Positions 1 to 64,000 of a DNA stretch of 64,000 nt are shown one piece after another. Every line of letters starts with the position of its first letter. Position 1 is the stretch's first letter. The translations under genes and the position numbers were made by a program. The DNA lies in NCBI GenBank assembly GCA_034669905.1, contig JAXMOL010000005.1, positions 134,218 through 198,217 on the forward strand, read 5' to 3'. Below the pieces are notes generated by a model that searched no databases, was not told the DNA's origin, and worked only from the letters and a program-made list of their open reading frames with translations. Source of the DNA: Candidatus Hydrogenedentota bacterium. Lineage in GTDB: Bacteria > Hydrogenedentota > Hydrogenedentia > Hydrogenedentales > JAEUWI01.

Positions 1-1381
1 AGGCCTTGTCGAAGAAGTCATCCTTGAGTGCTTCTGCGGATGTGACGGACGTGATATCCCAGAGATAGCGGGAGGCCAGGTAATAGCCCAGTCCATTGGG
101 CCCCCAGTTCTCGCTGGACTCGGCGCTCAGAAACCGAGCGCCTTTGCCGTGGAATTCCGTGATTGTACGCCCCAGATAATCCGGTTTCGTGCCCCGCGCC
201 ACTCCCGGTAGATCATGGTCCCAAGGGAAGACGCTGTAGTATTCCCGAATCCCCAGGGTGGCACCTTGGGCGGACCACCCGGCGACGATTTCTTCCAACG
301 TATATCCCCCGCGCAGGAACGCGGTCGCGACGCTGACCACAACCTGGGGATGTACCCGAATCGTGGGCGGTGGCGAGTGGTAATTGTAGGCATACATGCC
401 CACCAGTCGGGTACGCCCCGGCTCCTGAATGGCTTCCGCGACCGTGTTCGCCAAAAAGACCGCCCGGTCACTCACGCTCCCCATTTCTACGCACGGCCCG
501 CATTCGCACCAGTTACCGCCATCGCTGGGATCCATGGAGATGCTCTCTCGCTCCGGGTCTTTGGCGAAGACATCCAGCGCGTATTCAACGACCCGCTGCC
601 GCAGGGCTTCGTTGCTGATGCAAAACTTCCCATGGGCTTTTACCTGCCGTTCGCCGTTTACCAGCGCGAAAAACTCGGGGTGGGCATCGAAACTCTCCTG
701 GCAGGCGCGAATAATACGGCCATAGGCGTGGCCCGTATCCAACGAGATACTTCCCCCCATGCGATTCCGTTCACACCAGTCCTCATAGGCCCCTTTGTTT
801 TCTTTCCAGATGCCATAGCCATACCAGATGCGCCGATTCAGGTAGTCGGGTGCCGTATCGATGGCTACGTCCAGCCGAAGGGTAGGTTGATGGGGCACGA
901 TCTCCCAGGTCTCCCCGGGAAAAAACTGACGGTAGCCCAGTTCATGGAGCACGGCCCACACGGCATGGCGCACCGCCTTCGGCGTGGCACCGATGACCCA
1001 CAACCCATTCTCATGAGAACGAATCCAGTATCGTTCCCGCTCGGCGATACCGTCCTCCCATGCCCCGAGCTCCACGCTCTCCGCTGGCATGCCCTCGCGG
1101 GTAGCTACCACGATGCCCCCTGACAAGTCCCCCGTTTCGACGGAAAAGGGCGCGCCGCTAATACGCTGCAGATATTCGGCGAGCACGTCGGCCGATGCGC
1201 GCACCGATGCATCGGCATCGGGAGACACGTGAATTGGAAACTTGCTGCCCCCTTCGTCGCTCAGCACGACGGGTACTCCCCATGCGCCCCCGCCAAGCAG
1301 CATAGTCCCGATTAAGAGGGCGACAACACGTTGGCCATCCCGAATGAACCGGGGCCCTGGCTTGTATGTAGCTTCAGTCAC
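1..1381 (-). CDS. Secreted DUF4838-like protein (glycoside-hydrolase-associated), 3' end runs off the window
   Basis: Absent from the ORF track because there is no stop in the window. Hand translation gives a signal-like N-terminus and the motifs HELGYRQFFPG, HPEFFALVNGER, FCISNEALRQ, SMDPSDGGNWCEC, YAYNYHSPPP and NWGPNGLGYYLASRYLWD. GTG start at 1381 behind GGAGAG; alternative ATG at 1303. Confidence 0.75.
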   Translation of the reverse strand, partial: MTEATYKPGPRFIRDGQRVVALLIGTMLLGGGAWGVPVVLSDEGGSKFPIHVSPDADASVRASADVLAEYLQRISGAPFSVETGDLSGGIVVATREGMPAESVELGAWEDGIAERERYWIRSHENGLWVIGATPKAVRHAVWAVLHELGYRQFFPGETWEIVPHQPTLRLDVAIDTAPDYLNRRIWYGYGIWKENKGAYEDWCERNRMGGSISLDTGHAYGRIIRACQESFDAHPEFFALVNGERQVKAHGKFCISNEALRQRVVEYALDVFAKDPERESISMDPSDGGNWCECGPCVEMGSVSDRAVFLANTVAEAIQEPGRTRLVGMYAYNYHSPPPTIRVHPQVVVSVATAFLRGGYTLEEIVAGWSAQGATLGIREYYSVFPWDHDLPGVARGTKPDYLGRTITEFHGKGARFLSAESSENWGPNGLGYYLASRYLWDITSVTSAEALKDDFFDKA

Positions 1382-1457
1382 TTTGTATGCTCTCCCTGAC
1401 GCCTGCACGAGTGGTGCGGCTGTTCACCGACTATTCTTGCCTGGAAGGATGCCACGA

Positions 1458-2813
1458 ATGATTAACGATGTGCTGCAAAACAAGTGGGTTCGCGCGGTGG
1501 CGCTCCTGGGGGCCCTGATCGGCCTGGTAATCGTCGGCTATCTCCTGAGCGCGGTGTTGGTGCCCCTCTTCCTGGCCTTTATCGTAGCCTACATCTTTGA
1601 CCCGGTCATCGACAAGATTGAAACCTATAAAATCTCTCGCGTGGGGGCCATTGTGACCTTGGTCGGCGGCATTGTGCTGGCGGCAATTATCCTGCCACTC
1701 ATCATCTTGTCGAGCGTAAGCCGGCAGGCCGATGAAATGATGGACAACACCGCGAAAAGCGCCGCTTCAGGCGATGAAGAAGATGAGGAAGCGCTACGAT
1801 TCCGCACAAAGGTCGCGAACAAGGTGGAAGATTGGTTTGCCCTGGACAGCATGGTGTTGGCCCTGGGGTGGGCGGGCGAGGCTGACCTGACCCATCAATC
1901 GCTCCCAAAGGGGGATGACACCGACGGGGCGGGCGAGGCCGTTGAAGAGGGCGAGCGGGCCGTCTCGGATACGGCGGGCACGGCGGAGGAAACAAGCGGC
2001 GACCAATCCGCAGCCGGGAGAGCAAGCACGGTACGGGATTTGGATTCGCTGGGGATTATTCGTCACAAAATCGGCGAGAAAATCACCCAGAACACGGACC
2101 AGTTGATTCAATCCTTCTTTCCTGAGTGGAAAACGGCCAGCACCTCGGCCCTGCGCATGATGCGGGCACTGGGCGACATGTTCCTCAGCACCTTCCTTTT
2201 CGTCGGTAACTTTGTGCTCTTCGCCTTCGTCGCCATCTACCTCTTAAAAGACTACGACCACATCGTTGCCCATGGGGATAGCCTGGTACCCCACCGTTAT
2301 CGCTTAAAGGTGCGGGATATCATGGGACGTATCGACCGGCAGCTGCGGTCTTTCCTGCGAGGACAGTTCATGGTCTGTTGCTGCCTGGGCACCATGTATG
2401 CTATCGGACTGAGTATTGCCGGGGCCCCCTTCGCCCTCCTGCTCGCCCTCTTCGGAGCCATTGCAAGCTTCGTCCCCTACCTTGGGCTCGTCTTGACCAT
2501 CGGTCCGGCCGTCATCCTGACTGTTTTTTACTACAGCGGGATCGACTGGCACCTGGCCGGGGTATTAATCACCTTCGCCGTGGCCCAGTTCCTGGAAGGG
2601 AATTTCCTGACCCCCAAGATTGTCGGGTCCCAGGTCGGACTTGGCCCGGTGTGGGTCATTCTGGCCATCATGATCTTCAGCAGCACGCTCGGTTTCATCG
2701 GCTTACTGCTGGCCGTGCCCATCGCGGCGGTGTTGAAGGTCCTGGCCGAAGAAGGATTGCGACTCTACCGGTCGTCTGATTTCTACTCCGAGGACGGCGC
2801 GGGATCCGCTTGA
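1458..2813 (+). CDS. AI-2E (PerM/UPF0118) family transporter with an acidic insertion
   Basis: Family-like segments PLFLAFIVAYIFDP, LRSFLRGQ, FVPYLG, QFLEGNFLTPKIVG and GFIGLLLAVP. Start trimmed to the ATG downstream of GGAAGG. Confidence 0.9.
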   Translation: MINDVLQNKWVRAVALLGALIGLVIVGYLLSAVLVPLFLAFIVAYIFDPVIDKIETYKISRVGAIVTLVGGIVLAAIILPLIILSSVSRQADEMMDNTAKSAASGDEEDEEALRFRTKVANKVEDWFALDSMVLALGWAGEADLTHQSLPKGDDTDGAGEAVEEGERAVSDTAGTAEETSGDQSAAGRASTVRDLDSLGIIRHKIGEKITQNTDQLIQSFFPEWKTASTSALRMMRALGDMFLSTFLFVGNFVLFAFVAIYLLKDYDHIVAHGDSLVPHRYRLKVRDIMGRIDRQLRSFLRGQFMVCCCLGTMYAIGLSIAGAPFALLLALFGAIASFVPYLGLVLTIGPAVILTVFYYSGIDWHLAGVLITFAVAQFLEGNFLTPKIVGSQVGLGPVWVILAIMIFSSTLGFIGLLLAVPIAAVLKVLAEEGLRLYRSSDFYSEDGAGSA

Positions 2814-3694
2814 TGGGCGCTATCGCCCCCCACTTCTTCCGGGGCACTATGGTCCACGTGGATATTCCGTCCCCGACGAAAGAGCAGGTGGTAGAGCGTG
2901 TCACCGATACCGTAGAGCACATAGGCTGCCCCGAGGGGGAAGAGTACCGTACTCGGGGATTTACTGACCGCATAGTGAATCGCCACAATGGCGAGGGCGT
3001 ACATACCCAAGGCAAAGAATGCCCGACGCGGTGCCAGCACAAAGGATTTCATTTTGTTCTTGGGATAGCGCACCGTGCTCACCATGAGAAAGGCACAGAG
3101 CACCGCCATGGGTCCCAGCAGGTAGTAGGCCAGCGGACCGAGATTGTAGGTCTCGAGCTTGTCTTCAAAATAGCTTAAGAACAATACAAAAGCCGCCAAC
3201 GTACCCCCGGCGGCCGGTGAGGGCAATCCCGTAAAATAATCCGTGCGTTCGGCCTGGAAGGTGTTGAATCGGGCCAGACGCAAGGCCGCACAAATGATGT
3301 ACACGATGGCCATGTAGGAGCCCGTACGACCAATAATCGATTCCTGGCTATCGGTCAGGGCCAGATGAAGCGTCGGGGCATCGGGCAGGTAGGATGTGAA
3401 GACCAGCACCCCCGGGGCCACGCCGAAGGTGACAATGTCACAAAGGCTGTCGAGTTCCTTGCCGAAGTCGGACGTACTCTTGGTGATACGCGCCACCGCA
3501 CCGTCGAGGGTGTCAAAGATAATCCCCACAAGGATAAAGATAGCCGCCTTGCCAAACTCCGCCCCGATACTCGCAAAAATACTGGCGATACCGCAGTAGA
3601 GATTCATGGTCGTCATGACCGACGCAAGCACGTTGATGGGCTTGCGGCGAATCAGATGGCGGCGTTTGTGGGTGCGAAAGCGCTTGATGTTCAT
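2783..3694 (-). CDS. pssA: CDP-diacylglycerol--serine O-phosphatidyltransferase
   Basis: CDP-alcohol phosphotransferase motif DTLDGAVAR...FGKELDSLCD, plus ALRLARFN and FTGLPSP. ATG overlaps the psd stop (ATGA). Confidence 0.92.
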   Translation of the reverse strand: MNIKRFRTHKRRHLIRRKPINVLASVMTTMNLYCGIASIFASIGAEFGKAAIFILVGIIFDTLDGAVARITKSTSDFGKELDSLCDIVTFGVAPGVLVFTSYLPDAPTLHLALTDSQESIIGRTGSYMAIVYIICAALRLARFNTFQAERTDYFTGLPSPAAGGTLAAFVLFLSYFEDKLETYNLGPLAYYLLGPMAVLCAFLMVSTVRYPKNKMKSFVLAPRRAFFALGMYALAIVAIHYAVSKSPSTVLFPLGAAYVLYGIGDTLYHLLFRRGRNIHVDHSAPEEVGGDSAHQADPAPSSE

Positions 3695-4335
3695 TGGAAT
3701 CGTGCCATGATGGTTGTGCCTGCGGCGACTTTCTGGCCCATCTCCACGGTGACTTCCGTGTGGGGTGGCAGATAGAGCTCCGTGCGAGAGCCGAATCGTA
3801 TCATACCAAATTTCTCGCCCTTGGCTAACACCACCCCTTCCGCGACCGGGCACACGATGCGCCGCGCCACGGCCCCGGAGATCTGACGAATGGTCATGGG
3901 CCCCCGCTCGGTGTCCATCCACACGGCGTTGGATTCATTCACTTTAGAGGTCTCGGCCAGCCGGGCATCTTTGAAGAGGCCCGGGGCATATTTTACGGCC
4001 GTGACGGTTCCGGAAAAAGGAGCCCGGTTCAGGTGGGCGTTAAACACCGAAAGAAAAATGGAAACCCGACGGCAGGGCCCTTCGTAGTGGGGCGACTCTT
4101 CGAGGTCTTCAATGGCCACAACGGTGCCGTCTGCGGGAGAGACCACTTCTTCGGGTGCGGCCGTTACTTCCCGATGAAAATCACGGAAAAACAGGGCCAT
4201 GCAGATGCCCAGAATCCCCAGGATTAGGGGGGCCACGGGGGCAAGCACGGGCACGAAGGCCGATGCGACGGCAATTACCAATACGGGGCCATAAAAGGGC
4301 AGGCCCTCTTTCCACCCATTGAAGGGTTTATTCAC
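3691..4335 (-). CDS. psd: Phosphatidylserine decarboxylase proenzyme (short type)
   Basis: FFRD, SPADG, SIFLSVFNAHLNRAP and the self-cleavage motif FGSRTE; adjacent to pssA. Confidence 0.93.
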   Translation of the reverse strand: MNKPFNGWKEGLPFYGPVLVIAVASAFVPVLAPVAPLILGILGICMALFFRDFHREVTAAPEEVVSPADGTVVAIEDLEESPHYEGPCRRVSIFLSVFNAHLNRAPFSGTVTAVKYAPGLFKDARLAETSKVNESNAVWMDTERGPMTIRQISGAVARRIVCPVAEGVVLAKGEKFGMIRFGSRTELYLPPHTEVTVEMGQKVAAGTTIMARFQ

Positions 4336-5033
4336 ATTAACTGCCTTTCTTTGAGGCTTACAAAACGTCCATCGCCAAAGACCACATGGTCCAGCAGCGA
4401 AATATTGAGAATCTCCCCCGCCTCGGCCAGTCGTTTCGTCAACGCCAAATCGGCCTGGCTCGGCTCGGGATTGCCGCTCGGATGATTATGGGCCACGATG
4501 ACGGACGTAGCCCCTTCACGAACGGCACGGCGAAACACATCACCGGGTGCCGCGAGGGTTTCATTCACGGAGCCACGGGAGACATCTTCCACCGCAATTA
4601 ATTCGTTTTTCGTATTCAGCAACACACTCTTAAAGTGTTCTGTCTCATACTCTTTGAACTGGTACATTAACAAATCTGCCACGTCCGCCGCACTACTAAT
4701 CTTTGTTTTGGGCCCGGCATTGTGGCGCGCCAGGCGCATTCCCAACTCCAACGCCGCCTTAAGTTCAATAGACTTTACCCGCCCGACCCCAGGCACCTGC
4801 TGCATTTCCTGAAGAGTTGCCCGGCCCAGACGCCGCAGATCCCGAAACTCGGCCAATAGCTGCTCCGCCAGCGCCACGGCGCCCATCGTCCGGGTGCCGG
4901 TCCGAAATAAGACCGCAATGAGCTCCGCATCCCGCAGGGCCTCGGGCCCCACCTGTTCCAGACGCTCCCGCGGGCGATCGGTTTCCGGCATTTCACGAAC
5001 GGAGGTATTGCGATAGGAAGGCAAAGAATCCAC
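4332..5033 (-). CDS. radC: RadC/UPF0758 JAB-domain protein
   Basis: DRPRERL, ELIAVLFRTG, HhH GVGRVK and JAB motif HNHPSGNPEPSQAD...LLDHVV. Start uncertain (GTG 5033, ATG 4991 or 5078). Confidence 0.9.
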   Translation of the reverse strand: MDSLPSYRNTSVREMPETDRPRERLEQVGPEALRDAELIAVLFRTGTRTMGAVALAEQLLAEFRDLRRLGRATLQEMQQVPGVGRVKSIELKAALELGMRLARHNAGPKTKISSAADVADLLMYQFKEYETEHFKSVLLNTKNELIAVEDVSRGSVNETLAAPGDVFRRAVREGATSVIVAHNHPSGNPEPSQADLALTKRLAEAGEILNISLLDHVVFGDGRFVSLKERQLM

Positions 5034-5114
5034 GGAGGGGCCCCTCTCTGCTTCAGGCTGCGCCCGCCCACCGGACACGCCATAGACCCCAACAGTGTAA
5101 CACCGTCAATTCCC

Positions 5115-5957
5115 TCAGGTCGACGCCGGAAAAACACCCTGGGCGATACGATCGTGTCCCGCCAAATCCTTCACTATCGCACAGTCCACAAAGCCGCGGT
5201 CGCGCAAGAGGCCCAAGACCGCCGCCCCCTGAGATTCTCCCATCTCCAGGGCGAGCAGGCCCCCCGGGAGCAACCAATCCGGCGCTTCCTGCACGATTCG
5301 GCGAATACAATCCAGGCCATCGGCACCGGAAAGCAGGGCGCCCGGGTCTTCATAGTTGCGGATATCGGGCGCGAGACCATCCCAGGTGGCCCTTTCCACA
5401 TAGGGAGGGTTCGACAAGATCACATGGAATGGGTCCGTGTCTGCGGGAAGGGCGTCAAACAGGTCCCCCTGAAAAACCGGGAGGCTTTGCTGATGACGGG
5501 CCCCGTTTGCCGTAGCAACCCGCACGGCCACGGGATGAATATCCGTGGCCAGCACCGTGGCTCCGGGTGCATGGCAGGCCATGGCGAGGGCGACGCAACC
5601 CGTACCCGTGCAGAGATCCAACACGCGTCCGGCAGCGGAAGGCACATGGGCCAACCCGATTTCGACGAGATGCTCGGTTTCAGGACGGGGAACAAGGAGG
5701 GGCGCTTCAATCGCCAAATCGAGTGAAAAGAATTCCCAGGCGCCCAAAATATAGGCCATAGGCTCGTGGGCGAGACGACGCGTGATCAGCGGTGCCAGTG
5801 ACGGCGCATCGACTTCCCCTTCCATCCGGGTGAGCAGCTGGGTCCGGCTCCACCCCATGACGTGCAACAAGAGTAACTCGGCCTCAAACGCGGGGCATTC
5901 GGTCACCCCTGCCAGGCGCTCCGCCACCGCATTCAGGGTGGCCCGGGCCGTAGGCAC
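5115..5957 (-). CDS. prmC: Release factor glutamine methyltransferase
   Basis: EPMAYILG, LVPRPETEHLV, LDLCTGTGC and SNPPY; directly after prfA. Confidence 0.95.
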   Translation of the reverse strand: MPTARATLNAVAERLAGVTECPAFEAELLLLHVMGWSRTQLLTRMEGEVDAPSLAPLITRRLAHEPMAYILGAWEFFSLDLAIEAPLLVPRPETEHLVEIGLAHVPSAAGRVLDLCTGTGCVALAMACHAPGATVLATDIHPVAVRVATANGARHQQSLPVFQGDLFDALPADTDPFHVILSNPPYVERATWDGLAPDIRNYEDPGALLSGADGLDCIRRIVQEAPDWLLPGGLLALEMGESQGAAVLGLLRDRGFVDCAIVKDLAGHDRIAQGVFPAST

Positions 5958-5959
5958 GA

Positions 5960-7039
5960 CTAGTCTTCCTGAAGCCGCGCGGCCCGATCGGCGGCAATGA
6001 GGGAATTGATCACCTCATCAAGCTCGCCCCCCGCCATCACGCGGTCCAGCGAACTGAGCGACAACTTGATTCGGTGGTCGGTCAGGCGGTTCTGAGGAAA
6101 GTTGTAGGTCCGGATGCGCTCGCTCCGATCCCCACTCCCCACCTGCGAACGACGTTCTTCGGAACGGGAATCGGCCTCCTCCTGTTGCTTGATGTCGAAG
6201 AGACGGGCACGCAGCACTTTCAGGGCCTTGGCCTTGTTCTTGTGCTGGGACTTTTCATCCTGACACGTAACGATCATGCCCGTCGGCTTATAGGTAATCC
6301 GGACAGCAGAGTCCGTGGTATTAACACTCTGACCACCTGGGCCAGAGCTTCGGTACACATCGAACTGAAGATCGTTCATGTCGAGGTTCAATTCGACCTC
6401 TTCCGCTTCGGGCATCACCGCGACGGTAACCGCCGACGTGTGCACCCGCCCCTGGGTTTCCGTATCGGGAACCCGTTGCACGCGGTGCACGCCGCCTTCA
6501 AACTTCATCTGGCTGTAGACCTGATCGCCGGTGATCTGGAACGAGATTTCCTTGTAGCCGCCTAACTCCGTGACGTTGGAGTTCATGACGTCAATCTTCC
6601 AGCCTTTTCGCTCCGTAAAGCGCGAGTACATACGGAAGAGATCGGCCACAAACAAGGCCGCCTCGTCGCCCCCGGTGCCCGCCCGGATTTCGACAATGGT
6701 ATTCTTATCATCGTTCGGATCTTTGGGCACCAGCAGGAAACGCAGCTCTTCTTCCAGCGGCTCCAACGTACGCTTAAGCTGGGCACGCTCTTCCTCGACC
6801 ATAGCCACCATTTCAGGATCGGTCTCGTCCTGCAACAGGACCTCGGCCTCTTTCAGGCCCGCCTCGGTCTGCTGATAGCGCTTGAAGCACGTGACCAATT
6901 CCGCAATGCGCGCATGCGCCTGGGCATGCTTCCGATAGGCTTCCGGATCAGACGCCACTTCCTGGGTGGACATGGCGGCGCTGAGCCGTTCGGACTCCTC
7001 TAGTACGGCGAGGAGCTTTTCACGCATTGATGGATCCAT
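5960..7039 (-). CDS. prfA: Peptide chain release factor 1
   Basis: GGQ motif (SSGPGGQSVNTTDSAVR), RF1-type PxT (RVPDTE) and RSERIRTYNFPQ. Confidence 0.97.
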   Translation of the reverse strand: MDPSMREKLLAVLEESERLSAAMSTQEVASDPEAYRKHAQAHARIAELVTCFKRYQQTEAGLKEAEVLLQDETDPEMVAMVEEERAQLKRTLEPLEEELRFLLVPKDPNDDKNTIVEIRAGTGGDEAALFVADLFRMYSRFTERKGWKIDVMNSNVTELGGYKEISFQITGDQVYSQMKFEGGVHRVQRVPDTETQGRVHTSAVTVAVMPEAEEVELNLDMNDLQFDVYRSSGPGGQSVNTTDSAVRITYKPTGMIVTCQDEKSQHKNKAKALKVLRARLFDIKQQEEADSRSEERRSQVGSGDRSERIRTYNFPQNRLTDHRIKLSLSSLDRVMAGGELDEVINSLIAADRAARLQED

Positions 7040-7147
7040 AGAGATGGTTTTCGCGCCTTAGAGTCGATGAAAAATCATGGCCAGAAAAAAGACAAACCGG
7101 AATTCTCGCAGCACGCGGCCACGATCCATCCGGTCTGACAACGTCCG

Positions 7148-7408
7148 TTAGTCTTTTTTCAGAACCCGTGCATACTTCTTCTGGAAGCGTTCCACACGGC
7201 CTTCACTATCCACGAAGGACTGTTTGCCCGTGTAGAAGGGGTGGGAGTGGCTGGAAATTTCCAGGGTGTAGAGGGGGTATTCCTTGCCGTCTTCCCAGGT
7301 AATGGTCTTGTCGGTCGAAACGGTGGAACGGGTGACCCAGGCCACATCTGCACCAACGTCTTTAAAGACAACTTCCCGGTACGTTTCGGGGTGAATGCCT
7401 TCTTTCAC
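7148..7408 (-). CDS. rpmE2: 50S ribosomal protein L31 type B (no Zn-binding Cys)
   Basis: [27 protein letters not shown] and [10 protein letters not shown]; 86 aa with no cysteines. Confidence 0.93.
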
Positions 7409-7612
7409 GATAACATCTCCTAAACAACTTGATCTTCGCTAAAACAGGGGGTTCCCAAGTAATGACACACCCCATGTCGGCGACAAAGGTGGTCCGATAC
7501 AAAACGCAGTAGTGTACCAGTTGTGGGGGTGCCAAGGCAACTTTAGCCCAGAAAAAACACTACATCTACCCAATCGGTCGGCAGACCACCGCGGAATCAC
7601 GCCACGGGGCCA

Positions 7613-9136
7613 TCACGATTCCTTCGCGAAACTCTCCGAAAGGGCCAAATACTTGTTCATGGCATTCAAATAAGCGCCAACAGCCGCCTCGATAATATCG
7701 GTGCTGGCGCCGTTTCCCTTATAGGTCTTCTCGCCAAAACTGACGCTGACATAGGCCTCGCCCAGGGCATCTTTCCCCGGGGTCGTGGCCCGCACATCAA
7801 AACGCTCCAGACGGCCCGACACACCCACAATACGCTCTATGGCGTTGCAGGCCGCATGGACCGGACCATCCCCGATGGAAGTATCCGTGACGGATTCTTC
7901 CCCCTTGCGCAGGGTCACCAAGGCCATGGCCGGGTCATTACCTGACGTGCGCAGGTCGTCGAGGTGGTAGATCTCGAAGCTCTCGTTGTGGAGCGCCACA
8001 ATGAGCATGCGCAAATCGTCGTCGTAAACTTCTTTCTTCTTATCCGCCAGATCGATAAATTTCTCGTAGAGCGTCTTCAGCTCTGCTTCGTTCAATTTGT
8101 AACCAAGCTCTTCGCTGCGGCTGGCCAACCCGGCGCGGCCGGAATGTTTCCCCAGCACCAGCTCACTACGGCTTCGACCCACCGACTCGGGCGTCATGAT
8201 TTCGTAGGTCTGTCGGTTGGCAATCATGCCATGCTGATGAATACCCGATTCGTGGGCAAAGGCATTGCGGCCCACGATGGGCTTGTTGTAAGGGATGGTC
8301 AACCCCGTAATCTTGCTCAACAGGCTGCTCGAAGGGACGAGCTCCAGCGAATCAATGCCACATTCATAATCGTAGACGTCGTGCCGGGTCCGCATGGCCA
8401 TAACCACTTCTTCCAACGACGTATTACCCGCCCGCTCACCGATACCGCTGACGGTACACTCAATCTGGCGCGCTCCGCCCTGTACCGCGGCCAGGGCATT
8501 GGCCACAGCGAGACCAAGGTCGTTGTGGTTGTGGGAAGAAAAAACCACCTTGTCAGCGCCCGGCACATGGGCAATTACATGCTCAAACATGCCCCGGATT
8601 TCCGCTGGGGTCGTATAGCCCACCGTGTCGGGGAGGTTAATCACATCGGCACCGGCCTCGATGGCCACTTTGGTTACTTCTACCAGAAAGCCCCAATCCG
8701 AGCGGGTCGCATCCTCGGCCGAAAACTCCACGCGCTCCACCAGGTTCTTGGCGAGTGCGACAGCCTTCCCGGCGTTGTCGAGCACTTCCTGACGGCTCAT
8801 GCGGAGCTTATGCTCCAGATGGATATCGGACGTGGCGATGAAGGTATGGAGCACGGGGCGTCGGGCAGGCTCCAGGGCGCCGGCAGCGCGCTCAATATCG
8901 GCGGGCAAGGCCCGTGCCAGGGCCGCCACACGGGAGTTTTCCACATGTTGGGCGACCTTGCGCACCGCTTCAAACTCCTGGGTGGAGGCGATGGGGAAAC
9001 CTGCTTCGATAATATCCACGCCCAGCCGGTCCAACTGCTTGGCCATCTGCAGTTTTTCATGCTCATCCATGCTGGCACCGGGCGACTGCTCGCCATCCCG
9101 CAAGGTCGTATCAAAAATCTCTACACGCTCTGCCAT
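7613..9136 (-). CDS. leuA: 2-isopropylmalate synthase
   Basis: [52 protein letters not shown] and a C-terminal regulatory domain. Confidence 0.96.
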
Positions 9137-9368
9137 TACTGCAGTCTCTCCTGTACATGCCCACCTCCCGCTACACGAAGCGATGGGGCCAATTCGATCG
9201 GTGACGGGCCAACAACGTGGAATGTTGCGGCCCTCCCCATAGTATAGTTCCCTTTCCGCAGGCTAAGCAAAGTCGCACCCGAAAGGTTGGAAATAACCGG
9301 GCTGGCACCATCGCCCGGGCACCGTCCAAGGCATGCACTTTCCGAACAGGATTGGTATACTGGGCCCC

Positions 9369-9950
9369 ATGAAACACACCGACCACAAAGCCGTCCGCAG
9401 GGCCATTCTGGAAACCCTTTATACCGCCTATCTGGAAGACCCCCTCCGGATGGTGGAACCAGAACTACTCTTCGCCCAGCCCCCTATCGATCGGGAAAAC
9501 ATTATCCCCAACATCCACTACCTCTACGATCGTAAGCTGGTGGAAATGATGATGGGCTACACCCCGCCCATGTTCTCTGCCGTGCGGATAACAACCGCGG
9601 GCATTGATCTGGTGGAAGATCGGTACACCTTCAACCTCCAGTTTCCGGAACGCCCGGATGGCACAGGCGAAGCCGAAAGTGCTATCCCCTATCTGGTGGA
9701 GCAGTTGGTCGCTCAGGGCGATCTCACCCCCCTGGATGGCTGGACCCGAAAGCAGTTACTCGGTGACATCCAGTTTCTGCGCACAGAGCTTGCCCAACGC
9801 CGCAGCTACTGGCGGCCGGAAGTAATCCAGGCCTTGCTGGATTGGATTGAAGCTCGTCATGTGGAATCTGAGGGCGGACTACCGGCCCTGCCCCCCCTTC
9901 GCGCCGCCCTCGCCCGCACCCTGTCAGAACAGGCGCAACGGTCCCACTGA
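9369..9950 (+). CDS. Hypothetical protein, possible N-terminal winged-helix domain
   Basis: Coding-like ORF filling the gap. VRRAILETLY...NIHYLYDRKLVE...VRITTAGIDLVE resembles a wHTH. Confidence 0.6.
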   Translation: MKHTDHKAVRRAILETLYTAYLEDPLRMVEPELLFAQPPIDRENIIPNIHYLYDRKLVEMMMGYTPPMFSAVRITTAGIDLVEDRYTFNLQFPERPDGTGEAESAIPYLVEQLVAQGDLTPLDGWTRKQLLGDIQFLRTELAQRRSYWRPEVIQALLDWIEARHVESEGGLPALPPLRAALARTLSEQAQRSH

Positions 9951-9952
9951 AA

Positions 9953-10879
9953 TCAGGCCGCCGTCCCCGAAAGGGCACCGATGAAGTCTTCGATCTTCGG
10001 ACGGTTTTCGCTGAGTTCCGCAACCACCGCTTCGCATTGCTCTTCCGTAAGCCCCAGCACTTCGAGGTGTTTCGCGTCCAGGTAGGGGGCGCACCCGTTG
10101 CTCGATTCTCCCAACTCCACTTGGTAGGTGAGACAATTCGCAACGGCCACGATATGGGTTAACTGCGTATCCGTCGTCGCCGTATGGGGATGGTGATGAC
10201 AACGAATGGCTTCCACGACGGTTTCCGGCAGGTTCCAGTGTTCCGCGAGACGCCCCCCCACTTCGGCGTGGGTCATCCCGAAAAACTCGGATTCCACTTC
10301 CGCAATCGGGCACCCACGACGGGCCGCTTCGGTCGCCGCCTTCCGAAACAGTACGGGATAGAGCCAATCCAAGGCCACCTTGCCGAGGTCATGCAAAAGA
10401 GCCGCCTCAAAGCTGCCCTCGGAAGTCCGACCGCTGAGCTTCGCCAGACGCTCTGCAGCGATGGCACTGGCCAGCGAGTGCCGCCACAGCTGTTGCCGGT
10501 CGTAGTTGGATGGGATAGCCTCGAAGGCATTGAACGCCGTGGCCGTGAGCGTGAGATTTCGTACCTCGAGAAAGCCGAGCACCACGATGGCCTGGGTCAC
10601 GGTTTTTATCTGACGAAAAAAACCGTAGTACGATGAATTGACAAGCTTGAGCAACGTGGCCGACAGGCTCACGTCCGCTGCAATATGCTGTCCCAAATCA
10701 ATGGCCGAAGCATCCGGATCGGCTGCCGTACTCAATATCTTGCCCAAGACCGCCGGCAGGGTTGGAAGCTCTCGAATTCGGGACAGGTCACCTGCAACAT
10801 CAGGTCGTTCCACAAAATAGTTCCTTCTGGTGTTTCGGCCGCAAATTTCGCTATAGTCATCATACGTTAGAAACGCCAT
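9953..10879 (-). CDS. Stand-alone HDOD domain protein
   Basis: LPTLPAV, LLKLVNSSYYG, LWRHS, ALLHDLGK, HAEVGGRLAEHWNLP and HHHP. Confidence 0.92.
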   Translation of the reverse strand: MAFLTYDDYSEICGRNTRRNYFVERPDVAGDLSRIRELPTLPAVLGKILSTAADPDASAIDLGQHIAADVSLSATLLKLVNSSYYGFFRQIKTVTQAIVVLGFLEVRNLTLTATAFNAFEAIPSNYDRQQLWRHSLASAIAAERLAKLSGRTSEGSFEAALLHDLGKVALDWLYPVLFRKAATEAARRGCPIAEVESEFFGMTHAEVGGRLAEHWNLPETVVEAIRCHHHPHTATTDTQLTHIVAVANCLTYQVELGESSNGCAPYLDAKHLEVLGLTEEQCEAVVAELSENRPKIEDFIGALSGTAA

Positions 10880-10951
10880 GGAAGCAAGCGCCCGACCTGA
10901 TAACACCGGCCATCAACAGCCTGGATGTGGTCGCAAAGAGGAGTCCCCCGT

Positions 10952-11437
10952 ATGCCAACGCCAACGAACCTGCCCGAAGAAGGAAAGACGGCCCCCGCCT
11001 TTACCGGTACCAACGAAGCGGGTGAGAAAGTCAGGCTGAGCGGGTTCAAAGGGAACTACGTGGTCCTCTACTTCTACCCCAAAGACAACACGCCCGGATG
11101 TACCGTCGAGGCCAAGGAATTCCGCGATGCCCAGGACGAATTCGCGGCAGAAGATGCCGTCATCCTCGGCGTAAGCCCCGACCCGGCCAGCACCCATTGC
11201 AAGTTCATCCAACGCTTCGAGCTGAACTTCTCCCTCCTGGCCGACGAGGAACATGTCATCGCCGAAAAGTACGGGGTCTGGGTAGAGAAGAACATGTACG
11301 GCAAGAAGTTTATGGGCATCCAACGGGCCACCTTCCTGATCGATCCCAAGGGAAAGATCGCCCGGGTATGGCCGAAGGTTCGTGCCCAGGGGCATGCCGA
11401 CCAGGTACTCAATGCGCTGAAGGAATTGAAGGCCTGA
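10952..11437 (+). CDS. bcp: Thioredoxin-dependent thiol peroxidase BCP
   Basis: VLYFYPKDNTPGCTVEA and GIQRATFLID; RBS GAGGAG upstream. Confidence 0.95.
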   Translation: MPTPTNLPEEGKTAPAFTGTNEAGEKVRLSGFKGNYVVLYFYPKDNTPGCTVEAKEFRDAQDEFAAEDAVILGVSPDPASTHCKFIQRFELNFSLLADEEHVIAEKYGVWVEKNMYGKKFMGIQRATFLIDPKGKIARVWPKVRAQGHADQVLNALKELKA

Positions 11438-11463
11438 TCCGGAAGACTACCGGGATAGCCCGC

Positions 11464-11997
11464 TCAGTCGAGGCTATCGTGCCGCTGCCCTTCGGTCAAT
11501 AAGGGTACCCGCGCTTTGAAGAAGGTCTCCTGCACCGCGGAAAGACCCCGGGGTGCCCATTCATTGACCTTAATCAAGCCCTCATAGATCGTCCAGCGGT
11601 TGTCATTCTCGCTCATCACCAGCGTGGCGTCCCAGTCCCGTTGACGGCTGCTCCGGGCTTTCTTATAGGCGCTGCTCCGCTCAATGGCGATAAGACCATT
11701 TTCCTTTTCCACGACGAATCCCGTGTCGAGCAATTCGGAGAGCAATTCATGGCGAATGGCGCGGTTTCGAATGGCCTGTTTCATCTGCACCGTATCGATG
11801 GTGACGCCTCCGGAATTCTCCAGCGCGAAATCTTCGTCACCCGCCGCAACAATGGTTTCCACGGCGGTCGCCACCTGCGCCAGCTCCTCTACCGGAAGGG
11901 CACTGTAATCCGGCGCGAGATGCAGCATGGAATTCGTGGTACTGCAACCGACGAGGCACAGCGAAAAAACTAGGGTGGTAGCAGCGATATACTTCAT
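11464..11997 (-). CDS. Lipoprotein, DUF1318/YdbL-like
   Basis: Lipobox LVGC. GFVVEKENGLI...VMSENDNRWTIY resembles DUF1318. ATGA overlap with the upstream cyclase. Confidence 0.6.
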   Translation of the reverse strand: MKYIAATTLVFSLCLVGCSTTNSMLHLAPDYSALPVEELAQVATAVETIVAAGDEDFALENSGGVTIDTVQMKQAIRNRAIRHELLSELLDTGFVVEKENGLIAIERSSAYKKARSSRQRDWDATLVMSENDNRWTIYEGLIKVNEWAPRGLSAVQETFFKARVPLLTEGQRHDSLD

Positions 11998-13583
11998 GAT
12001 TTTCCTTTTCCCGACGCAACAACAATGCGATTCTTACCGCTTCGCTTCGCCTCATAGAGCGCCTGATCGGCAGCGCGCAACAAATCTTCGGCATTCAGCA
12101 TGGTCTCGTGGTCGAGAACGCTGATCCCACCGCTCACCGTCACAGAATGTTCGGACGGCACTTCAGGGAACGGCGTATCATCGATGATCGCGCGTATCCG
12201 CTCCCCTTCTACCGCCGCGCCATCGGGACCGGTTTGCGGCATAATCACCACAAACTCTTCCCCGCCGTAACGGGCGACCAAATCGCTCTTGCGCACGCAT
12301 TTCAAGGTACGTGCCGCGATTTCTTTGAGCACCTTATCACCAACGAGGTGGCCATAGGTATCGTTCAAAATCTTAAAATTGTCCACATCAAATATCAGAC
12401 AGGAAAGAGGCAGTTTATAACGACTCGCCCGCTCGAATTCCTGCTGAAGATTCTCCCGAAAATGACGGTGATTGTAGAGCCCGGTAAGCCCGTCCGTGAT
12501 AGCCAGCCGCTCCAGACGCTCGTTGGCCACCTGAATACTCTCGAAGAGCTGGGCACGCTCGAGGGCATTGGAGGCCGCCTCCGCAACGATTTCGAAGAAG
12601 CTGATCTCGCGCGGACTGAAGTTACCTTCCACACGGGCCGCACGCAGCAAGAGGGAGCCTACATGCTGATCAAAAAGAACAATCGGAATCACCACCAGGC
12701 TGTTGATATTCGCCTGCCGTAATTCCGCGGCAAAGGGCTCGGTGTTGTTTTCATCCCGTGCATCGTTGACCACAATCTTCTTCTGGGTCGTCATGGATTC
12801 GTGCAATTCGGGATACTTGAAGAGCTCGATGGTGCGATCGACGACGCTCGCATCTTCATGGGACGCCATCACATGGCCCAGGGGATCGCCCCCCCAGATT
12901 CGTACGATCGAACACCGGTCGGACTTCACCACCTTGGAGATGTGTTCCACAAAGACAAAGAGAATGTCGTGGGCGCGCCGTTTCGCCGAAATCGCCTTGA
13001 GGATGGCCAGCACCGAGAAGAGGTCGTCTTTATCCTGTGTGATGCTGGCCTGCTGCTGGGCCTGGGCATTGGCGTGGGCCGCCATCAAGGTCAATCCCAA
13101 ACTGGAGACTTCCTCGTTGGGGGATTCCGGTACCGCCAGGGCAGCGAGTCCGGTTTTTTCATCCACCACCCCCAACTGGCGCAACCGGGCCAGCACAGCG
13201 TCCGTATTGCGACGCTTCAGCGACCACCCGCCGGTAAATCGCTCCCCCTCCTCCGTGCTTCCCTTGCGCCCGGCCAGGGTCAGGGCCCCGTGGGGCGAAA
13301 AACATAGAAACACGCGATCCGCATCGCTCAGGCCTTCGACCGCCTTATCCTTCTGAATGACCACAACGGTTACCCAAGAGGGCAGCGCACCTATCGTTTC
13401 GATAATCCGGGTCGCACTCTCCGTATCGGTAATTACGTAGGCTTCGTCTTCGCCCGCCGCCAGGACCCGCGCCAGAGTCTCCTGCATCAGCGCACAAAAA
13501 ACAGCATAGTCGTGAAGGGGGATAAAGGTAGACAAGGCCGCGCCAGGAGCGTCGGAAACGCGATCTAACAGTGAAAATTCCAT
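11994..13583 (-). CDS. GAF-domain diguanylate cyclase
   Basis: GAF domain, coiled coil, TDGLTGLYN, DVDNFKILNDTYGH, I-site RKSD and active site RYGGEEF. Confidence 0.93.
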   Translation of the reverse strand: MEFSLLDRVSDAPGAALSTFIPLHDYAVFCALMQETLARVLAAGEDEAYVITDTESATRIIETIGALPSWVTVVVIQKDKAVEGLSDADRVFLCFSPHGALTLAGRKGSTEEGERFTGGWSLKRRNTDAVLARLRQLGVVDEKTGLAALAVPESPNEEVSSLGLTLMAAHANAQAQQQASITQDKDDLFSVLAILKAISAKRRAHDILFVFVEHISKVVKSDRCSIVRIWGGDPLGHVMASHEDASVVDRTIELFKYPELHESMTTQKKIVVNDARDENNTEPFAAELRQANINSLVVIPIVLFDQHVGSLLLRAARVEGNFSPREISFFEIVAEAASNALERAQLFESIQVANERLERLAITDGLTGLYNHRHFRENLQQEFERASRYKLPLSCLIFDVDNFKILNDTYGHLVGDKVLKEIAARTLKCVRKSDLVARYGGEEFVVIMPQTGPDGAAVEGERIRAIIDDTPFPEVPSEHSVTVSGGISVLDHETMLNAEDLLRAADQALYEAKRSGKNRIVVASGKGKS

Positions 13584-13843
13584 AGGATACCGGATGCGCT
13601 TCCTTCCGGGGAGACAATCGTGGGAAGAGTCTGAACCCTCTCTCCGCCAAATCGTCGCCGCACAGGTTTACAGGTCTTTTTGACCGACAATTCACGTCTT
13701 TCGCTGCCAGGACAACACGAAACGATAACAATCCACCGCCCCGGAGTCTCATCAATGCAGGCTCAGGCATGTCAATTAAAGCATACTAATTAGTAATCGT
13801 AATTATCCGTTGGACCCATTGACAAAGTCAAGAGCGACGCAGC

Positions 13844-15079
13844 TCAGGACGTCGAATATTGACTCCAATCAATCTTCTCCACAACGCTCACGGGCGTGGA
13901 TCGGACCACCAGATCATACAATTCCTCTACTTCGGCATTGTGCATCCGCGGGCACCCATGGGATTGATACAACCCAATGCTGTCCGGGGCAATCGTACCG
14001 TGAATCCCCAGATCACCGGGCAGACTCTCCTCTGCCGGCACCATGGGAAGCCATCGGGTACCCAACTCATTCTCCGGATCGCCCGGTGGAACAGATGGTC
14101 GGTTTTTTGGAAACCAAGTCGGGTCTTTTTGTTTACTACCGATCGTATAGGTCCCCAAAGTCGTCTCGTGCCCCGGCATACCGAGGCCCGTGTAATAGCG
14201 CTTAAAGGGCCCCTGATTATCCATCAGAAAGAGTCGGCAAGTCGATCGCTCAATAACGATACGAAAATCCTTGGGGGTATACTTCAACCGCTGGCCAAGA
14301 TGTAGCGTTCCCGGGTCGGTCATCCCGTTGGCGCGCATTAACAGACCCTGGGTCGTATTGAGCTTGATGCCGATGGCGGTGAGATTGTCGCCCGATTCTA
14401 TGGTGTAGTACTTACTCTCGGGCGTTTCCATTTGAGAAAAAGCCAGGGCAACATTCAGGTCTCCCAGGGCGTCCAGAGCCACGTTCCAGGCATCAGAATC
14501 GATCTCGGCATCGTCCAGCGCCGCCCGATAAGAATCCCGGGCCGCGACCAGTTTTTCTTCATGGAGTGCGATACGGCCGAGTCCGATGTGGGCGGGCGCG
14601 CGCATACCCCGAGGTGCACTCTTGAGCAGACCTTCATACTGCTTGCGGGCTTCCTCAAAACGCTCTTGCTTCTCTAACGCATTGCCGTAGCGGCCCACGT
14701 AACGGGGACGCTCCGGATCGGTGGGGTAATCCCGGAGGAGTTGCTCCAGCATCTGGACGGCCACGGACCAGTCCTCGGCCTTTTCCGCCAATTCCACCCG
14801 CTGCAGCAGAAGCCCCTTGCGCCGCGTCGCGTCATTTTCGGCGGCAATACTCTCGTCCAGCAGGGTGGCCGCCTTTTCGAGATCGCCCGAAGCGACTTCG
14901 TGCTCCACCCGCTCCACCACCGATACGGGGGGCTCTTCAGCGAACCAGCCTCCAAACCGGTTCTTGGCCAGAGGATAGACCTTAAAGAGGGTAAAGGCGA
15001 TAACAAAAACGACGACGAGTCGCAGGATGGTACGGGAAAGTCGCGGTTCTTCTCTTCGATGGGATGAGTACTGCGTCAC
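13844..15079 (-). CDS. Membrane-anchored L,D-transpeptidase with TPR-like and LysM domains
   Basis: N-terminal TM, helical repeats, LysM (YTIESGDNLTAIG...LHLGQRL) and YkuD motif GIHGT...SHGCPRM. Confidence 0.9.
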   Translation of the reverse strand: MTQYSSHRREEPRLSRTILRLVVVFVIAFTLFKVYPLAKNRFGGWFAEEPPVSVVERVEHEVASGDLEKAATLLDESIAAENDATRRKGLLLQRVELAEKAEDWSVAVQMLEQLLRDYPTDPERPRYVGRYGNALEKQERFEEARKQYEGLLKSAPRGMRAPAHIGLGRIALHEEKLVAARDSYRAALDDAEIDSDAWNVALDALGDLNVALAFSQMETPESKYYTIESGDNLTAIGIKLNTTQGLLMRANGMTDPGTLHLGQRLKYTPKDFRIVIERSTCRLFLMDNQGPFKRYYTGLGMPGHETTLGTYTIGSKQKDPTWFPKNRPSVPPGDPENELGTRWLPMVPAEESLPGDLGIHGTIAPDSIGLYQSHGCPRMHNAEVEELYDLVVRSTPVSVVEKIDWSQYSTS

Positions 15080-15095
15080 GATAAAGTCGACCTTA

Positions 15096-16037
15096 TTATA
15101 TTTTTGATTCCGCTACCCGCGAAAGGTCGAGGAGCATCTCCGTCACGGATTGGTAACGTCGCTCGATACGCCGCCGAAGCGCCTTCAGAATAATCCGGTC
15201 CAACTGCGGGGTAACTTCGCGGTTATATTTCGACGGGGGCTCGAACTTGTACTTTCGATTTACGATCTGCTTCTGAATCGCCCGCGTGTCATTGCCGTCA
15301 CAGGGGTGGCGGCCGGCAAACAGTTCGTACATGGTGATTCCGAAGGAAAAGATGTCTGAACGGGCATCAAGCTTTTGCTTGGTCAACTGCTCGGGCGACA
15401 TGTAGAGGCGGGTACCGCCACTCTCCTTCATCCACCGGGTGCGCCAGTTGGCACTGGATTTGGAAAGGCCAAAGTCCACGATCTTCACCTGGGTGCCATC
15501 GCGGGAAAACAAGAAGTTTGCCGGTTTAATGTCCCGGTGCACGACGTTGTTCTGATGGAGAAAGTCCAGCCCCTGACACAACTTGATACAGAGATCCACC
15601 ATCTGGGTCATCGTCAGGTCCCGGTCCTGAATGTGCTTCTTCAGGTCATACCCGTCAATATATTCCATGAGAAGACAGCGCCGCTTATTGCCCGCGCGAT
15701 CTTCCTGGATCACGATCTCATTGTGCATCTTGATAATCGTCGGATGATCAAGGGCCGCAGCGATCATGATTTCCCGGCCGAGATAATCCCGCTTACGACG
15801 CTTCTTGTCGATATCATAGCGACGATCAAGAACCTTGATTGCGATGGTCCGGTCATTGGCACGATCGATGGCCTTGTACACCGTACCCATACCACCGCTA
15901 CCGATGGGCGCGATAATGTCGTAGGGGCCGACGTGGGTCATTTCGAACTGAGACTCATCAATGTCCTGTCCGACACCGTTCTCGCCCGATCCCGCCTCGA
16001 GGGGCTCGTCAACCTTTTTCTTTCTGAAAAATCTCAT
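15096..16037 (-). CDS. Cytoplasmic Hanks-type Ser/Thr protein kinase
   Basis: IGSGGMGTVY, AIKVL, HRDIKPAN, DFGLS, YMSPEQ and SDIFSFG; no TM segment. Confidence 0.93.
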   Translation of the reverse strand: MRFFRKKKVDEPLEAGSGENGVGQDIDESQFEMTHVGPYDIIAPIGSGGMGTVYKAIDRANDRTIAIKVLDRRYDIDKKRRKRDYLGREIMIAAALDHPTIIKMHNEIVIQEDRAGNKRRCLLMEYIDGYDLKKHIQDRDLTMTQMVDLCIKLCQGLDFLHQNNVVHRDIKPANFLFSRDGTQVKIVDFGLSKSSANWRTRWMKESGGTRLYMSPEQLTKQKLDARSDIFSFGITMYELFAGRHPCDGNDTRAIQKQIVNRKYKFEPPSKYNREVTPQLDRIILKALRRRIERRYQSVTEMLLDLSRVAESKI

Positions 16038-16105
16038 ACGCTGCTCCAAGTCGATTCGGGCCTGATCATAAGAGCAACACCCCCTCTATTTCAACGATGC
16101 TGTTG

Positions 16106-17107
16106 CTAACCTTGTTTCCAGCTGGCGACACCCGCTGGAACGGCCACTTCCTTCATGATATCAGCCAGCACCGACTCGGTGGTAACCCGGCGCAAACGAC
16201 TCTCGGGATTCAAGATAAGCCGGTGCTGGAGCACCGGTGCTACCAGCGCCTTGATATCGTCGGGAATGACGTAACTCCGCCCCTCCACCGCCGCATAGGC
16301 CTGGGCCGCCCGGAACAGCATGATAGACGCCCGGGGACTTCCCCCCAGGGTGAGGTGGGTGGAATCCCGGGTGCGATGCACCAACCGGACGATATAGTCC
16401 CGGACTTTTTCATGGACGTAAATTTCCCGAATGGAAAGCTGCATCCGCTCTATCATGGCGGCATCTGTCACGGGCTTCAAGGCATCCACGGGGTGGCTGA
16501 GCCGTGTCTTCTCGAGGATACTCAGCTCGGCCATGATATTGGGATAGCCCACCGAAAGGCGCATCATGAAACGATCGAGCTGGGCCTCGGGCAGCGGAAA
16601 GGTGCCTTCGTGCTCCACAGGATTCTGGGTGGCGAAGACCGCGAAAGGCCGCTTAAGGGCATAGGTATGGCCATCCACCGACACCTGCCCCTCGGCCATG
16701 GCCTCCAGCAAGGCTGACTGGGTTCGGGGCGTGGCCCGATTGATTTCGTCCGCCACCAGCACCTGGGAGAAAATCGGTCCTTTTCGGAACTCAAATTGCT
16801 GGGTTTGCTGGTTATAAATGGATACGCCGCTGATATCAGTGGGCAAGAGGTCGGGCGTGCACTGAATACGCGCGAAACTGCACCCACTCGATACGGCCAG
16901 CGCGCGGACCAACATGGTCTTGGCCACACCGGGCACGTCTTCCAACAACACGTGCCCCCCGGCCAGGTATGCGGCCAACGCACTCTTTACCACCCGCGGC
17001 TTGTCGAGAATGACCAGCTCCACGTTTGCGATGAGGTCTTTGATTACCTGTCTGAAACCCGCCACAACACCTCTTTCTCTTGGTCGGAAACTCGCCTGAT
17101 AATACAT
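16106..17107 (-). CDS. moxR: MoxR-family AAA+ ATPase
   Basis: HVLLEDVPGVAKT, RIQCTPDLLPTD, ADEINRATPRTQSALLEAM, TQNPVEHEGTFPLPEAQLDRF and GGSPRA. Start uncertain (17065-17185). Confidence 0.92.
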   Translation of the reverse strand: MYYQASFRPRERGVVAGFRQVIKDLIANVELVILDKPRVVKSALAAYLAGGHVLLEDVPGVAKTMLVRALAVSSGCSFARIQCTPDLLPTDISGVSIYNQQTQQFEFRKGPIFSQVLVADEINRATPRTQSALLEAMAEGQVSVDGHTYALKRPFAVFATQNPVEHEGTFPLPEAQLDRFMMRLSVGYPNIMAELSILEKTRLSHPVDALKPVTDAAMIERMQLSIREIYVHEKVRDYIVRLVHRTRDSTHLTLGGSPRASIMLFRAAQAYAAVEGRSYVIPDDIKALVAPVLQHRLILNPESRLRRVTTESVLADIMKEVAVPAGVASWKQG

Positions 17108-17334
17108 GGCCTTTCCGCCGGAAGCAACTGCCCCATTTTCACGGTTACACGTAAGGAAATGACCATTGACAGGGACTTTGATCACTGCTAGTCTGAAGGT
17201 GTGCGAAGGGACGATGGTACGTGTGTCCAGGCAGGGTCACTCCGTCCAGACCTTAAACCCGTGCACACGACATCACTATCCAGGGGCAGTGTATTCAATA
17301 TTGCGGCGGTCCACAACCTGAAAAGGGCACTACG

Positions 17335-18330
17335 ATGAACCACATCTCGCTACAAAGACTCGCAGGACTCGGCGCAGTCCTGGCCTTGGCCGTAACCATG
17401 CCCAGCGCGGCAGACTCCATCGTGATTGACGGCACCACCTACGAGGATGTCTACATCATCACGACCGACAAGTCCTATTTCGTCCAGACCCCCGAGGATG
17501 GCAAGGTGATTTCGGTCGACCGAAATTCAGTGGCTCCGGGCGACGTCTCCCTATCCGAGTCCACCGCGGTGCGCGCAGCGATCCTCGCCCGCTGGAAAGC
17601 GAAAAACCCGCGCCATCAGGAACGCCTGAAGGAAGCCGCCCGATTGACCGCGCGCACGACTCCGGCAGCCTCTTCCGAGTTGGAGCCTGTTCCGAACACC
17701 CCGACCCTCCGCATGCGTGGCTCCGACAAAAGCACCCCGTCAGAACCTGGCGCTCGTTCGGATGGCTACGTCCCCTACATCAAATTGAAAGACGTCCCCC
17801 TGGGTACTGCCTTGGATGCCCTCCTCCGCCCCATGGGCCTGGACTACCGGATTGAGAATGGCATCGTGTTCGTCAGTTCCCCCCGGATTTTACGTCAAGA
17901 ATCATTCGGCCCCATGGAAACGCGCCAGTATCAATTCCACGGCAACGACACCCTGCACAAGATCGTGCTCGGTGGCATCGGCGGCACATCCATTAATCAG
18001 GCGGGTGGCGGCTTCGGTGGCACCGGCTCTCAACGGGGCCAGGGTAGTTTTGGTGGCTCGGGGCAGTTGGGTGGACAAAGTGCCTTCGGCGGCAGTGGAT
18101 TGGGGGCCCAGGGTGGCCAAGGTGGATTCGGTGGCGGCCAGGGTGGCTTCGGCGGTGGACAAGGTGGTCGCGGCGGTCAGGGTGGTGGATTCGGTGGTGG
18201 TGGTGGCGGTGGCGTGGGTGATGTGACCGCCATCGGAAACATCAGCCAGCTCTTCTCCACCATCGACGACCGACTCGTCGGAGAAGCACCAGCCACTATC
18301 GGCGGTACGGGATATCAGTTTCAGGACTGA
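17335..18330 (+). CDS. Secreted protein with STN-like segment and Gly/Gln/Phe-rich tail
   Basis: Signal peptide; IKLKDVPLGTALDALLRPMGLDYRIENGIVFVS resembles secretin/TonB N-domains; GGFGGGQ low-complexity region. Confidence 0.7.
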   Translation: MNHISLQRLAGLGAVLALAVTMPSAADSIVIDGTTYEDVYIITTDKSYFVQTPEDGKVISVDRNSVAPGDVSLSESTAVRAAILARWKAKNPRHQERLKEAARLTARTTPAASSELEPVPNTPTLRMRGSDKSTPSEPGARSDGYVPYIKLKDVPLGTALDALLRPMGLDYRIENGIVFVSSPRILRQESFGPMETRQYQFHGNDTLHKIVLGGIGGTSINQAGGGFGGTGSQRGQGSFGGSGQLGGQSAFGGSGLGAQGGQGGFGGGQGGFGGGQGGRGGQGGGFGGGGGGGVGDVTAIGNISQLFSTIDDRLVGEAPATIGGTGYQFQD

Positions 18331-18364
18331 GTAAGCGCCCCACAGCTCAGCAACTAGAAACAAC

Positions 18365-18400
18365 GCGCGGCGGTCCAATCGAACGACCCGCCGCGTTTTT
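18365..18400 (+). terminator. Putative intrinsic terminator
   Basis: CGCGGCGG...CCGCCGCG followed by TTTTT, just after the 18330 stop. Confidence 0.55.
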
Positions 18401-18460
18401 CGTTTTATGGGCCCTACAGAACCTGCGTTACTCAGACTGTCGTTGTTAAATCTTGCGCTC

Positions 18461-19495
18461 CTACCATCGAAGGCTTGAGACATCTTCTCGCGCCGGAACG
18501 GGATGCCGGAGCCTGTACAGTCCCTGCAACACCAGGGCGCACAGCAGAACGCAGACGATATTGATGACAATTTCGTACCCAACCGTATACATTGGCCTCA
18601 GTGTCCAACGATTGAGCACATAGCCGATTATTTCCGTACCCAATAGCCGAAACTCCACGAAGGAAACAAGGAATTCTCGCGGGTAGCTTACTGACCCGAT
18701 CTGAACCCCAAGCATCACGGGAAAGCACATACTCAACGAGGAGTACACGATCTGCGCAAACCCAATGGATAGCTTTTTCAGAAAGACCGCTGAGAAGGCA
18801 TCCGTCCACCAGAACCAGATAACAAAATAGCAGACCATGCTTGCGTACATGTACCCCGCCATCAGCCACATAGCAACCCGCGTTGATGCCTCGGGAGCAC
18901 CCCCAGGTGAGTATCCGACCTGGGGCATCAAGTGCATTGCTGCGAACAGGAGGAGTGACCACGTCGCCATGCGAAGGATGGACCAGCGGCAAAACCAGGG
19001 CGTAATTCCCGCGTGCGTTTTTTGCCGCCATCGGCGCAACACATAGACAATCGCGGCCAACTTTACGAGACCGACAGCGTACCCAAAATAACGCGAAAAT
19101 AGATAGGGAACACCCTCGAAGGAATCATTCAAAATAAAAGAAGGTATCAAGACGACGCTGGCAATAGTCCGTACGCCCGAGAAAACGACACCGAATGCCA
19201 ACAGGGTAAGCACCAGCGCAAGCAGCTTGCGCACCAACGTCACCTGGGCAGCCTCGGCATGTACCTCTTGGAACATAGCCTTCACGGTCGCCCCATCGCC
19301 AAAATGCTCCCGAGCGAGAATGAGCGCGTCTTCCTGCGACACGGGCTCCTCCCCGCTGCAATAGGCCAACATCTTGTCCTCAATGTGCCCGTAGAGCTCT
19401 TCCTGAATCTCCGGGTCGAGATCGTGGGCCACCGTGATGCGCTCGGCCAGTTCGCGGGCCTTTTTCTGGATGGAATCGTTGAGCTGCTCAGCCAT
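18461..19495 (-). CDS. Permease-prefix-domain-1 (HAAS-like) membrane protein, paralog 1
   Basis: N-terminal EIQEELYGHIEDK...AREHFGDG head typical of PadR partners, then about 7 hydrophobic segments. Confidence 0.8.
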   Translation of the reverse strand: MAEQLNDSIQKKARELAERITVAHDLDPEIQEELYGHIEDKMLAYCSGEEPVSQEDALILAREHFGDGATVKAMFQEVHAEAAQVTLVRKLLALVLTLLAFGVVFSGVRTIASVVLIPSFILNDSFEGVPYLFSRYFGYAVGLVKLAAIVYVLRRWRQKTHAGITPWFCRWSILRMATWSLLLFAAMHLMPQVGYSPGGAPEASTRVAMWLMAGYMYASMVCYFVIWFWWTDAFSAVFLKKLSIGFAQIVYSSLSMCFPVMLGVQIGSVSYPREFLVSFVEFRLLGTEIIGYVLNRWTLRPMYTVGYEIVINIVCVLLCALVLQGLYRLRHPVPAREDVSSLRW

Positions 19496-20483
19496 CGGTT
19501 TCTACCCCCAACACAGTTGATTCACCACGCCACCGCCACAAGTCGCAGAGCCACTGCAAGACGATAGCGCATACCGCGACGACAACCACATACCGGACCA
19601 CGTGCTCCGGTAGCTTGCCCGCACCGATTCTTGTCATCGCGACGTCAATCAGCCACGGCGGCACGTAAGCCGTCGCCAGGAACGGCCCCGCCGCAAAGGC
19701 GAGAGAGGCGGGAACCAAGGCGCTAAGCTTTTGATAGACCGCCCAGAGAAGACCGACGGAAAAATTGTAGCGAAGGCGGCTTAGGTCGGGATTCACCCAC
19801 CACATCCAAATTACGCAGTAGACCGCGGATGCAAGCAGGTGAATATTCCCGTCAAGCCACCAGGAATCCAAAAAGAACGTATTGAATCGACCCGCTGCGC
19901 CGGGGAGCAGGAGCCTGGAAAAAGCCTCACCCGTTGCCAACACGAGAACGGACATTATCGCTAGAAATGGATTGCTCAAGTGACACAACCAAGGGGATCC
20001 CCCCCTGCTGAACTGCCGTTTCCAGTGGTGCAAGTACAGGACCAGAAGTGTTGGCCCCCCAAACAAATAGCCACTGAGAATCAGGTTTTTAAGAAGCATC
20101 TGAACAATTGGAGGGCGGTCGCCGCCGAACGGGTGTATCGTCTGCATAAGCGTGGCGGTTAGCATTCTCGCGAAAACGATGGCGACGGTTGTTAATAAGG
20201 CCAGGACCAGCACCCGCCGCAACAAACTCACTTCCACGGCCTCCACATGCACTTCCTGCAACAGCCCGCGCAGTGCCGCCCCATCCCCAAAGTGTTCCCG
20301 AGCGAGGATCAGTGCATCCTCTTCCGAAACAGGCTCCTCGCCGCTGCAATAGGCCAGCATCTTATCCTCGATGTGTCCGTAGAGTTCTTCCTGAATCTCC
20401 GGGTCGATATCGTGGGCCACCGTGATGCGCTCGGCCAATTCGCGGGCCTTCCGCTGGATGTCGTTGTTCAGTGGGGTGTTCAT
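19488..20483 (-). CDS. Permease-prefix-domain-1 (HAAS-like) membrane protein, paralog 2
   Basis: Same head as paralog 1 with a different TM body. ATG at 20483 behind GGAGG. Confidence 0.8.
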   Translation of the reverse strand: MNTPLNNDIQRKARELAERITVAHDIDPEIQEELYGHIEDKMLAYCSGEEPVSEEDALILAREHFGDGAALRGLLQEVHVEAVEVSLLRRVLVLALLTTVAIVFARMLTATLMQTIHPFGGDRPPIVQMLLKNLILSGYLFGGPTLLVLYLHHWKRQFSRGGSPWLCHLSNPFLAIMSVLVLATGEAFSRLLLPGAAGRFNTFFLDSWWLDGNIHLLASAVYCVIWMWWVNPDLSRLRYNFSVGLLWAVYQKLSALVPASLAFAAGPFLATAYVPPWLIDVAMTRIGAGKLPEHVVRYVVVVAVCAIVLQWLCDLWRWRGESTVLGVETDG

Positions 20484-20567
20484 GCCGCAGCCCTCCAAAA
20501 TATGTTTCTTCCAATTCGAGTTCGAATCGTGGCTCCCCCCAACACATGCCCTGTTCGGGCGGCACAC

Positions 20568-20769
20568 AGGATCGCGGACATTCCTGTCCGCGGCAAGGCG
20601 CACGCAGATCGGAAAGCACGCGTCGGATATGTGATTGCAGGCGAAGAGCGGAAGTCCCATCGCTGGTAACAGCGGATCACTCGATACGCCCCCACCACCG
20701 TTTGGCATCGGAACGGGCGCTGCCGCGGACAGGTCGAAGACGCGCCGTGGCGGGAATGTCCGCGATCCT
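20568..20769. repeat. Inverted REP-like doublet (REPIN/MITE-like)
   Basis: AGGATCGCGGACATTCCTGTCCGCGGCA at 20568-20595. Its reverse complement lies at 20721-20769, interrupted by a 21-nt insert. The unit is itself a hairpin (GCGGACA-TTCC-TGTCCGC). Confidence 0.7.
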
Positions 20770-20804
20770 TCTCCAGCCCGCTCCCTTTCTCTTCTACATG
20801 ACCA

Positions 20805-21140
20805 TCACCCATGGTTCCCCTCCCCGAGGGCGGTGATCATCTTGTGGAAACCCGCCCAATCTTCGGTGCCTGTGGCGAGGGCACCGCGCCCCGTTGCCGT
20901 GATGTAGTAGTACTTCCGCTTGCGGCCCGTGTCCGCCTCCTGCCACTGGGTGCGGACCAACCCCTCTTTCTCCAGCTTGTGGAGGATGGGATAGACCGTG
21001 CCCTCCTGCCAGACGAAGAGCCCCTCCCCCTCCTGATTAATGGCCCGTATGATGGCGTAGCCATAGTTGGCTTCCCGCGCGAGGACGGAGAGAATGAGCA
21101 GCCGAGTGCTCGCTCCAATAAGTTCTTTGTTGGGTGACAT
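20805..21140 (-). CDS. PadR-family transcriptional regulator (short, ~110 aa)
   Basis: LILSVL, YGYAII, EGTVYPILHKLEKEGLV and RKRKYYYITATG; RBS GAGG upstream. Confidence 0.93.
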   Translation of the reverse strand: MSPNKELIGASTRLLILSVLAREANYGYAIIRAINQEGEGLFVWQEGTVYPILHKLEKEGLVRTQWQEADTGRKRKYYYITATGRGALATGTEDWAGFHKMITALGEGNHG

Positions 21141-21163
21141 GCTGTGCCTCCTTGTTGAAAGGC

Positions 21164-21192
21164 AATATACCTTGAACTTCAAAGTATGTCAA
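21164..21192 (-). promoter_or_regulatory. Sigma70 promoter of the padR operon with a palindromic operator in the spacer
   Basis: TTGACA-17nt-TATATT on the minus strand. Imperfect palindrome ATACCTTGAA-C-TTCAAAGTAT at 21167-21187. Confidence 0.8.
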
Positions 21193-21258
21193 GAAAAAGA
21201 TGTGGCGTTCTCCCAAGTCCCGTGCCGGCGGGCCGCCAGCGCTCCATAGTCCCCACCC

Positions 21259-21287
21259 AAAAAAAAAGCGCTGCCCGAAGGCAGCGC
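21259..21287 (-). terminator. Intrinsic terminator after nrdR
   Basis: GCGCTGCC-TTCG-GGCAGCGC followed by a T9 run on the minus strand. Confidence 0.85.
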
Positions 21288-21315
21288 CAAAAAACTATGC
21301 TATATAACCCATCCC

Positions 21316-21765
21316 CTACGTCAACATGCTCTTCAATTCGCCCATGAACTCATTGAGGTCCTTGAACTGGCGATAGACCGACGCAAAGCGCACATAAGCC
21401 ACTTCGTCGAGCTGTTTGAGTTTAGTCATAACGGCTTCGCCCACGGCGACGGTATTCACTTCGTGCTCGGTGGAGTTGAAGAGCTCCCGCTCGACTTCGT
21501 CGATGAGGGCGTCTACCTGTTCGAGACCAATAGGACGCTTTTCCACCGCCTTCAGGATGCCGCTCTTCAGCTTCCAGCGATCAAAGTTTTCGCGGCGCCC
21601 ATCCTTCTTGATGACCATCTGGGCCACTTCTTCGATACGTTCGTAGGTCGTAAAGCGCCGTCCACATTTCATACATTCGCGACGACGGCGGATAGCATCA
21701 CCTTCTTTTGACGAGCGGGAATCCACGACGCGACCGTTGGTATCGTTACAAAAAGGACAACGCAT
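21316..21765 (-). CDS. nrdR: Transcriptional repressor NrdR
   Basis: [32 protein letters not shown]-cone and [13 protein letters not shown]. Confidence 0.98.
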
Positions 21766-21850
21766 TGTTGCTCAAGCACCTCTATTTTGGTAGCCAATCG
21801 GCGTCTTATTAAATGGACTCAACCCGATAACCTCGCTTGAGGTCTCTCCA

Positions 21851-21902
21851 CATCCACATATTGTATGGCTATGAGCCTAACAAATACCATATACGGTGTC
21901 AA
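21851..21902 (-). promoter_or_regulatory. nrdR promoter with two NrdR-box-like sites
   Basis: TTGACA(21902-21897)-17nt-TAGGCT. Sites ATACCATATACGGTGT (21884-21899) and CATCCACATATTGTAT (21851-21866) are 33 bp apart. Confidence 0.6.
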
Positions 21903-22435
21903 GCGTAAAAGGACAGGGTCGTCTTCCCATAGCGGCGTTCACGCACCCGCTCGAGTCCCCCCGCACGCTCTGGAAGGTCCTGTTTCGACGCGTGCTCGAG
22001 GACGACACGCCCCCCCTCCGCCAGGAGCCCGGCGCCGTCGATGGCCACCAGCAGGGCTTCGTAATCCGTAAAGTTATAGGGCGGATCCGCAAAAATCACG
22101 TCATAGGTGCCCCCGATACGTCCAATTTCCTCGGGTAGACGATTGCGCGTGAGCTGCCCTTTGTCTTCCAAGCGGGTAGACGCCAGGTTCTTACGAATAC
22201 ACGCCTGGGATTCCGGGTGATTATCGACAAAAACAGCCCGCGCTGCCCCCCGGCTGAGTGCTTCGATACCATTGGCCCCACTGCCCGCAAAGAGGTCGAG
22301 AAAGGCCGCGCCGGGCAAGTCTGGCCCGATGATGTTAAAGAGGGCCTCGCGGACCCGGTCGAGGGTCGGGCGCACCCGATCGCCATCGGGCGGAACCAGC
22401 TTGAGACCTCGGGCACTTCCAGCTACAACACGCAT
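21899..22435 (-). CDS. rsmD: 16S rRNA m2G966 methyltransferase
   Basis: MRVVAG, RPTLDRVREALFN, LDLFAGSG, EALSRGA and FADPPY. Confidence 0.96.
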   Translation of the reverse strand: MRVVAGSARGLKLVPPDGDRVRPTLDRVREALFNIIGPDLPGAAFLDLFAGSGANGIEALSRGAARAVFVDNHPESQACIRKNLASTRLEDKGQLTRNRLPEEIGRIGGTYDVIFADPPYNFTDYEALLVAIDGAGLLAEGGRVVLEHASKQDLPERAGGLERVRERRYGKTTLSFYA

Positions 22436-22483
22436 TGGGTTAACTCCTGCTGTTCGACGGTGAATTCGACGCTACCCGAAAAT

Positions 22484-22770
22484 TGTGAAGAATTAGGGAT
22501 AGCGGACCTTGTCATGCTCATACTTTCGTAATACAGCCCGTAAATGATGGTGGATTGTCCGTGCCCACACCACGTCGGCGTGCTTTCGTACCACAACATC
22601 CGTCACAAAGCAAACTCCACAACCTTTTCCCCTTCAACATGTTACAGATCGTACAACCCGTTGTCTGCACAATCTCCACACCGATTTCGGCAGTGGATAA
22701 CATGTGGATAAGTGCTTCGTTCTCCGGCATATTTTACACAATATTATTATTTTTTACACCAAGAGCAATC
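22484..22770. promoter_or_regulatory. Cluster of DnaA-box-like sites with an AT-rich tract
   Basis: Perfect TGTGGATAA (22703-22711), 1-mismatch AGTGGATAA (22692-22700) and several degenerate boxes; AT-rich tract at about 22729-22757. Confidence 0.5.
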
Positions 22771-22868
22771 CATACTGGCCCTGCCCCACCGGCAGCCCAC
22801 CCCAAAAGGGACGTGCCCTTCCGGAATCAATCCAGAAGGGCACGAATCACAGCAAAGGGATTGATGGC

Positions 22869-24095
22869 CTATTGACCAAAGAAACCCGCACGATTCCGCA
22901 CGCGCAGGCGGAGACCGTTCAAGTTAATGAAGCCCGTGGCGTCCATCTGGTTGTACGCACCCTCGTCTTCTTCAAAGGTGGTAATCTTCTCGTCGTAGAG
23001 GGACTTCTCCGCACGGCGACCGACAAGATCACAATTGCCTTTGTAGAGACGTACCCGGGCGGTACCGGTGACGTTTTCCTGGCTCTTATCGACATAGGAC
23101 ATCATGGCTTCAAACTCCGGCGCAAACCAGAATCCATTATAGATGAGCTGGGCGATCTTGGGCGAAAGCTGGTCACGCTGCAACATGACTTCCCGGTCCA
23201 TGGTGAGCGACTCGACGCCACGGTGGGCCGTGTAGAGTATGGTGCCACCGGGGGTTTCGTAGATACCGCGGGACTTCATGCCCACAAAACGGTTTTCCAC
23301 GATGTCGACGCGGCCCACGCCATTTTCACCGCCAAGACGATTTAACTCGGCGAGCAGGTCTTCCGGCTCCATGCGCTTGCCGTTGACAGCAACGGGCGTC
23401 CCCTCTTCGAAGTCGATTTCCACGTAGGTCGGCTCATCAGGGGCCTTGCGGGGGTCCGTGGTGAGCACAAACATGTCTTCGTGGGGCTCGTTCCAGGGAT
23501 CTTCCAATACACCGCCCTCGAAGGAAATGTGCAGCAGGTTGCGGTCCATGGAATAGGGAGATTTTTCCCGCTTGGAATGGGGCACATCGATACCGTGCTT
23601 TTCAGCAAAGGCAATCATCTTTTCCCGGCTGGTGAGATCCCACTTCGGGTCCCGCCAGGGGGCCATGATTTTCACATTGGGCTCCAGGGCCAGGCAGGAC
23701 AGCTCAAAGCGCACCTGGTCATTGCCTTTACCGGTGGCACCGTGTCCCACCGCATCGGCACCCGTTTCCCGAAGGATACGAATCTGCTCTTTGGCGATGA
23801 CAGGTCGTGCCACGCTGGTGCCGAGGAGGTAGGTTCCCTCATAGATTGCGTTGGCGCGCATGGCGGGAAAAACGTAGTCGCGAACGAATTCACGGCGAAG
23901 GTCACTGACGAACACTTCGCAGGCACCGGTGGCTTCCGCCTTAATCCGCGCGGGCTCCGTCTCTTCCCCCTGGCCCACGTCGGCGATATAGGCCACCACG
24001 TCGGCTTTGTAGGTTTCCTGGAGCCATTTCAAAATAATCGACGTATCGAGCCCACCGGAGTAGGCCAATACAATCTTGTTCACGTCTTTACCCAT
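22869..24095 (-). CDS. argG: Argininosuccinate synthase
   Basis: [41 protein letters not shown]. Confidence 0.97.
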
Positions 24096-24144
24096 GGTCT
24101 TCAATCCTTCTTAAGTGACAAGCAACCAACCACGTTGATCGGGG

Positions 24145-25050
24145 TTATTTCATGAGGGTGGCCATAACGGCCTTCTGGGCATGGAGGCGATTCTCGGCCT
24201 GGTCGAACACGATAGACGCGGGCGAATCCATGACGGAATCGGTAACTTCACTCCCCCGGTGTGCGGGGAGACAGTGCATAAAGAGGGCGTCGCTCTTGGC
24301 CTTGGCCATGAGGGCATCATTCACCTGGTAGGCGGCAAAGGCCCGCTCACGCTCTACCGTTTCCTTTTCCTGCCCCATGCTTGCCCATACATCGGTGTAG
24401 ACAGCATCGGCATTCTTGACACCGGCCGTGACATCGTGGGTCACTTCGATGGTCCCCGCGGCCGTCTTACGGGCCTCTTCCACCAGCTCCATATCCGGGT
24501 CATAGCCTTCCGGACATACCAGGGTAAGGTTCACCGGCACCTTGGCCGCGAAATGGGCCCAGGAATGGAACACGTTGTTGCCGTCTCCCACGAAAGCCAA
24601 CTTCACGTTAGAAAGGTCCGCGCCCCGATGGTTGCGCAGTGCCTGGGCGTCCGCCAGAATCTGACAGGGGTGCAGCAGGTCGGTCAGGGCATTAATTACG
24701 GGTACCGTGGCATATTCCGCCAGTTCCAGCACGTCGGTGTGGCGAAAAGTCCGCGCCATAATGCCATCGACCCAGCGGGTCAGATTGCGCGCCACATCGG
24801 GCACCGACTCCCGGGCACCCAGGGTCGTCTCGATCAACACCGAATCCCCACCGAGTTGAAACATGCCGGTGTGAAAGGTCACGCGGGTTCGCAGGCTGGG
24901 CTTCTCAAAAATCATCGCGAGGGTCTTGCCCTCCAGGATCCGATGGGGCGTGCGATTCCGCTGCTTGGTCTTGAGTTCGTCCGCCAGTTCGAGAAAGGCG
25001 ATGATCTCTTCGCCACTGAAGTCTGCGAGGGAAATAAAGTCTTTTACCAT
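24145..25050 (-). CDS. argF: Ornithine carbamoyltransferase
   Basis: FEKPSLRTR, HPCQILAD, TDVWASMGQE, HCLPAHRG and QAENRLH; located in an arg cluster. Confidence 0.95.
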   Translation of the reverse strand: MVKDFISLADFSGEEIIAFLELADELKTKQRNRTPHRILEGKTLAMIFEKPSLRTRVTFHTGMFQLGGDSVLIETTLGARESVPDVARNLTRWVDGIMARTFRHTDVLELAEYATVPVINALTDLLHPCQILADAQALRNHRGADLSNVKLAFVGDGNNVFHSWAHFAAKVPVNLTLVCPEGYDPDMELVEEARKTAAGTIEVTHDVTAGVKNADAVYTDVWASMGQEKETVERERAFAAYQVNDALMAKAKSDALFMHCLPAHRGSEVTDSVMDSPASIVFDQAENRLHAQKAVMATLMK

Positions 25051-26273
25051 TTCAATGCTCCGAGGGAGGCCTTCAAAAGGGAGATCACCCGGTCGATATG
25101 CGATTCTTCTACAATAAGGGGCGGCAGAAAACGGAGTACCTGGGGACCCGCCGGTCCACAAATGACGCCCGATTCAATCAGCGTCTTCACCAGGGGGGCG
25201 ACGGGCTGGTTGAATTCAATGCCTACCATCAACCCTTTTCCGCGCACTTCCACGACGGCGTCGCAGGAAGCGGCCACTTCCGCCAATTTGGCGAAAAGAT
25301 ACGTGCTCCGCTCCTGAGCTGCTTCCAGAAAACCCGGAGCCGTCAGGGCATTGATGGTGGCCACGGCGGCCGCGGCGCTCAACGGATTGCCACCAAAGGT
25401 GCAGGCATGGGAACCCACATCGAAGCCCGTCGCTACGGAATCCGTGCACCCCATGGCGCCGATAGGCACCCCGTTCCCGAGCCCTTTGGCCAGGGTCATG
25501 ATGTCGGGGGTAATCCCATAGCCCTGGTGGGCAAAGAGGGGGCCCGTACGACCGAGACCCGTCTGCACTTCATCAAGAATGAGCAGGACCTTCTTGTCAT
25601 CACAGAGCTGGCGTACCTGTTTCCAGTAGGCTTCATCCGGGACGCGCACGCCCCCTTCGCCTTGAATGGGCTCCAGGAGGACCGCACCCACTTCCGGCGT
25701 AATAGCCGCTTCCAGGGCTGCAAGGTCGTTGTAGGGCACATAGGAGAAGCCGGGGACCAGCGGCTGAAAGCCATCGTGGTACTTGGGCTGCCCCGTGGCC
25801 GTTACGGTGGCGATGGTGCGGCCATGGAAAGACTGCTGGGCGGTTACGATGCCCGGCTTGGGCGTGCCCTGCTTATCCCAATAACGGCGGGCCAGCTTGA
25901 TGGCGGCCTCGTTGGCTTCGGCCCCCCCATTACAGAAGAACCACTTTTCCGCAAAGGAATGTTTGCACAGGGCGGCCGCCAGCAGGGTCTGGGCCTCGAT
26001 ATAGTACAGGTTGGATACATGAACCAGTTTCTTTGCCTGGTCGCAAATCGCCTGGGTGACGGCCGGGTGGCAATGCCCCAGGTTGCAGACGGCAATACCG
26101 GCGAAGAAGTCCAGATATTCCTTGCCCTCGGCATCCCACAACACCATGCCTTCCCCACGACTCAGCGCAACCGTGCGCTCACCGTAGGTGTTGATGATGT
26201 GGGCATCATTCAGGGCCTTGATTTCATCCGTAAGGGTCATATAGACGGAACTTTCCGTGAGTACGGGCAGCAT
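25044..26273 (-). CDS. argD: Acetylornithine aminotransferase
   Basis: YLDFFAGIAV, GAEANEAAIKLAR, SFHGRT, DEVQTGLGRTG, AKGLGNG and TFGGNP. Confidence 0.93.
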   Translation of the reverse strand: MLPVLTESSVYMTLTDEIKALNDAHIINTYGERTVALSRGEGMVLWDAEGKEYLDFFAGIAVCNLGHCHPAVTQAICDQAKKLVHVSNLYYIEAQTLLAAALCKHSFAEKWFFCNGGAEANEAAIKLARRYWDKQGTPKPGIVTAQQSFHGRTIATVTATGQPKYHDGFQPLVPGFSYVPYNDLAALEAAITPEVGAVLLEPIQGEGGVRVPDEAYWKQVRQLCDDKKVLLILDEVQTGLGRTGPLFAHQGYGITPDIMTLAKGLGNGVPIGAMGCTDSVATGFDVGSHACTFGGNPLSAAAAVATINALTAPGFLEAAQERSTYLFAKLAEVAASCDAVVEVRGKGLMVGIEFNQPVAPLVKTLIESGVICGPAGPQVLRFLPPLIVEESHIDRVISLLKASLGALKW

Positions 26274-26355
26274 GGGACGTCTCCTGTCGGGCTATGGTTC
26301 ACGATACCTGATACCGGTATATGCATAGTCCAACGGAGCGCCCGGAACGAAACGA

Positions 26356-26637
26356 TTACTCGTTTGCGGCTTTTTTCTTGCTGCCACCACTTTTTTTAGG
26401 CGAATCCGACGTGGATTTCTTCTCAGCCTTGGGCTTGTCCGAAGACTTACCCTTCTTTTCTTTGAAATCCGTCTCGTAAAAGCCGCTACCCTTGAAGATG
26501 ATGCCCGCACCGGTTCCGATGAGGCGCTTGCATTTCTTGCCGCACTGCTCGCAACTCACCTTGGGTTCGGCGGAAATACCGTGAAAAACATCGAAAACAT
26601 GGGCACAACTGCCGCACTCATAAGAATAGGTAGGCAC
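26356..26637 (-). CDS. FmdB-family zinc-ribbon protein
   Basis: MPTYSYECGSC...CEQCG...IIFKGSGFYETD with a Lys/Ser-rich tail. Confidence 0.9.
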   Translation of the reverse strand: MPTYSYECGSCAHVFDVFHGISAEPKVSCEQCGKKCKRLIGTGAGIIFKGSGFYETDFKEKKGKSSDKPKAEKKSTSDSPKKSGGSKKKAANE

Positions 26638-26779
26638 AGCACATACTCCATAAATACCCCGATTTCAGACGGGGAAGAATCGGCCAGGACCAAGGACGCA
26701 GACACCCGGCTACAGGCCGTAAGGCGTTGATATGGGGCGTCTTGGCCATGGCATCACCGCTTCGAGAAGGAAACCGAGT

Positions 26780-26808
26780 ATTCTACCAGCGAAACGCGGA
26801 AATATCAA
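26780..26808 (-). promoter_or_regulatory. Putative sigma70 promoter of the fmdB-argDFG unit
   Basis: TTGATA-17nt-TAGAAT with an extended TG. Confidence 0.55.
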
Positions 26809-27043
26809 AAAGATACGCCGGGAAGGAAGGGAAAAGGCGGGGACGAGCAAGCCCCATGTTTCGCCGTCGGGAATCCACCACCCCGCGAAGCGGGTGACGG
26901 ATAATGCAGGTTATCGTTCCCTGCTCCATTCGTGTTCGTGTCATTCAATCGGGGCCCTTCCGTCGCCCACTACATGGGTTTGTACCGCGTTCGACTACAA
27001 TTCCAGCGGTTCCACTGCGACCCGCCGACGCCAGTGAATCCAC

Positions 27044-27072
27044 TTGACACTTACAAGTACTTTTTATATCAT
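27044..27072 (+). promoter_or_regulatory. Putative sigma70 promoter
   Basis: TTGACA-17nt-TATCAT, about 40 nt before the ATG at 27112. Confidence 0.6.
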
Positions 27073-27111
27073 GGCGCAACATGAAGATTCCCAAAGCGAA
27101 ATCGAGGCGCT

Positions 27112-28416
27112 ATGTGTGACGAAAACCCACGGACGACACCAAAGCCAACACCTGATCCCCGATGTAAGAGACGAAGTCTAGCACGCAGGGGATGGCGTAT
27201 TCTGACCAACCTCATCGTATTGGCGTTCTATATTCCCTTCTCGATCTTCTTTTTTTGGGCGTGCGCCTTCGGGTGGGCCATTTTTAGCGTGGGGCAGGAG
27301 CGCGATGTACTTATGGACGCCCTCCATGACCCAGCAGTGCAGGCCCCGCTGGTCGAACACCTGGCACGCCTGGCGCTCAGCGACACCCTTCCAGGAAGAG
27401 GTGAAAATGACGACTCCGCCCTTCTTTCCGCCGTGTGGCTTCCCCCGATGCTCTTCGAACACGTTCCCTACGAGACCCTGTTCAATGCCACAATCACGGT
27501 GAACACCAGCGACGTGCACATGGACGTCTCACGGGGCGGATGGGATCATGGATGGTGGGTGGAGATTGCCGTGAGCCCACTTACTCCCGAAAAAGACCGT
27601 TGGGGGCTCTTCATACCCAAGACAGACGACAGCACCACGGCGGCGGACGCACCACTGTTTATTGCCGATCTTTCCAAGTCCGCCGGGTATTCCCAACAAG
27701 AGCTCTTGACCTTGGGGCTGGCGGGCAACGAGCGCTACATGGAGGGAAGTCCCGAGAAGGCGTTCTGGAATCAGATTGTCTTGAACCTTTGGGCCGGTGA
27801 ACGCAAAGCGGCCCGGGACGCATGCCAACGCTACTATGATCGCTTTCCAGACGAGTGGGCCGCCGTGCTCCTCTCCTCCCTGTTGAGGGAGGGAAACCAA
27901 CCGGGAGAAGGTGAATCCATTCTTCGGGATTGGGTAGCCGGAGAGCCTGGTTTCCCGCGCTATGTTCGCCTGGCACAGTTTTACGAACTCATCGGACAAC
28001 CTGCTGCGCTGGCCGACGCACTGAAGGAAGCCGCCCGATATAGCGACGGAGATTATCGCTATATGTACAGCCGAACGTACCACACGGCCACCTTTGCATT
28101 GGCAGGTGGCCACCCGAAAGCCACCGTGGCCGCTGCAGATGCCATCCTGAGACAAATTGACAAACCGGAGCATTGGTCCTTTCAGGATGACGTCGCCCAC
28201 TTCAATGCACTGATAGAGGTGGCCAATCAGGTCGATGTAGGAACGCTTTCCCCCACCGAGGCGATTTCCGGATTATCTCCCATCGGTGCAGAGGAATGGG
28301 GCGAGGGCAAACACCTGGACCTGCCGACAGGGACTCCCTACTCCTTTCTTGAGCAATTGCTACATCGCCCTGTGCCACGCCTGACGGAAGCCGGTGTCAT
28401 CAATCTTCCGGGTTAA
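27112..28416 (+). CDS. Hypothetical membrane-anchored protein, TPR-like C-terminal half
   Basis: One N-terminal TM followed by helical repeats; has its own promoter and GAGG RBS. Confidence 0.65.
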   Translation: MCDENPRTTPKPTPDPRCKRRSLARRGWRILTNLIVLAFYIPFSIFFFWACAFGWAIFSVGQERDVLMDALHDPAVQAPLVEHLARLALSDTLPGRGENDDSALLSAVWLPPMLFEHVPYETLFNATITVNTSDVHMDVSRGGWDHGWWVEIAVSPLTPEKDRWGLFIPKTDDSTTAADAPLFIADLSKSAGYSQQELLTLGLAGNERYMEGSPEKAFWNQIVLNLWAGERKAARDACQRYYDRFPDEWAAVLLSSLLREGNQPGEGESILRDWVAGEPGFPRYVRLAQFYELIGQPAALADALKEAARYSDGDYRYMYSRTYHTATFALAGGHPKATVAAADAILRQIDKPEHWSFQDDVAHFNALIEVANQVDVGTLSPTEAISGLSPIGAEEWGEGKHLDLPTGTPYSFLEQLLHRPVPRLTEAGVINLPG

Positions 28417-28428
28417 GGCGGCAACCGA

Positions 28429-29796
28429 CTATTTCGGCTTTTCCGTGTCGAACCCCGCCGCGCGGTAATCCCGCAGTTTGTAGGTCAGGGCGCGGCGGCT
28501 GATACCCAGGGCGGTCGCCGTTCGGGTACGGTGGTAGTCATTCTCTTTCAGCGCACTCAGGATAGCCTCCCGCTCGATGTCTTCCATGCGGTCCGGGCGC
28601 GCCGGACGGTCTTCACGGGCCACCTCCCGGGCTACCCGTTTGGGGAGATGCTCGGGTAACACCACATCACCCCGGGAAAGGAGTAGCGCCCGCTCCACCG
28701 CATTGTGGAGTTCCCGCACGTTTCCAGGCCAGCCATAGCCTTCCAGAATCGCTACCGTACCGGGCGAGAAACGGGCCTTCTCATGTTTGAGCAGGGCTGC
28801 GAAGTGGCGGGACAGGGGCATGATATCGGCCCGGCGCTCTCGCAGCGGGGGCAGGTAAATCTCCATGACATTGAGGCGATAGAAAAGATCTTCCCGGAAT
28901 TTACCCTCGGCTACCTGCTGCTCCAGGTCGCGGTTGGTGGCCGCAAGAATGCGCACGTCACTGTGGCGCACGTCGCCTGACCCCACGGGCGTGTAGCTTC
29001 CGCTTTGGGTCACCCGCAATAACTTGGCCTGGAGCGTCGGATCCATCTCCCCGATTTCATCGAGCAGGAGTGTCCCTCCGTCGGCCTGAGAGAACAACCC
29101 TTCGTGATCGGCCACCGCTCCCGTAAAGGCCCCCTTCCGATGGCCGAAAAGTTCGCTCTCCAACAGGGCCTCGGGAATGGCCGCGCAGTTTATTTTTACA
29201 AAGGGGGCGGCCGCACGGGCACTCCATCGGTGAATCAGATCGGCGACCACTTCCTTCCCTACGCCACTTTCCCCGGTAAGGAGCACGCGGCTGTCCGTGG
29301 GGGCAACCAAGGCGATTTCCCGGACGACCTCCATCATGACGGGGCTCTCCATCACCACATCGGGAGGCAGCGCCGGAGCATCAGCACCCTGCACCGCCCC
29401 GGGGGGCGTGGAATCCCCCACGACGTCTCGAACCGCCGTAAGCAACTCTTCCAGATCGATGGGCTTTTCGAGATAGTCTATCGCGCCCTGGCGCATGGCC
29501 CCCACGGCATCCCGGATATCGGCGTGGGCCGTGACAAGTAAGACGGGAAGATGCGGGTCTGTTTTTCGTAGATCTTCTAACAGCTCGAGCCCGGTCATCC
29601 CCGGCATACGAACGTCGGATATCATCATGGCCGGTCGATGCGCGCGGATTCGCGCGAGGGCCTCGGCACCCGAAGGCACCGCTTCCACCTCAACACCGCA
29701 ATGGGTCAGGAAAGACGACAAGAGACTTCGCTGAGACGAGTCGTCGTCTACAACCAACACATAGGGCAGTGCGGCCACGGGACCACTCTTCGTCAT
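28429..29796 (-). CDS. Sigma54-dependent response regulator (NtrC/ZraR type)
   Basis: Receiver (VVDDD, SDVRMPG), GESGVGKE, GAFTGA, LLDEIGE, WPGNVREL and a Fis-type HTH. Confidence 0.95.
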   Translation of the reverse strand: MTKSGPVAALPYVLVVDDDSSQRSLLSSFLTHCGVEVEAVPSGAEALARIRAHRPAMMISDVRMPGMTGLELLEDLRKTDPHLPVLLVTAHADIRDAVGAMRQGAIDYLEKPIDLEELLTAVRDVVGDSTPPGAVQGADAPALPPDVVMESPVMMEVVREIALVAPTDSRVLLTGESGVGKEVVADLIHRWSARAAAPFVKINCAAIPEALLESELFGHRKGAFTGAVADHEGLFSQADGGTLLLDEIGEMDPTLQAKLLRVTQSGSYTPVGSGDVRHSDVRILAATNRDLEQQVAEGKFREDLFYRLNVMEIYLPPLRERRADIMPLSRHFAALLKHEKARFSPGTVAILEGYGWPGNVRELHNAVERALLLSRGDVVLPEHLPKRVAREVAREDRPARPDRMEDIEREAILSALKENDYHRTRTATALGISRRALTYKLRDYRAAGFDTEKPK

Positions 29797-31418
29797 CGTA
29801 CAATCTCCAAACCAGACAAGCGGAATAGGGAGCCGCCTCCCTCACGGGGAATATACTCCACGGTCCAACCGTGGGCCAGGGCTATCTGGCGCACCACGGT
29901 CAAGCCCAACCCCGTCCCGGTCGCGGTACCCGTTACATAGGGCTGGAACAGAGAATCCATCAGCGACGGCTCCACCCCGGGGCCATCATCCCGCACCTCC
30001 AGCCAGGCATGGGCACGGTCCAGGAAATCCACCACGATGTGAATGTGGCCTCCTTCCGGCACCGCCTCAATGGCGTTGAGCAGCAGGTTGAACAATACCT
30101 GACGCAGCATAGCCCCATCAGCACGCACCCCGTCGATATCGCCCGTATCAAATTCGATTGTAAGGTCCTTTTCTTCCCGGTCACCATCGAGAAGACTGGT
30201 CAGGTCCGTCAGCAAGTCACCCAGCGAAACTGCTGTCTGCGCGGGCGCAAGGGGCCGGGAGTAATCCAGGAACTGATTCAGCCGACCTGCGACCCGATCG
30301 GCTTCCTCCATAATCTGCGTGGCCGTGCCACATCCCGAGCCGCCTTCAGCACGTTCCTGCTCGAGCATCTGGGCCAGACCCCGAATAAGGTTCAGCGGGT
30401 TCTTGGTTTCGTGAACAAGGCCTGCGGCTACGGTGTTCAGTTCTTCCAGGTGAGTCGTCATGGCTTCCGACCGGGCCAGGCGCACGCCCAGGGCTGCTCG
30501 TTGTCGGAGACTGTAGAGTAAGGCGGTCATACCCAGGGCTACTACGCCCACCAGCCCAACCAACAACACACGGGTCTGCCAATCCCTCGTCTCGGCAGCA
30601 TAGACTTCCGTTGCGGGCACCTCAACCACAAAGGCGTGAATCCCCCGCTTGTCGACCAGCCCCCCCTCTTCGCCTCGCCCTGCCCCTCCACTCCGCCGAG
30701 AGCGGCCCGACATTTCACGCAAGAAAAACGAGCGTATCGCTTCGAAACTTTCCTCGGTGACCGGCTTGCCCACCAGTAACTCGTAAAGTTTCTCCCGGGT
30801 TCCGCGCGCTTTCAAATGGCCCGGAAGCATTCGTAAGATACCATCCACATCCTCGGTCTGCAGCGTCGCGCCGTCTTCTCGGGACGCAAGCCAGTCGGAT
30901 ACTTCAGGGGGAAGGGGCCACGACCAGGGATGGTCCCGCCAGGGACTTTGGTCACCACGGCCCCGGGCATCCATTTTCCGGCGACCGCGAAATCCCGCTC
31001 CTTCCTCCGGAAGGGGCCCTTCCAAGGCAGGCCCTAAGGCGACCAGATTCACAAATACCGCCGTCTCGGGAAGCCAGAAAGCCTGCTCCTCCGTGACGTT
31101 TTTCAGCGGGACACTGGGCTCTGGACCGGCCTGGGCAGTCACCGCACCGGTGACATCTCGCAGGGAAACGGATTCCAGATTAGTCGACGTCGTAAGCTCC
31201 TGTAAGGCCGCTTCCAGTCGTCGCTGGGGCACGGCGTTAAAGCGCCCATCGGCCCGAATCACCACGGCAATGGAACGCGAAATGTCTTCGGCTCGGTCGT
31301 AAAGACCATTACGCAAGGTAACCCGGGTTTCCTGATGAACGCGGTATTGCCAAGCCGAAAATAAAAGCCAACCCAGGGCAAGTCCGATATAAATCCATCG
31401 TGTATTTCGCAATTCCAT
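29793..31418 (-). CDS. Two-TM sensor histidine kinase (ZraS-like)
   Basis: Two TMs, H-box GLVHETKNPL, NLLLNA, DDGPG and GTGLGL; ATGA overlap with the regulator. Confidence 0.93.
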   Translation of the reverse strand: MELRNTRWIYIGLALGWLLFSAWQYRVHQETRVTLRNGLYDRAEDISRSIAVVIRADGRFNAVPQRRLEAALQELTTSTNLESVSLRDVTGAVTAQAGPEPSVPLKNVTEEQAFWLPETAVFVNLVALGPALEGPLPEEGAGFRGRRKMDARGRGDQSPWRDHPWSWPLPPEVSDWLASREDGATLQTEDVDGILRMLPGHLKARGTREKLYELLVGKPVTEESFEAIRSFFLREMSGRSRRSGGAGRGEEGGLVDKRGIHAFVVEVPATEVYAAETRDWQTRVLLVGLVGVVALGMTALLYSLRQRAALGVRLARSEAMTTHLEELNTVAAGLVHETKNPLNLIRGLAQMLEQERAEGGSGCGTATQIMEEADRVAGRLNQFLDYSRPLAPAQTAVSLGDLLTDLTSLLDGDREEKDLTIEFDTGDIDGVRADGAMLRQVLFNLLLNAIEAVPEGGHIHIVVDFLDRAHAWLEVRDDGPGVEPSLMDSLFQPYVTGTATGTGLGLTVVRQIALAHGWTVEYIPREGGGSLFRLSGLEIVR

Positions 31419-31541
31419 AGGACCATTCTATTCCATCGTTGGCGCGCAGATACAGAAGAACCCGCGCACGGGAGGGGGCAGAGAACCCGTGCGCAGGTTA
31501 TGGAATCCGGACACGTATGCGGAGCGTGCCCGGCAGAGGGG

Positions 31542-32465
31542 CTATTTCTTACGGCGTTCGCCGCGTGCGGGCGGGCCATCTTCACGGTTGATGACGCCGT
31601 CGCCGTTCTTATCCCGGGCGTCGAAATCTTCCTGGGTCAGGTCGGGACGCGCTGCCTGCAGTTCTTCAAAGCTCACACCACCATCTTCGTTGGTGTCGAG
31701 GGCACTCATTCGTTCGCCACCACGGCGACCTTCAGCCCCCGGACCACGCTTTCCACGGCCGCCTTCCGGACGGTCATCCTTATTCAAGACGCCGTCGCCA
31801 TTCGTATCACGCTCGGCAAACTTCTCTTCCGTGGTATCAGGGCGCACGGCTTTCAGTTCTTCGAAGCTGACACCGCCGTCTCCATCCGTATCGGCCGCCT
31901 TCATATGTTCACCACCACCGCGACGCCCTTCAGGACCATGGCCACGCATACCGTGTTCGCCACGAGGGCCACGGCCGCCTTCCGGGCGGTCCTCCTTATT
32001 CAAGACGCCATCACCGTTCGTATCCCGCTCGGCGAACATTTCCGCCGTGGCATCCGGTCGGACCGCCTGCAATTCTTCCAGACTCACACCGCCGTCACCA
32101 TCGGTATCGGCCTTCTCCATAAACTGACCATGGCCACGGCGTCCCTGCTCCCCGTCGGCTCCGGGACCGCGACGTCCGCGCATGCCTACGGGACGGTCCG
32201 CCTCATTCAGCACACCGTCTTCATTCCGATCCATGCGCGCGAAGCGCTCCGCGTCCACTTCCGGCCGTACCGCCTGGAGTTCCTCCAGCGTGATATTGCC
32301 ATCCCCATTGGTGTCGGCACCTTCGAGAAACTGGCCACCGCCACGCCTTCCACCGTCAGGGCCGGGTTGCGCATGGGCGCTCAGACTGATGACGCAGATA
32401 GCGCCTGCGGCCAGGCCGAGGGAAAGACCCGTAACGGCCCAATCGAAGTAGGTTTTGTTGTTCAT
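31542..32465 (-). CDS. Secreted protein with 8 EF-hand motifs
   Basis: Signal peptide ending AHA. Four pairs of DT(N/D)xDGx(I/V)(T/S)xEE and DxNxDGV(L/I)NxxD loops, joined by Gly/Arg-rich linkers. Confidence 0.88.
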   Translation of the reverse strand: MNNKTYFDWAVTGLSLGLAAGAICVISLSAHAQPGPDGGRRGGGQFLEGADTNGDGNITLEELQAVRPEVDAERFARMDRNEDGVLNEADRPVGMRGRRGPGADGEQGRRGHGQFMEKADTDGDGGVSLEELQAVRPDATAEMFAERDTNGDGVLNKEDRPEGGRGPRGEHGMRGHGPEGRRGGGEHMKAADTDGDGGVSFEELKAVRPDTTEEKFAERDTNGDGVLNKDDRPEGGRGKRGPGAEGRRGGERMSALDTNEDGGVSFEELQAARPDLTQEDFDARDKNGDGVINREDGPPARGERRKK

Positions 32466-32526
32466 GACAGATCCTCCTGTTTAAGCTGTTGTTGTGCTAC
32501 CCGCATTGGGGTGGCTAGCTGTATAG

Positions 32527-32617
32527 AGCAAGGGGGATGCCAAAAAATTTCGCCCAATTCGCCGCGATTGAATGGTCTGGCGCGCATATTTTGCGCAGTG
32601 CGCACAAAACGTGCGCA
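32527..32617 (-). promoter_or_regulatory. Sigma54 -24/-12 promoter and upstream palindromic activator sites
   Basis: TGGCATCCCCCTTGCT (32542-32527). Palindromes GCGCA-N5-TGCGC (32582-32596) and TGCGCAC-N5-GTGCGCA (32599-32617). Confidence 0.75.
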
Positions 32618-32703
32618 TGTTTTTCCCCCATGCCCCCTTGGGTCACGGACGATGGAACAGGTAAGATGGCGGCATGCGGTAAACTCAGGAGTATGGAGTT
32701 CTC

Positions 32704-33360
32704 ATGGACGAATTGATTACCTGGCGGCTGGAAGATGTCCCCCCGGAGAATGCGGTACTGGTGCTCGGCATTCTGGCCGGGGTCGGTGCCCTCTATTGTT
32801 TTTTTGGATACCGACTGCTGAAACTGATCCTTGGCCTCACCGGCTTTCTCCTCGCCGGGAGCACAGCCGCCGTCATCGTTGGCTTTCTGAGCTACGGCAA
32901 CGTCCCCGCCATGGCCATCGCCGTGTTCATCGGCGGCCTCTGCGGGGCCATGGCCCTCTTCTTCCTCTACAAGACCGGCATTTTCTGCGTGGGGATGTTG
33001 GGGGCCGTCGTCGTGGCCTACCAGCTACTCCAGGGACGCCCCGAATCCTGGATACTCTGGGCCGTGGCGGGATTGGGGCTGGTGGGGGGCTTCCTGGCGA
33101 TTCTCATCGAACGCCCCATCATGACCCTGGCCACGGCGGCTATCGGCGCCATGATGATGACCCAGGTCGGATTGCAGGTCGCACGGGACCAGGGACTCCT
33201 CGACAAGATCACCGCACAGACGGCCGAGGCGGGCGATCGCCTGCCGGACTTACCGTGGCTCACCTATGCCATGCTGGCCATCTGGGGAATCCTGGCTCTC
33301 TTCGGCGCCCTGTTTCAGTTTCGCGCGGGCAAGAAAAAGCGAATCCCTACCCACCAATAA
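32704..33360 (+). CDS. DUF4203/TMEM198-like membrane protein
   Basis: GALYCFFGYRLLK...GFLLAG pattern with about 7 TMs. Confidence 0.8.
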   Translation: MDELITWRLEDVPPENAVLVLGILAGVGALYCFFGYRLLKLILGLTGFLLAGSTAAVIVGFLSYGNVPAMAIAVFIGGLCGAMALFFLYKTGIFCVGMLGAVVVAYQLLQGRPESWILWAVAGLGLVGGFLAILIERPIMTLATAAIGAMMMTQVGLQVARDQGLLDKITAQTAEAGDRLPDLPWLTYAMLAIWGILALFGALFQFRAGKKKRIPTHQ

Positions 33361-33373
33361 GTTGTGGGGCTGT

Positions 33374-35191
33374 TCAGACCCGTATGCGTTTTCCTATCGT
33401 ACCGGTCGCAGCAATGAGCAGTGCAAGGACCAGCAGCACGATTCCTGCGCTCCCGGCAACCGGAAGGGCTGTGCTACTGAGCACCACCAGAGTATAGGGT
33501 GCCGATTCCACGATGCTGCCCGTACCATCATCGTAGGTGACCGTAAAGGTCGCCTGATCGGCGAGCAGCACCGGGGCATAGTCCACCATCTGGGAATTCG
33601 TGCCGGTAATGCGGGCACCGCTGTCATTCAGCACCACCCCGTTCCGCTTCCAGACATAGCTGGAAAAACCTGCGGGTGCGATGAGGGTCAAGGGGTCATT
33701 GTCATAAATATTTCCGGGTGTCGGGGTGCTGGTAATGACACCGCCCATCTTTGGCACCAGTTTCATAAAGAAGGTATCGAAACTCCCCACAGCGGTGAGA
33801 TTGGTCGTGCTGGCACTCGTATCAAAATCGAGGGTATTCGAGAATATACCGGTAATCAGAAATGAGCCCGCCCCATCGTGGATAATGGTGGCCCCTAAAT
33901 CACGCCCTGCGGTGCCCCGCTGTTCCGTCCATTTCCAGGCACCCGCGCTATCAAGCTTCGTAATGTAGAAATCCTCATCGCCCGCACTCGTAGCGATGGC
34001 CCCACCAACGCCCGGATCAAAATCAGCGGTCCCCTCGAAGGAACCCACCACCAGAATCTCGTCGAAGTTGTCCACGATCATCCCATAGGTAAAGCCATCG
34101 TCCATCCCGGTAAAGGCCCCGGCCCAGGTGTACACACCGCCGCTGGTGAGCTTCAAGACAAACAAGGAGTAGGTAGAGATACTCGCCAGATTGCTGGTGC
34201 CCGCCCCCGGGTCAAAGTCGACGGTACCTTGAAAACTTCCCGCAACAATCACGTTGTCCGCGCTGTCGATGGCCACACTCGCCCCGTCGTCATCATTGGC
34301 ACTGCCCAGCGTGTGTACCCATGCCAGATTGCCGCTGACATCCAGCTTCCAGATGAAGATATCGCTATCTCCCGCACTGGTCCGATTGTCCACGCCAACA
34401 CCCGGGTCGAAGTCCACCGTCCCCTGGAATCCCGCCGAAAGATATACCGCACCGGCACTGTCCAGGGCCAGGAATCGGCCGAAATCGCGCACTTCCCCAT
34501 CCACCGTGGCCGCCCACAGGTAATTCCCCCCACTGTCCAGTTTCTGTATGTACAGATCATTGCCACTGACGGAAGCGATGGAAGCGGTACCTGGACCCGG
34601 GTCAAAATCGGCGGTGCCAGTGAATTGTCCCATGGAATAGATATTGCCGCTTGCGTCCAACGTGATCGCAAAGCCGATTTCCGAACCCGCCCCTGTGATG
34701 AGCTGGACCCAGACGAAGTTGCCGTCGCTGTCCAGTTTCAGCACAAAGGCTTCGCTGAAGAAGGAGGGCGCGGTCACGTTGTGCGTACCCGGGCCCGGAT
34801 CAAAATCGACGGTACCCAGAAAGGTGCCGGTGACATAGACATTGTCGGCACTATCCACGGCCACACCAAAGATGTAGTCATAATCCACGTCGCCGAAGCT
34901 ATGAACCCAAATCAGATTTCCGTCGGGATCGTATTTCCCAATAAAGCCGTCGTACTGGCCTGCACTGGCGATAGCGGTCGTCCCGGCTCCCGGGTCAAAG
35001 TCGGGGGTCCCCTGGAAATAGCCTCCCACATAGCTGTTCCCCAGACTATCCCGGGCGATACCCGAAGCGTTCTCCTCCGCCGTACCACCAATCCCCCGCA
35101 CGTAGCCAAAGTCTACGTCTTGCGCGAAAACAGGCGCGAAGCACAGGATGGACAGTGCCACGACCCTACGAGCAACCGAAACTACCTTCAT
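33374..35191 (-). CDS. Secreted SBBP-repeat beta-propeller protein with Ig-like domain and C-terminal sorting tail
   Basis: Seven repeats of GIAxDSxGNxYVxGxFxGTxDFDPG...FxxKLDxxG, ending in LPVAG-TM-KRIRV. Confidence 0.85.
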   Translation of the reverse strand: MKVVSVARRVVALSILCFAPVFAQDVDFGYVRGIGGTAEENASGIARDSLGNSYVGGYFQGTPDFDPGAGTTAIASAGQYDGFIGKYDPDGNLIWVHSFGDVDYDYIFGVAVDSADNVYVTGTFLGTVDFDPGPGTHNVTAPSFFSEAFVLKLDSDGNFVWVQLITGAGSEIGFAITLDASGNIYSMGQFTGTADFDPGPGTASIASVSGNDLYIQKLDSGGNYLWAATVDGEVRDFGRFLALDSAGAVYLSAGFQGTVDFDPGVGVDNRTSAGDSDIFIWKLDVSGNLAWVHTLGSANDDDGASVAIDSADNVIVAGSFQGTVDFDPGAGTSNLASISTYSLFVLKLTSGGVYTWAGAFTGMDDGFTYGMIVDNFDEILVVGSFEGTADFDPGVGGAIATSAGDEDFYITKLDSAGAWKWTEQRGTAGRDLGATIIHDGAGSFLITGIFSNTLDFDTSASTTNLTAVGSFDTFFMKLVPKMGGVITSTPTPGNIYDNDPLTLIAPAGFSSYVWKRNGVVLNDSGARITGTNSQMVDYAPVLLADQATFTVTYDDGTGSIVESAPYTLVVLSSTALPVAGSAGIVLLVLALLIAATGTIGKRIRV

Positions 35192-35415
35192 TTCCAAACT
35201 CTCCCACCCCATTTGCTGCGTTTCTTCCGGTGCCGCATGCCGTTAACTACCCTCCCGGTGGGGATTCTATTCACCCGCACACCCGATTATCCAGTGTACC
35301 ACGAGATCACCCCATCCGGGTGGGCGCCGCTGAAATCTGCTGTGGTGGCACCGGTGCGCTCTGCTATACTCGACATCCGGCGTATCCATTGCAAAACCAG
35401 CAGATGAAAGTGACT

Positions 35416-36813
35416 ATGAACAAACAACCAAGCGTTCATTTTTCCGGAATCGGCGGCACCGCCATGGTGGCCGGGGCACGACTGGCCCTGGAAGCGGGCT
35501 GGGAGGTCCGGGGAAGCGATAATCCCCTTTATCCGCCCACATCCCATATGGTGGAGGCCCTGGGCGTTCCGGTGGCCGCCGGCTATGGCCCCGTCAACCT
35601 GGACTGGCATCCCGACGTGGTGTTACTCGGTAATGTACTGAGTCGAGGCAACCCCGAGGTAGAGGCCGCCCTCACCCGACGCATGCGCTATATTAGTCTT
35701 CCCGAGTGGCTGAAAGAGCATGTCCTGCGTGCACGCCGCTCTGTGGCGATCTGTGGTACCCACGGCAAAACGACCACCACCGCCATCACCGCGCAGGTTC
35801 TCGACCACGCAGGACGGGTGCCCGGCTATCTCATTGGGGGCCAGCCCCTGAACTTCGAACATTCCGCCCGACTCGGCGCGCCCGGTGCCCCCTTCGTCAT
35901 CGAGGGCGATGAATATGACACCGCTTTTTTTGACAAGCGGGCAAAATTCCTCCATTACCTGCCCGAAGTGGCCGTTGTCACCTCACTTGAGTTTGACCAT
36001 GGCGACATTTATCCCGATCTGGCCGCCATCGAATTGGCCTTTCAGCGCATGCTCCGGCAAATCCCCGCCGATGGGCGGCTCATTTGCTGTGCGGATAACC
36101 ATGCGCTGAGTTTGCGCGACCATGCCTTTTGTCCCGTGGAGACCTACGGCTTCAGCGAAGACGCGGACTGGCACGGGCTGGTATTGGGCGTCGAAAAAGG
36201 GCGTCAGCTCCTCCAGATCACCCACCACGGGCAGGAATACGGCACGGTAAGCACCCCGCTCACGGGCCAACACAACCTGCAGAACGTGCTCGCGGCCGTA
36301 GCGGTCGGCCACTACTTCGAATTGACGCCTCTGGAAGCTTGCGAGGGCGTGGCCTCTTTTACCGGGGTCAAGCGCCGTATGGAGACCTTCCTGGAAGCCG
36401 AAGGCGTAACCTATATTGACGACTTCGCCCACCACCCCACCGCCATTGCGGAAACCATCGCTGGCGCCAAGACCCGGTGGCCGGACGGACGACTCCGTGT
36501 GCTCTTTGAACCCCGCAGCAATACGACCGTGACCAACCGATTTTTCAAAGAGCTCACCGCCGCATTTTCTCGGGCGGATGAAGTGCATCTCGGCCCCATT
36601 TATCGGGGCGAGCGCATTCCCGATGGCGAGCGTCTGGACCGGGAACGGCTGATAGCTAAACTCGGTGCCGCCGGTGGCGCAGTCTGGGAGGAGCCCGATA
36701 AACTGGCCCATCACATACACGCCACTGCCCGGCCGGGAGACATTGTACTAATCCTGAGCAACGGCGCCTTCGGGGGAATTTATGAGCATTTTCGCACCCT
36801 GACGGCGGAATAG
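35416..36813 (+). CDS. mpl: Murein peptide ligase Mpl (MurC-like)
   Basis: GIGGTAM, LYPPTS, RGNPEVE, GTHGKTTT, EGDEYDTAFFDKRAKF, DDFAHHPTAI, FEPRSNT and SNGAFGG. Confidence 0.93.
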   Translation: MNKQPSVHFSGIGGTAMVAGARLALEAGWEVRGSDNPLYPPTSHMVEALGVPVAAGYGPVNLDWHPDVVLLGNVLSRGNPEVEAALTRRMRYISLPEWLKEHVLRARRSVAICGTHGKTTTTAITAQVLDHAGRVPGYLIGGQPLNFEHSARLGAPGAPFVIEGDEYDTAFFDKRAKFLHYLPEVAVVTSLEFDHGDIYPDLAAIELAFQRMLRQIPADGRLICCADNHALSLRDHAFCPVETYGFSEDADWHGLVLGVEKGRQLLQITHHGQEYGTVSTPLTGQHNLQNVLAAVAVGHYFELTPLEACEGVASFTGVKRRMETFLEAEGVTYIDDFAHHPTAIAETIAGAKTRWPDGRLRVLFEPRSNTTVTNRFFKELTAAFSRADEVHLGPIYRGERIPDGERLDRERLIAKLGAAGGAVWEEPDKLAHHIHATARPGDIVLILSNGAFGGIYEHFRTLTAE

Positions 36814-36946
36814 CGTCTGCACGCTTCCCGCGTCCAGTTGGCGACGCTCCCCCCTTTTACCGTATGCTATAGGGTGTGCGTCTATGCCAGCGTCACGAAG
36901 TCGGAAGCCACCGTTTCGTGACGGAAACGAAATAAGGAGTATCCCA

Positions 36947-37210
36947 ATGCCCAAGGAAGTTATCGTCTATTCTGGAAAACTTTGTGGTGATTGCCAGAAT
37001 CTGAAAGCCTTTATGGATGCCAATGGCATCACCTACGAAGAGCGGGACATTCGCGAAACGCCGGAGCATGGTGAAGAGTTGGAAGCAAAGACCGGTAAGC
37101 TTGGTGTGCCCTACCTGGTCCTGGATGGTGAGTGGGTACGCGGTTATGAACCCGGCCGCCCCTTTTCTGAACTCTTCGCCCGAAACCTCTTTGGGTTGAG
37201 CGAAGCCTGA
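36947..37210 (+). CDS. Glutaredoxin/NrdH-like redoxin
   Basis: CGDC active site and GVP motif; RBS AAGGAG. Confidence 0.88.
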   Translation: MPKEVIVYSGKLCGDCQNLKAFMDANGITYEERDIRETPEHGEELEAKTGKLGVPYLVLDGEWVRGYEPGRPFSELFARNLFGLSEA

Positions 37211-37230
37211 TTTTTCTTCGCCTTAAGGGC

Positions 37231-37270
37231 AACGCGGCCTCTGGAACTTCATCCCAGAGGCCGCGTTTTT
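37231..37270 (+). terminator. Intrinsic terminator between convergent genes
   Basis: AACGCGGCCTCTGG...CCAGAGGCCGCGTT followed by a T run. Confidence 0.8.
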
Positions 37271-37296
37271 CGTGGATGCTATCGCGCCGCGCGAGT

Positions 37297-38727
37297 CTAT
37301 TTGCTCAAGTAGCCCTTGGGCGTCTCTGCCGGGGCGGTGTACTCAAACGGCAGGGCCTCGGGAAGCACCTTAACCGGCGTGGTAAACTTCAGCGGAGTCC
37401 CCCCCGGGCCTTCAAAGGTCAGCTCAACCAGATGGGCGGTCCACCCTTTCTCTGGCGCACTTAAATCCACTTCATAGACCCCCTCGCGCTTGCTCTTGAG
37501 GGCCTGCTCTTTCCAGATGGGCCCAACCGCTTCCAAACGGAAATCACGGGTTTCTGGATTGGTGGCCGTCCAGAGCTTGACCGCAACCGGGTTGCTGGGC
37601 GATTTCACCGTCAACGTATTGTTGGCGCCAAATGTCCAGCTGTATTCCGGCTGGGGCGTACCACTGATGATGCCCGCATAAAAAGCCATCAGGGAGTAGA
37701 GCGCATCGGAGTCGCCCAGGCCATGGTCCGTATTCGGCACGTAGCGCAGGTACTTGTCCCCCACGAGATCGTCCCAGTAAAACTGAGAGGAATCGGGCAG
37801 AAAGAATTGGTCGCCCGCCGAATTCATCACGAGCTTGGGCATGGTAAACCGCTTGATATAGCTGTAGGGTTCCACCAGCTCAAGTAACTTGTCGTACTCG
37901 GGCGTGCCCATCCAATCCATAAGGCCCATGGCGTCATAATCGCCCACCGCAGGTGCCCAGAAGCCGTAGGCCTCCCAGTGGTGTATAAAAGACGGCTTGA
38001 CGTTCAACATGTCAATCACAATCGGAACAATCCCGACGACCCGTTTATCCACCGCTGCCGTGGTCCAGGTAGTCCAACCGCGCTTGGAGCCGCCCGCGAC
38101 AACGAAAGCGTTGATGCTATGGCTCCCCCCCTCCGCCTTGGCACAATACTCCTGCACCGTATCCATGGCGCGCACCACGCTCTTGGTCATGGGGAGACGT
38201 GCCAGCCAGTTTTCATCACCGGTCTTGAGGAATTTATCCCAGGTGTAGGCAATCAGGGAGTCTTCTTTTCGCCCCGCGTTTTCGCCAGCGAAAGTCAGGG
38301 GCTGGTTGGGAATCATCCCCAGCTCGATGACCACCGACTGGGTCTGCACGGCGATGCCGGCGAATTCCTTGCTCATCTTCTCCGGGGCCTCTCCCCCATT
38401 GGCACCGCCGCCAATGTAGAGCAGGGCCGTGTCGAAAGACACCTTCTCCGGGATATAGATGCCGAGCCAGTGCTGCCAGACCGTGCGGTCTACTTCGTCT
38501 TTGCTCCGCCAGGTCTGGGAGGTCAGGTTGATGAGATGGAGCGTGACGCCTTCGCCCTTGTGCATGGCTTCTACGTGATACGAATAGGTATCGTCCACGG
38601 CGTGCACATACCGATCGAGCGCCGTCGGATTTTCTACCATCCGCGCGGTAGATTCACGGGCTTCCGCATTGGCCAGGGCCAATGCTACCAATACCATGGC
38701 GGCACAACATCGCAGTATGACTTGCAT
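37297..38727 (-). CDS. PqaA-type (PhoPQ-activated pathogenicity-related) alpha/beta hydrolase, secreted
   Basis: LTSQTWR, PNQPL, RLPMTKSVVRAMD, GGSKRGWTTW, GDQFFLPD and PNTDH. Confidence 0.9.
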   Translation of the reverse strand: MQVILRCCAAMVLVALALANAEARESTARMVENPTALDRYVHAVDDTYSYHVEAMHKGEGVTLHLINLTSQTWRSKDEVDRTVWQHWLGIYIPEKVSFDTALLYIGGGANGGEAPEKMSKEFAGIAVQTQSVVIELGMIPNQPLTFAGENAGRKEDSLIAYTWDKFLKTGDENWLARLPMTKSVVRAMDTVQEYCAKAEGGSHSINAFVVAGGSKRGWTTWTTAAVDKRVVGIVPIVIDMLNVKPSFIHHWEAYGFWAPAVGDYDAMGLMDWMGTPEYDKLLELVEPYSYIKRFTMPKLVMNSAGDQFFLPDSSQFYWDDLVGDKYLRYVPNTDHGLGDSDALYSLMAFYAGIISGTPQPEYSWTFGANNTLTVKSPSNPVAVKLWTATNPETRDFRLEAVGPIWKEQALKSKREGVYEVDLSAPEKGWTAHLVELTFEGPGGTPLKFTTPVKVLPEALPFEYTAPAETPKGYLSK

Positions 38728-38912
38728 TCCAGGTGCTCCTTTTCCCCCTCGGGGACGCTACGATTGATTGGTCCCTACGGGCCAATCAAAACCCAGTGAA
38801 TCGAATCTGGTGACGACCGACGGTGCGCCACCGATGGCAACATGAAGCTACGGCGCTACAATACCATGAGGGTTGGACCCGGCGCGAACCAAATCGGTTT
38901 TACTCCCGCACG

Positions 38913-38950
38913 AAAAAAGCCCCGCCAGGCACCGGGTGCGCTGGCGGGGC
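38913..38950 (-). terminator. Intrinsic terminator
   Basis: GCCCCGCCAG...CTGGCGGGGC followed by T6 on the minus strand. Confidence 0.75.
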
Positions 38951-38993
38951 ATTACTACCTTTCACGGGGGCGAGTTGCCCGTCGGAATTCTCC

Positions 38994-40094
38994 CTAATTG
39001 CTCGGTCCGGCAGGCAGTCGGGGTGCCCGGGGACGGGTTGTGGGCTGCGCGGTGGGCACGCGGGAGGGCGTTTTCCCGACCTGGATCGGCTGGGACGGCA
39101 AGACCCGGAAGGGGATCCGAATCTCCGGGCGATCCGGCAGATTGGTCGTGACAATCAACTCTTTGTCTTTGAGGGAATTATCTACCGGCATCTCGGACAG
39201 CTTAATGTGGTAGTCGTTGTCTTTCCGCTTGATGAGTTCTGCCTTCATATCGGGGATCGGGGCGATCACGTCAAGCAACTCGAAAGACTTTGCCCGGCCG
39301 GGAAGGACCTGCAGATACTGGGTAGCCCGGGGGGCGTCTACATCGGCATTGGCCCGTATGGTCACCACGTCTGGACGCAGCTGAAGCGCCCCGATAACGT
39401 GGCCATAGACCGAAATACTCAGCATTTTCCGGCTGGGGTCATCCGTCATCACCGTAATGCGACCGTTCAGCATACCCGCTACCAGACCCGGCTGCGTCGT
39501 CGCCGTGATCCGGTACTCCTTGCCCGGCTCCACTTCTTCGACTTCCGCCGTAAACTGGGCGTCTTCCGGGACCACAATCTTCTCGATCTTGAAGGTGTGC
39601 CCCTCTTTCGTCGACCTTACCGTGACCAACTGACTGTGCGCGTCGTTGTCCACAATGCGCCCCAGATTGAGCAAGGTGGGCTCCAGGGAAATGGTCGCCA
39701 CCGAATTGCCCTTAATCTCGAGGATGTAATTGGGCGTCTCAGGGTCATTGGACATGACCGTGATTTTTTTGGACTGAATACCCTGCTTGCCTTTCAGATT
39801 GAAGACGGCGGCGATGGTCGTCTCTTCGCCCGGTGCCAGGGTATTCTTTTCCAATTCGGCTACGGTGCAACCGCAGGTAGTTTTCACGTCACTGATGACC
39901 AGGGCGTCGTCCCCGACGTTCTTAACGATAAAATCGCGGCTTACCTTATTCGAGTTGTCCAACTCGCCAAAGTCATAGACGGGATCGGGACTCATGATGG
40001 TGGGTGCCGCCATCGCAGCCACCGACCACAACCCGGCGAAAGCACCCGTAAGCACCCGGGCCGTAAGTCGTCCTGTTCCATGTATACCCAGCAT
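38994..40094 (-). CDS. DUF1573 domain secreted protein
   Basis: YDFGEL, FIVKNVGDDALVISDVKTTCGCT and LAPGEE. Confidence 0.85.
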   Translation of the reverse strand: MLGIHGTGRLTARVLTGAFAGLWSVAAMAAPTIMSPDPVYDFGELDNSNKVSRDFIVKNVGDDALVISDVKTTCGCTVAELEKNTLAPGEETTIAAVFNLKGKQGIQSKKITVMSNDPETPNYILEIKGNSVATISLEPTLLNLGRIVDNDAHSQLVTVRSTKEGHTFKIEKIVVPEDAQFTAEVEEVEPGKEYRITATTQPGLVAGMLNGRITVMTDDPSRKMLSISVYGHVIGALQLRPDVVTIRANADVDAPRATQYLQVLPGRAKSFELLDVIAPIPDMKAELIKRKDNDYHIKLSEMPVDNSLKDKELIVTTNLPDRPEIRIPFRVLPSQPIQVGKTPSRVPTAQPTTRPRAPRLPAGPSN

Positions 40095-40231
40095 AGTATT
40101 CTCCATCCAATTCACGGTGTTTACTCCTGTATTCTCTGGTGGCTTGTGGCCACGCTGTTTTGCCGCACACACCCGTTGCCCACAGCATAGCAACTTTCGA
40201 GGGCGAATCAAACCGGGGGCAAGGGCCATAA

Positions 40232-41653
40232 TTACTTTACGCTATTCACGAGCACGGGGGTGGCCATGTCATCCGTCATCGTAGCGGGCAACTGCCGCAC
40301 TTCCCCGGCCTCGTGGTTGTAGAAGAACAATTTCGAATCGGAGGGCTGACGGCCATGGCCATCGGCCCAGATAGAATAGAAATCCGCCTGCCCGTGGAGG
40401 GGACGGCGGGCATAGGTGTGGTTCCGCTCACTGCCCGCGGTAAGTTGGTGTTCTTTGGTCCAGGTTTTGCCCTGGTCCGCGCTGACCCAGGTCGCGATTT
40501 CGCCCCCGGGATTGTAGGGCTGGGGGCCGACTTCGGTGGGGCCAACCACGCGCCAGGTGCCGTCTTCACCGATGAAGATGGAGCCCATGTCGTAGTTATT
40601 GTCCGACTCCGTGATGGTGTGGAAGGCCCACACGTCTCCGGTCCAATGGGCCACGCGCCAACGACGGGGTCCGGACTCGGGGCCGGAGACCCAGCCACCG
40701 GAGGTGACGTGAAGGATAACCGGATTGCCTTCGGCATCGTAGTTCAGGTCTTTCATGTAGACCAGGCGCCCTTCGGCCTGATAGTCATGAATCAGGGCAG
40801 CGTTTTTAACCGTAGTTACGGGAATTTCCACCGGCTTCCCATCCACCGTGGTCCAGGTTTCGCCCATATCCGCCGTGTGCATGTAGTAGAGATTGGTGCG
40901 GAAATTCAGCCCTTTGCCTTCGGGGTGGTAATTAAAGGCGCTACCCACCCGATTTTTCCAGGGCCAGCTGATTTGGTAGTGGCCCTGATCGATGTGGGCC
41001 ATCTGCACCCGGTCGCCCCATTCCTTACCGTCTTTACTGGTGCGGAAGTACATGCCCCGACCGCCTTCATACCACGTGTGGAGGAAGATGAAGCCCTGGC
41101 CTTCGATATACCACGGTTGGGGATAGGAGAAATTGAAGTTCGCGACTTTTTCAAAGGCCGAAATATCGTAGGGCTTGAGACTCTTGAAAATAAACGACTT
41201 GGGCCCCCGCCCGTGGGCACTGACAAAGACCCACAGGTGGCCGTCGCTGTCGATGGAGAGCACCGGATTGTCGTGGGCGTCGGTCGTATCCTTTTTGTGG
41301 TACACGAGCACCGGACGAGGCACCTGGCCGGTCTTGTGGTCGTAGTAGGACACCATCTCCTGGAGGCTATCCCCTTCTTTCGTCGTGCCGCCATAGACAA
41401 AGAAGGTCTTGTCCACTTCGGGAGCGTAAATCGATTGGGGAATATGCTTCGCACAGTAGGTGCCCAGGCCCCCGCTGTACTTGTAGACGTACTCGTTGCC
41501 TGTTTCCTGGTTGGCATACCAGATGCCCCGGTAGCCGTCCAGCGGCGTTCCAACCACTTCGTCGTCGGCGGCAACGACGCGATCGGCCGGACCGATTATG
41601 CTGAGAATGGCCAGAGCTAGCATGGATGGAAGGGAAAGGAAACGTACTATCAT
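40232..41653 (-). CDS. Secreted BNR-4 repeat (beta-propeller) protein
   Basis: YKYSGGLGTY, DAHDNP, FSYPQPW, Asp-boxes TADMGETW and SADQGKTW, and NHTYARRP. Confidence 0.82.
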   Translation of the reverse strand: MIVRFLSLPSMLALAILSIIGPADRVVAADDEVVGTPLDGYRGIWYANQETGNEYVYKYSGGLGTYCAKHIPQSIYAPEVDKTFFVYGGTTKEGDSLQEMVSYYDHKTGQVPRPVLVYHKKDTTDAHDNPVLSIDSDGHLWVFVSAHGRGPKSFIFKSLKPYDISAFEKVANFNFSYPQPWYIEGQGFIFLHTWYEGGRGMYFRTSKDGKEWGDRVQMAHIDQGHYQISWPWKNRVGSAFNYHPEGKGLNFRTNLYYMHTADMGETWTTVDGKPVEIPVTTVKNAALIHDYQAEGRLVYMKDLNYDAEGNPVILHVTSGGWVSGPESGPRRWRVAHWTGDVWAFHTITESDNNYDMGSIFIGEDGTWRVVGPTEVGPQPYNPGGEIATWVSADQGKTWTKEHQLTAGSERNHTYARRPLHGQADFYSIWADGHGRQPSDSKLFFYNHEAGEVRQLPATMTDDMATPVLVNSVK

Positions 41654-41869
41654 GGACCCCTGACTTTCGTTTTGATGTGTGATGGGTTGTATGCTATCTT
41701 TCGCATCGGCCTGACCGTGTGGACTGCACACGGGATGACGACTGAATTTGTCGGGCAGGCGTTTCAATAATCGATGCGAAACTCAGGATCGCCATTGTAG
41801 GGAATCCCCCTCCATCATGGCAATGCTGTAACAACTCATCCCAACCACCAGAATCGAGAGGAGAATTCA

Positions 41870-42985
41870 ATGTTCCGAAAGGCAATCACTGTGACGGCAC
41901 TCGCCGCGCTGGCCGTGCTTCCCCTGCACGCCAAGGCGGCAGAAGTCGCCGAGGGCAACTGGATCAATCTGTTTGACGGAGAGACCCTCTTCGGCTGGAC
42001 CAGCTTTGGCAATGTGCCCTGGCAGGCAGGCGACGGCGTCCTCAGCGCCACCGTAGACAAAAAAGAAGGCGCTGGCGGCTGGCTCGCCACCACGTCCCAG
42101 TTCAAGAATTTTGAACTCACCGTGGAAGTCATGATGGAAGGACCCGGCAGCATGGGCCTGGCCGTCCGTGCAGGTCTCGAGGGCCACACGACGGAAAACG
42201 GCAGCGGCGCCATTGTCTTCGGTGACGAAAAGAATGACGGCAAGTGGCACACCATCCACGTCAAAGCCGTGGGCAACAACATCGACGCCACGATCGACGG
42301 CGAAGCGGTTGACATCGCCGCCAGCCGGGACAAGGGCTATATCCTCCTCCAGTTCCACCGTTATTACCGTTTCTGGTCCCACAAGTTTTCGGTAAATGTC
42401 CGCAACGTGAAACTGCGCCCCCTCGGCCTCAGCCCCATCTTCGACGGCAAGACCCTCGACGGCTGGAACATCATCCCCGACAAAGCCTCCAAGTTCACTG
42501 TCGTCGATGAAGCCATCAACATCAAAGACGGCAACGGCCAGATCGAGACCGCCAAGCTCTTCAAAGACTTCGTCCTCCAACTCGACATCATCTCCAACGG
42601 CACGGAACTGAACAGCGGCGTATTCTTCCGCGGCCCTGTGGGCGTTTTCTGGAAGGGCTACGAGTCTCAGGTCCGCAACCACTGGGATGGTGAGCGCACC
42701 AACCCCGTCGACTTCGGCACGGGCGGCAACTACGGCAACCAGTTCTCCCGCAAAGTCGTCTCCACCGACGGCGAATGGTTCCAGAAGACGGTCATCGCCG
42801 ATGGCAACCACACCGCCGTGTGGATCAACGGCTACCAGACCAGCGACTTCTACGATACCCGTCCGGTATCTGACAACAGCGACGGTAAGCAGGGCTTCGT
42901 TCCCGGACCCGGCACCATCCACCTCCAGGGCCATGATCCGACCACGGACCTGTCCTTCAAGAACATCAACGTGCAGGAATACTAG
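41870..42985 (+). CDS. Secreted tandem DUF1080 (3-keto-disaccharide hydrolase-like) protein
   Basis: Two domains starting LFDGETLFGW and IFDGKTLDGW; NSGVFFR, GYESQV and GTIHLQGH...FKNI. Confidence 0.88.
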   Translation: MFRKAITVTALAALAVLPLHAKAAEVAEGNWINLFDGETLFGWTSFGNVPWQAGDGVLSATVDKKEGAGGWLATTSQFKNFELTVEVMMEGPGSMGLAVRAGLEGHTTENGSGAIVFGDEKNDGKWHTIHVKAVGNNIDATIDGEAVDIAASRDKGYILLQFHRYYRFWSHKFSVNVRNVKLRPLGLSPIFDGKTLDGWNIIPDKASKFTVVDEAINIKDGNGQIETAKLFKDFVLQLDIISNGTELNSGVFFRGPVGVFWKGYESQVRNHWDGERTNPVDFGTGGNYGNQFSRKVVSTDGEWFQKTVIADGNHTAVWINGYQTSDFYDTRPVSDNSDGKQGFVPGPGTIHLQGHDPTTDLSFKNINVQEY

Positions 42986-43011
42986 GCACACGGTATAGCC
43001 AGAAATACACG

Positions 43012-43042
43012 AGAGGCGGTCTTCGGACCGCCTCTTTTTTTT
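43012..43042 (+). terminator. Intrinsic terminator
   Basis: AGAGGCGGTC-TTCG-GACCGCCTCT followed by a T run. Confidence 0.9.
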
Positions 43043-43068
43043 GTATTTGAGGAGAGGACATAAAGGAC

Positions 43069-43307
43069 CGTGGGATAGCCGTCCCGACCGTCATGGCGTG
43101 ATGGTGGACATGCAGCACAACGCGCACTCTCCAGTTCACCTCAGGGACAGAAGCGCCCCCAAGACCCCAAGCACCCACCGTGAACCCACCCTGAACAAAA
43201 TTCGTCCCGAGCACCCACCCGCCACGACAACGGGCGGGAATGTCCCGTCGCTGGCGAAAGGGACTCCGCCCTAAGCTCGACATCGTGGGATATCCGTCCC
43301 GGCTGTC
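43069..43307 (+). repeat. Two REP-like units
   Basis: CGTGGGATAGCCGTCCCGACCGTC (43069) and CGTGGGATATCCGTCCCGGCTGTC (43284); a third partial copy at 48150. Confidence 0.6.
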
Positions 43308-43484
43308 TTGGCAAGACGGCTGACGTACAGTACAACGTACCTATTGCCACGCGTGGGATGCTGTGCAGCGGGCAAGAAAACCCGCTCTCCAAATCCAAAA
43401 CGTCTGTGGGCAAGTTTTTGCGCTTTCTTCCGTGGGGAAACCACACGACCTACTATGAGGCCCAGACTCGTTGCTCGACCGTTT

Positions 43485-44462
43485 CTACGATTTGCCATCC
43501 AACAATGCCACCACGGTCTCCACCCGCGCCGCCAGACTACCGCCAACGCGCTCGAAAGGCACCCTACGTGCCATCAGGTCGGCGACGATCACCTCCTGAA
43601 ATTTCGTGCGGTTCACTTCCCCCGAGCGGTCCCAGGTATCGTCGTAGGGAATGTCATCTTCGCAAAGCAGAAAAAGGTCGTAACGTTCCCGGGTGTCGTC
43701 CGCCAATTTCGCCAGGCGGGGCAAGACGTGGCCGTGGTAGTACAGGCCAAACTGCCGGGTGGTGGTAGCGTCGGTGTCCACAAAGAAAAATCGATCCGCC
43801 TCCATGACCAACCTGTCCTCGCGGACGCGGTGGCCCTCGGCAATTTCCACGAGCTGCTCCGGGCTCAAGCGTCGGCCAATCTGATTGGCCGCCCAGTATT
43901 CCCGGCCATATTCGGGCATCCAGACGGTGTTATAGTGTGCAGCCAGGGCTTCACAAAGCGTAGTTTTCCCCGTGGAAGGCGCGCCCAGCAGCACTACTTT
44001 TGTAACGAGGTCGCGGTAGACCACGGCGCTCACATAGTTCCGTTTGGCATAGGGATTTTCCCGGATTGCCGTAGCCGATATGGGCACCGCCACCCGCGCC
44101 GGGTCTACGCGGCAATCCGCTGCCCCCAAGGCCGCGCTGACGTGTTCACCATAGAATTCGCTGGTGTAGAAGCGGTCTATTTTCCGTCCCGCCAACTTCC
44201 CCAGGATATACTCCTCGTGCATGCGCTTGATTTCTGGCGACTCCCCCACTTCCATGGGGCCGTCAGCACACTCGATGACTTCGATGGACGGGTACAAGCT
44301 GGTAATCCATGCGGCACGTCGGGACAAGGGGATGGGCGTATGCTCTGGGGCGTGATATATCAGCACGACCACATGGTCGTTTTCTGCCAGGGCACGTTCA
44401 ATCACGTGTTCATGGCCCTTGTGGAGGGGCGCAAATTTTCCCAGGGTAAGCCCCGTCGTCAT
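43485..44462 (-). CDS. nadR: NadR-like bifunctional NMN adenylyltransferase / ribosylnicotinamide kinase (no HTH)
   Basis: [17 protein letters not shown], Walker [10 protein letters not shown] and [12 protein letters not shown] overlap with pnuC. Confidence 0.87.
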
Positions 44463-45052
44463 GGTGTATCCACAGGCGAATCCGCCGTGGCCTGACTTAC
44501 CAGGGCGCTACGCCAAGTGAAATAGCCCACGACGGCCAGTACCAGCAAGATCGCATAGAGCCCCGTAGTGACGGTCAGGTCCTTTACCCAATAATTGCGG
44601 ACACATACAACATCGATGACGATCCAGAACAACCAGGACTCGAGCTTCTTGCGCGCCAATAACCATTGGGCGATGAGGGCCGTCACGGTCGTAAAGGCAT
44701 CGGCATAGGGGAGGGATGCGTCGGTCCGGCTTGCCATGAGAAAGCCGAGGCCCAGGGTAGCAACAAGCGCCAGCCCAACCCATCCGACATTTTGCAGCAC
44801 AGATTGTCGCGTCACCGGAAGCCCGTCTCGATTTCGCCCTCCATAGAGCCAGTGGTACCAGCCGTAGAGCTGCATGAATACGTAGACGATCTGAAGGCCG
44901 AAGTCGGAGTAGAGCTTGGCCTCAAAAAAAATCCAGCCATAGAGAATCACGGCCACCAGCCCCGTGGGCCAGCACCAGATATGTTGCCGCGCGGTGAGCA
45001 CGACACAGACCAACGTCATGAGGGTCGCCACAATTTCGATGGGGCCTGTCAT
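44459..45052 (-). CDS. pnuC: Nicotinamide riboside transporter PnuC
   Basis: WCWPTGL, YGWYHW, DAFTT...[20 protein letters not shown] and GYFTW. Confidence 0.92.
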
Positions 45053-45116
45053 CCCTGCACCTCTCCTAACCCGCTGGAACGAGCGGTAACCGCATCCTGG
45101 TTACGCCGCCTCGCGC

Positions 45117-46550
45117 TTACGCCACGCGTGCGGCAACCCGTCTCCAGTTCATCCACACCATGGCGGTCAGGCCAAAGAGAAACACGATGAAGACAATCCC
45201 ACTGGGCGTCCGGCCCGTCCATTCGGCCCAGGGCCACGGGAACTGAAAGATGGCATAGTTCAAACCAAAATACAGCCACAGATTCAGCAGGAACGCGAAT
45301 ACCACAAAACGCGTCGTCTCCTGTCCCTTGAGGGCGCGCCACGCAAAATAGCCACCAAGCCCCGTCGCCAGGAGCAATGGCAGCACAAAATAAATGGCCC
45401 AGCCCGCGACCGGCGCGATGTCCTCTGATTTCACGGTCAGGTTCACCACCGTCTTCGAGGCGATGGGCAGCATCGTAATGGCCGTTACCTGGAGCCAGGG
45501 CCAGAGGCGTCCCCCCGCACAGCAGGCCCAGGGAATAATCACCAGAATAAGCCCGGAGCCGTAGACGCCATCTACCCAGCCGCCAAAGAAGGTCATGCGG
45601 ATAAGCAGGAACACATGGAGGCACAACAACACGCCCTCCAGCGCCAACGGCATGGTGGGGCCATCGGGCGTCGACGCAACGTCGATACGCCGTCGGTTGA
45701 GCCAAAGCCCCAGCCCCAGGGCCGCGCCCATGATGCAGCCGAAGGTAGTCTCCATGGTGTTCCACCAGTTCATATAGGGGTCGAGGTTGGTCCAGATACC
45801 CTGCTTGAACACTTCCGGATTCCACGCATGATAGGCCTGGAGACACTGCCCAAGGGGAAAGCCCAGCGCACCGCCCAGCAGTCCCCAGAGCCCCATATTC
45901 CGGGCGAGTACATCCTTCTTCCGCCAGGTCGTATAGCCAAAGGCCAGCGCGAAGGCGAAGAGCAATCCTCCCCAGGATTCCTGCCGGGGACGTCCCTCGT
46001 TCTCGGGAAGCCATTGCCAGAGGTTGGAAAAGTGAATGGCCGGGAGCTTTCCGGCTTCCGGGTCGAAAGGAGAATTAAAGAGCCATGCGCCCACGAAGGA
46101 TATAGCGACCATGCCCAGGGACAAGAAAAACACTTCGAGCGCCGTGTAGCGCTTTCCGCCAAGCCCAATACCCAGGAATAGCCCCGCGAACCCTATCCAG
46201 AGCCCCCCCTTAATGAGGCAGCCAAGCAATCCCCAGCGCAGGGCGGCCCAGTTCCCGATCACGGCACCATCCTGGGTCAGCCCCAAGGTCACCCCATAGG
46301 TCTGGGTGCCACCAATGCCCATGGCGACGGTGGCGAGCGCAGCCGCACGCACGACGGAGCCTGTCGCCACGCGAGGACACATCAAGAACATAAGCGTCAG
46401 GCTCACCAAGACTCCGGCGATCATGGCGCCTGTCTCGTGGCCGTATTGCCCCCGGATTCCCCAGCCCAGGCCACCGGCCATGGCCGCAAACACTACGGGC
46501 TGCCACCAGGCTACCCACTTCTCATCGGTCGAATCTGCTCTTACGTCCAC
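45117..46550 (-). CDS. Uncharacterised polytopic membrane protein, paralog A
   Basis: At least 12 hydrophobic segments; GWGIRGQYGHETGAM and NWWNTMETTFG. Confidence 0.8.
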   Translation of the reverse strand: MDVRADSTDEKWVAWWQPVVFAAMAGGLGWGIRGQYGHETGAMIAGVLVSLTLMFLMCPRVATGSVVRAAALATVAMGIGGTQTYGVTLGLTQDGAVIGNWAALRWGLLGCLIKGGLWIGFAGLFLGIGLGGKRYTALEVFFLSLGMVAISFVGAWLFNSPFDPEAGKLPAIHFSNLWQWLPENEGRPRQESWGGLLFAFALAFGYTTWRKKDVLARNMGLWGLLGGALGFPLGQCLQAYHAWNPEVFKQGIWTNLDPYMNWWNTMETTFGCIMGAALGLGLWLNRRRIDVASTPDGPTMPLALEGVLLCLHVFLLIRMTFFGGWVDGVYGSGLILVIIPWACCAGGRLWPWLQVTAITMLPIASKTVVNLTVKSEDIAPVAGWAIYFVLPLLLATGLGGYFAWRALKGQETTRFVVFAFLLNLWLYFGLNYAIFQFPWPWAEWTGRTPSGIVFIVFLFGLTAMVWMNWRRVAARVA

Positions 46551-46562
46551 TTCAATTCCTTT

Positions 46563-48020
46563 TTACTTCTCAGAGTACGTGTCTGTTACCGTGTGCCGAT
46601 GGAGATACACCATCCACGAAATCCCGATGGCACAGATTAAAAAGAACATACCATGAACGGTACGCCCACCCCAGGTCAACCACGGCCAGGGAAAATCGAA
46701 AAAGGCGTGATTTAACCAGAAGTACATCCAGGTGGTGAAAAGCAGGCCATTGCGGATGAAAGCAGGCGTCGTCTCTCCCCGCTCATTTCGGCGGGCCGCC
46801 CAGAGGGCCATCGCTGTGGCACCGACCATGGGTAGCAGAAAGAAATGCGAGAAGGCCACGCCGACTTCAATATTACCGCCACGGTGCTGAATCATGACCA
46901 GGGCCGTTTTCCCGGCGATGGGTAACATCGTGATAGCCAACAGCTGAAGGTAGGGCCAGTACCGCCCGTTAATGCACGCGATAAGGGGAATGGCCGCCAT
47001 CACGATTCCGTAATCATAGAGTCCGTCGGCCCACGCACCGCCCAGAAAAACCACCGCGACCAGGGCGGGGATATGGATGGTCAACAAAAGCCCCTCCAGC
47101 CAAAAGGCCATGGGGTTTTCATCGGGGTCTGGTTGCAGGTCAATGCGCGCCCGGTTCACCCAGAGCCCCAACCCCACGAAGGCCCCCATGATGGTGCCAA
47201 ACGCTGTCTCCATGGCATTCCACCAATTGAAGTAGTTGGTGACGGGCGACAGGAAACTTTCGCGAAAGAAATCCGGATTCCAGGCGTTGATAGATTGGAG
47301 ACATTGTCCGAGAGGGAAACCCACCCCCCCGGCGAGCAGGCCCCAGAGCGCCATATTGCGAGCGAGCCGATCCTGTTTTACCCGGACGGCATAGCCCACC
47401 GCTGCCGCCAGGGCGAAGAGCAAGCCTCCCCATACCTCCGGCCGAAACTCTTGCCCGTCCCGTGCCAACACTTCCGGCTCCCACTGCCAGTGATCCGAAA
47501 AGTAGAAGTAGGGCAGTCGCAAATGCTCTGGGTCGTGGGGCCGATTCAGCAGCGCCCAACCGACAAGCGAAGCAAAGAGCATGAGGAGCACCAACTTCAT
47601 CATTTCGAAGGCGCTGTACCGTTTTCCCCCTAGACCCAGCCCCAGAAAGAAGGCCGCCAGCCCAATCCAAATGCCCCCCTTTATGGCAAGGCCCAACATC
47701 CCCCAACACCAGGCGCCCCAGTTCCCGATAATCTCGCGATCATGAGACAGCCCCACGGTCTGCCCGTAGGTCATGGTGCCGCCAATGCCCATGGCCACCG
47801 TGCATAGGGCCGCCGCACGTACGGCCTGCCGAGAGCTCACTCCGGGGCACAGGAGGAAGATGAGGGTAAGACTGACCAAAACACCCGCTATCATGGCCCC
47901 CGCTTCGTGACCATATTGGCCGCGGATACCCCAGGCCATGCCCCCCGCCAGGGCTGAAAACAACACGGGCTGCCACCAGGGAACTCGGGAATTATTCGGG
48001 GGGTTCAAGTGAACGGACAC
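46563..48020 (-). CDS. Uncharacterised polytopic membrane protein, paralog B
   Basis: Colinear with paralog A; AWGIRGQYGHEAGAM and NWWNAMETAFG. Confidence 0.8.
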   Translation of the reverse strand: MSVHLNPPNNSRVPWWQPVLFSALAGGMAWGIRGQYGHEAGAMIAGVLVSLTLIFLLCPGVSSRQAVRAAALCTVAMGIGGTMTYGQTVGLSHDREIIGNWGAWCWGMLGLAIKGGIWIGLAAFFLGLGLGGKRYSAFEMMKLVLLMLFASLVGWALLNRPHDPEHLRLPYFYFSDHWQWEPEVLARDGQEFRPEVWGGLLFALAAAVGYAVRVKQDRLARNMALWGLLAGGVGFPLGQCLQSINAWNPDFFRESFLSPVTNYFNWWNAMETAFGTIMGAFVGLGLWVNRARIDLQPDPDENPMAFWLEGLLLTIHIPALVAVVFLGGAWADGLYDYGIVMAAIPLIACINGRYWPYLQLLAITMLPIAGKTALVMIQHRGGNIEVGVAFSHFFLLPMVGATAMALWAARRNERGETTPAFIRNGLLFTTWMYFWLNHAFFDFPWPWLTWGGRTVHGMFFLICAIGISWMVYLHRHTVTDTYSEK

Positions 48021-48210
48021 GGGTGCTCCAATCGCTCCAATGTGCGACCCACGATCACCCCGATATCGAGAGCGCGATTCTCCAGTGCATGGCTACCGCG
48101 CATCCAGTATAGCGCGTAACAGGCATTGCGCCAAACCCGGCCACTACATCGTGGGATAGCCGTCGCGGCATTACGTCCTCAGCACACCATCACGAATCAA
48201 CCCACTGACG

Positions 48211-48240
48211 AAACGGCGCGGCCCCGTGGGACCGCGCCGT
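48211..48240 (-). terminator. Putative intrinsic terminator
   Basis: ACGGCGCGG...CCGCGCCGT with a short T tail, after the acyl-CoA dehydrogenase. Confidence 0.6.
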
Positions 48241-48266
48241 GTGCTTATAAATGATAGTACTGCCGC

Positions 48267-50234
48267 CTAGACTTCCGCAGGCTCCGCGGCAAGGGCCTTT
48301 TCTTCGAGTTCCGTCGTGGCGATCTTCTTACCATGCTTGGCTTCGAAGGCATCAATGCTCTCGTTCATGTATTTCTTGTACCCCTGGGGTACGTCCGTGT
48401 AGATGTCGGTACACATCCAGTCAAACTTACCTTTCATCACGTCGTTGGCCACATGGGTATACATACTGTTGTGGTTCTTGCCCACCGCCTTGAGATTCGC
48501 CTGGATACGGTCTCGGGCATCGGTGCAGTAGAGGTCCGCCAGCCGCTGCAATTCATCCTTGTCCTGCGCCGTCTCCAGGAGGGCATCGGTGTAGGAAAGC
48601 ACCGCCGCCATGGTGAACAGGTCCGTCCCGATGTCGACAAAGTTCGCCATGATGAGCTGTTCCCGTTCCAGCTTTTGCTGGTACTTCGCCATCGTGTGAA
48701 ACATGGTGCGGGCCAGTTTCTTCGCATACTTTCCGATAAAGCTCAGGTGGGATTGATTGCGGGCATTCAGGTGACGGGTATCATAGTTACTGCCCGCCGG
48801 CAACCACTGTTTCGGATACCATTTGGCGTAGAAGGGCAGAAAACTGCTGAACATATGCTTCAGCTTATTGCCACCCGGCATCATGAGGGGCATAATCTGG
48901 CGCACGTGGGCGTCCATGGCTTCTCGCGCGATGAAGAGCCGCATGATCTCGTCCGTACCCTCCACAATACGGGCAATGCGGGCGTCCCGCACCATGCGCT
49001 CGGCGGGGATGGGCTCTTCCCCACGTTTGGCGAGGGACTCGGCCGTTTCGTAGCCGCGGCCCCCCCGCAATTGGAGAAAATCGTCGGCTATCTGGCACCC
49101 ATGGACGGTGGTGAAATACTTGGCCATGGCCGCTTCGATGCGAATATCGCTGCCGCCCTTATCGGCCATGGAACAACTCAGCCAGGTAACGGCTTCCATC
49201 GCCAGGGTATCGGACGCAAAGACGGCGAGTTTCTGGGCGGTGTTCTGATGCTTGCCAATGGGGGCGCCCCACTGGTTCCGCTCGGCGGCCCATTTCCCAC
49301 CGGCCAGGATGGCGGCCTTGCCACCGGCCGAGGTCGTGGCGGGTATCGAGAGACGTCCCGTATTCAGCGTGACCAGGGCAATCTTCAGCCCTTCACCAGG
49401 CTTGCCGATGATGTTTTCGGCAGGCACCTTTACGTTATCAAAATTCAGCAGGCCATTCTGGATACCCCGGATCCCCATAAAGTCGCATCGGTGAATCACG
49501 TCAAAACCGGGGGTGTTGGTCTCCACCACGAAGGCCGAGATCTGCTTTTTTTCCTTGCCATTGACCATGATGGAAGGCGTGCGCGCCATCACGACCATCA
49601 TCTCGCAACGGGTACCATTGGTAATCCACAATTTGCGGCCGTTGATGACGTAGTGGGAGCCGTCTTCCGTTGGCGTGGCGGTAGTGACCATCTTGGCCGG
49701 ATCGGACCCCACACCGGGCTCGGTGAGGGCAAAGGCGGTTACGGCCCCTTTGGCAATTCGGGGCAGAAACTTCTCCTTCTGCTCTTTCGTGCCGAAAAGC
49801 TTGAGAGGCTGGGGCACACCAATGCTCTGGTGGGCCGTGATGCCGGCCGCAGTAGAAGCGCAGTAGCTGCTCATGAAGGCACAGGCGCGGCTGTAGTTGG
49901 TCTGGCTCAGCTCCAGGCCCCCATACTCTTTGGGGATCTTCATGCCATAGGCACCCACCGCCGCCAGGGCCTCCAGGGCGCTCTCGGGCACGTTGCCCGT
50001 TCGATCCACGTCACTGGGATCAATGTGTTCCTCCAGGACGCCGCGCAATACCTCAATGTAGTCATCGCCGATTTTTTTATCTTCGGCCGACTGCAAGGGG
50101 AAGGGATGAATGTGGTCCCAGGCGAAGTTTCCCTGAAAGAGCTCGGCCACAAAGCTGGGCTCCTGCCAATCCGTTTGCCGGGAATCTTCCGCGACATCGA
50201 GGGATGCCTGTTTTTCTTTATCGTCCAGTTGCAT
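48267..50234 (-). CDS. Acyl-CoA dehydrogenase (long, VLCAD/FadE10-like)
   Basis: AHQSIG, FALTEPGVGSDP, GRKLWITNG, LNTGRL, RGGRGYE and RIVEGT. Confidence 0.92.
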   Translation of the reverse strand: MQLDDKEKQASLDVAEDSRQTDWQEPSFVAELFQGNFAWDHIHPFPLQSAEDKKIGDDYIEVLRGVLEEHIDPSDVDRTGNVPESALEALAAVGAYGMKIPKEYGGLELSQTNYSRACAFMSSYCASTAAGITAHQSIGVPQPLKLFGTKEQKEKFLPRIAKGAVTAFALTEPGVGSDPAKMVTTATPTEDGSHYVINGRKLWITNGTRCEMMVVMARTPSIMVNGKEKKQISAFVVETNTPGFDVIHRCDFMGIRGIQNGLLNFDNVKVPAENIIGKPGEGLKIALVTLNTGRLSIPATTSAGGKAAILAGGKWAAERNQWGAPIGKHQNTAQKLAVFASDTLAMEAVTWLSCSMADKGGSDIRIEAAMAKYFTTVHGCQIADDFLQLRGGRGYETAESLAKRGEEPIPAERMVRDARIARIVEGTDEIMRLFIAREAMDAHVRQIMPLMMPGGNKLKHMFSSFLPFYAKWYPKQWLPAGSNYDTRHLNARNQSHLSFIGKYAKKLARTMFHTMAKYQQKLEREQLIMANFVDIGTDLFTMAAVLSYTDALLETAQDKDELQRLADLYCTDARDRIQANLKAVGKNHNSMYTHVANDVMKGKFDWMCTDIYTDVPQGYKKYMNESIDAFEAKHGKKIATTELEEKALAAEPAEV

Positions 50235-50485
50235 GGTCTTGCCTCCATAGCGTCCAGCGCAGGTCTTCTGCGTCTACACGCGGCTCAGCGGTTGGGTATG
50301 TGGGGCGCATCGCACGGCGACGCGGCGTCCGACCTACCGATAAGTATATACCACGATCATCGCAATTAGTCTAGCGAATTCCGTATCGTGGCTCGAAAAG
50401 TCGCCCTTTGATGGATTTTCTCACTGCTATCCTGCCACCCTATGGCACCCAAACGTCTTTCCGGGTAAAATCGCGCAGCGGACGG

Positions 50486-52009
50486 TCAGGGGTTTCGTAG
50501 CTCCCGCTTTAGAATTTTTCCTGTCGGGCCCTTGGGGAGCTCGGCCAGGATTTCCACTTCCTTCGGCCATTTGTACTTGGCCATTCGTTCCTGCATATAG
50601 GCTTGGATCTCGTCTGGGTCCAGGGTCTGTCCCTCTCGGGGAGAGACATAGACCTTAACCTCCTCACCCCGCATATCGTCGGGTATTCCGATGACCGCCG
50701 CCTCCAGCACTTTGGGGTGTCCGTAGAGTACTTCTTCAATTTCTCGGGGATAGATATTCATACCGCCACGGATAATGAGATCTTTCTTCCGGTCCACGAT
50801 ATAAAAGAATCCGTCGGCATCCCGCTTGCCCATATCGCCGGAATGGAACCATCCATCGACAATGGCTTCCCGGGTGGCTTCGGGGCGATTGTAGTAGCCC
50901 TTCATAATATTGTGGCCCCGTATGACCACTTCCCCCACTTCATCGACATCGGCGAAACTACCGTCCTCCCGCTTGATGGCCAGATCGACCCCCCAGATGG
51001 GTTTCCCGATAGAGCCCACCTTGAGCTCATCACCCTCCCGGCTGAAAGTAGCAATAGGACTCGTCTCAGAGAGGCCGTAGCCTTCCAGGATGGTGATACC
51101 AAACTGCTCCTGAAAACGACGGTGAACATCTTCCGGCAGGGCGGCCCCGCCAGATACCGCATGGGTAATCGAGCTGAGATCATAGTCGCCGGCTGTTGCT
51201 TCATTCAGCATGAAGAAGTACATGGTCGGAACCAGGGCAATAAGTTTCACCTTGTCCCGTTGGATAATCTCCATGGCCTTTTGCGTTTCGAATCGGGGCA
51301 ACAGCGACATGGTACCGCCACCGAGGATAGAGGAATTCATCAGACAGGTCTGTCCGAAGGAGTGAAAGAGCGGCAGGGTAACAAGACACACATCACCGAC
51401 CGCCGGTTTCGTGATTTCCCGATTTGAATAGAAGGCATTGAAGAACAGGTTGAAGTGGGTCAGCTCGGCACCTTTCGGGGCCCCCGTCGTGCCCGAGGTA
51501 TACAGTATCACCGCCGTATCGTCCGGCATGGTCTGCACGGTATCAAATTCCGCCTCGGCCGTCATGACCAACTGCATGAAGTTCTCCCCGATGGGCGGAG
51601 CCTCCATATCCGTGGGGGCGCTGACGGAGATGTAATGGTGACAGGACTCGGCATTGTTGAAGGCTTTAATGGCCTCTCCTTCAAACATCTTGTAGGCGAA
51701 GAAGGCCACGGCCTCGGAGTCGGAGAGGTAGTGCTCTATCTCATGTTGTGTATAAAGCACATTTACCGGCACCACCGTGGCACCGGTATGCAAAATACCG
51801 TAGTAGATAATGGGGAAATGGGGTGTATTGGGCACCATGAGCGCCACCTTATCCCCCGGCCCGATGCCTTTGGCGGCCAGGGCACTTGCGACGCGTTTTG
51901 CGGCACCAGCGAGTTCCGCATAGCTCATGCGATGCTCATCTAGAATTACGGCTGTTACGTCTGGGTGTTCGCTCGCGGTCACATCCAGAAAATGAGCCAG
52001 GTTCAGCAT
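50486..52009 (-). CDS. fadD: Long-chain-fatty-acid--CoA ligase
   Basis: YTSGTTGAPKG, EGYGLSETSP, GWFHSGD, DRKKDLIIRGG and PKGPTGKILK. Confidence 0.9.
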   Translation of the reverse strand: MLNLAHFLDVTASEHPDVTAVILDEHRMSYAELAGAAKRVASALAAKGIGPGDKVALMVPNTPHFPIIYYGILHTGATVVPVNVLYTQHEIEHYLSDSEAVAFFAYKMFEGEAIKAFNNAESCHHYISVSAPTDMEAPPIGENFMQLVMTAEAEFDTVQTMPDDTAVILYTSGTTGAPKGAELTHFNLFFNAFYSNREITKPAVGDVCLVTLPLFHSFGQTCLMNSSILGGGTMSLLPRFETQKAMEIIQRDKVKLIALVPTMYFFMLNEATAGDYDLSSITHAVSGGAALPEDVHRRFQEQFGITILEGYGLSETSPIATFSREGDELKVGSIGKPIWGVDLAIKREDGSFADVDEVGEVVIRGHNIMKGYYNRPEATREAIVDGWFHSGDMGKRDADGFFYIVDRKKDLIIRGGMNIYPREIEEVLYGHPKVLEAAVIGIPDDMRGEEVKVYVSPREGQTLDPDEIQAYMQERMAKYKWPKEVEILAELPKGPTGKILKRELRNP

Positions 52010-52198
52010 GACAGACTACTCTCCTCTTGGAACAAGTTCTACCCTTCGGACGTTCAATACGTACCGAAGTACACCACCTTCTCTCCGTGCCCCCCTGATC
52101 GACGAGCCTCGGGCCAGTTTAGTCTCATTTTTCACGGTTTTCAAGACGGCCAAGTGTATCATCCACGCGCAGTGCACGCCGGACCATCCGCACACCAA

Positions 52199-53602
52199 CT
52201 ATCCGTCCTTAAATTCGGCGACCAATTGGGTTACAGTTGCCTTGGCATCGCCAAAGAGCATACGGGTATTTTCCTTGAAAAACAGCGGATTCTGAATGCC
52301 GGCGAAACCGGACGCCATACTCCGCTTCAGGACAAAGACACTACGGGCCAGATCCACATTGATGACAGGCATGCCATATATCGCACTGGACGCATCTTCC
52401 CGCGCAGCGGGGTTGACCACATCATTGGCCCCAATAACCACACAGACATCCACGGTTTCCATGGTGGGATTGATATCATCCATTTCCACGAGTTGCTCAT
52501 AGGGCACGTCGGCCTCGGCAAGCAGCACGTTCATGTGACCCGGCATACGTCCGGCCACAGGATGAATGGCAAACTTAACTTCGGCACCGTTCTTTTCCAT
52601 CAACTCAGCCAACTCCCGCACCGCATGCTGGGCCTGGGCCACGGCCATCCCGTAACCCGGCACAATGACCACCGATGCAGCGGCCTCCAGCACGTAGTAG
52701 GCATCTTCCACCGTCAGTGCCTTGGCTTCTCCTTGCGTAGTGCTGCCGGAATCCCCGCCCGACGCACTGCCGAAACCGCTGAAGAGCACGTTGGAAAGGC
52801 TCCGGTTCATGGCCTTGCACATGATATTGGTAAGAATAATCCCACTGGCCCCGACCAGGGAGCCAGATACGATCAACACCGTATTGCCGATGACAAAACC
52901 TGCGGCACAGGCCGCCAGGCCGGAATAGCTGTTGAGCAGCGAAATAACCACCGGCATATCGGCACCACCGATAGGGATGGTCGCAAGGATGCCAAAGAGG
53001 AAGGCGAGCCCCATGGTGGCATAGAAGGCCAGCTCTGCCGCCGGCGCATCAGGGTTGACCACAAACACGACGCCCGAAACCAACACGGCCAACAGGACGC
53101 ATCCGTTCACCCACTGTTGCCCTGGAAAAAGCACCGGCCGACCATCGATCTTTTCGGCCAGCTTGGCATAGGCCACCAGACTGCCCGTAAACGTAATGCC
53201 GCCGATAAGCACGGAAAAAAATGTGGCCAGCACAGGGACCACAACCTCCGCCCGGCCGTCTTCCAGATACTGACCGGCCGTGCCGTAATAGGCCGCCCAA
53301 CCGACGAGCAGGCTGGCAAGCCCCCCGGTGCCGTTAAACAGTGCCACGAACTCGGGCATGGACGTCATGGGCACCCGCACGGCCGCGACGGCACCGATTG
53401 AACCGCCCAACACCACGCCGGCGACAATCCACTGATATGAGACGATATCGCGGTCCAGCAGGGTCACGACAATGGCCAACAACATGCCGCTGGCGGAAAT
53501 CGTGTTTCCCCGGACTGCGGTGCCGGCATTCCCGAGCATCTTGAGCCCGAGAATGAAGAGGACCGCTGCAACAATATAGCTCAGCTCGATAGCGGTGCTC
53601 AT
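52199..53602 (-). CDS. pntB: NAD(P) transhydrogenase beta subunit
   Basis: IGGADMPVVISLLNSYSG, MCKAMNRS, PGYGMAVAQAQH, HPVAGRMPGHMNVLLAEA and GANDVVNP. Confidence 0.97.
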   Translation of the reverse strand: MSTAIELSYIVAAVLFILGLKMLGNAGTAVRGNTISASGMLLAIVVTLLDRDIVSYQWIVAGVVLGGSIGAVAAVRVPMTSMPEFVALFNGTGGLASLLVGWAAYYGTAGQYLEDGRAEVVVPVLATFFSVLIGGITFTGSLVAYAKLAEKIDGRPVLFPGQQWVNGCVLLAVLVSGVVFVVNPDAPAAELAFYATMGLAFLFGILATIPIGGADMPVVISLLNSYSGLAACAAGFVIGNTVLIVSGSLVGASGIILTNIMCKAMNRSLSNVLFSGFGSASGGDSGSTTQGEAKALTVEDAYYVLEAAASVVIVPGYGMAVAQAQHAVRELAELMEKNGAEVKFAIHPVAGRMPGHMNVLLAEADVPYEQLVEMDDINPTMETVDVCVVIGANDVVNPAAREDASSAIYGMPVINVDLARSVFVLKRSMASGFAGIQNPLFFKENTRMLFGDAKATVTQLVAEFKDG

Positions 53603-53883
53603 TTTTCACGCCCCTTGGATTTAAACATGGCAAGCATGCGGTGGGTAACCCAATAGCCACCAACGACATTGATACTCGCGAAAACGACCGCGAAGAATCC
53701 GAGCATGGTGGCCAGGGTATCATTGTCCAGCTGCCCCGCGGCCAGCAGGGCGCCGACGATGGTGATCCCCGAAATCGCATTGGCCCCCGACATCAGCGGT
53801 GTGTGAAGTTGGGAGGGCACCTTGTTAATCAGCTCTACGCCAAGGAAGATGGCGAGCACAAAGGTAAACAGCAGCAGGATCAT
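53599..53883 (-). CDS. pntAB: NAD(P) transhydrogenase alpha2 (membrane) subunit
   Basis: VPSQLHTPLMSGANAISG and INVVGGYWVTHRMLAMF. Confidence 0.95.
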   Translation of the reverse strand: MILLLFTFVLAIFLGVELINKVPSQLHTPLMSGANAISGITIVGALLAAGQLDNDTLATMLGFFAVVFASINVVGGYWVTHRMLAMFKSKGREK

Positions 53884-55016
53884 GGTGTGGCCTCCTGACT
53901 CGTGCGAATCATTTCATTACGAAGGGTGCCCTCCTGAACAATGAGGCACCCGTCCATGATCTCGTCCTCGGTGTCCAGGGAGAGTGACTGTGTTTCCTGG
54001 TCCCAGAAATGGGTCAACAGATTCGCCAGGTTCGCCGCGTACATCTGGCTCGCGTGTACGGGAACTTTCCGGGCAAGGTGGGGCAAGCCAATAACGGTCA
54101 CGCCATGACGCTGAACGGTTTCACCCGCTGACACGCCTTCCACATTGCCCCCACTGTCCACCGCGCCATCCACGATAACGCTGCCCGGTTTCATGGAGGC
54201 AATCATGGCGTCGGTGATAATCTGGGGAGCCCGGCGTCCAAACACCTGTGCGGTGGTAATGACCACGTCCACCTGGGCCACGACCTCGGCCATGGCGGCC
54301 TGCTGGGCTTCCCGCTGCGCTTCGGTCAGGGCCTTGGCGTAGCCGTCCCGGGTCGACCCAGTCTCCCCCAAGTCCACCTCCACAAAACGCGCCCCCAGCG
54401 AGCGAACCTGCTCGGCCACTTCCGGACGGGTATCGAAGGCTTCCACGCGGGCCCCCAGTCGCTTTGCCGTCGCAATGGCCTGCAGCCCGGCCACCCCCAC
54501 GCCAATGACCAATACGCGGGCCGGTTTCAGCGTACCCGCCGGGGTCATCATCATGGGAAGAATCTGCCCGAGGGCGTTGGCCGCCTGAAGGACGGCCACA
54601 TAGCCTGCCAGATTGGCCTGGCTGCTCAGGGCATCCATTTTCTGCGCCAGGGTCGTCCGCGGCACCAACTCCATCGCGATGGCGCTGAGTCGGGCCGCCA
54701 TCACGGCCTGTACCCGCTCCGGGTCCGCGAAGGGATCGAGGAAACCGATGTAGAGGGCCCCGGCTTTCATCCGCTGGAAGTCATTTGGCGTCGGGGGAAG
54801 AATCCCCAGCACCACGTCTGCGTCACCGATGGCGTCCGGGCTGCTCAGAATGGCCCCCGCCGCCGTGAAATCTGCATCGTGCCAACCACATGATTTCCCG
54901 AAATCGGAAGGTATCTGCACGGTCATGCCCAGGGAAACCAGCTTCCGTACCGCATCGGGAGAAAGGGGGACACGGGGCTCGGTGCAATCGGTGGCGTGTT
55001 GCGCAAATACTTTCAC
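53880..55016 (-). CDS. pntAA: NAD(P) transhydrogenase alpha1 (domain I) subunit
   Basis: PRTTLAQKMDALSSQANLAGY, MMMTPAG, GVGVAGLQAIATAKRLGA and GGNVE; GTG start behind GGGAG. Confidence 0.95.
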   Translation of the reverse strand: MKVFAQHATDCTEPRVPLSPDAVRKLVSLGMTVQIPSDFGKSCGWHDADFTAAGAILSSPDAIGDADVVLGILPPTPNDFQRMKAGALYIGFLDPFADPERVQAVMAARLSAIAMELVPRTTLAQKMDALSSQANLAGYVAVLQAANALGQILPMMMTPAGTLKPARVLVIGVGVAGLQAIATAKRLGARVEAFDTRPEVAEQVRSLGARFVEVDLGETGSTRDGYAKALTEAQREAQQAAMAEVVAQVDVVITTAQVFGRRAPQIITDAMIASMKPGSVIVDGAVDSGGNVEGVSAGETVQRHGVTVIGLPHLARKVPVHASQMYAANLANLLTHFWDQETQSLSLDTEDEIMDGCLIVQEGTLRNEMIRTSQEATP

Positions 55017-55120
55017 GGTTTGGTCTCCCAGGTTTCGCCCCGCCGTGGCCCCCATAACGGGCGACGGAAAGCGCATGTGGCTCCGCCTCCTCCCCCACAT
55101 CTTCACCACAGCTCAAAACG

Positions 55121-55150
55121 AGTATAGGGCGTAAAAATAGACCATGTCAA
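55121..55150 (-). promoter_or_regulatory. Putative sigma70 promoter of the pnt operon
   Basis: TTGACA-18nt-TATACT. Confidence 0.65.
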
Positions 55151-55327
55151 GAGCTCTCCCCCGGAGGCGCGGAACGCCCTGCCCCTCCTCAAAACGGTCC
55201 AAAGCGGTACAAGAACCGCCCCATCGGTGCCCGGTCACGAATCACAGAATTCGCGCTTTAGCGGTGCCCGTGGAGCCCGCTCTTCGGGAGACCTGGCCCT
55301 CCCCCACACACAAGTCGATCGGACATG

Positions 55328-55500
55328 ACACCATATATAGCGGATTGTGGTACCACAAGAAGATCAGCCATATTGTCCAATAAACACAACATTTAGTGGT
55401 AGAGGACGCAATGTTATTACGACATCCCCAAGGGTTGTAGATAAAAAAAACCGATTTGTACACGAAAAGGGTTGACAACCCCTATATGTTGTGCTAGGAT
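55328..55500 (+). promoter_or_regulatory. Sigma70 promoter with three NrdR-box-like sites
   Basis: TTGACA(55472)-17nt-TAGGAT(55495-55500). Sites ACACCATATATAGCGG (55328), ACACAACATTTAGTGG (55384) and CCCCTATATGTTGTGC (55479, inside the spacer). Confidence 0.7.
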
Positions 55501-55506
55501 GACCAC

Positions 55507-55691
55507 GGTGTTTGGAACAAGAGACTGTTGACACAACAGCACTCAGCGTCGTCAGGGAATACCGCAGCCCAAGACCCCTGACATAAACCGCTACCGTGAC
55601 CCTCTTGCGCCTAGAACACGGAACTGTGTTCCAAACACTCCCGCACATGAGGGCGGTGGATTCCCAAGGTCCACCGCCCCCTTCCTTTTTT
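55507..55691 (+). ncRNA. Stand-alone structured small RNA, 6S-RNA-like rod
   Basis: Starts at the predicted +1. 12-bp closing stem (55508-55519 with 55627-55638) and nested stems, then an intrinsic terminator; no credible ORF. Confidence 0.7.
55651..55691 (+). terminator. Intrinsic terminator of the small RNA
   Basis: GGGCGGTGGA...TCCACCGCCC then CCTTCCTTTTTT. Confidence 0.8.
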
Positions 55692-55733
55692 ACCCCCCTC
55701 AACGCCCGCCGTTGAAACGCCAGCTGTTCCAAA

Positions 55734-55762
55734 TTGACAGGTCCTCCTTCAGCCGGTACAAT
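55734..55762 (+). promoter_or_regulatory. Sigma70 promoter of the downstream secreted-protein pair
   Basis: TTGACA-17nt-TACAAT. Confidence 0.7.
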
Positions 55763-55953
55763 TCAGGCTCATGAGCGAGGAGAGCGCTTGGGCAACTCCT
55801 CCCGACGGATGGAGTGAGTGACGTACCGTCGCAGTGTGACGAACCAGTTCGTCACGCGCCGCAATCAATCTACACCACCAACACGAGCTGTGGATGGGTG
55901 TGTCCGAATGTCGACACCCCTCCCCCTTTCCCAGAGCTATCAGGAGTACTGGA

Positions 55954-57204
55954 ATGAAGATCACCCCCGTGACTGCCACCCTTTCTTTGATGTTGATCGG
56001 CCTTGCCGGCGTCACCCAGGCGGCCATTACGGTCCCGTCAGACGGAAGTGATGGCGAGCTCAATCCCGGCACCGATATCACCATCGATCTCTCGCTGGCC
56101 ACCACCGGCACGTGGAGTGATCCGGGCAATGGAAACGGCGTCTATGACCCCGACCAATGGGCCGTATTCTTCAAGTACTCTTCCATCACCATTGCGAACA
56201 ACCGGGACATCACGTTTATCAACCACCCCTCCGGCGCACCCGTGGTCTGGCTTTCCCAGGGCGATGTGACGATTACGGGCATTGTCCACCTGGACGGAGA
56301 AGACGGCGCCGGCAGCAACACCCTGGAATCTTTCGCCACTGGCGGTCCGGGCGGTTTCCGGGGCGGTAAAGCGAAGGGGGCGACGGGCTCAGAATCGGGC
56401 GGCCACGGCCCCGGCGGCGGTAGTGTCAATCCGGAAGGTGCTGGCGGTGCCGGTTCCTATGCAACCATGGGCGGCGGCTCCTTTTCGGGCGTGCTCTATG
56501 GCAATACCGGCGTCTTTCCGCTCATTGGCGGATCAGGCGGCGCGGGCACCTTTGAAACCAAAGGCGGCGGTGCCGGAGGTGGTGCTATCCTCATCGCAAG
56601 CCCCGGCACGGTTACCGTCAACGGAAGCATCCTCGCTCGGGGTGGCACGGGCGGCAATGGCTTCGGACCGGCAGACGGCGGCAGTGGCAGTGGTGGCGCG
56701 ATTCGCATCATTGCCGGCAACTTCGGCGGCAACGGGCTGCTCAGCGCCCGGGGTGGTCAAGGCACCGATGGCGTGGAAACCGGTGGGGACGGACGCATTT
56801 CGGTGGAGGCGGAGGTCTATAGCTTCGCGGGCACCAGCGAACCGTTGAATGCCTTTTCTATGGCCATGGACCCCGTGCGCATCACGCGAGACACCACCAC
56901 CCCTTCCGTGCGGGTAGCATCGGTCGCAGGCGAACTGGTAGACACCGACCCCCGGGCCCGCTTCAACCTGACCAGCACCGACGTGGAACTGGCCGAAGAG
57001 GCAACCGCGACCGTGATCATCGAAGGGGAGAATATATCGAGCAGCTCCACCGTGACCCTGCGCATTGTACGGGCTGCCAACACCACCGATGAGATCGTAA
57101 CCGCCGCATTTGTAAGCGAGACCGGAACCACCTCCACGTGGTCCGTCGACATTGATGTATCGGGCGGATTCTCGGCATTGCAGGCCAGCGCCCAACTCCC
57201 CTAG
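55954..57204 (+). CDS. Secreted glycine-rich protein of unknown function
   Basis: Signal peptide; GGPGGFRGG, GGSGGAG, GGAGGGAILI and GGSGSGGAIRI repeats; RBS AGGAG. Confidence 0.85.
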   Translation: MKITPVTATLSLMLIGLAGVTQAAITVPSDGSDGELNPGTDITIDLSLATTGTWSDPGNGNGVYDPDQWAVFFKYSSITIANNRDITFINHPSGAPVVWLSQGDVTITGIVHLDGEDGAGSNTLESFATGGPGGFRGGKAKGATGSESGGHGPGGGSVNPEGAGGAGSYATMGGGSFSGVLYGNTGVFPLIGGSGGAGTFETKGGGAGGGAILIASPGTVTVNGSILARGGTGGNGFGPADGGSGSGGAIRIIAGNFGGNGLLSARGGQGTDGVETGGDGRISVEAEVYSFAGTSEPLNAFSMAMDPVRITRDTTTPSVRVASVAGELVDTDPRARFNLTSTDVELAEEATATVIIEGENISSSSTVTLRIVRAANTTDEIVTAAFVSETGTTSTWSVDIDVSGGFSALQASAQLP

Positions 57205-57258
57205 TTGTGCGGTAGTTCGTGCAGTTCGTTACTCCCGTTCCAACATGTTGGGTCTCTG

Positions 57259-59274
57259 ATGAAAACATTGTCACGCACCATGATACCCGTGGTCTTCGGC
57301 CTGCTGGTGGGGTTGCTCTACAGCCCCCACCTCATGGCCCAGGGCGATCACGCCTCCAGCCGGGAACTCTCCGTCTACACCGGGGCAGCGCTCACGGTGG
57401 AGTCGGTCGATTCCGTTAACAGCCGGGAGATCTCCGTCTACGCCGGCCCCTTATTGAGCACCCAGAGTACCCAGCAGGTAAACAGCCGGGAGCTCTCGCT
57501 CTTTGTCGGTCAGTTGCTCATCGCAGATGAAATTCTCACCGTATCCAGCCGAGAAGTTTCGCTATTCGAAGGCCCTGTCCAATCGGTCTTTGCCCTCAAC
57601 CACATCAGCAGCCGGGAAGTTTCCTTTTCCTCTACCGCCCCCATTGTGATCGGCGGTGAAGGTGAAGGTGAAGGTGAAGGTGAAGGTGAAGGTGAAGGTG
57701 AAGGTGAAGGTGAAGGTGAAGGCGAAGGCGAAGGCGAAGGCGAAGGCGAAGGCGAAGGCGAAGGCGAAGGCGAAGGCGAAGGCGAAGGTGAAGGTGAAGG
57801 CGAGGACCCCTGTGCCGGTGAGACTCTGGACACGGATGGCGACGGCCTCACAGATTGCGAGGAAGGCCTCCTCGGCACGGATCTCAATGCCGTTGATACG
57901 GACCAGGATGGCATGCCCGATCCCTTCGAGGTAGCCTTTGGGCTCAACCCTCTGGTAGCCGACGATGCCATAACAGACCGAGATGAGGACGGCTTGAACA
58001 ACCTGGACGAATACCTGGCCAATGCCATCCCCACCGACCCGGACTCTCCCCGTCGGGTGCTCCATGTTGCGGTGGACGGTGTCGACCAGGTTGAAGGCGG
58101 CGGGCTCCAGAGTCCCTTCCGAACGATAGGCTTCGCCTTGGAACAGTACGCCCAGTCTGGCTTTGACAAGGTGCAGATTCTCCTGGCTCCGGGCACCTAT
58201 GTGGAAGATGTCGTACTCCTGGCAGGGGTAACCCTCACAGGGAGCGACGCCGGCACTTCCGAACTTATGGGAAGCATCACCGGGGCCGATCAATGCACCA
58301 TTCGTGCCCTCGACATTCTCTCTGTCAACGGCACGGAGATGCTCCTGATCGCCGACAACGTGAAGCTGCGCATCGAACGGGTTCGCTTCATTGGCATGGA
58401 CACGATCCGGGGTGCGCAGGGTGTGGTCGCCATGGGCGAAAACGCAAGCGGCATTCTGGTATCCGAGTGTGACTTTATCGACCTCTCCATCGGGATAAAC
58501 ATCTTCGACGGTGTGCCCACCATTCGGCGCAACATCTTCGTCGACCCCGCGACGGCAGGCATCGTGGTGCAGGAGAGCGCACTAATCGATCCCGAGCAGG
58601 GCCTGAGCAGTGCCAGCAATGGTACCGTTGGCTTCAACACGTTCACCTTCAACAGTGGCATTGCCAACCCGGTCCCCTCCCCGACGGCCGTGATCAACGA
58701 AACCGATCAGGTGCTGCGCTTGGAAAACAACGACTGGGGCGTGGATGACGATGAGGCCGTCGAAGCGCTCATCGCCGGGGCCAGCGATTTCCAGCCCAAA
58801 CTGCTCGTTGGCTCCGCCGTGCTGGCCTCCAGCCTCTTCTGCACGGTCTGGTCAGATTCCGATCAGCACCGCCTGCATGACGTGAGTGTCTCCCTGGAAG
58901 GGAGCGACTTCGCGCCTATTACCGACAATGAAGACGGGGTATACGCCTTCCCCATCGTGCTTCCGGGTCAGTATGCCGTGCGCTGTGAATCAACTGGTTT
59001 CGAAGATGCACAGCGCGGCATCGTGGTGGGTTCGGGTGAGCTTAAATCCGTGACCATCGCCATGGCGAGTGCTTCGGTCGGTGGTGAAGGTGAAGGAGAA
59101 GGAGAAGGTGAGGGAGAAGGCGAGGGTGAAGGTGAAGGCGAAGAACCGCCCACCATGGATTGCCATGCGAACGGCGGGGTCGCCATCGGGTCACGGCTGG
59201 GCGACTTTCTCCTCGTGGGATTGATGTTGGTCCTGCTCGCTGGCAGTGTCTTTGGAGCCCGCCGCAACGCCTGA
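57259..59274 (+). CDS. Surface protein: SRExS repeats, (GE)n tracts, Ca-binding DxDGDG repeats, beta-helix, carboxypeptidase-regulatory-like domain, C-terminal anchor
   Basis: Signal peptide; DTDGDGLTD, DTDQDGMPD and DRDEDGLNN; SPFRTIGFAL...LAPGTYVE; DGVYAF...PGQY; Cys-TM-RR tail. Confidence 0.85.
   Translation: MKTLSRTMIPVVFGLLVGLLYSPHLMAQGDHASSRELSVYTGAALTVESVDSVNSREISVYAGPLLSTQSTQQVNSRELSLFVGQLLIADEILTVSSREVSLFEGPVQSVFALNHISSREVSFSSTAPIVIGGEGEGEGEGEGEGEGEGEGEGEGEGEGEGEGEGEGEGEGEGEGEGEGEGEDPCAGETLDTDGDGLTDCEEGLLGTDLNAVDTDQDGMPDPFEVAFGLNPLVADDAITDRDEDGLNNLDEYLANAIPTDPDSPRRVLHVAVDGVDQVEGGGLQSPFRTIGFALEQYAQSGFDKVQILLAPGTYVEDVVLLAGVTLTGSDAGTSELMGSITGADQCTIRALDILSVNGTEMLLIADNVKLRIERVRFIGMDTIRGAQGVVAMGENASGILVSECDFIDLSIGINIFDGVPTIRRNIFVDPATAGIVVQESALIDPEQGLSSASNGTVGFNTFTFNSGIANPVPSPTAVINETDQVLRLENNDWGVDDDEAVEALIAGASDFQPKLLVGSAVLASSLFCTVWSDSDQHRLHDVSVSLEGSDFAPITDNEDGVYAFPIVLPGQYAVRCESTGFEDAQRGIVVGSGELKSVTIAMASASVGGEGEGEGEGEGEGEGEGEGEEPPTMDCHANGGVAIGSRLGDFLLVGLMLVLLAGSVFGARRNA
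57655..57804 (+). repeat. Hexanucleotide tandem repeat encoding (Gly-Glu)25
   Basis: (GGTGAA)11(GGCGAA)11(GGTGAA)2 GGCGAG; a second degenerate (GE)10 tract at 59083-59142. Confidence 0.95.
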
Positions 59275-59291
59275 TTCGTATCCATCAACAC

Positions 59292-59326
59292 AAGCGTCCG
59301 CCACCCATCGTGGCGGGCGCTTTTTT
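59292..59326 (+). terminator. Intrinsic terminator
   Basis: AAGCGTCCGCCAC...GTGGCGGGCGCTT followed by a T run. Confidence 0.85.
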
Positions 59327-59909
59327 ATGGTTCATAGACAATCAGTGGGTACCAACAAACTCCCACTCCCCCCAAACAAACTCAACCCCGCAATCGTGCC
59401 GCGCGATCCGGTATTCCCGGTTCGTGCGCGGGTCGGGAGTTCGGATCAGGTCTCCACATCAAAGACCAAGCCCACCCCAAGCACAATGCACCATTCCAAT
59501 GACGTCTTGAAGCCTTCACACCACGACACAGCCCCAAACGACGTCTCATAGATCTTCGCACGAACTGGATTACCAGATCGCGCGGCACGTCGATAGCGTG
59601 TGCTTCCATCGGAAGAGAATGCGTGGCGACATGTTTCGCAAGCTCCCATTGCAACAGCTTCTTAGATCCAGTTCTTGTAATTTTGGACAAAGCATTCCCA
59701 TTTTTTTTGCCCATGAACCTTTTTATGGTGGTCCAGCCCGTCTACTCGTGGACCTCACTATTCCGGCTTCCAGGGGAAACAAAAGCAAGGTTCTTATACG
59801 GTTGACGCCCGTTGATTCCGCATGTGCCACGGGGCGGAGACGGCTTCGAAATAATCCTTCCAGGTGACGGTGTGCTGGGTGCCTTCACTCCTAGGGGAGC
59901 AGTGGCCCA

Positions 59910-62786
59910 TTACGTTGCGGGAGCAAATAAGGCAATCAATTCGGGCAGTCCGGACGCTTCGGCGTAGGCTCGGGCGCTTTTCCCCGACGAATCGACCCCG
60001 TCGGGCGAGGCGCCCGCCTCAAGCAACCAGGCCACGGCGCCCACATGGTGGCCTTCAATGGCACGGTGCAGCGGCGTCAGCCCCCGTCCGCTATGCTCGG
60101 GCTGGTCCAGCCCAATACCCTGGGCATGCAGCTCGCGCAGGCAGGCGACCTGCCCATAGGTGGCGGCCCAATGAATGGGGGCCCGCCCCAGGGTCTCGGT
60201 GGTGGCGAATTCCGGATAGGAGACCAGCAATTCTTTCAGCCGCTCCACCGCTCCGTTACTGGTGGCAGCCCGATAACTCTCCGTAATCGCGGCATCCAGA
60301 AAGGCCCGGGCGCGCAGTAAGGCCGACGCCTTCTCCGGTCGTTCCGGGCCACCGGCCGCTTCCAATTGCACCAAACGGGCATCCAGCACGCCCCGCGGCG
60401 TCTCGCCCTTTTCATTTTGCACGCAAAGCGATGCCCCGGAGGCCAGGAGTTGACGAATAGCGGTCTCCTCGGCTTCCCGTGCCGCAAGGTGGAGCGGGGT
60501 GTCTCCCCCGCTGTTCACGGCATTTACATCCGCACCTCGGTTGCATAACTGGCGCACGGCGGCCACGTGCCCCGCAGCGGAAGCCAGATGGATGGGGCGG
60601 TTCTGTTGCTCATCCTCCCCATCAACCGGTACACCGGCATTGGCCAGACTCTCGATCACCATCGTATTCCCCCGCGCTGCGGCCCCGTGCATGGCGCTGC
60701 GACCCGACGCGTCTGCACCGGTTGCATCGGCAACGACGCCAAGCAAATAGCGGACGGAAGCAATCCCGCCTCCACGAACGGCCAGATGCAGGGGGGACAC
60801 GCCGTTATGGTCTACCTGATTGGGATCCAGTCCCGATTCCACCAGCCATGTGAGGGTCTCCACCGAACCAGTCGTTGCAGCGGGAAAGAGCAGACTGCGC
60901 CCCTCCTCATCCTGGCTATCAAGGGGGAGTCCCTGGCCGTGCAAATAGCGGGCCAGGCTGGTGTGTCCCTTTTCCAGGGCGAGACCGATGGCATTTCGAC
61001 CCCGGTGGGCGACAGCCTCTTTCGCGGCGCCACGCTCCATCAGCGCACCCGCGGTCTGCTGGTGCCCCCCCATGACGGCCCGTAGCAAGGGCGTACAGGC
61101 CTCGTTGTCCTGCGCTTCCAGTGGCGCACCACCTTCCAACAGGCGTATCGCGGTGGCATCATGGCCGGCACCCGCCGCCCGATGCAACGGGGTCCGTTGC
61201 CGGTGATCCCGGGCAGCCACATCCGCACCGGCACGAGTCAATCGATCGACGGCCTCCATATGCCCCCCGGCTGCAGCCAGGTGAAGGACGGTTTCTGCTT
61301 CGGGGGACCGGCTCTCCAGGTCTCCCCCATGCTCCAGCATCAGCGCCAGCAGGCCCGTCTTGCCCCGTTGGGCAGCGAGCAGAAAGGGAGACCATCCTCC
61401 CTCATTCAACGCATTCGGATCGGCACCGTGCGCCAACAACACGCGAAGGAGCTCCCCGTCATCTCTATCTACCGCCACATGGAGCGCCGTGCGCCCTTTC
61501 GTGTCCGACAGATTGGCATCGCCCCCCTGGGCCAACACAAAGGCGACCACATCGTGATTACCAGAGGCAACGGCCTTGTTCAGTAGCGTCCGCTCCATAC
61601 CGGTGGTCGTGAGTCGGTTGACCGTATCCCCATGGGCGAGCAGTTCCCGCGCACAATCCAGGTGCCCGAGATGAAGCGCCAGACCCATGGCCGTGTTGCC
61701 CTCCAGATTGGGAGTATCCCTATCCGCACCGCGCTCAATGAGCAAGCCAATCATGTCGCAACGCCCGGTCGTAACGGCGGCCATCAAGGGGGTCGATTGA
61801 GAGGTGGCATTGGGATGGTTCGCAAGGAAGGGCAAATCGTCGAGCAGTTCCGTGACGCCCCGACGGTCTCCAAATCCCACCATCATGTGAATGCCCAGGT
61901 GCTGATTCCGACTCCGAAAATAGGCCGTCACATCCCACTGCTCCGCCTTCGCCGCCAGCACGGCCGGAATCGAAAGGACGTTCGGGTCCGCCATGCTCTG
62001 CATATCGGCGCCCAGTTTCAGGAGGTGCTGCACCGCAAAGACATCACCTGCTTCGGCCGCCATATGGAGGGGCGTGTAGTTGGCCTGGTTACGCGCTTCG
62101 ATCCATGCCCCCCGTTGTTGCAGCGTTTCCAAGGTGTAAATGTGTGTACTTCGGGCCGCCAGGTGCATGGCGCTATTACCGAGCAAGTCGACTTCATCGA
62201 CCTGTGCGCCCCGGGCCAACAGGGCATCCATGATATAGGGTTGGTTTTCGGCGACGGCCGCGAGGAAGGGTGTGCGCCCGGAATCATCCCGGGCATCCAG
62301 AGCAGCGCCCCCGTCCACCCGGTCGATAACTGCATAGAGGTCGCCAGCGCGAACAGCCTGATGCACCGACCCATAGGGCGCCAGTCCGGTCACGCGCCAG
62401 GCCCGTGGGGCGAGGGGGTGCACGACGCCCCGGGTAAAAAGATCGATTAAAGCCGCATAGGTGGGCTTACGTTCCTGTTGGGACAGGGGCCGGGCGGCAA
62501 CCGCAGTGGGTTCCGTCTCGGGGGCAACGGGTGCCCTTTCGACCGATGCCTCCGCGGTGTCGGAAGGCGCATCGGTCACGGGCGCCGTGCTCACCGCTTC
62601 CCTGGGGGCAACCGGTTGTCCCGTAATGGGGTCAAGGACCTGATCTTTGTCGTATTCGGGCAGCACCCGTCGCACGGGGGCCACCGTCGTTTCGGAACTG
62701 GATTCGCTGGTCTGGTCCTGGGAGCCACCACAGCCCCCCTGAATCACCAACACGCTGATGGCCGCGATCGTAAGCAGGATACGCAT
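59910..62786 (-). CDS. Large ankyrin-repeat protein, probable lipoprotein
   Basis: Signal with QGGC; roughly 20 GxTPLHxA-type ankyrin repeats. Confidence 0.9.
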   Translation of the reverse strand: MRILLTIAAISVLVIQGGCGGSQDQTSESSSETTVAPVRRVLPEYDKDQVLDPITGQPVAPREAVSTAPVTDAPSDTAEASVERAPVAPETEPTAVAARPLSQQERKPTYAALIDLFTRGVVHPLAPRAWRVTGLAPYGSVHQAVRAGDLYAVIDRVDGGAALDARDDSGRTPFLAAVAENQPYIMDALLARGAQVDEVDLLGNSAMHLAARSTHIYTLETLQQRGAWIEARNQANYTPLHMAAEAGDVFAVQHLLKLGADMQSMADPNVLSIPAVLAAKAEQWDVTAYFRSRNQHLGIHMMVGFGDRRGVTELLDDLPFLANHPNATSQSTPLMAAVTTGRCDMIGLLIERGADRDTPNLEGNTAMGLALHLGHLDCARELLAHGDTVNRLTTTGMERTLLNKAVASGNHDVVAFVLAQGGDANLSDTKGRTALHVAVDRDDGELLRVLLAHGADPNALNEGGWSPFLLAAQRGKTGLLALMLEHGGDLESRSPEAETVLHLAAAGGHMEAVDRLTRAGADVAARDHRQRTPLHRAAGAGHDATAIRLLEGGAPLEAQDNEACTPLLRAVMGGHQQTAGALMERGAAKEAVAHRGRNAIGLALEKGHTSLARYLHGQGLPLDSQDEEGRSLLFPAATTGSVETLTWLVESGLDPNQVDHNGVSPLHLAVRGGGIASVRYLLGVVADATGADASGRSAMHGAAARGNTMVIESLANAGVPVDGEDEQQNRPIHLASAAGHVAAVRQLCNRGADVNAVNSGGDTPLHLAAREAEETAIRQLLASGASLCVQNEKGETPRGVLDARLVQLEAAGGPERPEKASALLRARAFLDAAITESYRAATSNGAVERLKELLVSYPEFATTETLGRAPIHWAATYGQVACLRELHAQGIGLDQPEHSGRGLTPLHRAIEGHHVGAVAWLLEAGASPDGVDSSGKSARAYAEASGLPELIALFAPAT

Positions 62787-62877
62787 GTGCTGTCACTTCC
62801 CTTTCGGGGCCTCTCGCCCGGTCACACTGCAGGACTAAGTTTCCTGATCGCAGTGTAGTCAACCGGTTGGCAGCACA

Positions 62878-63432
62878 TCAACCAGCGGCAGCGACCGCGT
62901 CACCCGTTTCCGGGCCATCCAGCAGCGTCTGCACCTGGCTTTCGAGGGTGGCCTGAAAACGGAGCCCCAGCCCGACATGAATCGCGTGAACGCGCCCCGT
63001 CTGGTCAATAACAACCGTCTGGGGAATGCCCGTAACCCCATAGTCTTCCGCGACGATGCCGGTCTTGTCCATGAGAATGGGTAATTGCAGCCCGGTGGAC
63101 GTGGCGAAGTCCGTCACGAGCGCCTCCCCTTCCATGATGTTTACGGCATAAACGGCAACGGGCTGTCCCGCAAAGGTTTTGGCCATTCCGTCCACTGCGG
63201 GCAATCCCTTGCGACAGGGCGGGCACCAGGAGGCCCAGAAATCAAGCACGACGACGTCCTTCCCAAGGTGACGCGCCATATCAACGGGGACCCCGGATAC
63301 ATCGGGCAGGGTAAAGGTGGGTGCCATAGCGCCTTCCAGGGGATGGGGCTGAGGGTTCATGAGCCACGCGATAGCCACAAACCCAGCCACAACGATGGCG
63401 ATGGTCGTACCATATTCTTTAAGGATTTTCAC
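62878..63432 (-). CDS. TlpA-family thiol-disulfide oxidoreductase
   Basis: N-terminal TM, LDFWASWCPPC and YGVTGIP. Confidence 0.9.
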   Translation of the reverse strand: MKILKEYGTTIAIVVAGFVAIAWLMNPQPHPLEGAMAPTFTLPDVSGVPVDMARHLGKDVVVLDFWASWCPPCRKGLPAVDGMAKTFAGQPVAVYAVNIMEGEALVTDFATSTGLQLPILMDKTGIVAEDYGVTGIPQTVVIDQTGRVHAIHVGLGLRFQATLESQVQTLLDGPETGDAVAAAG

Positions 63433-63616
63433 AAACGTACTTTCTCAGCTATGCCCCCAGACTTCATCGTGGACGGCGAATCACACCGCAACTACCATCT
63501 ATTCGCAGCGTTCCTTTTTTCATATCAATCGATGTCGAATCGGTCCCGGGATGACAGCGCCCCACAGGAGCCATTACAATACAGGCCAGTCCTAAACCAC
63601 CACCCCGGAGAACGTC

Positions 63617-64000
63617 ATGTTGGCCTGTCGCCCATACATCCCCCTGTTTTCTATCCTGTTGCTGGTCGGCGTGCTTGCCGGTTGCACCACCCCGAATCAC
63701 GTCTACCTCACGTGGCAAAACGATCCCAGCACCACCATGACGGTCAATTTTCATAGTCCCAAAGCGCACGAAAACCTGCGGCTCCTTTTCGATGAGGAAT
63801 CGCATCACGGGGATGTTGCCGCCTATGAGAATGACGCCACAGGCTCGATGCACCGAATCCCTGGACTCAAGGATGGCCGCTACATTTACGTTATCGAAGC
63901 CACGGAGCTGGAGCCCGGCGAAACCTATCACTTTGTAGTGGCAGATGGCGACAAGGCCCTGACCAAAGAACGACGTTTTCGCCCCCTGCCTCCGAAAGAT
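63617..64000 (+). CDS. Lipoprotein with a purple-acid-phosphatase-type N-terminal FN3 domain (likely metallophosphoesterase), truncated by the window end
   Basis: Hand translation: lipobox LAGC, HVYLTWQNDPSTTMTVNF and ATELEPGETYHFVV; RBS GGAG. Confidence 0.75.
   Translation, partial: MLACRPYIPLFSILLLVGVLAGCTTPNHVYLTWQNDPSTTMTVNFHSPKAHENLRLLFDEESHHGDVAAYENDATGSMHRIPGLKDGRYIYVIEATELEPGETYHFVVADGDKALTKERRFRPLPPKD

Follow-up and report, generated by a model that had tools for sequence, protein, structure and literature searches.

The analysed window, a stretch of 64,000 nt from a Candidatus Hydrogenedentota contig, carries on its plus strand a small RNA gene of about 185 nt, terminator included. 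The start of the RNA at 55507 was placed from the promoter spacing and the conserved first bases. The promoter hexamers TTGACA and TAGGAT, separated by a spacer of 17 nt, the terminator and the separate promoter of the next gene (TTGACA-17-TACAAT, 55734-55762) all lie where the original prediction had put them. Promoter-like sites numbered 3, compared with 0.5 ± 0.8 in shuffled sequences, and TTGAC[A/T] precedes the RNA in 78 of 85 loci, in 76 of which it stands 35-36 nt ahead of the first base. The features of the locus are as follows.

21316..21765, minus strand: nrdR, the likely regulator, 34 kb from the RNA in the same window
53880..55150, minus strand: pntA (NAD(P) transhydrogenase alpha), divergent neighbour with its own promoter (55150-55121), not part of the RNA
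55328..55343, no strand assigned: distal NrdR-type box 3 (17.1 bits), fits the published core pattern
55384..55399, no strand assigned: distal NrdR-type box 2 (17.6 bits), 95 bp upstream of the main box
55472..55477, plus strand: -35 hexamer TTGACA (promoter scan)
55479..55494, no strand assigned: main NrdR-type box filling the promoter spacer (20.0 bits)
55495..55500, plus strand: -10 hexamer TAGGAT with TG extension (promoter scan, column counts of homologues)
55507..55691, plus strand: small RNA gene with terminator (fold, homologues, RNA-seq of relatives)
55507..55519, plus strand: closing stem P1, 5' strand (covariation)
55525..55539, plus strand: hairpin P2 (predicted fold, homologue alignment)
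55545..55592, plus strand: arm P3, AGCG/CGCT and GTCAGGG/CCCTGAC with an 18-nt loop (fold, covariation)
55562..55573, plus strand: loop motif CCGCAGCCCAAG with the core CAGCCC, the repeated unit of the family
55594..55621, plus strand: hairpin P4, CCGTG/CACGG (fully paired in 19 of 25 homologues)
55604-55611, plus strand: CTTGCGCC in the P4 loop, invariant in the 25-homologue alignment
55627..55639, plus strand: closing stem P1, 3' strand (predicted fold, covariation)
55640..55650, plus strand: single-stranded linker CCCGCAC
55651..55691, plus strand: intrinsic terminator with a nearly invariant core stem sequence and the loop CCCAAG (55663-55668)

Of 96 loci, 22 have pntA as the divergent neighbour of the RNA and 6 have it downstream in the same orientation; the loci in which it adjoins the RNA in one or the other of these two arrangements include L026, L201, L203, L206, L236, and L237. 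Since NADPH supply feeds ribonucleotide reduction, pntA and the RNA may be co-regulated. Besides pntA, no conserved protein gene was found next to the RNA. Farther downstream in the window lie a gene for a predicted secreted protein of 689 aa (57205-59274, plus strand), in which Gly-Glu repeats of a kind common in this phylum form two long tracts, and a gene for a 958-aa ankyrin-repeat protein (59910-62786, minus strand). In 11 other genomes, the gene downstream of the RNA and convergent with it is also an ankyrin gene.

The context bears out the original view of a separate transcript: the promoter and the terminator are kept order-wide, the downstream genes differ between loci, often pointing toward the RNA, and the body of the RNA is spanned by RNA-seq contigs from relatives. 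A leader or attenuator of the downstream gene, in which a CCGCAGCCC loop would act as antiterminator by pairing with the 5' arm of the terminator, is largely refuted by gene context and is hardly credible. Such a role would be in keeping with the 8 of 9 pairs that the CCGCAGCCC loop can form with GGGCGGYGG, as read from the sequence, and with the 6 loci having pntA downstream on the same strand. By a crude count, however, 53 of 93 loci have their longest downstream ORF on the opposite strand, the next gene here has a promoter of its own, and the arm is changed to GAGCGG in 20 RNAs whose loop is unchanged. Among the homologue loci, neither a fixed co-oriented class of downstream genes nor a covarying antiterminator was found.

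The four RNA-seq runs considered out of 8 listed (X1, X2, X3, and X6) come from close relatives and not from this strain, and their contigs show neither strand nor transcript ends. Contigs of X3, with 0-6 differences per piece, span 55521-55647 at a depth of 93-1420, and those of X6 span 55526-55643 at a depth of 12-48. X1 and X2 reached a depth of 2-6; one of the X1 contigs continues across the promoter and hence may represent DNA. Neither the promoter nor the terminator hairpin, each well conserved in the genus, is covered in X3 or X6, where the contigs end on adapter at 55643-55647. This pattern of coverage fits a transcript starting near 55507, and the stop at 55643-55647 reflects either processing of the 3' end or a library bias against the hairpin. 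The empty flanks provide no control for silence, as the runs were picked with this very stretch and the flanking genes of the relatives may be less than 80% alike.

Fold and distribution of the RNA family

The RNA belongs to a family that is lacking from Rfam 15 and is kept across one uncultured bacterial order. At gathering scores, the search of Rfam 15, 6S models included, gave no match within the window; with the threshold relaxed to E = 10, it gave no more than chance-level rows, none of which was 6S. Homologues were found by BLAST in 32 of 61 genomes, and a covariance model built from 25 of the BLAST homologues matched 117 of 135 genomes, nearly always as a single copy. The matched genomes include 78 of the 86 good ones and represent all 13 families of the order. 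One of the 117 matches is partial and weak (23 bits) and is not counted as real, the second matches in 6 genomes are weak (two were inspected, both false), and one miss of the model turned out on closer search to be a true divergent member. The assignment to Ca. Hydrogenedentales follows a named record that passes the model (127.7 bits). Two genomes of the phylum outside the order contained no family member, only a terminator-like match of 20 bits; viral contigs gave no match, and neither did 5 genomes to which loci from other phyla had led. A pattern scan of GTDB, dominated by chance matches and with 1 of 80 passing the model among the matches listed, says little on presence in other phyla.

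Compensatory changes support the helices. In a MAFFT alignment that was not fitted to the model, 17 of 32 pairs contain double-sided changes, a number reached by none of 500 shuffles, and slid controls are 34-48% paired versus 94%. A 70-sequence alignment fitted to the model, and thereby biased toward the structure, gives double changes in 28 of 32 pairs; given that kin are not independent, none of these figures is to be read as a probability. The closing stem P1 has double changes in 5 of 10 modelled pairs, with 98% of cells paired, and P3 has them in 5 of 6. Helices P1, P3, and P4 and the terminator demonstrably belong to a conserved family, whose members range in length from 152 to 262 nt. 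Hairpin P2 is a variable, genus-level element; in other lineages its place is taken by a longer arm that bears a second CAGCCC.

The RNA is more stable than any of 200 shuffled sequences (fold z = -4.9 with the terminator, -3.6 without it). The two ends pair as originally claimed, without a flaw between 55507-55519 and 55627-55639, and GTCAGGG (55551-55557) with CCCTGAC (55576-55582) as well as AGCG/CGCT are present both in the sequence and in the predicted fold. The predicted fold is nevertheless a junction with three hairpins (P2, P3, and P4) inside the closing stem, not the proposed rod. A third inner stem, CAC/GTG, is fully paired in only 4 of 25 homologues, its GTG being used by P4 instead. 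The large two-sided bubble is filled, on its 5' side by the hairpin at 55525-55539 and on its 3' side by the conserved hairpin of CCGTG (55594-55598) and CACGG (55617-55621), paired in 19 of 25 homologues. The competing hairpin GAACACG-GAAC-TGTGTTC does exist at 55614-55631, but no more than 5 of 25 homologues, all of them from this genus, carry it in full.

These differences bear directly on the suggestion of an unusually short 6S RNA. The case for an additional, compact 6S-like RNA, bound to RNA polymerase and freed from it by pRNA synthesis, could draw on the long stem formed by the paired ends, on the deep RNA data of relatives, on short words shared with the 6S RNAs of the lineage (e.g., CCGTGA), and on truncated B. 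subtilis 6S-1 variants of ~80 nt, which still work in vitro according to the available text of PMC8876501. Against it, the search gave no 6S row (RF00013) at the gathering score or at E up to 10, the canonical 6S RNA of this genome is encoded elsewhere (C19:97014-97202, 59 bits), and a profile of 13 lineage 6S RNAs matched 83 homologues with a best E of 1, while the reverse search gave 0 matches; nor did the model R1 match L001. The hairpins on both sides of the supposed bubble, the confinement of the complete switch hairpin to 5 homologues of one genus, and the length range of the branched family point the same way. Across the phylum, RF00013 matches 96 of 135 genomes, and none of the listed places coincides with the RNA by inspection. 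We regard this 6S-like reading as very improbable; with the real 6S RNA of the lineage located elsewhere, a false 6S call is removed. The other suggestion, a new class of small RNA, is supported by order-wide conservation, by the gene's own promoter and terminator, and by RNA-seq of relatives, and the locus is almost certainly a real, stand-alone small RNA gene of a non-6S kind. Signal recognition particle RNA, RNase P RNA, and tmRNA were also considered and rejected, the canonical genes for all three being elsewhere in this genome.

The linker sequence CCC(C)GCA (55640-55647) is similar to TTCCCTGC, the 5' end of 6S RNAs in this lineage, and consequently is complementary to the 6S 3' end in several genomes. 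This complementarity is weak in the present genome and is probably due to chance.

NrdR-type boxes at the promoter

NrdR senses DNA building blocks and represses operons for ribonucleotide reductase. The original prediction overlooked a box of the NrdR type in the spacer of the RNA promoter and two further boxes upstream. The main box is a 16-bp palindrome, and the published core pattern is present in 74 of 79 homologues. The palindrome agrees with the NrdR consensus as quoted in the available text of PMC4009431, and the six key positions given for the box in that of PMC13584703 (C4, A6, A8, T9, T11, and G13) reach 0.95-0.98 in a matrix derived from the homologue promoters; the matrix was anchored with an NrdR consensus, and the raw columns give the same pattern. 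It scores at least 12 bits upstream of 22 of 27 nrdD genes, 14 of them with a partner box 31-32 bp off, and 20.6 bits at 2 of 7 nrdA/J loci, against a background of 108 sites of at least 11 bits in 7.4 Mb.

The arrangement of boxes at the RNA promoter is unusual in its distances. A second box at the usual distance (31-32 or ~42 bp) was observed in 10 of 79 homologues by the published pattern and in 2 of 77 by the matrix. Of the 62 homologues with a further box, 34 have the nearest one 82-84 or 94-98 bp upstream, at about 8 or 9 helical turns, a clustering inflated by shared ancestry. In this genome the distance from box 2 to the main box corresponds to ~9 helical turns. Box 2 differs by one base from a synthetic box bound by NrdR, and single boxes are not bound by E. 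coli NrdR, as far as the available text of PMC13584703 goes.

Taken together, the boxes suggest that the RNA promoter is probably controlled by NrdR; the scarcity of partner boxes at the usual distance, the failure of E. coli NrdR to bind single boxes, and the poor box at this genome's own reductase gene speak against such control. If this control holds, the sensor of dNTPs has an RNA output, and the geometry of its operator may differ from the 31-32 bp pair of other bacteria.

Further boxes and reductase genes were observed in this genome. Two weak boxes located 33 bp apart upstream of nrdR, near 21866 and 21899 (11.6 and 9.4 bits), suggest autoregulation. The box at the genome's own reductase gene scores only 1.4 bits. 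The sole PF02867 reductase gene (C62:11935-12900, minus strand) has a leader that by eye resembles a cobalamin riboswitch, and a second ATP-cone protein (C22:104339-104926) matches neither PF02867 nor TIGR02487. Single NrdR-type boxes at C6:113893, C48:38582, C37:52488, C94:3861, C13:22323, and C3:34726 are followed by genes that look like mraZ, murC, a gene ahead of ftsA, thyX, mutL, and clpP, names read from translations only; with boxes at such genes, the regulon may extend to thymidylate synthesis and cell division. At C70:1524-1661, just beyond the 3' end of an integrase-like gene, lie the genome's two highest-scoring boxes (25.8 and 25.0 bits) and a third one; the ORF that follows them is cut off by the contig edge.

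Conserved loops and their possible partners

The conserved features of the family are the CAGCCC loops, a CUUGCGCC loop, and the NrdR-type promoter box. The AGCCC core occurs in 0, 1, 2, 3, and 4 copies in 4, 20, 47, 13, and 1 of 85 loci, respectively, at least one copy thus being present in 81 of the 85, two of which are false second matches. Its mean unpaired probability is 0.78, versus 0.36 for all G/C (151 motifs in 79 RNAs). In a divergent homologue (G038) the stems are unrelated and three loops read UCAGCCCC, one of them inside the terminator. The P4 loop sequence CTTGCGCC is present in 60 of 85 loci and missing in 25, and it is predicted to be half unpaired (0.50). In one family (f11), six loci from three genera (L187, L188, L191, L192, L195, and L196) carry TTGCGCC or TCGCGCC paired in a hairpin with its own complement, and their P4 loop often reads CTCCTCCT, which is anti-Shine-Dalgarno-like. 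A small peptide was rejected as the product of the gene: judged by eye on the 25-homologue alignment, a GTG-started frame through CCGTGACCCTCTTGCGC is interrupted by indels and lacks synonymous changes.

Our tentative preference is for a trans-acting small RNA repressed by NrdR, a chain of steps that, taken whole and with its loop pairing included, we hold somewhat short of an even chance. NrdR loaded with dATP and ATP would bind the spacer box, perhaps together with a distal box 8-9 turns away, and block RNA polymerase, so that the RNA would be made when DNA precursors are low. P1 would then close a junction holding one to four hairpins outward, and the exposed C-rich loops of these hairpins would initiate base pairing to G-rich stretches of target RNAs independently of Hfq. 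Two points favour pairing over protein titration: the analogy with the 6C and cuckoo RNAs, and the negative search for Hfq in this genome, which is 96% complete. The RNA would in this way likely tie the supply of DNA precursors to the control of other genes.

The search for targets compared 643 orthologue pairs between this genome and 2.0 of the 5.1 Mb of one relative, using our own gene calls and start regions only, about 13% of the called genes, and no site kept its position. The numbers of shared top-ranked sites (5% level) were near chance for loop 3 (1, with 1.0 expected) and loop 4 (0, with 1.2 expected), and the linker gave 4 such sites with 1.5 expected. Limited as the screen is to start regions, to our own gene calls, and to a part of the relative's genome, it lowers the pairing model but does not refute it. 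Near starts, the complementary word GGGCTG is no commoner than expected by chance (rank 14 of 30 permutations). Among individual candidates, the IHF mRNA was rejected as a target, with a tandem GGGCTG in 2 sister genomes only and any GGGCT in 7 of 30; flagellin and recA, which ranked high in both genomes, were rejected because the sites are at different positions.

The same loops could instead serve as docking sites on an NrdR-linked sponge or scaffold, each CAGCCC loop binding one copy of an RNA-binding protein by the logic of CsrB and RsmZ with another protein. This reading, which we consider unlikely although the most serious competitor, gains from the 1 to 4 copies of CAGCCC on unrelated stems and even in terminator loops, from the high contig depth in RNA-seq of relatives, and from the negative search for mRNA targets together with the fact that CAGCCC is not an anti-Shine-Dalgarno sequence. 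It lacks a candidate protein, pntA being the only gene conserved alongside, and a varying number of hairpins does not discriminate between titration and pairing, since the cuckoo RNAs as described in the available text of PMC4615179 vary in the same way. A sponge for CsrA itself was rejected: csrA is present, but 76 of 83 RNAs have no unpaired GGA.

Contact with the ribosome was considered as a further possibility, with the P4 loop CCUCUUGCGCC(U/A)A pairing with the 5' strand of 16S helix 26 and modulating ribosome assembly or activity at DNA-precursor shortage. The 5 genomes first tested all allow 11-14 pairs, several of them G-U; helix 26 is the best site across the whole 16S rRNA in 8 of 15 genomes, in 6 of which at most 1 of 30 shuffles equals it, and one double change was seen by eye in genome G046. 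The match was, however, found after 30 motif-rRNA combinations, of which 3 beat all 25 shuffles, and the 6 good cases are kin from two families. It is at chance level in family f13 and absent from the tested genomes of f3, f10, and f11, and cognate pairs have no advantage. The site is, moreover, locked in an 11-bp helix and contains GGAGG, so that any anti-Shine-Dalgarno-like loop would match. We therefore rate contact with helix 26 as improbable. Two other rRNA partners were rejected: 23S helices 89-92, since the site sought is missing from the 23S rRNA of the lineage and the duplexes are no more stable than those of shuffled sequences, and the 16S region around position 1254, which the loop matched in 4 of 5 genomes, the exception (G132) having an RNA that keeps the loop.

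A broader variant, which is a long shot, would have NrdR switch an abundant non-coding RNA through a long-range operator spanning 8-9 turns. At a shortage of DNA precursors this RNA would throttle translation or the cell cycle, possibly by pairing of P4 with helix 26 while the CAGCCC loops bind another partner, the whole amounting to a dNTP checkpoint that works through RNA.

Relation to known systems

The analysis adds to the known structured RNAs an order-wide family absent from Rfam 15. The literature searched yielded no description of a small RNA with an NrdR box or of an RNA motif from Hydrogenedentes/Hydrogenedentota, although the supplements of motif catalogues could list such an RNA. 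In that literature NrdR is not reported as the regulator of an RNA gene, and the small RNA family is new while being of a known general kind.

Repetition of one short motif over several loops is shared with CsrB and RsmZ, protein-titrating RNAs with GGA loops; such GGA loops are absent here. Size class, paired ends, and a promoter of its own are shared with 6S RNA (RF00013), which in the available text of PMC8876501 is a rod with an open central bubble, whereas the present RNA is branched and matches neither the model nor the profile. The NrdR regulon, to the extent described in the available text of PMC13584703 and PMC4009431, likewise has a 16-bp box with C4, A6, A8, T9, T11, and G13 over the promoter, and in this lineage the matrix from the RNA promoters also picks out nrdD and part of the nrdA/J promoters; the differences are that the putatively controlled gene here is a non-coding RNA and that the partner box 31-32 bp away is mostly missing, the distal boxes lying 8-9 turns off.

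The closest parallels to the proposed trans-acting pairing are two families of small RNAs. The 6C RNA of Actinobacteria, which represses dnaB according to the available text of PMC6486639, has in common with the present family hairpins with C-rich loops, lineage-wide conservation, a host without Hfq, and a link to DNA replication. It differs in having runs of C where the loops here contain CAGCCC and CUUGCGCC; the present RNA, in turn, has a closing stem that joins its ends, no Rfam match, an NrdR-type box, and a pairing activity that is inferred. In the cuckoo RNAs of Alphaproteobacteria, as presented in the available text of PMC4615179, the number of hairpins and their stems vary around a single shared loop motif, just as they do here. 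That motif is CCUCCUCCC in the cuckoo RNAs and CAGCCC in the present family, which belongs to another phylum and has no model match, and the hairpins that are adjacent in the cuckoo RNAs are here enclosed by P1.
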